Part shown: positions 1-46,578 of the stretch, piece by piece
Layout: every line of letters begins with the position of its first letter
Numbering within the stretch: the stretch's first letter is position 1
Assembly: GCA_050012475.1 (NCBI GenBank)
Contig: JBEKHC010000034.1
Location: forward strand, 1 to 46,578
DNA length: 46,578 nt
Direction of reading: 5' to 3'
Origin: Candidatus Velthaea sp.
Lineage (GTDB): Bacteria > Vulcanimicrobiota > Vulcanimicrobiia > Vulcanimicrobiales > Vulcanimicrobiaceae
Translations under genes and position numbers: made by a program
The notes under the pieces: model-generated
Databases searched by the model: none
What the model saw: only the letters and a program-made list of their open reading frames with translations
Told to the model about the DNA's origin: nothing

Positions 1-2
1 CA

Positions 3-1073
3 TTGGCGGTCGCCGTGCTCGAACGCTTCATCGCCGTCGGCGCGCGCTGCATCGCGACGACGCATGCCACCGAGCTCAAGCTGTTCGGCGCCGGTCAGCC
101 GCACGTGCGCAACGCCAGCGTGCGCTTCGATCCGGTCACCTACGCACCGACGTACCAACTCGACGTCGGTTCACCCGGTCAGTCGTTGGCCTTCGCGCTG
201 GCGCGCTCGATGCAGCTCGATCCCGAGGTCGTGGCGCGCGCCGAGATGCTGCTCTCGAACGCCGAGCGCGACTACGATCGAGCGCTGGCCGAACTCGCGC
301 TCGAGCGGACGCGCACGGCGCAAGAGCGCGAGCGGCTCGACCGCGACCGCGTCGCGCTGCACACGCTCGAAGAAGTCGCCCGGCGCAAGGCCGAAGCCGC
401 CGAGCGCGAGCGGCGCGAACTTGCGGGTCGCGCCGAAGCGCGCCTGAGCGAGGCGCTGCGAAACTTCAGCGCCGAACTCGAGCGGCGCGCCGCGCAGAAC
501 GGCGGCCGGGCGCGGGCGCGGGTTACGGCGGGCCAGAGCGACCTGCTCTCGCGCACGTTGGACGACATGCGGCGCGATTTGGGTTTGGACCGCGCACCGC
601 AGCGCTCCGATCTCCAAACGGCGCCCATCGGCCGAGGCGACCGGGTCCTCGTCACGTCGCTCGATCAAGAAGGCGTCGTCGCGGAGGACCTGGGGGAGAA
701 CGCCGTGGTCACGATCGGCTCGATGCGGATGAACGTTCCCAAAGCCGACCTGCGGCGGCGGGGCGGCCCCGCGCCGCGGCCCAAACGCGAGCACGCGGCA
801 GGCGAGGCGAAGTTCGCGGCGGCGGCCAACGCGCAAACCCAGCTCGACGTGCGCGGTCAGCGCTACGTGGAAGCCGAACCCAAGGTCGACCAATGGATCG
901 ATCAGGCCGTGCTCAACGGGTATTCGCCCCTGCGGCTCGTCCACGGCAAAGGGACCGGGCTGTTGGGGCGCGGTTTGCAAGAATATCTGCGCGCGCATCC
1001 CAGCGTCACCGGCGTTCGCTACGGCAATGCCGATGAGGGAGGCTCGGGTGTGACGGTCTTCGAACTGAGATAG
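3..1073 (+). CDS. mutS2: MutS2 endonuclease, 3' part (truncated at window edge)
   Basis: ATTHxxELK ATPase tail, coiled coil, KOW-like segment and C-terminal Smr domain (LDVRG...VHGKGTG...EGGSGVT). Confidence 0.95.
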   Translation: MAVAVLERFIAVGARCIATTHATELKLFGAGQPHVRNASVRFDPVTYAPTYQLDVGSPGQSLAFALARSMQLDPEVVARAEMLLSNAERDYDRALAELALERTRTAQERERLDRDRVALHTLEEVARRKAEAAERERRELAGRAEARLSEALRNFSAELERRAAQNGGRARARVTAGQSDLLSRTLDDMRRDLGLDRAPQRSDLQTAPIGRGDRVLVTSLDQEGVVAEDLGENAVVTIGSMRMNVPKADLRRRGGPAPRPKREHAAGEAKFAAAANAQTQLDVRGQRYVEAEPKVDQWIDQAVLNGYSPLRLVHGKGTGLLGRGLQEYLRAHPSVTGVRYGNADEGGSGVTVFELR

Positions 1074-1076
1074 GTC

Positions 1077-2291
1077 GTGGCACTTCAAACCCCGGAGCTC
1101 GACGCGCAGGCGTTGATCGACGGCTGCGCGCATGTCGAGACGCCGGCCGAATTGGCATCCCGGATATCGCGCGGGAAACCGCTGCGGGTGAAGTTCGGCG
1201 TCGATCCGACGGGTTCGGAGCTGCATCTCGGACATGCCGTCGTGCTGCACAAGATGCAGCAGTTCGTCGAGGCCGGGCACGAGGTCACGCTGCTCATCGG
1301 CGATTTCACCGCGCTCATCGGCGACCCCAGCGGCCGCAACGATTCGCGTCCGCACCTGACGGCAGAAGAGATTGCGGCCAACATGCGGACCTACGAAAAA
1401 CAAGCCGGGACGGTGCTGGATCTCGAGCGGGTCACGGTCCGCTACAACTCCGAATGGCTGGCCAAGCTCGGCCTGGCGGACCTCATACGGCTGCTGTCGC
1501 AGACGACCGTCGCGCAGATGCTGGCGCGCGATGACTTCCGCAAGCGCTATCTGGGCGAAACGCCGATCGCGCTGCACGAGTTCCTCTATCCGGTCGCGCA
1601 AGCATGCGATTCCGTCGCGCTCGAGAGCGACGTCGAACTGGGCGGCGACGACCAGTTGTTCAATTTTCTGTTGGCACGCACGTATCAGGCCAACGCCGGG
1701 CAACCGCCGCAAATCTGTCTGACGCTGCCGATCCTCGAGGGCACGGACGGCAAGATCCGGATGGGGAAATCAAAGGGCAACTACGTCGGACTGACGGAAC
1801 CGCCGCGCACCCAATTCGGCAAGACGATGAGCATCCCCGACGAGCTGATTCCGCGTTGGGCGCGCTTAGCTGATTTTCGCTCCCAAGCGGAATGCGACGC
1901 GCTCGAACGAGGGCTGCGCGACGGATCGCGGTCTGCCCTGGACGAGAAAAAAGTGCTGGCGCGCAACATCGTGGCGCGCTATCACGGCGCGGACGCGGCG
2001 CGCGATGCGCAAGGCTTTTTCGAGAGCACCGTTCAGCGCAAAGAAGTGCCGAAAGATCTGCCCGTCCTTGAAGTAGCGGCGGTCGCCGCCGACGCCAAAG
2101 TCGTCAATCTCATGGTTTCTGCGGGGCTGGCCGAAAGCGGCCGCGCGGCACAACGCTTGATCGCGCAAGGCGCGGTACGCATCGACGGCGAGCCCGTCGG
2201 CGATCCGGGTGCCCGTTGGCCCCCGGGCAAGGAAAGCGGAATTTTGCAAGTCGGCTCGCGGCGCATCGTCCGCGTTCATTTCCGTCCCTAA
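1077..2291 (+). CDS. tyrS: Tyrosyl-tRNA synthetase
   Basis: KFGVDPTGSELHLGH, IGDPSG, ELGGDDQLFN, KMSKS-like RMGKS, C-terminal S4 domain. Confidence 0.97.
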   Translation: MALQTPELDAQALIDGCAHVETPAELASRISRGKPLRVKFGVDPTGSELHLGHAVVLHKMQQFVEAGHEVTLLIGDFTALIGDPSGRNDSRPHLTAEEIAANMRTYEKQAGTVLDLERVTVRYNSEWLAKLGLADLIRLLSQTTVAQMLARDDFRKRYLGETPIALHEFLYPVAQACDSVALESDVELGGDDQLFNFLLARTYQANAGQPPQICLTLPILEGTDGKIRMGKSKGNYVGLTEPPRTQFGKTMSIPDELIPRWARLADFRSQAECDALERGLRDGSRSALDEKKVLARNIVARYHGADAARDAQGFFESTVQRKEVPKDLPVLEVAAVAADAKVVNLMVSAGLAESGRAAQRLIAQGAVRIDGEPVGDPGARWPPGKESGILQVGSRRIVRVHFRP

Positions 2292-2303
2292 CGAAAGAAG
2301 AAC

Positions 2304-2504
2304 ATGCCTGCAATTACTTATACCGGCGACGCCGCGATTACCGGACCGACCTTCACCTGCAAGCGCTGCGGGCGCGTGTACGCATATCCGAACGATACCG
2401 CCAAGCCGATCCGCTGCGAGTGCGGGTGGTGGTATTACAACTTGGGCGGAGGCCGCTTCTCCGAGGAATACAAGACCCGAATCGGCGGCACGACCGACAG
2501 TTAA
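2304..2504 (+). CDS. Small Cys-rich (zinc-ribbon-like) hypothetical protein, 66 aa
   Basis: ATG 12 nt after tyrS stop; CKRC...CECG motif; host-like codon usage. Confidence 0.7.
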   Translation: MPAITYTGDAAITGPTFTCKRCGRVYAYPNDTAKPIRCECGWWYYNLGGGRFSEEYKTRIGGTTDS

Positions 2505-2517
2505 GGCGCCGCGGTCC

Positions 2518-2567
2518 GCAGGCCCCAACGCAGGCCCCAACGCCAGCCGCAGGCCCCAACGCCAGCC
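2518..2567. repeat. Short tandem repeat: GCAGGCCCCAAC x3 (two full 19-bp units GCAGGCCCCAACGCCAGCC)
   Basis: Copies at 2518, 2530 and 2549 read directly. Confidence 0.9.
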
Positions 2568-2568
2568 G

Positions 2569-2627
2569 CGGCTTGCGGCGAAGCCGCAAACGCCAAGGAT
2601 TCGCGGCGCGTTCAGCGCCGCGAATCC
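2569..2627. repeat. REP-like element copy 1 (GCCGCAAACGCCA core plus hairpin), probable terminator between convergent genes
   Basis: TTGCGGC-GAA-GCCGCAA hairpin, core at 2583-2595, perfect 13-bp stem 2597-2627. Confidence 0.7.
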
Positions 2628-2629
2628 AG

Positions 2630-3526
2630 TTAGCCGCGCGCGTCGAGGCGAGAAACGAGCGCGGTGACCTCGCTGGCGCTCAGCACGTACTGCCGTTTGC
2701 AGAATTCACAGGTCGCCTCGGTGTGCGGTTGTTCGCTGGCGATCTTCGAGAGCTCGTCGCGACCTAGCCCTAACAGCGCCGATTCGACCTTTTCGCGCGT
2801 GCAGCGGCAATCGAATTCGATCGCAAAATCCCGGAAAACGTTGAGTCCGAGCGAGCCGGTTACTGCCGCCAGCAGCGCTTCGCCGTCGGCGCCGGCGACG
2901 ATTTGCTGGGTCACCGGCGGCATCGCGCGCGCGTTGTGCTCGAGCGTGGCGACCGTAGCGTCGTCGGCGCCGGGCATCAGCTGCGCGATGATGCCGCCGG
3001 CGGCGACGATGCCCTCGGGGTTCGCGAGAACGCCGAGCGCCACGACGCTGGGGATCTGCTGCGAGTTAGCAAGATAAGCAGCGATATCATCGCCGATTTC
3101 GCCCGTCTCGAGCGGCACGATGCCGTTGTACGGCTGTCCAACCTCATAGCTCTTGGTTACTTGCAATTGGCCCTTCCCGATCACGCCCGCCACGTCGAAC
3201 TTCCCGCGCGCGTTGAGGGGGATGTCGGCTCCGGGATAGCGCGCGTACGCGCGTGCGGCGACGCATCCCTCGCCCGCGTTCCAGCTGTCGGCGACGATCG
3301 AACCGATCGGCCCGTCGCCTTTGATTTGCAGCGTCAGGCGCTCGCGGCTTCCCAAGCTAGCGCCCAAGAGCCCGGCACCGGTGATGAGCCGGCCGACCGC
3401 GGCGCTTGCCGTCGGCGCGAGCCGATGGCGCCGCTGCGCTTCGCGTACCACGCGTGTCGTGACCCCCGCCACGAGCGATACCGTTCCATTCGTCGCACTA
3501 GCGGTCACCAATCGATCCTGCATCAC
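2630..3526 (-). CDS. hslO: Hsp33 redox-regulated chaperone
   Basis: GDGPIG, YLANSQQIPS, C-terminal CRC...EATCEFC zinc motif. Confidence 0.96.
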   Translation of the reverse strand: MMQDRLVTASATNGTVSLVAGVTTRVVREAQRRHRLAPTASAAVGRLITGAGLLGASLGSRERLTLQIKGDGPIGSIVADSWNAGEGCVAARAYARYPGADIPLNARGKFDVAGVIGKGQLQVTKSYEVGQPYNGIVPLETGEIGDDIAAYLANSQQIPSVVALGVLANPEGIVAAGGIIAQLMPGADDATVATLEHNARAMPPVTQQIVAGADGEALLAAVTGSLGLNVFRDFAIEFDCRCTREKVESALLGLGRDELSKIASEQPHTEATCEFCKRQYVLSASEVTALVSRLDARG

Positions 3527-3689
3527 CTACGATCAAAACCAATAGTGCCGATTCCCGTTGCAGGACGGGGTTTTTCGCTCGAACCGGGAGGAGGGCAACG
3601 GCCCTCTGCGTATACCCGTTGCCAGCGGAAGTTTACAGCACTGATTAGCTCATAGCCGTTTCGCTCTGACGTTTTTTGAGGAAGTTGCA

Positions 3690-4019
3690 TTGACGAAAGC
3701 AGATCTTATCGACTCGCTGGCTAGTGAATTTGAGTTATCCAAGCGGCAGATCGGTGAGATAATCGATACGCTGCTCGAAGAAATCAAAAATGCACTGCAA
3801 GCGGGCGATAAAGTACAGTTGATCCCGTTTGGCAGCTTTGTCGTTCGTGACCGGAAAAAACGCGAAGGCCGCAATCCCAAGACGGGTGAGAAACTCGTCA
3901 TTGCGGCACGGCGGGTCCCCGCGTTCACGGCCGGCAAATCCCTGCGCGATGCCGTCGGCGGACCCAAGAAGAAGCCCGCGGCCAAAGCCGGTGCCAAGAA
4001 GACCGCGAAGAAGCGCTAA
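3690..4019 (+). CDS. hup: HU/IHF-family DNA-binding protein with short Lys/Ala tail
   Basis: TKADLID...FGSF...GRNPKTGE...PAFTAGKSLRDAV; TTG start with GAGGA RBS. Confidence 0.93.
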   Translation: MTKADLIDSLASEFELSKRQIGEIIDTLLEEIKNALQAGDKVQLIPFGSFVVRDRKKREGRNPKTGEKLVIAARRVPAFTAGKSLRDAVGGPKKKPAAKAGAKKTAKKR

Positions 4020-4078
4020 GCGCTCGGCCCGGTCCAAGGAGGGATGACGCAAGCTGCGCTGCAAACGGGCTAACGACA

Positions 4079-4155
4079 CGGGCAGTAGCGCAGCTTGGTA
4101 GCGCATCAGTCTGGGGGACTGGGGGTCGCAGGTTCAAATCCTGTCTGCCCGACCA
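4079..4155 (+). tRNA. tRNA-Pro (GGG)
   Basis: CGGGCAG/CTGCCCG acceptor stem, TCAGT-CTGGGGG-ACTGG anticodon arm, GGTTCAAATCC T-arm, encoded CCA; 77 nt. Confidence 0.97.
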
Positions 4156-4160
4156 TGTCG

Positions 4161-4198
4161 ACAACCTCGCTGGAGAGTTCGGCGAGGTTGTTCGTTTT
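4161..4198 (+). terminator. Hairpin after tRNA-Pro, probable intrinsic terminator
   Basis: ACAACCTCGC/GCGAGGTTGT stem followed by TCGTTTT. Confidence 0.6.
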
Positions 4199-4207
4199 GA
4201 GGATCCG

Positions 4208-4630
4208 ATGAGACTGACGATCTTTGCCGACGGGGGCTCGCGCGGCAACCCAGGCCCGGCGGCGGCGGGCGCGGTGGTGACCGACGACTGCGGTACCGTG
4301 GTGCGCGAGATCGGCACATTTCTGGGCGTCACGACCAACAACGTCGCCGAATGGACCGGCCTCATCAGCGGTCTGCAAGCGGCACTGGAACTGGGCGCCG
4401 ACGAGATCGTGATTCGGCTCGACAGCGAACTGGTGATCAAGCAGATCACCGGCGTCTACCGCGTGAAGCACCCCAATATGGTTCCGCTGCACGCGCAGGC
4501 CAAAGCGCTGCTCAAGAAGTTTCGCCACGTCGACATCAAGCACGTGCCGCGGCGCGAAAACGCCGCCGCCGACGCCGTCGTCAACGCCGTTTTGGATGCC
4601 CAGCAGGGCCGGGCTGCGTCGCTGCCTTGA
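4208..4630 (+). CDS. rnhA: Ribonuclease HI family protein
   Basis: ADGGSRGNPG, TNNVAE, DSELV, HVPRRENAAAD. Confidence 0.92.
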   Translation: MRLTIFADGGSRGNPGPAAAGAVVTDDCGTVVREIGTFLGVTTNNVAEWTGLISGLQAALELGADEIVIRLDSELVIKQITGVYRVKHPNMVPLHAQAKALLKKFRHVDIKHVPRRENAAADAVVNAVLDAQQGRAASLP

Positions 4631-5465
4631 GCGTGAACCAGAATGCGGCGTTCCGGCCGGGCTGCGTATCGAATCCGATCGTGCCGCCCATGGCGCCCAC
4701 GAGCTGCTTGGCGATGTACAGGCCCAAGCCCGTCGAATCGACGCGCCGTTCGCTCAGCGATGCGAACGGCAAGAACAGCCGCGATTGCTCCTCGGGCGGT
4801 ATCCCGCGCCCTTCGTTGTAAATCGTCACGCGCACGTCGTCGTCGTGTCGCGTTACCGAAGCGATCACGATCGACGATTCCGTCGCGTTTGCGATGGCGT
4901 TGCTAAGTAAATTTGTGACCACCTGCCGCACGCGCATCGCGTCGCCGCTGACCGGCGGAACGCCCTCTTGTTCGACCACGGCGATGGCGTGGCCCATCTC
5001 GGCGTTGGCGGCATCGTGAACGACCGCGACGATGTCGAGCGCTTTGCGCTCGACGACCAATCGGCCGCCCGAGATGCGCGAAATCAACAGCAGATCGTCG
5101 ACCAGATAGCCGAGTTGCCGAGTGGCATCCAGCGCAACATGCAGTAATTCGATGCGGCGCGACGCGTCGAGCGTCGCGTCGTGCTCGTCGAGCAGTGCGA
5201 CGGCGCCGCGAATTGCTGCCAAGGGCGCGCGGATCTCATGCGCGACAATCGATACCAGCGTGCTGCTGGCACTTGCCGCCGTCGACGATTCCGCGGCGGC
5301 GGATGATTTGCGGTTCGCGATCAGCCGCGCCCAGGCGGCGGCGGTGAAGCCGAAGCCCAGCGAGCGCGCCAGGAAGTTCCCACGCGGCCGGGCAGCGAAA
5401 CCAAACGACAAGGCCAGGCCGCTCACGATAGCAGCGTCAATCGCGCGGCGTCTCCAACGAGCCAT
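4581..5465 (-). CDS. Orphan sensor histidine kinase with minimal N-terminal membrane segment
   Basis: AHEIRAPL H-box, NLLSNA N-box, GLGLYI G-box. Confidence 0.85.
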   Translation of the reverse strand: MARWRRRAIDAAIVSGLALSFGFAARPRGNFLARSLGFGFTAAAWARLIANRKSSAAAESSTAASASSTLVSIVAHEIRAPLAAIRGAVALLDEHDATLDASRRIELLHVALDATRQLGYLVDDLLLISRISGGRLVVERKALDIVAVVHDAANAEMGHAIAVVEQEGVPPVSGDAMRVRQVVTNLLSNAIANATESSIVIASVTRHDDDVRVTIYNEGRGIPPEEQSRLFLPFASLSERRVDSTGLGLYIAKQLVGAMGGTIGFDTQPGRNAAFWFTLKAATQPGPAGHPKRR

Positions 5466-5495
5466 GTGGCTGATACTTCCCCTTCACGGATACTG

Positions 5496-6149
5496 ATGCG
5501 CCGCTTCCCCGTCAACGCCTTCATCGCGATTATGGCCCTTATCTTTATCGTAACGGGTTGGCAGTTGTATGCACGCAACGAGAGCGCGCGGTTTCACGCC
5601 GTCGACGCCGTTCGTAACTCGAAATCTTACATTAAATTAACGCTGCACGTTACGTATCCCAGCGGCCCGATCGCGACCGAAGAGTACACGCTCATCGACG
5701 ACAACGGCAAATCGCGCGCCGTGTACGCCGTGGGCGACCGGAAAGGAACGATCGCGACGTTCGATGAGATCATTCGCGGTTTCGACGTAACGTTTGCGTT
5801 CGACAAGCTGGTGGGCGACGGTATCTGGCAGCTGAACTCCAAACATCCGCGCACCCTCGAAGACACGAAGTATACGGTATCGATCGAACAGACCGCGCAA
5901 GGGGAAAGCGGACGGCGCACGTTCTCGTTTACCGACCCGCACTACTGGGCCGTCGCCGCCGGGCGCCAGTACCACATCCGGCTCGACCCCAAGAAGCCGA
6001 CACCGTCCGAAGCGGATCTGCTGCGGCTCGATTCCACCGCGGTTGCCGAGCCCCGCTACGCCAAGATCGTCGCCGATTTCGAGGGATTCGGGTCGCCGGC
6101 GTTCCACCGCACGGTTGCTTCGGCCCGCGCAAAGCTGCTCGGCTCGTGA
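5496..6149 (+). CDS. Membrane-anchored hypothetical protein
   Basis: N-terminal TM helix; stop overlaps next start (GTGA); ATG 5496 preferred over GTG 5466. Confidence 0.7.
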   Translation: MRRFPVNAFIAIMALIFIVTGWQLYARNESARFHAVDAVRNSKSYIKLTLHVTYPSGPIATEEYTLIDDNGKSRAVYAVGDRKGTIATFDEIIRGFDVTFAFDKLVGDGIWQLNSKHPRTLEDTKYTVSIEQTAQGESGRRTFSFTDPHYWAVAAGRQYHIRLDPKKPTPSEADLLRLDSTAVAEPRYAKIVADFEGFGSPAFHRTVASARAKLLGS

Positions 6150-6874
6150 TCCGCACGCTGCGCTTCGTCGTTGCGATCATCGTCGCCGGCGCCGGATTTT
6201 TCGCGTTGTACGAAACGATCGAGGCACCCGCGACGCAGGTTTTCGGACCGACGCTCGTCCATGGTGCGGGGCACGTCGTGGCGCTCACATTCGACGATGG
6301 GCCGAACCGCCGCACGACCCCGCAGTTGCTGGACGTGCTCGAGCGCGAGCACGTCCGGGCAACATTTTTCGTCGTCGGACGCGCCGTGCTGCGCGATCCC
6401 GCGATCCTGCGGCGCATGGCGCGCGACGGCGATGAGATCGGCAACCATACGCAAACGCACGCGCATCTGAATTTCTTGCTGACGCAGCAAGCGATCGGCC
6501 GCGAGATCGATGCGGCCCAAGCGGCGATCGCGGCGGCCACCGGTCGGGCCCCGCGCTACCTGCGGCCGCCGTTCGGCGCGCGCGACTATGCGGCGATCGA
6601 TGCGGCGCATCGGCGCGGCCTGCGCGTGGTGATGTGGACGGCGATGCTCGGCGACGAACCCGCGACAGCCGACGGCGCGGGACTCGCCGCCCAGCTCGTG
6701 CACCAAGTCCACGACGGGGCGATCGTCGTCATGCACGACGGCGATCAAGGCCGGAGCGGTTCGGGCGGACGGATGTACGAATGCGCCGCCGCACGGCTCG
6801 TGATCGCCCGGCTCAAAGCGCAGGGCTACCGATTCGTCACGATCTCGCAGCTCGACGCCGCGCTTCACGCATAG
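6146..6874 (+). CDS. Polysaccharide deacetylase (NodB/CE4)
   Basis: ALTFDDGP, ATFFVVG, GNHTQTH, LRPPFG, VVMHD. Confidence 0.93.
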   Translation: MIRTLRFVVAIIVAGAGFFALYETIEAPATQVFGPTLVHGAGHVVALTFDDGPNRRTTPQLLDVLEREHVRATFFVVGRAVLRDPAILRRMARDGDEIGNHTQTHAHLNFLLTQQAIGREIDAAQAAIAAATGRAPRYLRPPFGARDYAAIDAAHRRGLRVVMWTAMLGDEPATADGAGLAAQLVHQVHDGAIVVMHDGDQGRSGSGGRMYECAAARLVIARLKAQGYRFVTISQLDAALHA

Positions 6875-7200
6875 CGCCGACCGGCGAAATCGATCCAGCC
6901 GTCCTGGTGGTGCGCCGCGGGGTCGTGATGGGTCCAGTGCACGATGGGCTGACGGCCCGCGTCGTGCACCAACTCGCCGCGGACGGCGATCCGGTCGCCG
7001 GGGCCGACCGCAACCGGCGGCGCGAGATCGACGTTGTCGACGATTTCGAGTTTCAACCCGTCGTCGGTTCGACAGTCGAACGCTTCGTGACGCGCGTGCG
7101 TGAAGGTTCCCGTAAAAAATCGCGCCGGCGACGTCACGGTTGCGCCAAAGTCGACTTCGACGGGTAACGGACCGCCCAGCGCGGCAAACAGATTGCTCAC
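6865..7200 (-). CDS. DUF3465-like OB-fold protein
   Basis: VHWTHHDP...HQDGWI...GRRY C-terminal motif. Confidence 0.7.
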   Translation of the reverse strand: MSNLFAALGGPLPVEVDFGATVTSPARFFTGTFTHARHEAFDCRTDDGLKLEIVDNVDLAPPVAVGPGDRIAVRGELVHDAGRQPIVHWTHHDPAAHHQDGWIDFAGRRYA

Positions 7201-7292
7201 GCCGTCCCTTCACCCGCCGGCTCGCTTTGGCAACGATTCCGCGGAAAGTCGCAAAGGTGAGGCAAGTGCGGCCGACGTAGCGCGAACCGGGC

Positions 7293-8969
7293 GTGGTCGT
7301 CCTCATCGCTACGGCGTTCATATCGCTGGGGCTCGTCAATCTCGATCGGTCCAGGGACTGGTGGCGCGGCCAGCGCCTGCGGCTCGCCGTCGGCGTACCG
7401 CTCGTGCTGCTCTACGTGTACGCCACGCTGCCGCCGCTGGTGTTCCCCCAAGCCATCTCGCTGCTGCTGTTGACGGTGATCCCGAACGCGGCCTATTCGC
7501 TGCTCGAATCCGGCCGCCGCATGATCGCTGCGCGACGCATCGTGTCGATCCGGCCGACGCCCTTCTGGCCGTACGTCGCGCTTACCGGCATCCTCGTTGC
7601 GTACGCGTTGCTCCTGGGCGCGCTGCCGGTCCTCGATGCCGGCGGATTGCGCGACGTCGCGGCTGCGGCGATTTCCGGCAGTCCGGCGCCGAGCGCGGAT
7701 CTTGCCCACGTGCGCGTCGTTCCCGAAGAGTCGGCCCTGTTTTCCGGCAACAAAGTCGTCGGTCAGCTCGGCGCATATTACCGCGTCGGCGACTACAACA
7801 TCCAAGCCGAGAACGGACGGCTGGTATGGGTCGCGCCGCTCGATTTTCAGGGCCCCATCCAGTGGCTGGCGCGGCGGTCGAGTCCGGGCGTGATCGTAGT
7901 GAGCGCGGAGAACCCCGACGCGCCGGCGGAACTGCGGCAACGCGCGCCGCTGCGCTTCATTCCGTCGGCGCTGCTCAACGAGAACATCGAGCGCCACGTG
8001 TACCTGCGCTACGGTACCGAAGCGATTCTCGAAACGACGTTGCAGCTCGACGCGGCGGGCGATCCGAAGTATTTGTGCACGCTGGGGCGGCCCACGATCG
8101 GCTGGAGCGGTCAGCGCGTCACCGCGGTCGTCATCGTCGATCCGTCGAGCGGCGCGATGGAACGCGTGGCGCGCGAGAATTTTGCCTCATTGCCGAGTTG
8201 GGTCAGCCGCGTCTTTCCGCCGGACCTGATCCTGGCATACAACGATTGGTTTGGCCGCTACGTGCACGGCTGGTGGAACGCGCAAGTCACGCGGCGCGAC
8301 GTTCACCTGCCGGCGCGCGACGAAGTCTTCGGCATGCTCGTCGACCCGTCGCGTTTTGTGTGGTTCGTCGACCACACGTCGCCCAGCGCGACCGACGATT
8401 CGATGACCGGGTTCACCTACACGGATAGCCGCAGCGGTGCGATGACGTATTACACGTCGTCCGGCGGTCAGTTCAATTCGTCCGCCGCAGAACGGTCGGT
8501 GGCGGCCAATCCGATCGTCCGGCAAGCGCGGCTCATCCCGACGCAACCAATTCTTTACAACGTTTTCGGGCAGAACACGTGGGTCGTGCCGGTCGTATCG
8601 GACAACGGCAAGTTTCAAACCTTGGGCCTCGTCGCGGCTGCCGGCGGGCACGTCGTGGTCGGCGACACGGCGGCGCCGTCGCCCGCGCAGGCCGCGTTTG
8701 CCGAGTATCGTTCGTATCTCGGTGACCGGACCGCGAGCGGTCCGGGCGGTCAACTGCAATTCGCGGGAACCATCGACCGCTTTGCCGACAGCGGCGGCCG
8801 CATCTATTTTACCCTGCGCGAGCACCGCGGGATTTTCACCGCGCCCGATGCCGGCGATCCCAATCTCGTGCTTGCGCGGCCCGGCGACCGCGTGCACGTG
8901 AGCGCGATTTCCGAAGCCGGGGGCTTGCTCTCGGTCCGTGATTTGCGCGACGATTCGATCGCACGATGA
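7293..8969 (+). CDS. Conserved hypothetical membrane protein with large extracytoplasmic domain
   Basis: About 4 N-terminal TM helices; WVAPLDF, LPSWVSRVFP, PILYNVFG motifs; OB-like C-terminus. Confidence 0.75.
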   Translation: MVVLIATAFISLGLVNLDRSRDWWRGQRLRLAVGVPLVLLYVYATLPPLVFPQAISLLLLTVIPNAAYSLLESGRRMIAARRIVSIRPTPFWPYVALTGILVAYALLLGALPVLDAGGLRDVAAAAISGSPAPSADLAHVRVVPEESALFSGNKVVGQLGAYYRVGDYNIQAENGRLVWVAPLDFQGPIQWLARRSSPGVIVVSAENPDAPAELRQRAPLRFIPSALLNENIERHVYLRYGTEAILETTLQLDAAGDPKYLCTLGRPTIGWSGQRVTAVVIVDPSSGAMERVARENFASLPSWVSRVFPPDLILAYNDWFGRYVHGWWNAQVTRRDVHLPARDEVFGMLVDPSRFVWFVDHTSPSATDDSMTGFTYTDSRSGAMTYYTSSGGQFNSSAAERSVAANPIVRQARLIPTQPILYNVFGQNTWVVPVVSDNGKFQTLGLVAAAGGHVVVGDTAAPSPAQAAFAEYRSYLGDRTASGPGGQLQFAGTIDRFADSGGRIYFTLREHRGIFTAPDAGDPNLVLARPGDRVHVSAISEAGGLLSVRDLRDDSIAR

Positions 8970-9541
8970 GAACGCTCTACTCGGATCGCCTGGTTATCGA
9001 GCCGGTCGACGGGGGCAACGCCCGGGAGCTGTGGCGGATCCTCGGCGCGCCGGATTTACGCCGTTACCAAGACATCCCGCGCTTGCGCGCGGAGGAGTTC
9101 GAGCGCCAAGTCCGGGCTCGCCCGCGGGTCTTGGAAGCCCGCTCCACGGGGCGTTTCGAGTGGCTTTTGCAGGTTGGCGAAGCGCGCGAACCGATCGGCT
9201 GGGTCTCGCTGCGCGTCAACGAACGCGCACCCGACGTCGGCGAAATCGGTTACAGTCTGATCGAGGCGGCGCGCGGCGCCGGGTATGCGACCGAAGCCCT
9301 CGCGACGATCGTTGACGAAGCCTTTACGGTAAGCGAACTGGGCGAACTGCAAGCCTGCTGCGTCCCCGAAAACGTTTCGTCGCGGGCGGTTCTGGAGCGG
9401 GCCGGGTTTCGCGAGGTCCGGCTGTTGCGGGGCGGCGCGATGATTCGCGGCCGGCACGTCGACGTGCTGCTGTACTCGGTGGCGCGCGGGCAATGGCACC
9501 GCGCCCGGCGCTCGCAAACGGCGCGCAGCGAAAGCGGCTAA
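8966..9541 (+). CDS. GNAT acetyltransferase, RimJ/RimL type
   Basis: GEIGYSL...RGAGYATEA, ENVSSRAVLERAGF; ATGA overlap with upstream gene. Confidence 0.9.
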   Translation: MRTLYSDRLVIEPVDGGNARELWRILGAPDLRRYQDIPRLRAEEFERQVRARPRVLEARSTGRFEWLLQVGEAREPIGWVSLRVNERAPDVGEIGYSLIEAARGAGYATEALATIVDEAFTVSELGELQACCVPENVSSRAVLERAGFREVRLLRGGAMIRGRHVDVLLYSVARGQWHRARRSQTARSESG

Positions 9542-9606
9542 CCGGCTCTTTACGCGCCGCTCCCGCAAAAGAACGATCGCACCGCGATCCGGCCGATAAT
9601 CGAAAG

Positions 9607-11163
9607 GTGGAGTTTCGCGGTCGCCGCCGAGCAGGATCGCGCGTTCACCTCGCGTCCGCGCCGGGGGGCGAATTTCGCGCGCGCGTGTGGCTGGCCGGCT
9701 TTGCACTGGTCATCTGCGGGCTGATGATCGGCCTGTTCACAATCGACGGCCTGCATGCACGCAACGGCGCGCTGGCCGTCGCGCGCAGCGGCGCGCAGAA
9801 TCTGTCCGAATCGCTCGCCCAGCAGGCCGGGGACACGTTCGAGGCAATCGACGGCGTGCTGCTCGCGATCGCCGGGCGGGTCGAAAGCTCGACCATGACA
9901 CCGTTGGAGCGCGACCGGCTGCGTGCGGTCATGACGGCGCTGGCGGGGACGATGCCGCACCTGCACGACCTGCTCGTCATCGATGGCCAAGGGCGGCTCA
10001 TCGCGAGCAATACGGCCGCCGCCGCGCGGCCCGGGCTGCGGTTGCGCGATCAGCCGTTTTTCGCGTATCACCGCACCCATCCGGACTTGACCTTGCATAT
10101 CACCGGCCCGGTTCGCAGCGAAATCGAACAGCGTTGGGTGCTGGATCTGACGCGCCGGTTGAATCGCAAAGACGGCAGCTTCGCCGGCGTCGTCCTAGCG
10201 CACGTCGCGCTGGACTATTTCGAGCAGCGTTACGCCGCCGTCGATGTCGGCCGGTTTGGCGCGGTCTCGCTGCTCGCCGATGACGGCACGCTCATCGTCC
10301 GGCGACCGCGGGTGCGCTACGTTCACAAGCTGTCCACGGCGCCCTTCACTGCGCCGTTCAAATACCGCGCTTCCGGTTGGTACCTCCAAACCTCGCCCTT
10401 CGACGGAAAGCGCAAGCTGCACGCGTTTCGCCGCCTCGACCGCTTTGCGCTGCTCGTCAACGTCGCCGTTGCCGAGGACGAATATCTCGCTGAATGGCGA
10501 TCGACCGCTTGGCTCAACGGTGCCGCGTTGCTGTTGGTCACGGCGCTCATCGTCGCGCTGGCCGTGCTGCTGGGCGCGCAGATCGATCGGCGCCGGCTGG
10601 CCGAACAAAATCTCGCGCTCGTCGATGCCCTGACGGGGTTAGCGAATCGGCGTCAGTTCGACACCGTTCTGCAACGGGAATGGCGGCGCGCGATCCGCGA
10701 ACGGGCGCCGCTGGCACTCTTGATGATCGACGTCGACCACTTCAAAGCGTTCAACGATCGCTACGGTCATCGGCACGGGGACGTCGTGTTGACAGTCATC
10801 GCGCAGGCGATCGACGCGACCGTCGTTCGGCCCGGCGACCTCGTCGCGCGTTACGGCGGCGAAGAATTCGCTGTCGTGCTTCCGGCCACGAACACGTCCA
10901 GCGCGCTGATCGTCGCCGAACGCATTCGGCATGCGATCGTCGCGCTCGACATCCCGCACGCCAACGCTGCCGGAGCCATCGCCAGCGTGAGCATCGGTGC
11001 GGCCAGCATCGCGCCCGCGCAAAGCGACGAGCAGACGGCCCTCATCGACGCCGCCGACGCCGCGCTCTACGCCGCCAAGCGAAGCGGGCGCAACCGCAGC
11101 GCCGCCGCGCCCGGCAGCGCCGCGCCGAGCTCAGACCCCGGCTCCCAGATCGGGCGGCCCTGA
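9607..11163 (+). CDS. Cache-sensor diguanylate cyclase (start uncertain)
   Basis: Two TMs flanking a Cache-like domain; DALTGLANRR, DVDHFKAFND, RPGD I-site, GGEEF. Confidence 0.92.
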   Translation: MEFRGRRRAGSRVHLASAPGGEFRARVWLAGFALVICGLMIGLFTIDGLHARNGALAVARSGAQNLSESLAQQAGDTFEAIDGVLLAIAGRVESSTMTPLERDRLRAVMTALAGTMPHLHDLLVIDGQGRLIASNTAAAARPGLRLRDQPFFAYHRTHPDLTLHITGPVRSEIEQRWVLDLTRRLNRKDGSFAGVVLAHVALDYFEQRYAAVDVGRFGAVSLLADDGTLIVRRPRVRYVHKLSTAPFTAPFKYRASGWYLQTSPFDGKRKLHAFRRLDRFALLVNVAVAEDEYLAEWRSTAWLNGAALLLVTALIVALAVLLGAQIDRRRLAEQNLALVDALTGLANRRQFDTVLQREWRRAIRERAPLALLMIDVDHFKAFNDRYGHRHGDVVLTVIAQAIDATVVRPGDLVARYGGEEFAVVLPATNTSSALIVAERIRHAIVALDIPHANAAGAIASVSIGAASIAPAQSDEQTALIDAADAALYAAKRSGRNRSAAAPGSAAPSSDPGSQIGRP

Positions 11164-11649
11164 GGGCCACGCCCCCGCGCCGTCGCGGTCGGCAAATTCA
11201 ATGCTGATGCCGGCATCTTCGTAGCCGAAATACTGCCGGCTGGGGTCGGCGAGATACATCAGCAACGGTTCGCGCACGACCGCGACGGTCAGACGTTGCG
11301 CCAACCGGGCCCGTTCCAGCCATTCGCAGGCGACGACATGGTCGTCGGCGGCCGGCGCGACCGGCTCGCCCGCGCCGGCGACGTGAAAGGCGAAATTCGT
11401 AAACTGCGTTGCGGTCGCGTGATCGAACGATTCGGCGACGTATGCGAGGCCCGTGACGCGCACGACGAGCCCGGTTTCTTCGCGGAACTCGCGCATCACG
11501 GCCGCTTCGACCGTTTCAGGCGATTCTTGGCGCCCGCCGGGCAGATTCCACAGCTCGCGAACGTGGTTGGGATAACGGTTGGCGACGAGCAGTATCCGCT
11601 CGTCGCGTTCGAGGATACCGGTGCACAGATGGATGCGGCGCCAGCTCAT
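11131..11649 (-). CDS. NUDIX hydrolase
   Basis: LPGGRQESPETVEAAVMREFREETG Nudix box. Confidence 0.9.
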   Translation of the reverse strand: MSWRRIHLCTGILERDERILLVANRYPNHVRELWNLPGGRQESPETVEAAVMREFREETGLVVRVTGLAYVAESFDHATATQFTNFAFHVAGAGEPVAPAADDHVVACEWLERARLAQRLTVAVVREPLLMYLADPSRQYFGYEDAGISIEFADRDGAGAWPSGPPDLGAGV

Positions 11650-11672
11650 GGCGCCTGTTTCGACGCGCATCA

Positions 11673-11701
11673 CGCCGTCGCTGCGCAGCGCAGCGACGGC
11701 G
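11673..11701. repeat. Perfect 29-bp intergenic palindrome
   Basis: CGCCGTCGCTGCGC-A-GCGCAGCGACGGCG. Confidence 0.85.
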
Positions 11702-11710
11702 CGGCGGGCC

Positions 11711-12475
11711 TTATGAAGCGACGGCTTTGACTACTTCGATGTAGTCATCGGGCGGCAGCCCGAGCAGATCGACGATGACCTCGATCAGACCTGCCAATTT
11801 CGCAGGGACGAACGCCTTCTCGACGGCGCATTCGCGCACGATCGCCGTGCACAGCGCCACGAGCGCGTAGGCGTTGAAGGCTGGGCTTTTGACGTTCGTG
11901 AGTCCGGCGTGGTTGAGCTTTTCGATGTATTGCTCGAACGATTGCACCGAAGCGTCGAAGCGCGCTTGACGCTCCGCGACCAGCGCGGAATCCTGATTGG
12001 AGGCGACGTGCCAGGCGCGGATAAGCCCTGGATGGGCCTGCGCTTCGGCGATGAGCGAACCAACCCAATTCGCGACCTTGTTGCGCTCGATGAGCGCGGT
12101 CGAAACATCGGTAAAGAGTTCGCCCAGACGGCGGTCGGTCGTTTCGCTGTGACGCAGCATCGCCTCGCGAACGATGTGATCGACGTCTTTGTAGTAGCGG
12201 TAAAAGGTTCCGTAGGCCAGCCCGGCGCGGTTGGCGATGATGCCGGTCGTCAACGCCGACAGATCGCGAGATTCCAAGAGTTCCTCGAGCGCGTTGAGCA
12301 GGCGCGTCCGCGAGCTGGGCCGAGCTTGGCGCTCGGGCGACAGTGTTCCCTCGCCCTCAACGCGGCCCAAATACGTCCATTTTCCGCGCACGCGGCGCGT
12401 TTCGGGGTCGCGATAGCTTTCGACCCGGTACCGGTACGCGCGTCCGCCGACGCGCTTGATCACTTCATACGCCAC
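11711..12475 (-). CDS. TetR-family regulator with extra N-terminal beta-rich domain
   Basis: IIANRAGLAYGTFYRYYKD HTH; GTG start after GGAGGGG. Confidence 0.85.
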   Translation of the reverse strand: MAYEVIKRVGGRAYRYRVESYRDPETRRVRGKWTYLGRVEGEGTLSPERQARPSSRTRLLNALEELLESRDLSALTTGIIANRAGLAYGTFYRYYKDVDHIVREAMLRHSETTDRRLGELFTDVSTALIERNKVANWVGSLIAEAQAHPGLIRAWHVASNQDSALVAERQARFDASVQSFEQYIEKLNHAGLTNVKSPAFNAYALVALCTAIVRECAVEKAFVPAKLAGLIEVIVDLLGLPPDDYIEVVKAVAS

Positions 12476-12622
12476 GATTATCCCCTCCATGGGACAACAT
12501 CAACTTCATGAGTAGCTGGGTTCGCTCGAGAGCTTGCCTCCTATCTTCATCGTCAGTTCAGTGTCACGACTTAAGCCAACGTGCAATGCAAGCGTCGCGC
12601 CGGGTGACGGCGGACCTGCCGC

Positions 12623-13276
12623 TTACAAAAGTCCGCGGCGCAAGGCGTTGACGGCGGCTTGGGTGCGATCCGTTGCCGACAGTTTCTCGAGAATATCGCG
12701 AATGTGGCCCTTCACCGTGCCCAAGCCGAGGTGCAAACGGCCAGCGATCTCGGTGTTGCCGACGCCGTCGGCGATCAATCGCAGGACGTCGAGTTCGCGG
12801 GGCGTGAGCGGCGAACGCCCCGCGGGCATTGAGGCCGGGCCGCCCAACCGCCGCAGCACGACGTGCGCGATGCGCGGATCGAAATACGCCCCGCCGCCGG
12901 CGACGATGCGCACCGCATCGATCACGGTCGCGGGGTCCGACGATTTCACGCAGTACGCGTCGGCGCCCGCGGCGAGCGCGGCCACGACTTCTTCGTCGAG
13001 ATCGTGCATGGTCAGGATCACGACGTGCGTCCCCGGCGCCGACGCTTTGATGCTCCCGGTGAGCGCGATGCCGTCCTTCCCCGGCAGTCCGATGTCGATC
13101 ACCGCAACCGTTGGATGCAGTTCGAGAATCGCCGTTTCCCCCGCCACGCCGTCCGCCGCTTCGCCGACGACGTGAACCTCGCCGCTGGCTTCGAGTGCGG
13201 TCCGCAATCCGGCGCGGGTGAGGGCGTGATCTTCGACGAGGACGACGGTCGTCGGGCCGGGCCGTGGTTCACTCAT
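12623..13276 (-). CDS. NarL/LuxR-family response regulator
   Basis: VEDH...IDIGLP receiver; LTPRELDVL...TVKGH LuxR HTH. Confidence 0.95.
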   Translation of the reverse strand: MSEPRPGPTTVVLVEDHALTRAGLRTALEASGEVHVVGEAADGVAGETAILELHPTVAVIDIGLPGKDGIALTGSIKASAPGTHVVILTMHDLDEEVVAALAAGADAYCVKSSDPATVIDAVRIVAGGGAYFDPRIAHVVLRRLGGPASMPAGRSPLTPRELDVLRLIADGVGNTEIAGRLHLGLGTVKGHIRDILEKLSATDRTQAAVNALRRGLL

Positions 13277-14835
13277 AGTTGCTCCACCGCCGGAAGGGTC
13301 AACGTGAAGACGCTTCCCTGCGGCGAACGCGGCGCGTAGTCGATGCGTCCGCCTGATTCTTGCGCGACGCGGCGCGCGATGTACAGGCCGAGCCCCGAAC
13401 CCGCCCCGCGCCGGTCGCTGCCGCGCACGAAGCGCATGAAGAGATACGGACGCGCGGCATCGGGAACGCCGTAGCCGTCATCGGTCACGCTGAGCCGGAC
13501 GCCTGCGGCATGGCTTGCCAACGCGATCGCGACTTCACCGCCGGCCGGACTGTGCTGCACGGCATTGGCCACGAGGTTCGTGACGGCGCGCCGCAGGTCG
13601 TCACGGTCGCCCATCACCGGAACGGACGGTGGGCCCTCAACGCGCAGCGTCACGTCGTGCGCGCCGGCGAGCGCGGCGAGTTCGCCGGCGATCTGACGCG
13701 CGATCGCGGCGAGGTCGACGCGTTCACGCCGCGGCAGCCGGTCGCCGCTCTCAAAACGCGCGACCAGCAGCAGCGTCTCCGCCAGGCGCGTGACGTCGTC
13801 GGTTGCGGTAATGCTGCGCGCGAGAATCTCGTCGTACGCCGGCGGAAGCGCACCATAGGCGCCGGCGCGGGCTTGGCGCATCGTCATCCCCAGCGCGGCC
13901 AGCGGCGTGCGCAGATCGTGCGACAGCGCGTAGACGAGATCGCGGATGATCGCGCTGCGCTCTTCGAGCGCCGCGTTACGCTCGTCCAACTGCGCGAAGA
14001 GCCGGGCCTGCGCGAGCGCATTCGCGGCCTGCTGCGCGAAGGCGTGAGCAAAACCTGCCGCATCGGTAAAACTTCCTTCGCTGCGCCCCAGCGCAATCAC
14101 CACGCCGAAGCGGTGGTCGCGATCGGCGATGGGCAAGGCGAGTGCCGACGGGGCGCCGAGATGATCGAGCACGAGCCGTCCAAATGCGTCCGAGCGAACG
14201 ATCGGCAAAATCGTGCTGCTGTCGAGCGCGTGTTGGACGAGCGAAGCGGTTTCCGGAGCCGGCCGGCCTGCCTCGTCGTCAACGTCGGCGACGTCACGCC
14301 GGGCAACGAGGGTTACGGCATTGGAACCGTCCGTGAGGACGAAGCGCGCGCGGTCGCAGTCGAAGAGCGTGGTCGTTTCCCGCGCGACGGCGCGCTGCAC
14401 GAGGTCGAGCGACAAGGACGTGCGGACCCGCTCGATCGCGGCCGCAAGCTGCGCTTCGCGCTGCGCGCGTGCTTGCTGCGCTTCGAGTTTTCCGGCTCGC
14501 TGCGCGGTTTGCTGCACGGCGGTGCTGAGATAGCCGACGAACACGATCGATAAACCGGCCAGGATACGGTCGCCGATGCCCAGCGGATCCCAGTGATGGT
14601 GCTCGGTCACGCCGTTGGCATAACCGGCGACGATGTTCGCCGCAAGCGCCGCAACGACGAGCAGCGCGGTGAAACGGCTGCTGCGCGTCAGTGAGCTGAG
14701 CACGATTGGTGCGTCGAGCAAAATCGCCGTGACAAAAAGTTGCGGCGTTAGGAGATCGATGACGAACGCGGCGACCATGGCGATGATGCACACCGCCCGA
14801 ACCAACGCTGGCCTCACGAATCGGCCTTCACGCAA
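13273..14835 (-). CDS. Membrane histidine kinase (TM bundle-GAF-HisKA-HATPase; KdpD C-half architecture)
   Basis: About 4 TMs, GAF (ALPIA...FGV), LSHDLRTPL, NLVANA, DDGYG, GSGLGL; stop overlaps response regulator start. Confidence 0.9.
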   Translation of the reverse strand: MREGRFVRPALVRAVCIIAMVAAFVIDLLTPQLFVTAILLDAPIVLSSLTRSSRFTALLVVAALAANIVAGYANGVTEHHHWDPLGIGDRILAGLSIVFVGYLSTAVQQTAQRAGKLEAQQARAQREAQLAAAIERVRTSLSLDLVQRAVARETTTLFDCDRARFVLTDGSNAVTLVARRDVADVDDEAGRPAPETASLVQHALDSSTILPIVRSDAFGRLVLDHLGAPSALALPIADRDHRFGVVIALGRSEGSFTDAAGFAHAFAQQAANALAQARLFAQLDERNAALEERSAIIRDLVYALSHDLRTPLAALGMTMRQARAGAYGALPPAYDEILARSITATDDVTRLAETLLLVARFESGDRLPRRERVDLAAIARQIAGELAALAGAHDVTLRVEGPPSVPVMGDRDDLRRAVTNLVANAVQHSPAGGEVAIALASHAAGVRLSVTDDGYGVPDAARPYLFMRFVRGSDRRGAGSGLGLYIARRVAQESGGRIDYAPRSPQGSVFTLTLPAVEQL

Positions 14836-14871
14836 TGCTCGCAGCCGCCCTCCGGCGAAGCATGGGGCAGT

Positions 14872-16956
14872 ATGGATCGTGTCGACCGGCCGAGCGCTCA
14901 GGCCTTACTGGCCGAGTTGGGCTATGAGCCGCGACTTACCATTTACTTGGCAAGCGCGCCCGGAGCCGGCAAGACGTATCGCATTTTGAGCGACGCGGGC
15001 TTTCAGATGCAGGCCGGACGCCGGGTGGCGATCGGCTGGGTCGACACCAAGGGGCGCCCCGATCTCGAAGAGCTTGCGGCCGGGATTCCCCGCATTGCGC
15101 CGCGCCTGTTCTCAGCTGGCCGCGGTGATTTTGAGGATTTCGACCTCGCGGCGGCGCTGGCCAGCGACGCGGAAACGATCGTGCTCGACGAACTCGCTCA
15201 TGCCAATCCCGAAGGGGCTCCGAATGCGAAGCGCTGGCAAGATGCGCTTGCTTTGCGTGCCGCCGGCAAATCCGTGCTCGGTGCGTTCAACATCCAACAT
15301 TTGGAAACGGTCGCCCCGGTTGCCGAGCGCATCATCGGCCATCCGATTCGTGAGATCGTGCCGCTCTCGTTTTTGCGCGACGCCGACGGCGTGATCGCGC
15401 TCGATGTCTCGGTGTCGGTGCTCGAATCGCGGCTGCGCAGCGGCCGTATCGTCCGCATCGACGACGTCGACCGAGCTGCGATGGGGTTGTTCAAGCCGCA
15501 AAACCTGCAATTGCTGCGCGAGTTGTTGCTGCGCACCGTCGACGCCCTCACCGTTCCGGTCGTCAGTCCCGCGAAGACGTCGACGGCGCTGGTGATCGTT
15601 GCGGGCAATGAGGATCCCAAGCCCTATCTGCGCCGGATCGGTGCGCTGGCCGAAGCCTTCGATCTCGCGCTGGAGGCCACGTTCGTCGACGGCGAGCCGG
15701 CCGCCGACGTCGCCGACGCCGTGCGTGCTGCGGCCGGTACCATCATCGAGGTCCCGCCGCACCTGGTCAAAGGCGATCTGAGCGACGTGCGGGCGGCCTT
15801 CGTGAGTGTCCCGATCGGCGAGTTGGCGGCAAAAATTTTGAGCCGTCCGCTGGATCGCGATCTTTTCGTCGTCGATCCGCTGCGTCTGCCCGTCAGCCGC
15901 AGCGCCGGCGGCGCGCGGCATCCGTACGGGCAAACCGCCGGCGACCTGCTGCGCATCGGCTACGGCCGGCTCACGATCTATCTGGGTTCGGTCGCGGGCA
16001 GCGGAAAAACGTACGCGATGCTCGATCGGGCACACGCCCTGATCGAAGAAGGCGTCGACGTCGTCGCCGCGCTCATCGAAACGCACGGCCGCGCCGATAC
16101 CGCCGCCAAGGCCGCCGGCATCGACACCGTGCCGCGGCTGCCCAACGGCGAACTCGATCGCGACGCGGTGGTGCGGCGCCGTCCGGACGTCGTGCTGATC
16201 GATGAACTCGCCCACACCAACGAGCCGGGCAGCGCCTGTCCCAAGCGCTACGACGACGTGATTCGAATCCTGCGTGAGGGCATCTCGGTCATGACGACGC
16301 TCAACGTGCAACACCTCGAAGGTCTGGGCGACGCGGTCGAACGGCTCACCGGGATGCACGTGCGCGAAACGCTGCCCGATACGATTCTCGAAGTCGCGGA
16401 CGACGTTATTTTCATCGACGTTACGCCCGAAGTGCTGCGCGAACGGCTGCGCCAGGGAAAGATCTATCCGGAGGAGCGGATCGAGCGGGCGCTCAGTCAT
16501 TTCTTTCGCGCCGAAAATCTGGCCGCGCTGCGCGAACTGACGGTGCGCGAACTGATGCGCGCGCACAGCGAGCGGCGAGCGGCTCCGCCGTTCTCGCGCG
16601 TCGTCCTCGGCGTGGCGGCGCGCGAGCGCGATACGTTGCTGATCGAACGCGGAGCCCGCTTGGCCGCGCGGCTCGACATCGATCTTTTGGTCATGCATGT
16701 TGCCGCGCCAGGCAAGGAAACGCCGCCGGCGCTCATCGAGAGGTTGGCCAGCGCGACCCGCGTCGGCAAGGGCAAGTGGCGGCTCGAAGTCAACCCCGAA
16801 CCGGCCGCCGCCCTAGCGGCGGCCGCCGGAGAACGCGACGTCATCGTGATCGAGTCGCTGCGCGGGAAACAGCGGATGTTCGGACCGCCGCCGTTCGCCG
16901 TCAAGCTCATCCGCGCCGGCGCGCGCGAGCTGCTCGTCCTCGCCCCGCGTTCATAA
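14872..16956 (+). CDS. kdpD: Soluble KdpD-like protein with two tandem KdpD-N/Usp modules, no TM or kinase domain
   Basis: Two Walker A segments (SAPGAGKT, SVAGSGKT), two DELAH, KRWQD/KRYDD, NIQHLE/NVQHLE. Confidence 0.88.
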   Translation: MDRVDRPSAQALLAELGYEPRLTIYLASAPGAGKTYRILSDAGFQMQAGRRVAIGWVDTKGRPDLEELAAGIPRIAPRLFSAGRGDFEDFDLAAALASDAETIVLDELAHANPEGAPNAKRWQDALALRAAGKSVLGAFNIQHLETVAPVAERIIGHPIREIVPLSFLRDADGVIALDVSVSVLESRLRSGRIVRIDDVDRAAMGLFKPQNLQLLRELLLRTVDALTVPVVSPAKTSTALVIVAGNEDPKPYLRRIGALAEAFDLALEATFVDGEPAADVADAVRAAAGTIIEVPPHLVKGDLSDVRAAFVSVPIGELAAKILSRPLDRDLFVVDPLRLPVSRSAGGARHPYGQTAGDLLRIGYGRLTIYLGSVAGSGKTYAMLDRAHALIEEGVDVVAALIETHGRADTAAKAAGIDTVPRLPNGELDRDAVVRRRPDVVLIDELAHTNEPGSACPKRYDDVIRILREGISVMTTLNVQHLEGLGDAVERLTGMHVRETLPDTILEVADDVIFIDVTPEVLRERLRQGKIYPEERIERALSHFFRAENLAALRELTVRELMRAHSERRAAPPFSRVVLGVAARERDTLLIERGARLAARLDIDLLVMHVAAPGKETPPALIERLASATRVGKGKWRLEVNPEPAAALAAAAGERDVIVIESLRGKQRMFGPPPFAVKLIRAGARELLVLAPRS

Positions 16957-16966
16957 GCTCCGCTTC

Positions 16967-17010
16967 GCCGCAAACGCCACGGGTTCGGCGCGACGCACCG
17001 AATCCGTTTA
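16967..17010. repeat. REP-like element copy 2 / terminator
   Basis: GCCGCAAACGCCA at 16967-16979, then CGGGTTCGG...CCGAATCCG hairpin and TTT. Confidence 0.65.
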
Positions 17011-17016
17011 TGCCTT

Positions 17017-17205
17017 TTACCAGAGGACGCCATCGCCGACGAGGACGTAGAGAATTGGGCCGATGCCCCAGACGAGTCCCAAAATCGCCCACAAGATCTT
17101 CTTTGTCCGGTCGAGGTCGGTGCGGCCGGCGAGATTGATCCACATGAGGATCACGGCGACCGGGTGCAGGATCGCCGAAAGCACGAGTTCGAGAAAAAGC
17201 TTCAT
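17017..17205 (-). CDS. Small membrane protein (PLDc N-terminal-like), 62 aa
   Basis: Two hydrophobic helices, KKILW...GPILYVL motif. Confidence 0.7.
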   Translation of the reverse strand: MKLFLELVLSAILHPVAVILMWINLAGRTDLDRTKKILWAILGLVWGIGPILYVLVGDGVLW

Positions 17206-17263
17206 CGCCGGCGCTTCGACCTGGCCCGTGGGGCCGACTCTCGGCGGCCCCGGCCAATTGCTG

Positions 17264-17935
17264 CTACGGTACGGATTTCGCGTCGAGCGCGCGATTGAGT
17301 TCGAGCACGTTCACGCGCGGTTCGCCGAGAATTCCCAGCGTCCGGCCCACGATATGCGCACCGATGAGCGCGCGGACGTCGGCGAGCGGCAGATGCCGCG
17401 CGCTCGCCACGCGGGGCGCCTGCCAGTACGCGCCTTCGGGCGAGACGTCGGGGTCGATGCCGCTGCCGCTCGAGGTTATCAAATCCATCGGCGGCTCGCC
17501 GGGAGCACTGGGATTGGCTTTTTTGAGCGCCGCGATCGTCGCCTTGGTCGCGTCGATGAGTTTCTTGCTCGTCGGCGCGAGGTTCGTTCCACCGGTCGAG
17601 GTCGGGTCGTAGCCGTTCTTGCCGGCCGCCGACGGACGGCCTTGGAAATACTGGGGTTTGGTGAAGAGCTGCCCGATGATCTCCGAACCGATCGGCTTGC
17701 CGTTTTGGACGATCATCGATCCGCCGGCTTGATGCGGGAAGAGCACGCTGCCGATCCCGGCGATGAGCAGCGGGTAGAGGATGCCCAAGACCACGACACT
17801 GACGACCGTAAAGATGATCGACGTGACGAGGTGCGAGAAAATCGATTCGCGTTTGCTCGCCGGGGGCGCGTCGATCGGCGATATCGTGACGTTGCCCGAC
17901 GGGCCATTGCTTTGGGAGGTGACGATCGTGCTCAT
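17264..17935 (-). CDS. kdpC: K+-transporting ATPase subunit C
   Basis: LFPHQAGGS, GSEIIGQ, YFQGRPSA, TSSGSGIDPD, EPRVNVLELN. Confidence 0.97.
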   Translation of the reverse strand: MSTIVTSQSNGPSGNVTISPIDAPPASKRESIFSHLVTSIIFTVVSVVVLGILYPLLIAGIGSVLFPHQAGGSMIVQNGKPIGSEIIGQLFTKPQYFQGRPSAAGKNGYDPTSTGGTNLAPTSKKLIDATKATIAALKKANPSAPGEPPMDLITSSGSGIDPDVSPEGAYWQAPRVASARHLPLADVRALIGAHIVGRTLGILGEPRVNVLELNRALDAKSVP

Positions 17936-17949
17936 GGTGCTCCTGCGCC

Positions 17950-19992
17950 TTAGGTGAGATGCAGCGTGGTTAAGATAACGTCGACGAGTTTGATGCCGAT
18001 GAACGGGACGATGATGCCGCCCAGACCGTAGACGAGCGCATTCTCGCGCAGCACCGCGTCGGCGCCGCGCGGCTTGTACGCGACGCCGCGCAGCGCCAGC
18101 GGGATGAGCGCGATGATGATCAGGGCGTTGAAGATGATCGCCGACAGGATCGCGCTTTGCGGCGTCGAGAGCCGCATGATGTTGAGCGCGCCCATGACGG
18201 GATAGGCGGTGGCGAACATCGCAGGCAGGATCGCGAAGTACTTGGCGACGTCGTTGGCGATCGAGAACGTCGTGAGCGCCCCGCGCGTCATCAAGAGCTG
18301 CTTGCCGACTTCGACGACTTCGATGAGTTTGGTCGGGTCGGAATCGAGGTCGACCATATTGCCGGCCTCTTTGGCTGCCTGGGTGCCGGAATTCATCGCC
18401 ACGCCGACGTCGGCTTGAGCCAGCGCCGGCGCATCGTTGGTGCCGTCACCGGTCATCGCGACGAGCCGGCCCGAGCCTTGCTCGCGACGGATCAGCGCCA
18501 TCTTCGTCTCGGGCGTGGCCTCGGCCAGAAAATCGTCGACGCCGGCTTCGGTTGCGATTGCGCTCGCGGTGAGCGGATTGTCGCCGGTGATCATGATCGT
18601 GCGGATGCCCATCGCGCGCAAGCGCGCGAAGCGGTCGCGCATGTTTGGTTTGAGAATGTCTTTGAGGTCGATGGCGCCGAGAATGCCGCGTTCGCTCGCG
18701 AGCAAGAGCGGCGTGGCTCCGGCGCGCGCGATGCGTTCGACGGCGGCGTCGAGCACATTGGTCGCCGAAGCTCCGGGCTGCTGCTGAACCCAGGCTTTGA
18801 CCGAATCCGGCGCGCCTTTGCGGATCTTGCTGCCGTCGGCGAAATCCAGTCCGCTCATCCGCGTGTACGCGCTGAACGGAACGAAGACGGCGCCTTCGGG
18901 AATCTGCGCGCTCGCCGCGTCGGCGCCGGCGCCGGATGCTGCCAGCAGCACGATCGAGCGTCCTTCGGGCGTTTCGTCGGCCAACGACGACAAGTATGCC
19001 GCGCGGTACACGTTGGGTTTTTCCAATCCGGGTGCAACGACGATCTCGGTGGCTTGCCGGTTGCCCAGGGTGATCGTCCCCGTCTTGTCCAGCAGCAGCG
19101 TGTCGACGTCGCCGGCGGCTTCCACCGCGCGGCCGCTCATCGCCAGGACGTTGCGCTGCAAAACCCGGTCCATCCCCGCGATACCGATCGCCGAGAGCAA
19201 ACCGCCGATGGTCGTCGGAATCAGACAGACGAGCAGCGCGATGAGCACGACGATGCTGGGCACGGCGCCGGCATAGATGGAAAACGGCGCCAGGGTTGCG
19301 ACTGCGACGAGGAACACGATGGTGAGTCCGGCGAGCAGAATCGAAAGCGCGATCTCATTCGGCGTTTTTTGCCGCTGAGCGCCTTCGACGAGCGAGATCA
19401 TGCGATCGAGAAAGGATTCGCCGGGATTCGCGCCCACGATGAACTCGATCTGGTCCGAAAGCACGCGCGTGCCGCCGGTCACCGAACTGCGGTCGCCGCC
19501 CGATTCGCGGATGACCGGCGCCGACTCGCCGGTGATCGCCGATTCGTCGACGGTGGCGGCGCCCAAGACCACTTCGCCGTCGGCTGGGATGAGTTCGCCG
19601 GCCGCGACGCGCACGCGGTCCCCTTTGCGCAGCAGGGTCGCGCTGATCGTTTCGACGCGGTCGCCGGCAACGCGTTTGGCCGAAGTGTCGGATTTGGTGC
19701 GCCGCAAGAAGTCGGCTTGGGCCTTGCCGCGGCCTTCGGCGACCGCCTCGGCGAAGTTCGCGAAGACCACCGTGAACCACAGCCAGAGCGAAATCGCGAC
19801 GTCGAAGCTGCCTTGACCGTTGGCGTGCAAAAAGTCGCGCACGGCAAAGATGGCCGACACCAGCGCACCGACTTCGACGATGAACATAACCGGATTGCGC
19901 AGCTGCCAGCGCGGATCGAGCTTTTTGAACGATTCGACGACCGCCGGGGCGATGATCTCGCGGTCGAAGAGGGCGCGTTGACGCGACACCAT
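17950..19992 (-). CDS. kdpB: K+-transporting ATPase subunit B
   Basis: [24 protein letters not shown]. Confidence 0.98.
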
Positions 19993-21692
19993 TAGAATGT
20001 CTCCCCTTTGAGCATCTGGAGGTGCTCGACGATGGGTCCGAGGGCGTCGGCGGGCAAGAACGTTAGCAGCCCGACGATGACGATCACGCTCAGCAGCAGT
20101 GCGACGAAGACCGGCGACGTCGTGGTGAACGTGCCGGCCGTCACCGGCACGGCCTTCTTCCCGGCCAAAGCGCCGGCGAGCGCGATCATGGGCACGATGA
20201 TCGCGAAGCGCCCGAAGAACATCGAAGTGGCGGTGGCGATGTTATAGAACGTGTTGCCCGACAGACCGCCGAAGGCCGAGCCGTTGTTTCCGGTGGACGA
20301 CGAGAAAGCGTAGAGGATTTCCGAGAATCCGTGCGCGCCGTTGTTGCCCAGCGTCGCAAGACCGTCTTTGGCGACCGACGCAATCGCGGTCGGCACCAAT
20401 GAGAAGAGCGGCACCACCAGAATCGCCAAGATCGCGAGCTGGACTTCGCGCCGTTCGATCTTCTTGCCCAGATATTCGGGGGTTCGCCCGACCATCAAAC
20501 CGGCGATGAAGACGGTCAAGATCACGAACAAGATCAAGCCGTAGAATCCGCTGCCGACGCCGCCGAAGATAATCTCGCCGAGTTGAATGTCGAGCATTGG
20601 GATCAGGCCGCCCAGCGGCGTGAACGAATCGTGCTGCGCGTTCACCGCACCGCACGACGTGTCGGTCGTCATCGTCGCGAAGAGCGACGATGCGGCGATG
20701 CCGAAGCGCGTATCTTTGCCTTCCATGTTCGGTCCGGCCACGCCCAGCTGGTGCACGATCGGATTGCCGCCGGACTCAGCGGCATACACGCTGGTAAATC
20801 CCGCCACGAACACCAGCGACATCGCGACGAGCAATGCCCAGCCTTGACGCTGATCCCGAGCGAAGCGCCCGAACGTATACGTCAGCGCGCCGGCGATCGC
20901 AAAGATCGCGAACATTTCGATCAGGTTCGAGAACGGCGTCGGGTTTTCGTTGGGTGAGATCGAGTTCGCGCCGACGAAACCGCCGCCGTTGGTCCCCAGT
21001 TCCTTGATGATCTCCTGCGATGCCATCGGGCCGCCGGTGAGCGTTTGCGTGACGCCTTCGAGTCCCTTGACGTCGATGTACGCGCTGAAATTTTGCGGTA
21101 CGCCCTGCCAGAGCAGCAGCAGCGCGCCGACGATCGAGATCGGTAGCAGTACGTAGAGCGTCGCGCGTGTCAGATCGACCCAAAAATTACCCAAGGTCTT
21201 GCGATCCGTGCGCACGAGACCGCGCATGAAGGCGATCGAAAGCGCGATGCCGACCGCGGCCGAGACGAAGTTATGCCAGGCTAAGCCGATCATCTGCGAC
21301 AGATAGCTCATCGTCGACTCGCCGGAGTAGAACTGCCAGTTGGTGTTGGTGAGAAAGCTGATCGCGGTATTCCACGCCAAGTCCGGGGCGAAGTTCCCGA
21401 AATGCTGCGGATTGAGCGGCAGCCACGCCTGCGTTCGCAGCAGGACGTACAAATAGACCAGGCCCACGAAGCTGAAAGCGAACATCGCCAAGACGTACGA
21501 GCGCCAGCCCATCTCGCGCTCCGGCGAGACGCGGCAGAGCTTGTAGAGCGCGCCTTCGACGGGTGCCAGGACGGGACTGAGAAAGACGCGCTCGCCCGTA
21601 AAGACGCGGTACATGTAGATGCCCAGCGGCTTCACGCACAGGAGCACCAGGCCGAAGGTCAAGGCGGCTTGGAGCCAACCGATCATCGTCAC
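19992..21692 (-). CDS. kdpA: K+-transporting ATPase subunit A
   Basis: [35 protein letters not shown]. Confidence 0.98.
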
Positions 21693-21693
21693 G

Positions 21694-21783
21694 TTAAAAT
21701 CTCTCCGGGCGCAGCATTGCGTACGTCAGGTACGCCAGCGCTCCAAGCGATAGCAGAAGGCCGGTAAGCAGCTCGCCGGTCAT
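21694..21783 (-). CDS. kdpF: KdpF, 29 aa (MTGELLTGLLLSLGALAYLTYAMLRPERF)
   Basis: Translated by hand; YLxYAMLRPERF signature; directly upstream of kdpA. Confidence 0.92.
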   Translation of the reverse strand: MTGELLTGLLLSLGALAYLTYAMLRPERF

Positions 21784-21869
21784 AGTTTTTCACACGCCGC
21801 TGCGTAGCGGTCCATGAGAAAAAAGAAGAGCAGCGTCAGCACGATGAGGGAAATCTCGAGCACGAGCAT
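21780..21869 (-). CDS. Small membrane peptide upstream of kdpF, 29 aa (MLVLEISLIVLTLLFFFLMDRYAAACEKL)
   Basis: GGAG RBS; stop overlaps kdpF ATG (ATGA); single TM helix. Confidence 0.75.
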   Translation of the reverse strand: MLVLEISLIVLTLLFFFLMDRYAAACEKL

Positions 21870-21945
21870 CGTTGATGATCTCCGGGACGCCCCAAAGGAC
21901 GGGGTCATCCACGATGCTACGCGCGCCGGCTTGCTTGCGGGAGCC

Positions 21946-21968
21946 GCCGAACGGACGATCCGTTCGGC
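21946..21968. promoter_or_regulatory. Inverted repeat in kdp/mgtC divergent promoter, candidate operator
   Basis: GCCGAACGGA-CGA-TCCGTTCGGC; minus-strand TAGCAT -10 candidate at 21919-21914. Confidence 0.5.
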
Positions 21969-22024
21969 TACGGCGTCGGACCCGAGAGGTGAGGCTCACT
22001 GCCCGGCCCAAGGGACCCCGCACC

Positions 22025-22783
22025 ATGCAAGCGATCAGCACGAACTCCGGCCTGGGCGCCGTTTCGCATGTCGATTTCGCTCTGCGGGTCTTCGTCGCGC
22101 TTGTTTTTGGGGCGCTCATCGGTTTGGAACGCCAGTGGCGGCAGCGACTGGCCGGGCTGCGCACGAATGCTCTCGTCGCAACCGGGACGAGCTTATTCAT
22201 TCTCATTACGCCGCTTGTCGGGGGAACGGCAAACCCGACGCAAATTGCGGCCTACATCGTTTCGGGCATCGGCTTTCTGGCCGGCGGCGTCATCTTCAAA
22301 GAGCGCCTGAGCGTGAGCGGCCTCAATACGGCGGCGACCCTGTGGTGCACGGCCGCTGTCGGCGCGTTGGCCGGCTTCGGATTTTTCGTTGAAGCCGCGG
22401 TCGGGGTCGCCGCGGTGCTCGTTGCCAATGTCGTCCTGCGGCCGGTGGTCCGGCGCATCAACCGGCAGCCGCTGGAGGGCACCGAGGTCGTTACCAGTTA
22501 CGAAATCGAGGCAATCTGCCGGCAAGAGGTCGAGGAGCGGATCCGCACGACGACGATTTCTGCGATTCGCGGTGCCGCGATGTCGCTCATCGCCGTCTAT
22601 AGTGAAGACATCCCGTCGAGTGAACGCGTGGAGATCACGGCGGATGTGACCGTCACGGGACGTGCCGACGCGCGGCTGGAAAAAATCGTCTCCAAGATCG
22701 GTCTGGAGTCTGGGGTCTTCGCCGTAAGTTGGAAAGTGGTGCCGACCAGTGACGATGAACGCGAACTGCTATCGGACGCTTGA
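22025..22783 (+). CDS. mgtC: MgtC/SapB family protein
   Basis: IGLERQ...AGLRTNALV, SGIGFLAGG, GLNTAATLW; ACT-like C-domain. Confidence 0.93.
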   Translation: MQAISTNSGLGAVSHVDFALRVFVALVFGALIGLERQWRQRLAGLRTNALVATGTSLFILITPLVGGTANPTQIAAYIVSGIGFLAGGVIFKERLSVSGLNTAATLWCTAAVGALAGFGFFVEAAVGVAAVLVANVVLRPVVRRINRQPLEGTEVVTSYEIEAICRQEVEERIRTTTISAIRGAAMSLIAVYSEDIPSSERVEITADVTVTGRADARLEKIVSKIGLESGVFAVSWKVVPTSDDERELLSDA

Positions 22784-22793
22784 CAAGAGCACG

Positions 22794-22819
22794 CAATCCG
22801 TTTGCGCCGGCGCCGCGTT
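22794..22819 (+). promoter_or_regulatory. Putative ECF-sigma promoter (CAATCC-N16-CGTT)
   Basis: Same motif and spacing upstream of the fasciclin gene. Confidence 0.55.
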
Positions 22820-22831
22820 AAAGCGTCAACG

Positions 22832-24418
22832 ATGAGCGTCCGGCATTGCGCCTTCGCAACGGTGTTTGCGAAGTATCTTCTTTGTTTGATCGTGGTCGGC
22901 TTGGTTGCCTTTGCGCATCCGGCGCAGGCTCATCCGCTCGGTAATTTCACGGTCAATCATCTGACGCGGCTGACGGTCGTCAACGGCAGCATCGACGTGC
23001 ACTACGTGCTGGATTTGGCGGAGATCCCCACCGTCGGGCTCGAGCACGGCATCAGCGCCGACGGCCGGCCGGGCGCGCTGGACTATTCCCGCTGGGCGAC
23101 GGCGCACGCCGCCGCAATCGCGCCGCAGCTCGAGCTTGACGCCGACGGTTCGTCCCTTGCGCTCGAACGCGAGCGCACGTCGCTGCGAACCCGGCCCGGA
23201 GCCGCCGGATTGCGGACGATCTATTTTACGGCCGACTATCGGGCGGCGTTGCCGCCGCATCCGCATCGCTTGGCCTATTTCGATCGAACCGAGGCCGGGC
23301 GCTTGGGCTGGAAAGACGTGGTCCTCGCACCGGCAACGGAACCGACGAACGAATTGCGTGTTTATCCGAATGCGCTCGTCGGTTCACCGCGCAGCCGCTC
23401 GTCGCTGGCCGCGGCGTTCGATGGGGCCGGGGTCGTTCGCCAAACGGCGGATCCGTCCGGCGCTCCGGCGGTACCGCAGGCGTCGGTTGCGCGAATGGAT
23501 GCGCTTTCCGAACTGTTGAGCCGCGGCGACGGCGGCCCGCTCTTTCTGATCGGCGCCTTGCTGCTGGCGGTGGGCCTCGGGGCCTTACACGCACTGGAGC
23601 CGGGCCACGGCAAAACGCTGCTGGCCGTATCGCTGGTCGGCGCGCGTGCGACGGCACCGCAAGCGGTGATTCTCGCCTCGTCATTGACCGTGGCGCATAC
23701 CGTGGGCGTCCTCGCGCTCGGCGTGGTCGTGCTGTTTGCGGCGCGTTGGATCGTGCCCGAAGCAATTTATCCGTGGATCACCTTGGGTTCGGGTATTCTG
23801 GTCGCGATGCTCGGCGCGCGCGCCTTGGCGGCGGAGATGCGCCGGCGGCGGCCGATTGCGCACGTGCACGTCCACGTACACGACCACGCCCATCCTCACG
23901 CGCATGACCATGCGCACGGATTGGGCGTCGAGGAACACGATCACGCGTTCCTTACGGACGAAGCACATGCCCGCGCGCACGCCCCGTCCGGAACGGCTCC
24001 GCTCACCTTTCGCACGGCGGTGATGGCGGCGGCGAGCGGCAACCTCGCACCGTGTCCGGCCGCGCTCGTGGTGCTGCTCGCCGCGATTGCGCTGCATCGG
24101 ATTGCTTTGGGAATGGCGCTCATCGTCGCGTTCAGCATCGGTCTCGCCGCAACGCTGACGGTGCTGGGATTAGCGGTCGTGCGCGGTGCGGCATGGCTGT
24201 CCGGACGGCCGCAATTCGCTTCGCTCGCGCGCTGGGCACCGTTCGCCTCCGCCGCCGCGATCGCGCTCGTGGGTGCGGTGATGGTTGGTGAAGGCCTCGT
24301 CGCGCAAGGCGTTCCGGCGCCGGCGCCGGTCGTCGCCGCGCTGACGTTCGCGGCCATTATCGGTTACGCGTTCGCACTGCCGCACGGGCCGGTCGGGGCC
24401 AGGACGCAACACGTATGA
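22832..24418 (+). CDS. RcnA-like Ni/Co transporter with N-terminal exported domain and His-rich loop
   Basis: Signal AQA|HPLGNF, HALEPGHGKT, HVHVHVHDHAHPHAHDHAH, APCPAAL. Confidence 0.85.
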   Translation: MSVRHCAFATVFAKYLLCLIVVGLVAFAHPAQAHPLGNFTVNHLTRLTVVNGSIDVHYVLDLAEIPTVGLEHGISADGRPGALDYSRWATAHAAAIAPQLELDADGSSLALERERTSLRTRPGAAGLRTIYFTADYRAALPPHPHRLAYFDRTEAGRLGWKDVVLAPATEPTNELRVYPNALVGSPRSRSSLAAAFDGAGVVRQTADPSGAPAVPQASVARMDALSELLSRGDGGPLFLIGALLLAVGLGALHALEPGHGKTLLAVSLVGARATAPQAVILASSLTVAHTVGVLALGVVVLFAARWIVPEAIYPWITLGSGILVAMLGARALAAEMRRRRPIAHVHVHVHDHAHPHAHDHAHGLGVEEHDHAFLTDEAHARAHAPSGTAPLTFRTAVMAAASGNLAPCPAALVVLLAAIALHRIALGMALIVAFSIGLAATLTVLGLAVVRGAAWLSGRPQFASLARWAPFASAAAIALVGAVMVGEGLVAQGVPAPAPVVAALTFAAIIGYAFALPHGPVGARTQHV

Positions 24419-25242
24419 TCGGATTGAGCGCTTTTACGGTGTTCGCGCTGGGACTGCGCCATGGTGCCGATCCCGACCATCTGGCGGCGATCGACAACGT
24501 CACCCGCAATGCCTATGTGAAGACGCCGCTGTTGAGCCGGTTCGTCGGGACGATGTTCGCGGCGGGGCACTCGATCATGGTTCTCGCGCTTTCGGCACTG
24601 GCCGGATTGCTGGGCGCGCGATTCTCGGCGCACGGACAGCTCATCGAAACGGTCGGAACCTGGGTCAGCATCGTTGTTTTGCTCGCGATTGCGGCGCTCA
24701 ACGTGCGCCAATTGCGCAGCGGTAACGGATCACGGCTGGCCGGTGCGAAGACGCGCTTGCTGCCGCGTGCGCTTCGCGAAGGAACCAGTGCGCTGCTCGC
24801 AATTCCGATCGGCTTGCTGTTCGGGTTTGGGTTCGAGACCTCGAGTCAAGTCGCGACGTACGCGGTTGCCTTCGGAGCAGATGCCGGCATTTGGGGCGCC
24901 GTTCTCGTCGGCGCGATGTTCTGCTTGGGAATGATCGTTACCGATACCCTCGATAGCGTCGTCGTCCATCGCTTGATTTCGTTTCGTTCCGATCGTCTGC
25001 CGAAAATTATGCGCATCTGGATCGGCTCGGTGACAATCCTTGCGCTCGTCGTCGCCGTTTATGAGATGTTGCAAGTTTGCGGGTGGCGATCGCCGCTAAG
25101 CGATCTTCAAGTCAGCGCCGTGCTCGTCGCGGCTCTCGCCGCGGTGTTCGGTTACATTCTGGTTCAGACACGCAGACAATTGCACCACTCACCAGCCGAA
25201 GCGCCGCCACCGGCGGCGCTCCCTTCAGGAGATGGTCCATGA
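24415..25242 (+). CDS. NiCoT (HoxN/NixA/HupN) Ni/Co permease
   Basis: LGLRHGADPDHLAAID, FAAGHS, FGFGFETSSQ. Confidence 0.9.
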   Translation: MIGLSAFTVFALGLRHGADPDHLAAIDNVTRNAYVKTPLLSRFVGTMFAAGHSIMVLALSALAGLLGARFSAHGQLIETVGTWVSIVVLLAIAALNVRQLRSGNGSRLAGAKTRLLPRALREGTSALLAIPIGLLFGFGFETSSQVATYAVAFGADAGIWGAVLVGAMFCLGMIVTDTLDSVVVHRLISFRSDRLPKIMRIWIGSVTILALVVAVYEMLQVCGWRSPLSDLQVSAVLVAALAAVFGYILVQTRRQLHHSPAEAPPPAALPSGDGP

Positions 25243-26036
25243 AAGTACGCTCAGGTGCGCTGGGCGGGCTCGCTGCGATTGTTGCACTCGTCCTCACGGC
25301 CGTGGTCTACAATCTGTTGCCCGTTCGCGGCTCCGATCACCAAGATTCACCCACGACCGTCGCCCGTCCGGGTGCAGACATCACCGACGTCTATGTTTAT
25401 CCGGCGGCGAGTCCCGCCAACGTGGTGCTGCAGATGGATATCGATCCGCTGCTTGCGCCGGGCGGCCCGACGTCGACCGCAGCCCTCGATCCCCAAGTTC
25501 TGTATCAGTTCAAGATCGCGCACGGAGCGGCGGGGATCGAAGACATGGTCATTCAGCTGGTCCCGACCGGCGCGGGAACGAGCCAGAAGATCGCCGTGTA
25601 CGGTCCCTTCAAGCCGTCGACGACCGGGACGATGTCGACGATCGGCACCAGTTCGCTGATGGGAACGGTGCCTTTCAATATCACGAGCGGGACGACGCTG
25701 CCGAACGGAATGAAAGTCTTCGTCGGCCCGCGTTCCGACCCGTTCTTTTTCGACCTCTTCGCGTTCTTCAAGTTTCTTCCCGATCGCGACTACAAAACGG
25801 CGGGCACGTCGGCGCCGGCCGGAACCCCGCTCTCGTTCAACTTTACGCCGGCAGAGATCAGCGCGAATCCAGCCTTTGCGACCTGCCTCGTCGGCACGCC
25901 GACCGATGCGCTCTCGAGCAATCACTTCAACGTGCTTTCGATCGTCATCGAAGCGCCGCGAGCGCTCATCGCGCCGAGTTCCGGTTCGTCCAAGATCAAC
26001 GTCTGGGCGACCACATCCACGACGACGGGGGCATAA
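25239..26036 (+). CDS. DUF4331-family protein, N-terminal half (secreted)
   Basis: SDHQDSP, ADITDVYVY, YQFKI, FVGPRSDPFFFD, NVLSIVIE; ATGA overlap. Confidence 0.75.
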   Translation: MKVRSGALGGLAAIVALVLTAVVYNLLPVRGSDHQDSPTTVARPGADITDVYVYPAASPANVVLQMDIDPLLAPGGPTSTAALDPQVLYQFKIAHGAAGIEDMVIQLVPTGAGTSQKIAVYGPFKPSTTGTMSTIGTSSLMGTVPFNITSGTTLPNGMKVFVGPRSDPFFFDLFAFFKFLPDRDYKTAGTSAPAGTPLSFNFTPAEISANPAFATCLVGTPTDALSSNHFNVLSIVIEAPRALIAPSSGSSKINVWATTSTTTGA

Positions 26037-26045
26037 GGAGCAGCG

Positions 26046-26642
26046 ATGCGACAGACACTCATAACGTTCGGCGCCATTTACGCGCTCGTGCTCGGTGCGG
26101 CAAGCTGCAGCGGAAGCAGCACCAACTCGGCGCCGGCGCAAGGCCCCACGCAATACCAGCAGATCGAACGCCTGGCCCGGCCCGCGGTCAAAGAGTTGTT
26201 CCAAGCGTTCGCCAATCACGATGGAACGAATCGGACGTCGCCGGCGGCACAGCCGCTGTCGGGCCAGACGCTCTACACGGCGATCGGCTCGTTCACGACG
26301 TCGGTCGCGGGACGCGACGCGGCGCATGCCGCGACACTTCAGGCGATCCTGATCCCCGACGAAGTCTCCGCCGATCTTTCGCAAGCCGGCACGGGTTCGT
26401 ACCTGGGCGTCGAGACCGGCGGCGCAACCGCCGCCGATAAAGACAAGTTCGGCGGCCGCACGTTAGCCGACGACGTGATCGACATCTCGCTCGGGGCGGT
26501 GTTCGGCAATACGCTCAGCGCGCTGGGCCTCATCCCCGACGACGGCAAAGAAGTTCCATGCCTGACGACGGACAACGTTCCCCAGCAAAATGCGGCCGAC
26601 AACGTTACCACCACCTTCCCCTATGTCGGAGCGCCGCATTAA
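26046..26642 (+). CDS. DUF4331-family protein, C-terminal half (probable lipoprotein)
   Basis: AAS-C lipobox-like; QIERLARPAV, GGRTLADDVID, FPYVGAPH; AGGAG RBS. Confidence 0.75.
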   Translation: MRQTLITFGAIYALVLGAASCSGSSTNSAPAQGPTQYQQIERLARPAVKELFQAFANHDGTNRTSPAAQPLSGQTLYTAIGSFTTSVAGRDAAHAATLQAILIPDEVSADLSQAGTGSYLGVETGGATAADKDKFGGRTLADDVIDISLGAVFGNTLSALGLIPDDGKEVPCLTTDNVPQQNAADNVTTTFPYVGAPH

Positions 26643-27975
26643 CTTCCGGCTCCATTCGAGTTGGCTCGTCGCCGCGACCGCGCTTGCCGCGCTCGCGGCC
26701 TGGCCGCTCGTCTTGCAGTTGCAGACCGGGTCGGCCGCAAGCGCCGATCCGGTCATGCGCTTGACCCCCGCTCCGGTCAAGCCGGACTACCGTTATCGCG
26801 ATTCGAACGTCGCCTTTCTTGAATCGCGCTATAAGAAAAACGCGCAGGATATGATCGTTCCGCGGATGCTTTCGAGCGAATACCTGCAGCGCTACCGCGA
26901 ACGGGGCGACGTCGGCGACGTCCTGCGGGCGCAGGCGGCGGCCCAACAATCGCTGGCCGCGATGCCGCGGGACAATATGGCCGGCGACCTGGCGCTGGCA
27001 AGTGCCGACTTGGCACTCCACCGCTTTCGCGAAGCGCGAGCGCTCATCGAGGCGGCTCGCCGCGTGCAGCCGGATAACAAAGAGTTCGCTTTTAGTGAGG
27101 CGTCCGTCGATCTCGAACTCGGCGACTACGACGCCGCGCGCAAGCTCATCGACGCCAACAGCGGAAAGGGCGCCGGGTCCGAAGACGTCGTCGTCTCGCG
27201 CTGGGATGAAATAACCGGACACGTGTCCGACGCTCGTGCGCGGCTCGATCACGCCATGCACTTCAGCGACAGCCTGTACGACATGCCCGCCGAACGGCGC
27301 GCCTGGTATCACTTCCGTATGGGCGAACTCGACTATCTGGCCGGCGACAATGCGGGGGCGATCGCCGCCGAAGGGGAGGCATTAGCGGTTTTTCCCACCG
27401 ATGTCCTCGCGCTCAACGCTTTGGCGCGTTTTGAATTGGCCGACAAACAGTACGCCGCCGCCGCGCAGGCCGCGCAGCGCGCCGTCGCCCTCGTGCCGTC
27501 ACCGGAAACGCTCGGCATCCTCGCCGACGCGCAAACCGCTCGGGGCGATCGTGCGGGCGGCGACGTGACGCGCGCGGAGCTTGATGCCGAGGCGAAGATC
27601 GGCAACGCGCAGCACGTCAACGACCGGCTCATCGCGGTCTATTTGGCCGATCATGGCGTGCGTCCGTCCGAGGCTTATGCCATCGCGCGGCGCGAACTCG
27701 CGGTTCGCGACGACGTGTACGCCGAAGACACCCTGGCGTGGTGCGCGGCGCGCGCCGGGAAGTGGGACGTGGCCCGCGCCGCGGCAGCGAAGGCGGTGCG
27801 CTTCGACACCGAGGATCCGCGACTTCAGTTTCATGCCGGCGTGATCGCCCAACATTTCGGCGACGCCGCGCAGGCGAATCGCCGTTTTCAGCGCGCGCTC
27901 ACGCTCAATTCGCACTTTTCCGCAACGCAAGCCGACGATGCCCGTGCGCGACTAACCTCGATCTCTTTCCGCTAG
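26623..27975 (+). CDS. Membrane-anchored/exported TPR protein
   Basis: N-terminal hydrophobic helix; repeated TPR-like helices; RDDVYAEDTLAW, FHAGVIA. Confidence 0.8.
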   Translation: MSERRINFRLHSSWLVAATALAALAAWPLVLQLQTGSAASADPVMRLTPAPVKPDYRYRDSNVAFLESRYKKNAQDMIVPRMLSSEYLQRYRERGDVGDVLRAQAAAQQSLAAMPRDNMAGDLALASADLALHRFREARALIEAARRVQPDNKEFAFSEASVDLELGDYDAARKLIDANSGKGAGSEDVVVSRWDEITGHVSDARARLDHAMHFSDSLYDMPAERRAWYHFRMGELDYLAGDNAGAIAAEGEALAVFPTDVLALNALARFELADKQYAAAAQAAQRAVALVPSPETLGILADAQTARGDRAGGDVTRAELDAEAKIGNAQHVNDRLIAVYLADHGVRPSEAYAIARRELAVRDDVYAEDTLAWCAARAGKWDVARAAAAKAVRFDTEDPRLQFHAGVIAQHFGDAAQANRRFQRALTLNSHFSATQADDARARLTSISFR

Positions 27976-28468
27976 GGAGAACCGGGCGCCGCGGCTTCCG
28001 CCCACAAAGGGTTATCGTGCAGGCTCGCCAGCGCGAGGCTCACCTTAACCGCACGGCACGTGACGATTCACGTGTAGGCAAATGCCGAGACAACGTGTCG
28101 CGATCCGTTTCTCCCCCGAAGCGGCAACTGCGTCTGCTCGCAGGTGCCACAGGTTCGGTATCTCAACGAAGAACCGTGGGGCGACCCATGCTTCGTCGGA
28201 ACGTAGTCACGGATGAACGGCCCCGTTAAGCCCGAGACCGACCCCGTGTTTGTCCTCCAGATCGGTAGTACGTCGCGGGGCGTTTCGAAGATGAGTCCTT
28301 CGTCCCAAAAAATTTAAAAACATTTACTTTGGGCTACCCGTCTCTTGCGGCAAGCCGGCGCCCGGCTTAACGTTGAATCGATCCTTCCGTTGGCTGTCAG
28401 CGCGCCCTAAAAAGTGCGCCGATGTTCGTTTTCGCGGTTGACGGCGCGGCCGGCCGCTCGAAACGAAA

Positions 28469-28490
28469 GCGGTAGGGTTTTCCCTACTGC
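28469..28490. promoter_or_regulatory. Palindrome GTAGGG-TTTT-CCCTAC, candidate activator site
   Basis: Just upstream of TACGAT -10 candidate (28511) ahead of the Pro/Thr lipoprotein gene. Confidence 0.4.
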
Positions 28491-28681
28491 TCAGCCGTCC
28501 GTCCCATCGCTACGATGATTGAAGCACCTGCGACCAGACTGTCTTTTTGGGCGCCGAGACAGCACTGGCCGCGTTCTCGACGTGAAAATAAGACGAAGCC
28601 GCCGCCCTTCTTGGTCGAGCTTCGACGCTATTTGCAGGCACTCGCGCCCGGCCTTTCGACTTTTAAAGGAAGTTGGGACCT

Positions 28682-29791
28682 TTGATACGTGTACGTCTAC
28701 TGGCAGTAGCGGTATTTGCTGCCAGTCTTGTTGCTTGCGGCGGCGGGGGAAGTAGCGTCAGCACGCTGCCGTCGACCTCGAATACTTCAACATCACCGCA
28801 GAGTGCGGTGACGAGTACGAGCGCCAGCGTTGCGACAACCTTGGATTCGCAGCGCAAGCCCAAACCCACGCCGACGCCTTGCATAGGCTATTGGAAGTGG
28901 GATACTTGGCATTGGTCGTGGTGTGGGTGCCCGTCGCCGGCACCCGCCCCGAGCCCGACGGTCAAACCGACCGTCGCGCCGACGCCGACGCCAAAACCAA
29001 CGGTTGCGCCGACCGCTACGCCCGCTCCGACTCCAAGCCCGACTTCAACTGCTTGTGAAGTAGAAGAAGAGTCGGTCAAACGTCAGGGTCATGGTGGTTG
29101 GAACAATCCTACTCCGGTTCCATGTCCGACAACAACGGCCAAACCGACGAGTGCGCCGACAACTGCGCCAACGGCTACTCCGACGACCGCGCCGACGGTA
29201 GCGCCGACCACGAAACCGACCACTGCGCCCACGGTAGCGCCGACCGTCACGCCGACGACTGCTCCCACGGTAGCGCCGACTGTTGCGCCAACGGTCAAGC
29301 CGACCGTCGCACCCACGGTTGCGCCGACCGTCGCGCCGACCGCTCCGCCGCCGCCGGTGTTTACGTGTCCTTCAGGTTCGGGTGGTACGTATAGTACATA
29401 CACCTTTAACCCATCTGGTGGAACGCTTCCCTTCTCGAGTGGCGGCATTTCGGCAACGTTTCATTATCCAGCCAACACGGCGTCCGGTGGCCAACCGTAT
29501 GTCGCTTGTGTGAATGCAACCGCGTTCTCTGGTACCTTGTTCGTTACGGTGGAACCAGCGGAAGAGGAAACTCAAAATCTTACGTTCGCTGCGGGTTCGG
29601 AATCAACCACGGCTACCAGCAGCACGTATGCTGTTGGCAATGTCATCGAAGAAACGGACACCGCTCAATCCCAGAACGTCACCGTGACAACTGCTGGTAC
29701 GGTAACATTCACGACGAAGGTGTTCGCTGGTCTGACATTAACACCGATCGGCGAAGTCCAGATTACCATAGAGCCGGTGACGCCTACATAA
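28682..29791 (+). CDS. Pro/Thr-rich repeat lipoprotein
   Basis: LVA-C lipobox; many APTV/APTT/KPTV tetrapeptide repeats; beta-rich C-domain. Confidence 0.8.
   Translation: MIRVRLLAVAVFAASLVACGGGGSSVSTLPSTSNTSTSPQSAVTSTSASVATTLDSQRKPKPTPTPCIGYWKWDTWHWSWCGCPSPAPAPSPTVKPTVAPTPTPKPTVAPTATPAPTPSPTSTACEVEEESVKRQGHGGWNNPTPVPCPTTTAKPTSAPTTAPTATPTTAPTVAPTTKPTTAPTVAPTVTPTTAPTVAPTVAPTVKPTVAPTVAPTVAPTAPPPPVFTCPSGSGGTYSTYTFNPSGGTLPFSSGGISATFHYPANTASGGQPYVACVNATAFSGTLFVTVEPAEEETQNLTFAAGSESTTATSSTYAVGNVIEETDTAQSQNVTVTTAGTVTFTTKVFAGLTLTPIGEVQITIEPVTPT
29140..29345 (+). repeat. Degenerate 12-bp coding tandem repeat (xPTx)
   Basis: Repeated GCGCCGACGGTA-like units. Confidence 0.8.
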
Positions 29792-29805
29792 CGGAGTAAA
29801 ATAAA

Positions 29806-29835
29806 GTCACCCCCTCCTTCAGCGGAGGGGGTGAC
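29806..29835. terminator. Strong hairpin terminator (T-tract on minus strand)
   Basis: GTCACCCCCTCC-TTCAGC-GGAGGGGGTGAC preceded by AAAATAAA. Confidence 0.75.
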
Positions 29836-29837
29836 AA

Positions 29838-29975
29838 TCAACAGTATCGCCACTCAAACCAAAAATACGTCAATGGGATCACGTGGCCCAACCACTGCAT
29901 CAGCGGCGGCGTGACCGGCCGTTCGATAAAGAAACCGGAGAGCGGAATCGGCGGCAGCGTCAGCGCGAAGACCCC
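29838..29975 (-). pseudogene. Remnant of ABC-2 type permease C-terminus
   Basis: LPPIPLSGFFIERPVTPPLMQWLGHVIPLTYF resembles the ABC-2 permease end; no upstream body. Confidence 0.55.
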
Positions 29976-30174
29976 CGAGCAGCATCGCTGGTACCCCCCT
30001 GCCGCATCCTCCAGTCCTGCCGTGCGCACGCAGGGCGCGGAACTCGTCGAAGGCGCGCCGGATCTGTCGCGGCAGTGCGTCGTGAGCCTCGTGCTTCTCC
30101 CGCGCGCTCTATCGATACTCGCTCGCACCGGGGCGCGAGCGCTATTCGACGGCACGCTCGCTCGGCACGGAATA

Positions 30175-30208
30175 AGCGAAAGGCCCCGCGCGAGCAGGGC
30201 CTTTCGCT
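30175..30208 (-). terminator. Hairpin downstream of fasciclin gene
   Basis: AGCGAAAGGCCC/GGGCCTTTCGCT 12-bp stem. Confidence 0.6.
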
Positions 30209-30228
30209 CGGGGAGCGCGGTCCGCAGG

Positions 30229-30813
30229 CTAGGGCATCAGCACCGTGTCGACGACGTGGATGACGCCGTTGGACTGATACACGTCGCCGATGGTCACGCG
30301 CGATTGATCGCCTTTGGCGTCGGCGAGAACGAGCGTTTTGCCGTCCATCGTCGCGGTCAGATCTTCCCCTTGCACCGTTTTCAGCATCGCCTTGCCGCCG
30401 CCGGCTGCGATCTGTGCGGCGAGTGCTTTTGAATCGAGGCGGCCCGCCACGACGTGATAGGTGAGAATTTTCGTTAACGTCGCTTTGTTTTCGGGTTTCA
30501 CGAGCGTATCGACCGTGCCGGCGGGAAGTTTGCCGAAAGCTTCGTTCGTCGGTGCGAATACGGTGAATGGCCCCGGTCCGTTGAGCGTATCGACGAGTCC
30601 GGCGGCTTTGACGGCGGCGACGAGTGTCGTGTGGTCGTCGGAGTTGAGTGCATTGGCGACGATCGTTTTATTCGCATACATCGCGTGGCCGCCGACCATC
30701 GGATCCTGCATACCGCTCATCGCATCGCCCATTTTCTCGGTTGCGAATGCCGGTGCGATGGACAACGTAAGGGCGCACAACGCGGCTGCAACCACGTGTT
30801 TGGTTCTGTTCAT
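30229..30813 (-). CDS. Secreted fasciclin (FAS1, MPB70-like) protein
   Basis: Signal AFA; GPFTVFAPTNEAF, ILTYHVV, SNGVIHVVDTVLMP; GGGAGA RBS before ATG 30813. Confidence 0.95.
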   Translation of the reverse strand: MNRTKHVVAAALCALTLSIAPAFATEKMGDAMSGMQDPMVGGHAMYANKTIVANALNSDDHTTLVAAVKAAGLVDTLNGPGPFTVFAPTNEAFGKLPAGTVDTLVKPENKATLTKILTYHVVAGRLDSKALAAQIAAGGGKAMLKTVQGEDLTATMDGKTLVLADAKGDQSRVTIGDVYQSNGVIHVVDTVLMP

Positions 30814-30871
30814 TTGGTTCTCCCGTGATAAAAAGTTGTAGGCGGGGACTGCAGCGCGCTTCGATAACCAC

Positions 30872-30897
30872 AACGCAGCTCACGGCGCCATGGATGT
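30872..30897 (-). promoter_or_regulatory. Putative ECF-sigma promoter (ACATCC-N16-CGTT)
   Basis: Matches motif and spacing at 22794-22819. Confidence 0.55.
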
Positions 30898-30933
30898 ATT
30901 CCGAACGCCATAGATTGGGCAAGCCGAATCCGG

Positions 30934-32958
30934 TCAGGCGATGTCGGTGACCGTATCGTCGTCGCGCGCCAGGCGCGAGATCGTTCGGTCGATCCGCTCG
31001 AGGAGCCGGGCGGCTGCGAGGAGTGACGGTTCGAATTGATCGGCGTCGTGCGCTGCGTTGCGCAACGCTTGGAGGAGCGGCAGCGTGTTGATCGCGACCG
31101 CGTCGTGCCGCCCTTCGACGCGTTCGCCGGCGGCAGCGATGTTGATGGCGATGGCTTCATCGAGTTTGGTCAGTTGCGCGGCGATCGCGGGTTGAGCGGG
31201 AAGCATGGCGCGGTCGGCCGCGCGGGCAAGAAGTCGAGCGTAATAACTGCAGGCGTTGAGCGAGACCGTCCAGCGCCGCAGTTCGTGGCCGCGGCCGATC
31301 AGCGTCGGAACGGCGATCGCGGGCTTGGTGCGCGCGGTGAATTGCTGCACCCGCTCTTCAAGAACGCGTGAAGCGTCGAGCGGCTCGTCTTGCGCGCCGT
31401 TGTCGAGCAAACGTGTAATGCTTGCGTGGACCACGGACGCCACGGCAGCGAGTGCCGCGTGAGCGCTCGCGCGCACGACGTCGCGGGTCCGGGTCGGCAA
31501 GATCACGGTGGCGGCGATCCCGCCGCAAATTGCGCCGATGGCGGTTTCGAGCAGACGGATTCCGAGCAAGCCGTCGCTGAAACGACCGAGCACCGTGTAG
31601 AGCAGCGCTAAAAGCGCGGTGATGAAAAAGATCATCATCATCAATGAAATGCGCAGCAGATAAACGCCGGCGAACAAACAAGCAAAGATCGCGAGCAGAT
31701 CGAGCCATGGATGACCTGCCGCGAGATGGCCGACGATGATTCCGGCACCGACGCCCAGCGCCGTACCGGCGATGCGCGACCAGCCTTTGGCGAAGGTTTC
31801 ACCCGCTGACGCGGCGCCGATGAACGAGAAGTAGGTCGCGAGCACCGCCCAATACCAGCGCGAGGGGGAGAGCGCTTCGCCGACGGCGATGGCAATGGCG
31901 GAGGCCGCGGTCACTTGAATCGCCTGTCGCAGGACCGGTGCCTGCGGGCCGGCGCCGCCGCCCCAGGGTTTGTCGGTGAGCGCCAGGGTCGGGGTCGCCG
32001 TTTTCACCCGCACGATCGTTCCGCACAAGTCGACGATTGCGGCGGCAAGCGTCCGCGTTGCGGCGTGAACGCGTTCGCCGGCGTGCGCGGTGACCTGGGC
32101 GACTCGAGCCGCGCGTTCGGGGCGGCCCAGCGCCAGTGCGACGAGCGCAACGCGTACCGCCCGCGGAACGTCGGCCGCGGCGTCGCGCACGGCATGCGCC
32201 GCCGTCGCGAGCTCCTCGGCGGCAAGTTGCGCGTCGAAGATGATGCGCAGTTCGGCCGGTGCATCTCCGCCGAGCCGGCTTTCGATGGAGATTGCGGTTT
32301 CGTTGAGGCGCGCAACCGCCGAGCGCAGCCGCCGGCGCCCGGCACCGGCATCGCGCGTTTCGAGCAACTCCACGGCGGCGAGCGCTACCACGCGGATGCG
32401 GGCCTCGAACGACTCAATGGTTCGCTTCGCGATCCATGCCGGCCGGTCGGGCAGCAAGACGAAACGGACGGCGAAGGTCACGGCGACGCCGGTAAAAACC
32501 GCAGCAAGCAAGACGGGGAGCTGCTGGACCGTTGCGCCCAGGAAGAGGGCAAAGAAGTACGTCATCATCGCGATCGTGCCGAAGGCCGTCCAACGCGGCC
32601 CGCGCGCGCGCACCGCGACCGCCGCGAAGAGGACGCCGAGGAAAACGAGATCTGCGACGATGCCGCGCGAAGCGAAAATCGCTCCCAAGACGATGCCCAC
32701 CGCACCCGGCAGCGGTGCGAGCAGCGTGGTAGTGCGAGCGTCGTCGTCGTTGATCGCGAGCGATGCTTGCATGGCGACGATCGCGCCGAGGATCGCCACC
32801 GTCGTGGGAATATCGAGGACTGCCGCGCCGATCGAGAGCGCGATGACGGTGAGAGCGACGGACAGCGTCACGCGCGCGGCAAGTGTCAGCCGCGTAAACC
32901 CGGGGTCAGAAGCAAGGAGTCGGTCGCCGAACGTCGCGAGGGCCCGCAGCGGCATCAC
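30934..32958 (-). CDS. FUSC/aromatic acid exporter family membrane protein
   Basis: ASDPG, two TM blocks, RWYWAVLA, RIAGTALG, RLLETAIG. Confidence 0.85.
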   Translation of the reverse strand: MMPLRALATFGDRLLASDPGFTRLTLAARVTLSVALTVIALSIGAAVLDIPTTVAILGAIVAMQASLAINDDDARTTTLLAPLPGAVGIVLGAIFASRGIVADLVFLGVLFAAVAVRARGPRWTAFGTIAMMTYFFALFLGATVQQLPVLLAAVFTGVAVTFAVRFVLLPDRPAWIAKRTIESFEARIRVVALAAVELLETRDAGAGRRRLRSAVARLNETAISIESRLGGDAPAELRIIFDAQLAAEELATAAHAVRDAAADVPRAVRVALVALALGRPERAARVAQVTAHAGERVHAATRTLAAAIVDLCGTIVRVKTATPTLALTDKPWGGGAGPQAPVLRQAIQVTAASAIAIAVGEALSPSRWYWAVLATYFSFIGAASAGETFAKGWSRIAGTALGVGAGIIVGHLAAGHPWLDLLAIFACLFAGVYLLRISLMMMIFFITALLALLYTVLGRFSDGLLGIRLLETAIGAICGGIAATVILPTRTRDVVRASAHAALAAVASVVHASITRLLDNGAQDEPLDASRVLEERVQQFTARTKPAIAVPTLIGRGHELRRWTVSLNACSYYARLLARAADRAMLPAQPAIAAQLTKLDEAIAINIAAAGERVEGRHDAVAINTLPLLQALRNAAHDADQFEPSLLAAARLLERIDRTISRLARDDDTVTDIA

Positions 32959-33028
32959 CGTGGCTGTTCCCGGTTCCCTGGGGGCGCAGACGGCCGTTTT
33001 GCGGCGACGAGCCTGCTGAGGCGTCTGC

Positions 33029-33057
33029 TTGACGGGACTTGACCGTAGTGGTAGGAT
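33029..33057 (+). promoter_or_regulatory. Sigma70 promoter of rpoB
   Basis: TTGACG-17 nt-TAGGAT with extended -10 TG. Confidence 0.75.
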
Positions 33058-33096
33058 AGTCGCCTATGCCCCTGGCTGGATAAAAGATTGTAGTGA

Positions 33097-33137
33097 GCGA
33101 GGTGACCTCTCTCCCCTGGGAGGACCTTGCCTTTTTT
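33097..33137 (+). terminator. Attenuator-like hairpin plus T-tract in rpoB leader
   Basis: GCGAGGT..CCTC/GAGGACCTTGC followed by CTTTTTT. Confidence 0.55.
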
Positions 33138-33195
33138 CATTTCACCGCGCATAGACCGGCACCAACGCTTCGCGAGAGTAGTTATAACAGAACTG

Positions 33196-37110
<3,915 letters not shown>

Positions 37111-37111
37111 G

Positions 37112-37449
37112 GAAGGAGACTCTGGTTTCCGCCGGCTCTTCGTTGCGTGCGGGTTCATTTGCTGAAGCAAACTTCACCCACCCGCGCCTCGATCCGGCGA
37201 AAACCAGAGCCTCCTTCGCTACGCACCTGGGACTCGCGCTGGCGCTCGAGTCTTTTTCTTTCTTTGGGACTGCGTCTGCGGTCTGAGGGGCTGAGACGTA
37301 CCGGAAGAGCTCGCAGACTCTTCGTTGCGTCCGAGTTCATTTGCCAGGAGCAAACTTCACCGCTAGCGCCTCGATCCGACGAAACCAAGGCCTCCTTCGC
37401 GAGTCGTGTGGGACTCGAGATACTGCTCGAGTCTCTTTCTTTGTTTGGG
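37112..37449. repeat. Two diverged ~133-bp direct repeats (37136-37268, 37318-37449); the first overlaps a 24-bp inverted repeat
   Basis: Shared CTCTTCGTTGCGT...GTTCATTTGC..AGCAAACTTCACC...GCGCCTCGATCCG...CCTCCTTCGC...GGGACTCG...CTCGAGTC. Confidence 0.85.
37229..37265 (+). terminator. rpoB intrinsic terminator (second copy at 37410-37446)
   Basis: GACTCG...CGAGTC stem followed by TTTTTCTTTCTTT. Confidence 0.7.
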
Positions 37450-37486
37450 GTTTCGAGCGGCGTCTAAAGGACAGGAGGGCCGAGAC

Positions 37487-37937
37487 GTGATCGTTCCGGT
37501 GGTTGTGACGTTGCTGGCGACGGCAGTGAATCCGTGCGTGCTGCTCGAGGCGCGGGATATTGCGCGCGTTCTGGGTTGGAGCGTCGCGGCCGGCACGGTG
37601 CGCGCCTATCGGCTGCCCGGCGGCGCTGGCAAGATGTGCACGTTTGAGGGACGCGACGGGACGGTGCTCGTGACGGTCCCTTCGAATGGGGACCGGGCTG
37701 CCGGTGAACGATCTCACCAGCGATCTCGGTGCCGCGCGCACGCCGCTCCACGATGCCTACGGTCTGGGTGTGCCGGCGGAACTCGGGCGCGATTCGGCGA
37801 TCGTCCACGAGCGCGGGCGCGACTATGGCATCAGCGTGCAGCCCATCGATGCGCAATTCGCCGATGAGATGCAAATGCGTACCGATAAAGACGGCCTCTT
37901 GCATCGCTGCACGAGGCCGTCGCGCCCACACCCGTAA
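37487..37937 (+). pseudogene. Frameshifted exported hypothetical protein (or sequencing error)
   Basis: GGAGG RBS and GTG start; signal-like N-terminus; reading continues in another frame across GGGG at 37688-37691. Confidence 0.5.
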
Positions 37938-38422
37938 TGGACAGCGCGCAGAAAGTTTTCTTGTCCGCGCAAATCACCTGCAAATCCAGCATTCTTCGTC
38001 CGTCCGGCCAGCGCCGGCGGGCGTTTGCGCGCAGGGAACCGTCGTTCGCGCGCCGATCACCTCAGGCGGTGCACACTTGGCGATGGGTTGCGTTTGCGGC
38101 GATCATGATGGCGTTCTTCCTGATCGCGCTCAACGGCGACATCTACAACCTGACATCGCCGCCGCAATTGAGTTTTCATGTCTTGCTGCGCAAGTCATAC
38201 AGCATCGTCGCCTTCGCCGTGATCGGCGCAGCATTCGTTTGGGCGTCAGGCAAATCGGTGCTCTACAGTGCGATCGTGGTCGCGCTCTATAGCGCCGCGA
38301 TCGAGATCGGACAGCACTTCACCTACGGGCGCGAACCATTCGCGTGGAATGTCATCGATGTCGCGTGCGGCGCGATCGGTGGGGCGCTCGGAGCGCTTAT
38401 CCCCGGGGTTCGCGCGCGATGA
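37937..38422 (+). CDS. VanZ-like membrane protein (start uncertain)
   Basis: LLRK...EIGQHFTYGR...DVACG pattern with TM helices. Confidence 0.65.
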   Translation: MDSAQKVFLSAQITCKSSILRPSGQRRRAFARREPSFARRSPQAVHTWRWVAFAAIMMAFFLIALNGDIYNLTSPPQLSFHVLLRKSYSIVAFAVIGAAFVWASGKSVLYSAIVVALYSAAIEIGQHFTYGREPFAWNVIDVACGAIGGALGALIPGVRAR

Positions 38423-39017
38423 GCCGGAGATATTTGCGCGGCGCGAAGCTTACATCGGCTTCGACGCGTTTGAATGCTTCCTCGCGAATCTGTCCGGCGA
38501 GGGCTTTGCGTTCGCTCAGCGCTCGCCCGAGGTCATGCACGGCACGCTCGAAGTCGTCGCCTTCGAGTTCGCCGATTTCACGTCTGAGCCGTTCGATGTC
38601 CGCGTTGATGCGCAGCTGCAGCGTCGCGCTCACCTCGGCTTCATACGCGTGGATCTGCGCCAGCAGCGCATCGAGTTCTTCGACGGAGGGCAGGCCGAAG
38701 GCCGTTCGCGAGCCCGCCGCTGCGCGGCCGTTGCGCGCAGCTGCATCCTTCCCCGGTGCGTCGAAGTCTGGATACAAGCGGATGATCGACGGAATTTTTT
38801 GCGGCCCTTTGGGCGACTGCAGCCCTTGGGCGATGCCCGAATCAATTAAACGCGTGCGCAGAGACGTATCGCTGATGATCTTCAAGCATTCGGGGTCGAC
38901 GCCGGGCGGCCGCCGGTTGGCGCCGAAGAAATCGGCGTCGCCGGCCGTCGGCAACGCCTGGGCCTTCTCCCACAGACCGGCTCGGGCGTTACGCGTTGCT
39001 GAATTCACAGTAGGCAT
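38397..39017 (-). CDS. Hypothetical protein with coiled-coil C-half
   Basis: 206-aa ORF with host-like codons filling the gap between genes. Confidence 0.6.
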   Translation of the reverse strand: MPTVNSATRNARAGLWEKAQALPTAGDADFFGANRRPPGVDPECLKIISDTSLRTRLIDSGIAQGLQSPKGPQKIPSIIRLYPDFDAPGKDAAARNGRAAAGSRTAFGLPSVEELDALLAQIHAYEAEVSATLQLRINADIERLRREIGELEGDDFERAVHDLGRALSERKALAGQIREEAFKRVEADVSFAPRKYLRLIAREPRG

Positions 39018-39070
39018 GCAGTTACACCGTCCGGCTCACCGGGCCTCGTAGCGCCGGGTTCATCGAAGCT

Positions 39071-40867
39071 ATGGAGTTGCTACGTTTCTCGGATCTGGCT
39101 CGTCACTACGGCGCCAATGACGTTTTCACCGGCCTGTCCGGCGTCGTTCGCGACGGCGACAAGATCGCACTGGTCGGGCCCAATGGAGCGGGCAAATCAT
39201 CGCTGGTGCGGATTCTCGTAGGTCAGGATCAACCCGACGCCGGTTCGCTATCCCGCACCCGCGACTTGCGCTGTGGTTACCTCGCGCAAGATGCGGCCGA
39301 GAGCGGCCCGCAAACCTTGGGGGCGGCGTTCGAGGAAGCGCTCGCCCGAGGCCAGGCCCATGAATGGGAGATGCGGGCGACGCTCAACCGCTTCGGCTTT
39401 ATGGAAACCGACTTGGATCGACCGTTAGCCGAGTTCTCGGGCGGGCAGCGGACCCGGGCACTGCTGGCCCGCACCCTGCTCGAGTCTCCGGATTGGCTCA
39501 TGCTCGACGAGCCGACGAACCATCTGGACCTCGATACCGTTCGCTGGCTGGAGAACTTCGTCGCCGGCGACAGCCGCGCATACCTCATCGTTTCGCACGA
39601 CCGCTATTTCCTCGAAACGGTCGCGACCCAAATCTGGGAGCTGGACCGGGGCGAGCTCACTGTCTACGACGTCAAGCCGGGGCGCGCGTACACCGATTTC
39701 CTCGAGCAGCGCGAGATCCGGCGCGAACAGCAGCGGCGCGACTACGAAGCGGCCCAGAGCGAGCGCAAGCGGCAGCGCGCCGTGATCGAAGAGCTCAAAA
39801 CTCACGGGTCGCACAACTACAGTCACGTGCGCAGTCGCGAAAAGGCGTTCGCTCGGGTCGACGCGGTCGAAGCACCGCGCAGCGAGCGGCGGGCGATCGG
39901 CGTCGCGCTGGCTTCGGCGCGGCGGGCAACCAACGGCATGGCCATCGAAGTGAACGGCTTGAGCAAGGCGTACGACGCGCCGTTGTTCGGCAACGTCAAC
40001 GCATTTTTCGCCCGCGGCGACCGGGTCGCGATCGTGGGCCCCAACGGAGCCGGAAAGACGACGTTTCTGCGCATCATCGGCGGGGAGCTGCCCGCCGATG
40101 CCGGCAGCGTGCGCTACGGTACCGGACTGACCACCGCCGCGTACTCGCAAAGCTCCGTCGACGACCTTCGCGCCGGTGACACCGCGGCCGAGGCAGTGAT
40201 GCGCATGGGGGTCACCGATGAAGAGGCGCGCGGGCTGCTAGGGCGTTTAAACCTGGGCGGCGATTCCGGCGACAAGCCGGTCGAGGCCTTCTCCGGCGGC
40301 GAGCGCCGGCGAATCATGCTCGCCCGGCTCATGGCGCAGCGCGCCGACTGTCTATTCCTCGACGAACCGACGAACGACCTGGATATCCCAAGCCGCGAAG
40401 CTCTCGAGGAGGTTCTCGCGGCGTATGAGGGCGCGCTCTTCGTCGTCTCGCACGACCGGTATCTGCTCAAACGGCTCGCCGAGCGCGTCGTGGCCATCCG
40501 CGACGGTGCTGCGACGGTCGTCGACGGCGACTACGAAACGTACGAGCGGCTCGAACACGCGGCGCGCAAGGCTGCGACGCCGGCGAAAGCTGGTGCGAAG
40601 ACCGAGCCCGCGAAGGTGGGCCGCAAAGCGGCGCACCAAACAAAACTCGACCTCGGACGGCGAAAGCGCGCCGTCGCGGAGGCTGAGCAGCGCGTCACGG
40701 ATCTCGAATCCGAGCGCGCCGATCTCGAACGGCGGTTTGCGGCGCCCGACGTCTACGACGACCCGAACACCGTCGTTGCGCTGCAGCGCGACCTCGACCG
40801 GGTCCGGATCGAGAGTGAGCGTGCCATGGCGCTCTGGGAGCGTGCTGTCCAAGCCCTGGAAGCCTAA
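39071..40867 (+). CDS. ABC-F family ATPase with Uup-like C-terminal coiled coil
   Basis: Two GPNGAGK, two FSGG, two LDEPTN, SHDR; no TM helices. Confidence 0.93.
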   Translation: MELLRFSDLARHYGANDVFTGLSGVVRDGDKIALVGPNGAGKSSLVRILVGQDQPDAGSLSRTRDLRCGYLAQDAAESGPQTLGAAFEEALARGQAHEWEMRATLNRFGFMETDLDRPLAEFSGGQRTRALLARTLLESPDWLMLDEPTNHLDLDTVRWLENFVAGDSRAYLIVSHDRYFLETVATQIWELDRGELTVYDVKPGRAYTDFLEQREIRREQQRRDYEAAQSERKRQRAVIEELKTHGSHNYSHVRSREKAFARVDAVEAPRSERRAIGVALASARRATNGMAIEVNGLSKAYDAPLFGNVNAFFARGDRVAIVGPNGAGKTTFLRIIGGELPADAGSVRYGTGLTTAAYSQSSVDDLRAGDTAAEAVMRMGVTDEEARGLLGRLNLGGDSGDKPVEAFSGGERRRIMLARLMAQRADCLFLDEPTNDLDIPSREALEEVLAAYEGALFVVSHDRYLLKRLAERVVAIRDGAATVVDGDYETYERLEHAARKAATPAKAGAKTEPAKVGRKAAHQTKLDLGRRKRAVAEAEQRVTDLESERADLERRFAAPDVYDDPNTVVALQRDLDRVRIESERAMALWERAVQALEA

Positions 40868-40955
40868 CGCTCGAACGTTGCGAGCGGTGTCGACGGGTTC
40901 ATGCTTGGAAATATACCCAGGAATCGCTGCCTCGCTTTCGGGTTTCGTTGGGTCC

Positions 40956-41741
40956 TTACGCCTCAAGGTGTAGGACCAAAATCGTCGAGTCGTCCCGCAG
41001 CTCGCCTGCGGCGAACGCGCGCACCGTCTGAAACACCGAGTCTGCCAATTCCTGCGCGGGGAGGGCCCGGTGTGCGACGATATCCTCGCACAAACGGTCG
41101 ATCGTGAAGAGTTCGCCGCGCTCGTTGGTCGCTTCGGTGAGGCCGTCGGTATAGAGAACGATCGTGTCGCCCGGCGCGACCGGGATGCGTTGCTCGCGAT
41201 AAACCGTGCCGGCGTTGACGCCCAAAACGAGGCCGTGCGCCTCGGTCACGGCGACCCGCTGCGCGCCGGAACGCAGCACCAGTGCCGGTTCGTGGCCGGC
41301 ATTGACCAGTCGCAGCACACCGGCAGCGCGATCGACTTCACCGATCACGAACGTGACGAACGAGTCGTCATCCACGTCTTGGGTGACGACCGTGTTGGCA
41401 TGTTTGACGAGGACGGCGAGGTCGGCGGTGCCCAAAGCGGTGACCAGCCCGCGAACGAGATACCGCAGCATGAGCGCATTGAGCGCTGCCGCCAGCGACT
41501 TCCCCGAGGCGTCGCCCAGCGCGAAAACCACCCCGGCCCCACCGCTTGCGAATACGTCGATGTAGTCGCCGCCGACGAGCCGGGACGGCTCGGCCCGGAC
41601 GCCGAGTGCGATACCGTCGATCGGTGGAAGCGTGACCTCCAACAGGGCGTGCGCGATGCGGTCGGCCGCCAAATCGAAGTGCCGCTGCGCGTCCGCGCCG
41701 AAGGTCAGCGCGGCAATGGCGCGCCGGATTGCGGTATCCAT
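40956..41741 (-). CDS. Stand-alone PP2C (SpoIIE/RsbU-type) phosphatase
   Basis: VGGDYID, GDASGK, NAGH, YTDGLTE, DDST. Confidence 0.92.
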   Translation of the reverse strand: MDTAIRRAIAALTFGADAQRHFDLAADRIAHALLEVTLPPIDGIALGVRAEPSRLVGGDYIDVFASGGAGVVFALGDASGKSLAAALNALMLRYLVRGLVTALGTADLAVLVKHANTVVTQDVDDDSFVTFVIGEVDRAAGVLRLVNAGHEPALVLRSGAQRVAVTEAHGLVLGVNAGTVYREQRIPVAPGDTIVLYTDGLTEATNERGELFTIDRLCEDIVAHRALPAQELADSVFQTVRAFAAGELRDDSTILVLHLEA

Positions 41742-41837
41742 TCGAGCGGTCTTTCGCCCAAGGCCTAGCGGTTACTGGCAAGTCGGCGGCGCCGCCAGGG
41801 ACCTCTGGGCGAAAATCGAACGTACGTTTGTCATCAG

Positions 41838-42425
41838 ATGCGCCAACTCGGTCTCTTCGCAACGGCAGCTCAGCCGACAATCCTCATCGGTGACCGCGGC
41901 GACGTGCGGTATGTCCCCGCGTTTCTGGGTCGGGCTGACGCCGGCGAGCTTTTCACCGAATTGCAGCGTTCGACGACCTGGCGGGCTGATTCGCGCATGA
42001 TGTACGGGCGGCGGGTGCTCGTCCCGCGCGAGACGGCCGCGCGGGGCGAAAACTGTGCGCAGGATTGGAGCCCGGCGTTGCTGCGAGTGCGCGCGCGCAT
42101 CGAGGCCTACCTCGGAGAGGCGTTCGACTACGTGTTCATCAACCGGTACCGCAACGGAATGGATAGCGTCGCTTGGCACAGCGACGACGACGCTCAAAGC
42201 GATCCCCGGCGCACGATCGCCTCGCTGAGCCTGGGCGCCACGCGCACCTTCGAACTGCGCCCGCTGCGCGCGAGCGGGTTGAACCATAAGAAAATCGGCG
42301 TCGAGTTAGCCGATGGCGATCTGGTGGTTATGCGAGGAGCGACGCAACACAACTACGAGCATCGCATCCCCAAAGAACCGCGCGTCGCAGCGGAGCGCAT
42401 CAACCTAACCTTCCGCCAACGCTAG
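41838..42425 (+). CDS. AlkB-like 2OG-Fe(II) dioxygenase (ALKBH2/3 type)
   Basis: NRYRNGMDSVAWHSD, SLSLGATR, H...RINLTFR. Confidence 0.92.
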   Translation: MRQLGLFATAAQPTILIGDRGDVRYVPAFLGRADAGELFTELQRSTTWRADSRMMYGRRVLVPRETAARGENCAQDWSPALLRVRARIEAYLGEAFDYVFINRYRNGMDSVAWHSDDDAQSDPRRTIASLSLGATRTFELRPLRASGLNHKKIGVELADGDLVVMRGATQHNYEHRIPKEPRVAAERINLTFRQR

Positions 42426-42532
42426 TGTTGGGTTTACCCGACACATGACGACGGGCGGCTCGAGCGAAGCTCGAACGAAGGATCGACGAAGTCGATCCAC
42501 TAGGGTGTGGCGTCTCAGCAGTTCGCCTACAA

Positions 42533-42817
42533 AATCTCGCTCGTCTTTTCGCCCGGCTCATCGTCGTTCTCCGGTCACGTATCTACGGCTTCGCCGGGTG
42601 CACCGAACGAAGCCGAGGGAACCCATCTCATCACTCCTCGATCCGAACGAAAATCCTTCGCGATCTCTTGCGTGGAATTCCCGAGACAGCAACGCTACCG
42701 TGTCCCGACTCAGAAGTTGGCGGCATAATCTCGCTCGTCATTTCACCCAGCTCTCTGCCGTTGTCCGGTCACGAGCTACGGCTTCGCTGGGCGCACCGAG
42801 CGAAGCCGAGGGCACCC
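42533..42817. repeat. Two diverged ~91-bp structured direct repeats (42533-42624, 42727-42817)
   Basis: Shared AATCTCGCTCGTC...TCCGGTCACG...CTACGGCTTCGC...GCACCGA.CGAAGCCGAGGG.ACCC. Confidence 0.85.
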
Positions 42818-42839
42818 GTTTCAGTACACGACGAACCCT

Positions 42840-42915
42840 CGGCTTGCAGCGCAGCCGCAAACGCCACCGCGGCTCGGCCCGCGGGGCCGGACGCCGCAGC
42901 GGCATGAGCTGTGGC
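42840..42915. repeat. REP-like element copy 3
   Basis: 42840-42866 matches 2569-2595 at 25/27 nt, followed by a GC-rich stem. Confidence 0.7.
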
Positions 42916-42917
42916 GG

Positions 42918-45578
42918 TTACGGCGCGGCCGGTCCGGTGATGATGTGAACGAAGTCGTGGGGACGAATCCACTTCGCGATCGCAGTTTGCACCGTTGCCG
43001 GCGTCGCGGCGAGCACCTCAGCTGCTTCGCGCGTGAATTGATCGAGCGGCTGATCGCGCGCCGAGAGCGTCAGGAACTGGCTGCCGATCCCGTCGTACGA
43101 TTCGAGCGAGACCGGCAACTCGCCCAGCATTAACGCTTTCGCGCGCGTCAGGCGGTCGTCGTCCAGCGGCGTTTGCGCGAGCTTGGTCAAGTTGTCGACG
43201 ACGAGTTCGTCGGCGTGAGCGATGTTCTGCGGGTCGGCGCCGTACTGCACCGAGAACGTCGAACGGTTATGACCGGGCGCCAGGCTCGACGAAACCGTGT
43301 ACACGTAACCGCGTTTTACGCGCAGGTCCTCGAACAGCAGCGAGTTGAACCCGCTGCTCAGCACGGTGTTCGCCAAGCGCAGGACCGGGTAGTCCGCATC
43401 GTTGTAGTTCAAGGCGAGGGTTTCGGACAAGTTTACTTCGGATTGGATGCGTCCGGTGGCCGGGATCGTAGCGGTGTGCGCGGTGTTCGGCGGAACTTTG
43501 GGCGGATACAGATCGGGTTTCGGACCCAGTGCCTTCCAGTCGCCGAAATACTTGTCGACCGCGGCGCGGGCGGCGTCGGGCGTCACGTCGCCGATGACGA
43601 CGATCGTGGTGAGATCCGGCCGGTACGTCCGCGCGTACACGCTTTGTACGTCCGCCAGCGAAACGCTCGCCGCGGTCTGCGGCGTCGCGATGCGGCGCGC
43701 CGGATCGCCGGGAGGATACAGTGCTTGCACCAGCGCGCGGCGGGCAAGGAAGTCCGGACTCTTCACGCTCCCCGCGAGTTCGCCGACCGTTTGGTCCTTG
43801 ACGATCGCGAAGGCCTTGGCTGGGAATGCCGGGTGCAGTTCGTCGTCGGCGAGCAACTGCATACCGCGATCGAAATTCGCCGTGAGCACGTCGAGGGAGA
43901 AGCTCGGGCCGGTCGAGACGTCGGCTGCGATCTTGTCTAATTCGGTCTGATACGTCAGCCGGTCGTAGGTCTGGGTTCCGTACGGCAAGAGATCGCTGAT
44001 CATTCCATCGACGCCGTCCTTGCCGGGCGGATCCTCGACACCAGGATTCATTCCGATCTCTCCGCGCACCACGATCGTGCGCGAGATGTGCTCGGGCTGC
44101 ACGACGAGTTTGATGCCGTTCGGGAGCGTCGAGAGCGACGGCGCGAGCGTGGACGCCGGGACGTGCAGATTTGCGAGCACGTTCCGGGCAAAGTCGGGCA
44201 GGCCGGTGTGTTCGGTCGGCACGACGGTATTGTCCTCGCCGGCCCGGCCCGTGCTTGCGCCGCTGCCGTTCGCCGATTTGGGGGTGGCAATCCCCACCGC
44301 GGCGGTGTCGTTGTCATAATACGTTCGCAGAACGCGGTTGACGTCGTCGACCGTCACGCGCTGCAGGCCGGCGAGATCATCGTCAGGCGTGCGGTTTTCG
44401 ACCGCCAGCGTCTGACTCCACAGCGTCGCGAGACCCTGAACGGAATTACGCGAGAATTCCGCCTGCGCGACCTCGCGCTGCTTGGCCACGGCGACGAGTT
44501 CGGGCGGCAAGCCGTTTTTTTTATAGCCCGCGATCACGGCTTTGATGTCGTTGACCGCCGACGTTCCGGATGTCCCGAGCGCTACGGCCGAACCCACCAG
44601 GGATAAGCCGGCCTTGGGGTACGTCTGCGCTTGGGCGAAGGTTTGCAGCGCTTTGCCCGCTGCCTGTAACTCGAACAGCGCACCGCGCTGGCTGTTGAGG
44701 ACGTCGCTGAGAATCTCCGAAGCGAAATAATCCGGGTCATCGTATCCCGGCACGCGATATCCGACCATCCCCAGCGTGTACGGGAGGTCGCTGTCGTCGG
44801 TGAACGTCGTCGCCGTCAGCGGCTTGAGATCGACCGGAGCGCGCGCCGGAAGCTGCTGCGCCGGGATCGGTTCGAACAACGCTCGCACTTTGGCGATCGT
44901 CGTTTGCGGGTCGACGTCGCCCGCGATCACGTAGATCGCATTGTTGGGATGATACCAGCGCGCGTAAAACGTTTTGAGATCGGGCGCTTGAATCTGTTTG
45001 AAACTCGCGACGGTGCCCAGGCCGGGATCGGCGTAGGGCGAGCCCGCCAGGATGTGGCCGACCATTTTCTCGTAAAGACGGTACGAGGCATCGCTGTTGT
45101 CGCGCGTAACTTCCTGGGTGATCGCGCCGCGCTCCTGATCCCATAACGCTTGCGAATCGAGCACGCCTTGCGCGCGTGAAGCTTCGAGGTGCAGTGCGAT
45201 GTCCAAATACTGCGCGGGCATCTCGAAGAAAAACTGGGTTACCTCGTTTTGCGTGTCGGCGTTGAAGATGCCGCCGGTAACCGCTGTCGTGTCGGCGAAT
45301 TGCGATGCGGAGAGCGACGTGCTGCCGCGGAAGAGCATGTGCTCTTGCGCGTGTGCCAAACCGGTGATCGGCTCGTCGTCGGCACCGGCCTTGTAGTTGA
45401 GCCAAGTGGAGACGACCGGTGCAAGCGGGTCGCGCAGGACGACGACTTGCAGACCGTTCTTGAGCGTCGCTCGCGTAACGTCGACGGAGGCCGGAGCCGG
45501 CCCGCGCGCTGCGGCCGGCACCCACGGAAAAAGCGCGGTAGCGAGAATGACGGCGATCAGACGGGTGGCGTTTTTCAA
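42918..45578 (-). CDS. M16 (pitrilysin/PqqL-like) zinc peptidase, exported
   Basis: HAQEH inverted zinc motif, two M16 halves, signal peptide; TTG start with GGAG RBS. Confidence 0.92.
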   Translation of the reverse strand: MKNATRLIAVILATALFPWVPAAARGPAPASVDVTRATLKNGLQVVVLRDPLAPVVSTWLNYKAGADDEPITGLAHAQEHMLFRGSTSLSASQFADTTAVTGGIFNADTQNEVTQFFFEMPAQYLDIALHLEASRAQGVLDSQALWDQERGAITQEVTRDNSDASYRLYEKMVGHILAGSPYADPGLGTVASFKQIQAPDLKTFYARWYHPNNAIYVIAGDVDPQTTIAKVRALFEPIPAQQLPARAPVDLKPLTATTFTDDSDLPYTLGMVGYRVPGYDDPDYFASEILSDVLNSQRGALFELQAAGKALQTFAQAQTYPKAGLSLVGSAVALGTSGTSAVNDIKAVIAGYKKNGLPPELVAVAKQREVAQAEFSRNSVQGLATLWSQTLAVENRTPDDDLAGLQRVTVDDVNRVLRTYYDNDTAAVGIATPKSANGSGASTGRAGEDNTVVPTEHTGLPDFARNVLANLHVPASTLAPSLSTLPNGIKLVVQPEHISRTIVVRGEIGMNPGVEDPPGKDGVDGMISDLLPYGTQTYDRLTYQTELDKIAADVSTGPSFSLDVLTANFDRGMQLLADDELHPAFPAKAFAIVKDQTVGELAGSVKSPDFLARRALVQALYPPGDPARRIATPQTAASVSLADVQSVYARTYRPDLTTIVVIGDVTPDAARAAVDKYFGDWKALGPKPDLYPPKVPPNTAHTATIPATGRIQSEVNLSETLALNYNDADYPVLRLANTVLSSGFNSLLFEDLRVKRGYVYTVSSSLAPGHNRSTFSVQYGADPQNIAHADELVVDNLTKLAQTPLDDDRLTRAKALMLGELPVSLESYDGIGSQFLTLSARDQPLDQFTREAAEVLAATPATVQTAIAKWIRPHDFVHIITGPAAP

Positions 45579-45857
45579 ACTGCGGTACTCTCCGGATTGC
45601 GGCGATCGTGGGTTTGACGGCTCGATCACAGGGCCGGTACTCGAACCCGCAAGCAACGTTTCGGCGCGCGCAAGTGGGAGCACACGTGAGCCGCTCGCTC
45701 GCTTTGGCACGGCGAGGCATTCTCCCTGAGATTCTCCGCAGATTCCCCGCGCCGCAGTTCGCACTTTCCATGCGGCGAACCGGCCCGAACGAATGCGGTT
45801 TTGCACGCGCCGGGAGAGCGGCTCGGGCGGAGCCCCGCGATCGAGGAGGGGCGAGAT

Positions 45858-45886
45858 TGGACGCGGCAGCCCGAGCCTGATATAAT
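45858..45886 (+). promoter_or_regulatory. Sigma70 promoter of rplK-rplA
   Basis: TGGACG-17 nt-TATAAT with extended -10 TG. Confidence 0.75.
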
Positions 45887-46003
45887 GTCGCGTCGGGCGG
45901 CGCCAGTCGCCCGCGCTTCGCGTGCCGCACCCCGGGCCTCGCGGCGTTTTTTCGGGGGGAGACCGCCCGGCTCGTGGAGCGCAGCGGTCGAAAGGATCTT
46001 TTT

Positions 46004-46429
46004 ATGGCAAAGAAAGTCGTCGGGAAGATCGGCTTGGCCCTCAACGCGGGCAAAGCAACCCCGGCCCCGCCGGTCGGCCCTGCCCTCGGCCCGTACTCGC
46101 TCAACATCATGGATTTCTGCAAGCAGTACAACGAGCGCACGCAGGGCCAGGTCGGCATGATCATCCCCGTCGAGATCACCGTTTTCGACGACCGGACGTT
46201 CACGTTCGTCACCAAGACGCCCCCTGCGTCGTTCTTGATCAAGCGCGCACTAGGGATCGAATCCGGCTCCAAGGAGCCCAATCGCAACAAAGTCGGCAAA
46301 TTGACCCAAGCCCAAGTTCGTGAGATCGCGACGACCAAGATGCCCGATCTCAATGCCAACGATATCGAGATGGCGATGAACATCATCGCGGGCACCGCGC
46401 GTTCGATGGGCGTCGAGGTGGCCTCGTAA
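46004..46429 (+). CDS. rplK: 50S ribosomal protein L11
   Basis: [15 protein letters not shown]...KTPPAS...IAGTARSMG. Confidence 0.99.
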
Positions 46430-46578
46430 TGGCGCACCGGTACGGCAAACGTCTGCGCGCGCTCGCCGCGGACTTCGATTCGGATCGGCTCTACGACGCG
46501 GTCGAGGCGGCGGGCCTGGTCAAAAAGAATGCCAACGCCAAGTTCAATGAAACCGTCGAGATCCACATCCGGCTCGGC
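46429..46578 (+). CDS. rplA: 50S ribosomal protein L1, 5' part (truncated)
   Basis: MAHRYGKRL...AKFNETVEIHIRLG; TAATG overlap with rplK. Confidence 0.95.
   Translation, partial: MAHRYGKRLRALAADFDSDRLYDAVEAAGLVKKNANAKFNETVEIHIRLG

Follow-up and report, generated by a model that had tools for sequence, protein, structure and literature searches.

Few nickel proteins are known, and the metal supply of secreted ones has barely been described. NiCoT permeases such as HoxN, NixA, NhlF and NicT are established importers of the metal. The anglerases Ang-1 and Ang-2 occur as fusions with HupE/UreJ-2 permeases (Franco Cairo et al. 2025, PMC12537917; PDB 9GCE), for which the authors propose capture and uptake; the main text of that study mentions neither DUF4331 nor NicO, and the gene neighbours named there include no TPR partner. 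The opposite direction has been put forward for RcnA, which, in a report on cable bacteria (PMC11247825), is proposed as a periplasmic nickel supplier. Delivery of a metal through the cytoplasm also has a precedent for copper, which passes from CcoI to SenC, and a CcoI-SenC fusion works (PMC8475189). The family DUF4331 (PF14224) was found in no main text during our literature search, while a single supplement (PMC7826278) lists it beside ECF18 sigma factors, at position +2 of ECF18s13 and near ECF214s1. Here, a five-gene set is described within a window of 46,578 nucleotides from Candidatus Velthaea sp., i.e. the whole stretch of DNA that was analysed, which likely represents an undescribed route for loading a metal, probably nickel, onto DUF4331 outside the cytoplasm.

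The initial annotation had recognized five co-oriented, tightly packed genes (Table 1), and this arrangement is real. The open reading frames of g1/g2 and g2/g3 are joined through ATGA overlaps, the gap of 9 nt between g3 and g4 contains AGGAG, and the start of g5 overlaps the end of g4 by 20 nt (ATG 26623) or 53 nt (ATG 26590). An alternative start codon of g1 is TTG 22802. Related operons are conserved across many soil bacteria; a census of the neighbourhood gave no recurring mgtC or kdp cluster, and these genes were dismissed as operon members. The ECF-type promoter, the anglerase-like fold of the exported domain in g1 and the Xaa-Xaa-His tip of DUF4331 are observations that go beyond the initial annotation.

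Table 1. Features of the five-gene locus and of a neighbouring gene, in positions of the window.
Feature	Position	Strand	Description
Predicted ECF18/19 (SigK-like) promoter	22793-22819	+	GCAATCC-N16-CGTT, 12 nt upstream of g1 ATG
g1	22832-24418	+	528 aa; signal peptide, anglerase-like His1 beta-sandwich, RcnA-like NicO permease with His-rich loop
g1 exported domain	22931-23470	+	predicted mature start H-P-L-G-N-F
g1 His-rich loop	23858-23980	+	14 His in 41 aa (aa 343-383), between membrane helices
g2	24415-25242	+	275 aa; divergent NiCoT-type permease
g3	25239-26036	+	265 aa; secreted N-half of DUF4331
g4	26046-26642	+	198 aa; lipoprotein C-half of DUF4331
g5	26623-27975 (alternative start 26590)	+	450 aa; TPR protein, N-terminal hydrophobic anchor or signal
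Fasciclin gene (30229-30813) with the same promoter motif (30872-30898)	30229-30898	-	outside operon

The assignment of g1 and g2 as RcnA-like and NiCoT proteins, respectively, holds at the level of the NicO family, since both match it in Pfam (g1 with 31.3 bits against a cut-off of 27.7, g2 with 74.1 bits), but not at the level of the NCBIfam models. The score of g1 against the RcnA model PRK10019 was 130.8 bits (cut-off 195) and that of g2 against the HoxN/NixA model TIGR00802 was 80.2 bits (cut-off 333); hence, both are regarded as divergent members of the NicO family. The motif HALEPGHGK is present in g1 (aa 253-261), as are the additional exported domain and the His-rich loop that had been pointed out before. 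The loop differs in length among g1 homologs and is, by analogy with RcnA, probably cytoplasmic. The HALEPGH motif, the loop and the family are shared with RcnA of E. coli and with its cable-bacteria homolog (PMC11247825), whereas the extra exported His1 domain, the co-encoded importer and the ECF-type promoter set g1 apart from RcnA.

The cleavage site of g1 between AQA and HPLGNF was judged by eye. In 91 aligned rows the residues His1, Asn5, Asn9, His10, Asp28 and Glu31 of the exported domain are invariant. A sequence profile search of the PDB with g1 gave nothing significant and left 9GCE unmatched. When the AF2 model of the domain (pLDDT 88.7) was compared with the PDB, the best-ranked structure was Ang-1 9GCE, with a Foldseek E of 1.5e-6 and a VIA Z of 9.5 (rmsd 3.4, 136 aligned); the next match had Z 7.2. 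After this Cu/Ni binder, the Zn-binding ZrgA and PA4063 follow among the structural matches. The anglerase fusions and g1 share their layout, in which a signal peptide is followed by His1 and an Ig-like beta-sandwich, and a flexible linker leads to a membrane permease. In contrast to those fusions, the permease of g1 is NicO/RcnA-like; it matches NicO PF03824 only and not HupE/UreJ-2 PF13795, which defines the anglerase-permease fusions. Hence, g1 is anglerase-fusion-like, yet it is not an Ang-1/Ang-2 protein as defined.

For g2, the RHxxDxDH motif reported earlier is present as RHGADPDH (aa 15-22), and recognizable versions of all four NiCoT signature regions (Table 2 of PMC7689651) were found. 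GMIVTDTLD in TM6 is exact and FAAGHS in TM3 agrees at the core, whereas RHGADPDHL in TM2 and FGFETSSQ in TM5 deviate from the consensus, keeping the key His/Asp/Glu-Thr residues and differing at other positions. Compared with canonical NiCoTs, g2 is also shorter. Among 40 loci picked by g1, a TPR gene was present in all 40, DUF4331 in 38 and a NiCoT gene in 35, the latter being of the g2 type in 19 and of the canonical HoxN/NixA type in 16 loci. The replacing gene of one such locus (L043) passes TIGR00802 with 390.5 bits, and the canonical NiCoT replacing g2 in related operons is 33% identical to it over 209 aa. The first 15 of the 40 include ten assignable g4-genus loci, all of which have a canonical importer in the operon.

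That DUF4331 is divided between a secreted protein and a lipoprotein was borne out by Pfam (gathering cut-off 27 bits), since g3 (89.9 bits; best stretch at profile positions 123-238, further match at 1-76) and g4 (58.3 bits; 244-421) cover complementary ranges. The two halves correspond to one beta-sandwich that is a single chain in close relatives, and a strand of g4 is predicted to complete the sandwich of g3. The same split pair occurs in 37 of 40 further loci, and the split site is conserved across Vulcanimicrobiota. Contigs of the runs X1 and X4, of which X1 is possibly the source sample, span the g3/g4 junction with zero indels; together with the further split loci, they rule out an assembly artefact. 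The single cysteine of g3 is Cys216 (25884-25886), while g4 carries the lipobox AASC with Cys21 (26106-26108) and, in addition, Cys172 (26559-26561). Cleavage of g3 is predicted between VRG and SDH, giving a mature Ser-Asp-His end (25332-25340). The His at position 3 is invariant in 70 of 70 sequences, and a small residue (Gly, Ala or Ser) directly precedes the tip in 168 of 170 homologs. In a search for signal-less homologs, the His was residue 4 (M-x-x-H) in 44 of the 53 matches with an aligned His. With the mature ends as predicted, it is the third residue from the free N-terminus, as in an ATCUN motif. From these alignments, an ATCUN-type tip is predicted for secreted and signal-less DUF4331 alike. 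Two signal-less copies exist in this genome, both without a nearby NicO gene.

The role of a scaffold, which had been suggested for the TPR protein (Pfam TPR), is supported by structure prediction. A homologous DUF4331-TPR pair, 47-60% identical to the chains of this locus, was predicted to form a complex with a score of 0.86, compared with 0.00 for the best of three controls; the mark for this score is reached by 116 of 157 solved pairs versus 2 of 215 mismatched pairs. The runs share at least 65% of the contacts, partner pLDDT is at least 90, and the predicted interface takes in residues 9-14, beside the N-terminal tail.

The sequence ATCC-N16-CGTT precedes 48 of 59 g1 homologs, at a background of 0.0018 per slot, the site of this operon scores highest among 265 in the genome, and the motif was found in 67 of 88 loci, mostly from other phyla, versus 1 of 88 inside the gene. 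It agrees with the published ECF18 consensus (-35 GCATCC-like, -10 CGTA-like). An ECF sigma factor with adjacent RskA_C is encoded in this genome (G000:C26) and has the motif upstream. The promoter type ATCC-N16-CGT(A/T), the RskA anti-sigma factor and a fasciclin target resemble the SigK-RskA (ECF18/ECF19) regulons; in contrast to SigK, the sigma factor of this genome stays below the NCBIfam SigK cut-off and contains no cysteine, hence it is without the SigK redox disulfide. RskA was uninformative as a co-occurrence marker, because it is near-universal in the class. SigK/ECF18 factors are known to have fasciclins as neighbours and targets, and the fasciclin gene in the window is, judged from its upstream motif, likely co-regulated with the operon. 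The motif also lies upstream of a cytochrome b561/molybdopterin oxidoreductase pair. A riboswitch search with Rfam in the window and five loci returned tRNA alone, and the scan for sigma-70 promoters and terminators gave nothing useful.

The survey of gene neighbourhoods showed that DUF4331 genes are enriched next to Ni/Co-type permeases. DUF4331 was present in 87 of 89 genomes with g1, while 95 of 201 genomes had neither. RcnA-like, HupE/UreJ-2 or HoxN permeases adjoin DUF4331 in Acidobacteriota, Actinomycetota, Cyanobacteriota and Pseudomonadota, a count that excludes two 144-aa opposite-strand 'HupE' matches (L096, L098); the operons of Pseudomonadota have HupE/UreJ-2, which is annotated as uptake type, as their fused permease. 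No such permease was seen within 8 kb in 41 of 80 loci of the GTDB scan, and none in 3 of 10 plasmid loci. Among 54 longer matches, 20 were NiCoT-DUF4331 fusions. Their reading as Rosetta-stone proteins was downgraded, because the inspected ones keep an internal Met and a signal peptide and look like in-frame read-through, and they are considered weak evidence of this kind.

Collectively, our data are compatible with an operon whose products load secreted DUF4331 with a divalent transition metal, probably Ni2+, at the predicted Ser-Asp-His tip, a notion to which we give about an even chance. By our estimate, nickel is slightly favoured as the metal, copper is possible though clearly less probable, and cobalt is doubtful. 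The operon would be switched on by the SigK/RskA-like ECF sigma factor, as its promoter motif suggests, and the metal would enter through g2, given the direction of its family. The RcnA-like g1 may then collect it on the His-rich loop and, if it works in the direction of RcnA, return it through the membrane to the His1 anglerase-like domain of the same protein. The membrane-anchored g5 might hold DUF4331 close to its N-terminal tail for loading, in line with the predicted complex. DUF4331 itself would here be assembled from the secreted N-half and the lipid-anchored C-half completing the beta-sandwich, with a Cys216-Cys172 disulfide as the probable lock between them. The scheme resembles CcoI-SenC of the cbb3 oxidase in its logic only, because an exporter there takes metal from the cytoplasm and a periplasmic chaperone receives it on behalf of a client; there is no homology, and secondary permeases take the place of the P1B-ATPase for Cu(I). 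The other genes with the same promoter lead us to guess at an envelope-protective or redox role of metal-loaded DUF4331. It is conceivable, though unlikely, that DUF4331 is a widespread, undescribed nickel enzyme family whose metal sits in an N-terminal ATCUN site complemented by invariant acidic residues, served by the operon as import, re-export and loading machine in a SigK-type-controlled envelope defence.

The initial annotation had left open whether the Ni/Co module supplies or is served by DUF4331. The main rival to loading is high-affinity scavenging, in which DUF4331, held by the TPR protein and the lipoprotein half, would trap periplasmic Ni, Co or Cu in the manner of a solute-binding protein, and the permeases would receive the metal from the anglerase-like domain and import it. 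This would fit the anglerase model of capture and assimilation, and a canonical importer, sometimes a TonB-dependent receptor, is found in the same locus or under the same promoter motif. Moreover, hydrogenase or urease is slightly more frequent in genomes with the operon (31 of 79 versus 10 of 50 genomes, p 0.03, kin not being independent), and this genome has both. However, 39 of 79 operon-bearing genomes (91-99% complete) lack all seven Ni/Co consumers of the panel, i.e. HypD, urease, NiSOD, LarA, ARD, CbiC and nitrile hydratase, with Ni-glyoxalase I, cupins and other minor clients standing outside it, yet the canonical importer stays in the operon of the ten g4-genus loci mentioned above. 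Hence, DUF4331 itself is the likelier client, and the survey favours supply without proving it. NiSOD as client was rejected with zero occurrences in the two families carrying the operon. A mere carrier would also have no obvious need for the many invariant polar residues of DUF4331, and its signal-less copies with the same tip cannot act in the periplasm, so that scavenging appears rather unlikely to us. Even less probable is metal resistance, with g1 exporting surplus Ni/Co like RcnA and DUF4331 storing it in the periplasm. The RcnA-like g1 with its His-rich loop would suit this role, and the Cupriavidus ECF18 sigma factor RpoP has been reported in Ni/Co resistance (supplement of PMC7826278), but g1 stays below the RcnA cut-off, and a high-affinity importer kept in the operon in two independent forms is hard to reconcile with detoxification.

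The fold of DUF4331 might, on the other hand, point to a DOMON/CBM9-like, sugar- or heme-binding envelope protein of a stress regulon; in that case the permeases would have another task, e.g., in the transfer of redox equivalents or cofactors, and no Ni/Cu site would exist at the His tip. The best matches are of this kind, namely Sas6 7uwu (Z 8.1, rmsd 5.1, 200 aligned), glucodextranase 1ulv (Z 6.6), ethylbenzene dehydrogenase 2ivf_C (Z 5.7) and CBM9 1i82 (Z 5.6), but the Z-scores are middling and level with those of immunoglobulin domains. Foldseek found none at E 0.001 or better, which is no proof of a new fold, and the DUF4331 profiles gave no significant match in the PDB sequence search. 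A Met kept in 67 of 70 sequences, the DsbD_2 matches of g1 relatives and the motif before the cytochrome b561/molybdopterin oxidoreductase pair and fasciclin would agree with such a function; however, this Met is naturally Val in some members and the membrane part of g1 has one Cys. Unlike DOMON/CBM9, DUF4331 is without sequence match to them, has a large helical extension and the N-terminal Xaa-Xaa-His, and is split inside the sandwich. The fixed His at position 3 and three separately recruited Ni-type permeases would be left unexplained, and we give this explanation little credence.

If metal loading is true, a function would be given to DUF4331, which about half of the 201 genomes sampled within this soil phylum carry and which extends to at least five further phyla, and the anglerases would be extended to a second permease family. 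It would also explain the Ni/Co importer in many genomes without the usual Ni/Co enzymes, and metal supply would become a testable lead to the signal that SigK/RskA-type sigma factors respond to. Finally, the natural split within the beta-sandwich has turned its second half into a lipoprotein, which is an unusual means of tethering a secreted protein.

The five packed, co-oriented genes of the operon lie where the initial annotation had placed them (see table). Pfam assigns both permeases (g1, g2) to NicO, and neither scores high enough for NCBIfam to call it RcnA or HoxN. The proposed division of DUF4331 over g3 and g4 was borne out by the Pfam matches and by a split pair in 37 of 40 loci chosen by g1, and the stop between the halves is spanned without indels by contigs from two of four sequencing runs, the runs compared at this junction being soil and peat metagenomes. 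The kdp/mgtC stretch (14872-22783) is not conserved together with the operon.

Operon genes and other located features (window positions unless a locus or a contig of the window's own genome, G000, is named)
Feature	Position	Strand	Remark
g1, RcnA-like permease	22832-24418		Pfam NicO
g2, NiCoT-type permease	24415-25242		Pfam NicO
g3, DUF4331 N-half	25239-26036		Pfam DUF4331, one of two complementary halves
g4, DUF4331 C-half	26046-26642		Pfam DUF4331, half complementary to g3
g5, TPR protein	26623-27975		Pfam TPR; start uncertain
GCAATCC-N16-CGTT motif	22793-22819
tRNA gene (one)	4079-4152		ordinary housekeeping
kdpD-like sensor	14872-16956
kdpA/kdpB-like genes	17950-21692	-
mgtC	about 22025-22783		ends 48 nt before g1
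Predicted lipoprotein	28673-29791	+	lipobox LVAC, long Pro/Thr repeats, WKWDTWHWSW stretch, C-terminal part lower in GC; Pfam search gave nothing above cut-off
Fasciclin	30229-30898	-	operon's ECF promoter motif
rpoB	33127-37110		ordinary housekeeping
ECF sigma and single RskA	G000:C26:2845-4244		adjoining; motif precedes sigma
Cytochrome b561/molybdopterin oxidoreductase pair	G000:C48:67-1658		motif upstream
SCO1/SenC protein	G000:C39:76941-77618		motif upstream
TonB-dependent receptor	G000:C98:13081-15498		motif upstream
Signal-less DUF4331 paralogs	G000:C105:1183-2157; G000:C9:39851-40918		both start MSHH
Encapsulin-like genes	G000:C39:81351-84459		presumably a family 2A shell and long Pro-rich cysteine-desulfurase-like cargo
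Bacteroidota DUF4331	L164:5902-8322		Adhaeribacter plasmid

The 40 loci, picked by g1 from about 60 not earlier sampled g1-bearing genomes of the class with preference for different genera, contain TPR in all 40 cases, DUF4331 in 38 and NiCoT in 35. The latter occurs as the g2 type (19) or as the canonical HoxN/NixA type (16), which sits after or beside TPR and passes TIGR00802 in the single example checked. Named homologs point to the phylum Vulcanimicrobiota (Eremiobacterota). Among 201 genomes of this phylum, which include close kin and therefore do not all count independently, and of which the unpublished G128 is one, 104 carry DUF4331, 89 carry g1, 87 both and 95 neither. Of 556 GTDB loci from outside the phylum, the 80 best, drawn mainly from Acidobacteriota, carry TPR in 63 cases and a g1-like gene in 33; HupE/UreJ-2 is present in six once two spurious matches are removed, and 41 have no permease of these types within 8 kb. 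On plasmids (42 records, ten loci inspected) a permease adjoins DUF4331 in seven loci and none does in three; the permeases are RcnA-like in Streptomyces and Nostoc, HoxN in Rhizobium, and HupE/UreJ in four Pseudomonadota, half of them confirmed with Pfam and the other half identified from annotation. The expected association of DUF4331 with Ni/Co-type permeases was thus recovered, and these counts identify the DUF4331-TPR pair as the core of the system, alongside which three Ni-type permease types are recruited. Among 54 longer DUF4331 homologs there are 20 NiCoT-DUF4331 fusions and one DUF4331-TPR fusion; the NiCoT fusions inspected retain an internal Met and signal peptide and therefore speak for tight coupling, not for a new domain architecture. 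DUF4331 is duplicated side by side, with the extra copy either split or a single chain, in L056, L057, L183, L184, L196, L197, L199 and L207. The L164 protein carries a type IX secretion C-terminal sorting domain and its gene is divergent from a TonB-dependent receptor gene, so it is likely surface-exposed.

The promoter motif precedes g1 in 48 of 59 cases, against a background of 0.0018 per slot, and a looser form precedes DUF4331 in 67 of 88 loci, nearly all of other phyla, compared with one of 88 in which it lies inside the gene. The operon motif agrees with the ECF18 consensus in Table 4 of PMC13492112 and in the supplement of PMC7826278, and control by an ECF sigma factor may be inferred from it. 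A genome scan yielded 265 motif sites, many of them due to chance, and the top 45 were reviewed for plausible genes; because fasciclin, the b561/molybdopterin pair, SCO1/SenC and the TonB receptor were chosen from these post hoc, the candidate wider regulon, to which the sigma and RskA genes would also belong, is only a lead. The signal sensed by SigK is called unknown in PMC7509140, and in M. kansasii light induces fasciclin targets according to PMC9861118.

For structural modelling, locus L071 with a natural single-chain DUF4331 (48% identical to g3, 60% to g4) and TPR was used. The DUF4331 model (pLDDT 94, pTM 0.92) places the split between two adjacent strands, and beta-sandwich structural matches cross it, reaching residue 306-323; hence, the model predicts a sheet that is begun by the N-half and completed by the C-half. 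A sequence search found no solved DUF4331 relative. In 53 of 60 scored pairs each half has one Cys (no partner was found for four N-halves), which suggests a disulfide bridging the halves. Both Cys are missing in two single-chain homologs (L056, L072), four split pairs, probably one clade, have two Cys in the N-half region instead of the C-half Cys (one frameshifted), and one pair is truncated. The TPR protein had been proposed as scaffold, and the L071 pair supports such binding with a predicted complex that scores 0.86 against 0.00 for the best control. Of solved pairs, 116 of 157 attain the mark for this score, as do 2 of 215 mismatched ones, counts that apply only approximately to our own alignments. 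At least 65% of the contacts are shared between runs, the partner pLDDT is at least 90, and the predicted interface involves nearly exclusively the N-half, including residues 9-14 beside the tail.

This tail carries an invariant His3 (70 of 70); Asp16, Asp19, Asp133, Asp138, Arg329 and Asp367 are also conserved. Gly, Ala or Ser precedes Xaa-Xaa-His in 168 of 170 homologs. Among 150 matches in a search with a signal-less paralog as query, 62 cover the N-terminal motif and 53 have the aligned His, in 44 cases at residue 4, mostly within MSHH or MSDH. Since Met is removed before a small residue, secreted and signal-less forms alike would expose His at position 3 of their predicted mature ends. 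This corresponds to the ATCUN arrangement as defined in PMC12509749. The exported domain of g1, with HPLGNF as predicted mature start after the signal peptide, has His1, His10, Asp28 and Glu31 invariant in 91 rows and is a predicted beta-sandwich (pLDDT 88.7). Of all PDB structures, anglerase Ang-1 matches it best (9GCE; Foldseek E 1.5e-6; Z 9.5, rmsd 3.4, 136 aligned), and Zn-binding ZrgA and PA4063 come next. Ang-1, itself a fusion with HupE/UreJ-2, uses His1 to bind Cu (74 nM) and Ni (220 nM) (PMC12537917), so that the design is common to both proteins whereas the permease of g1 is NicO. Some Acidobacteriota g1 homologs (L109, L121 and others) have 730-880 aa with an extra C-terminal part past the RcnA-like domain.

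We give an even chance to the operon serving to load DUF4331 with metal, which would be imported and then exported toward DUF4331 as client. Metal that is first taken up and then handed out to a periplasmic chaperone is already known from CcoI-SenC (PMC8475189), and RcnA was proposed as periplasmic Ni supplier in cable bacteria (PMC11247825). We consider the alternative of a scavenging uptake system doubtful. Metal consumers were surveyed in 129 genomes of the two operon-carrying families, including the window's genome. HypD or urease occurs in 31 of 79 operon genomes vs 10 of 50 without operon, and NiSOD in none of the 129. LarA, ARD, CbiC or nitrile hydratase is present in nine of the 48 operon genomes without HypD or urease, leaving 39 of 79 (the genomes being incomplete) with none of these seven consumers. 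A single genus, labelled g4 like the gene, accounts for 25 of the 48, and its sampled operons mostly keep the canonical importer. These numbers favour a client encoded inside the operon. A resistance module, or a non-metal ligand for DUF4331, whose fold matches are middling and DOMON/CBM9-like, is in each case improbable.

Parts of the operon resemble anglerase, RcnA, NiCoT and the SigK regulon; the system is real, and as a whole, a candidate metal-delivery operon, it is undescribed within the literature searched. DUF4331 and PF14224 are absent from the paper main texts searched, subscription journals and supplements lying outside this search, and the supplement of PMC7826278 names DUF4331 as neighbour of ECF18s13 and ECF214s1. 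NicO genes are absent from the surroundings of both signal-less paralogs of the window's genome. The C105 copy is followed by an alpha/beta-hydrolase-like gene; the Rhizobium plasmid locus L167 has a similar layout with a HoxN permease in addition.
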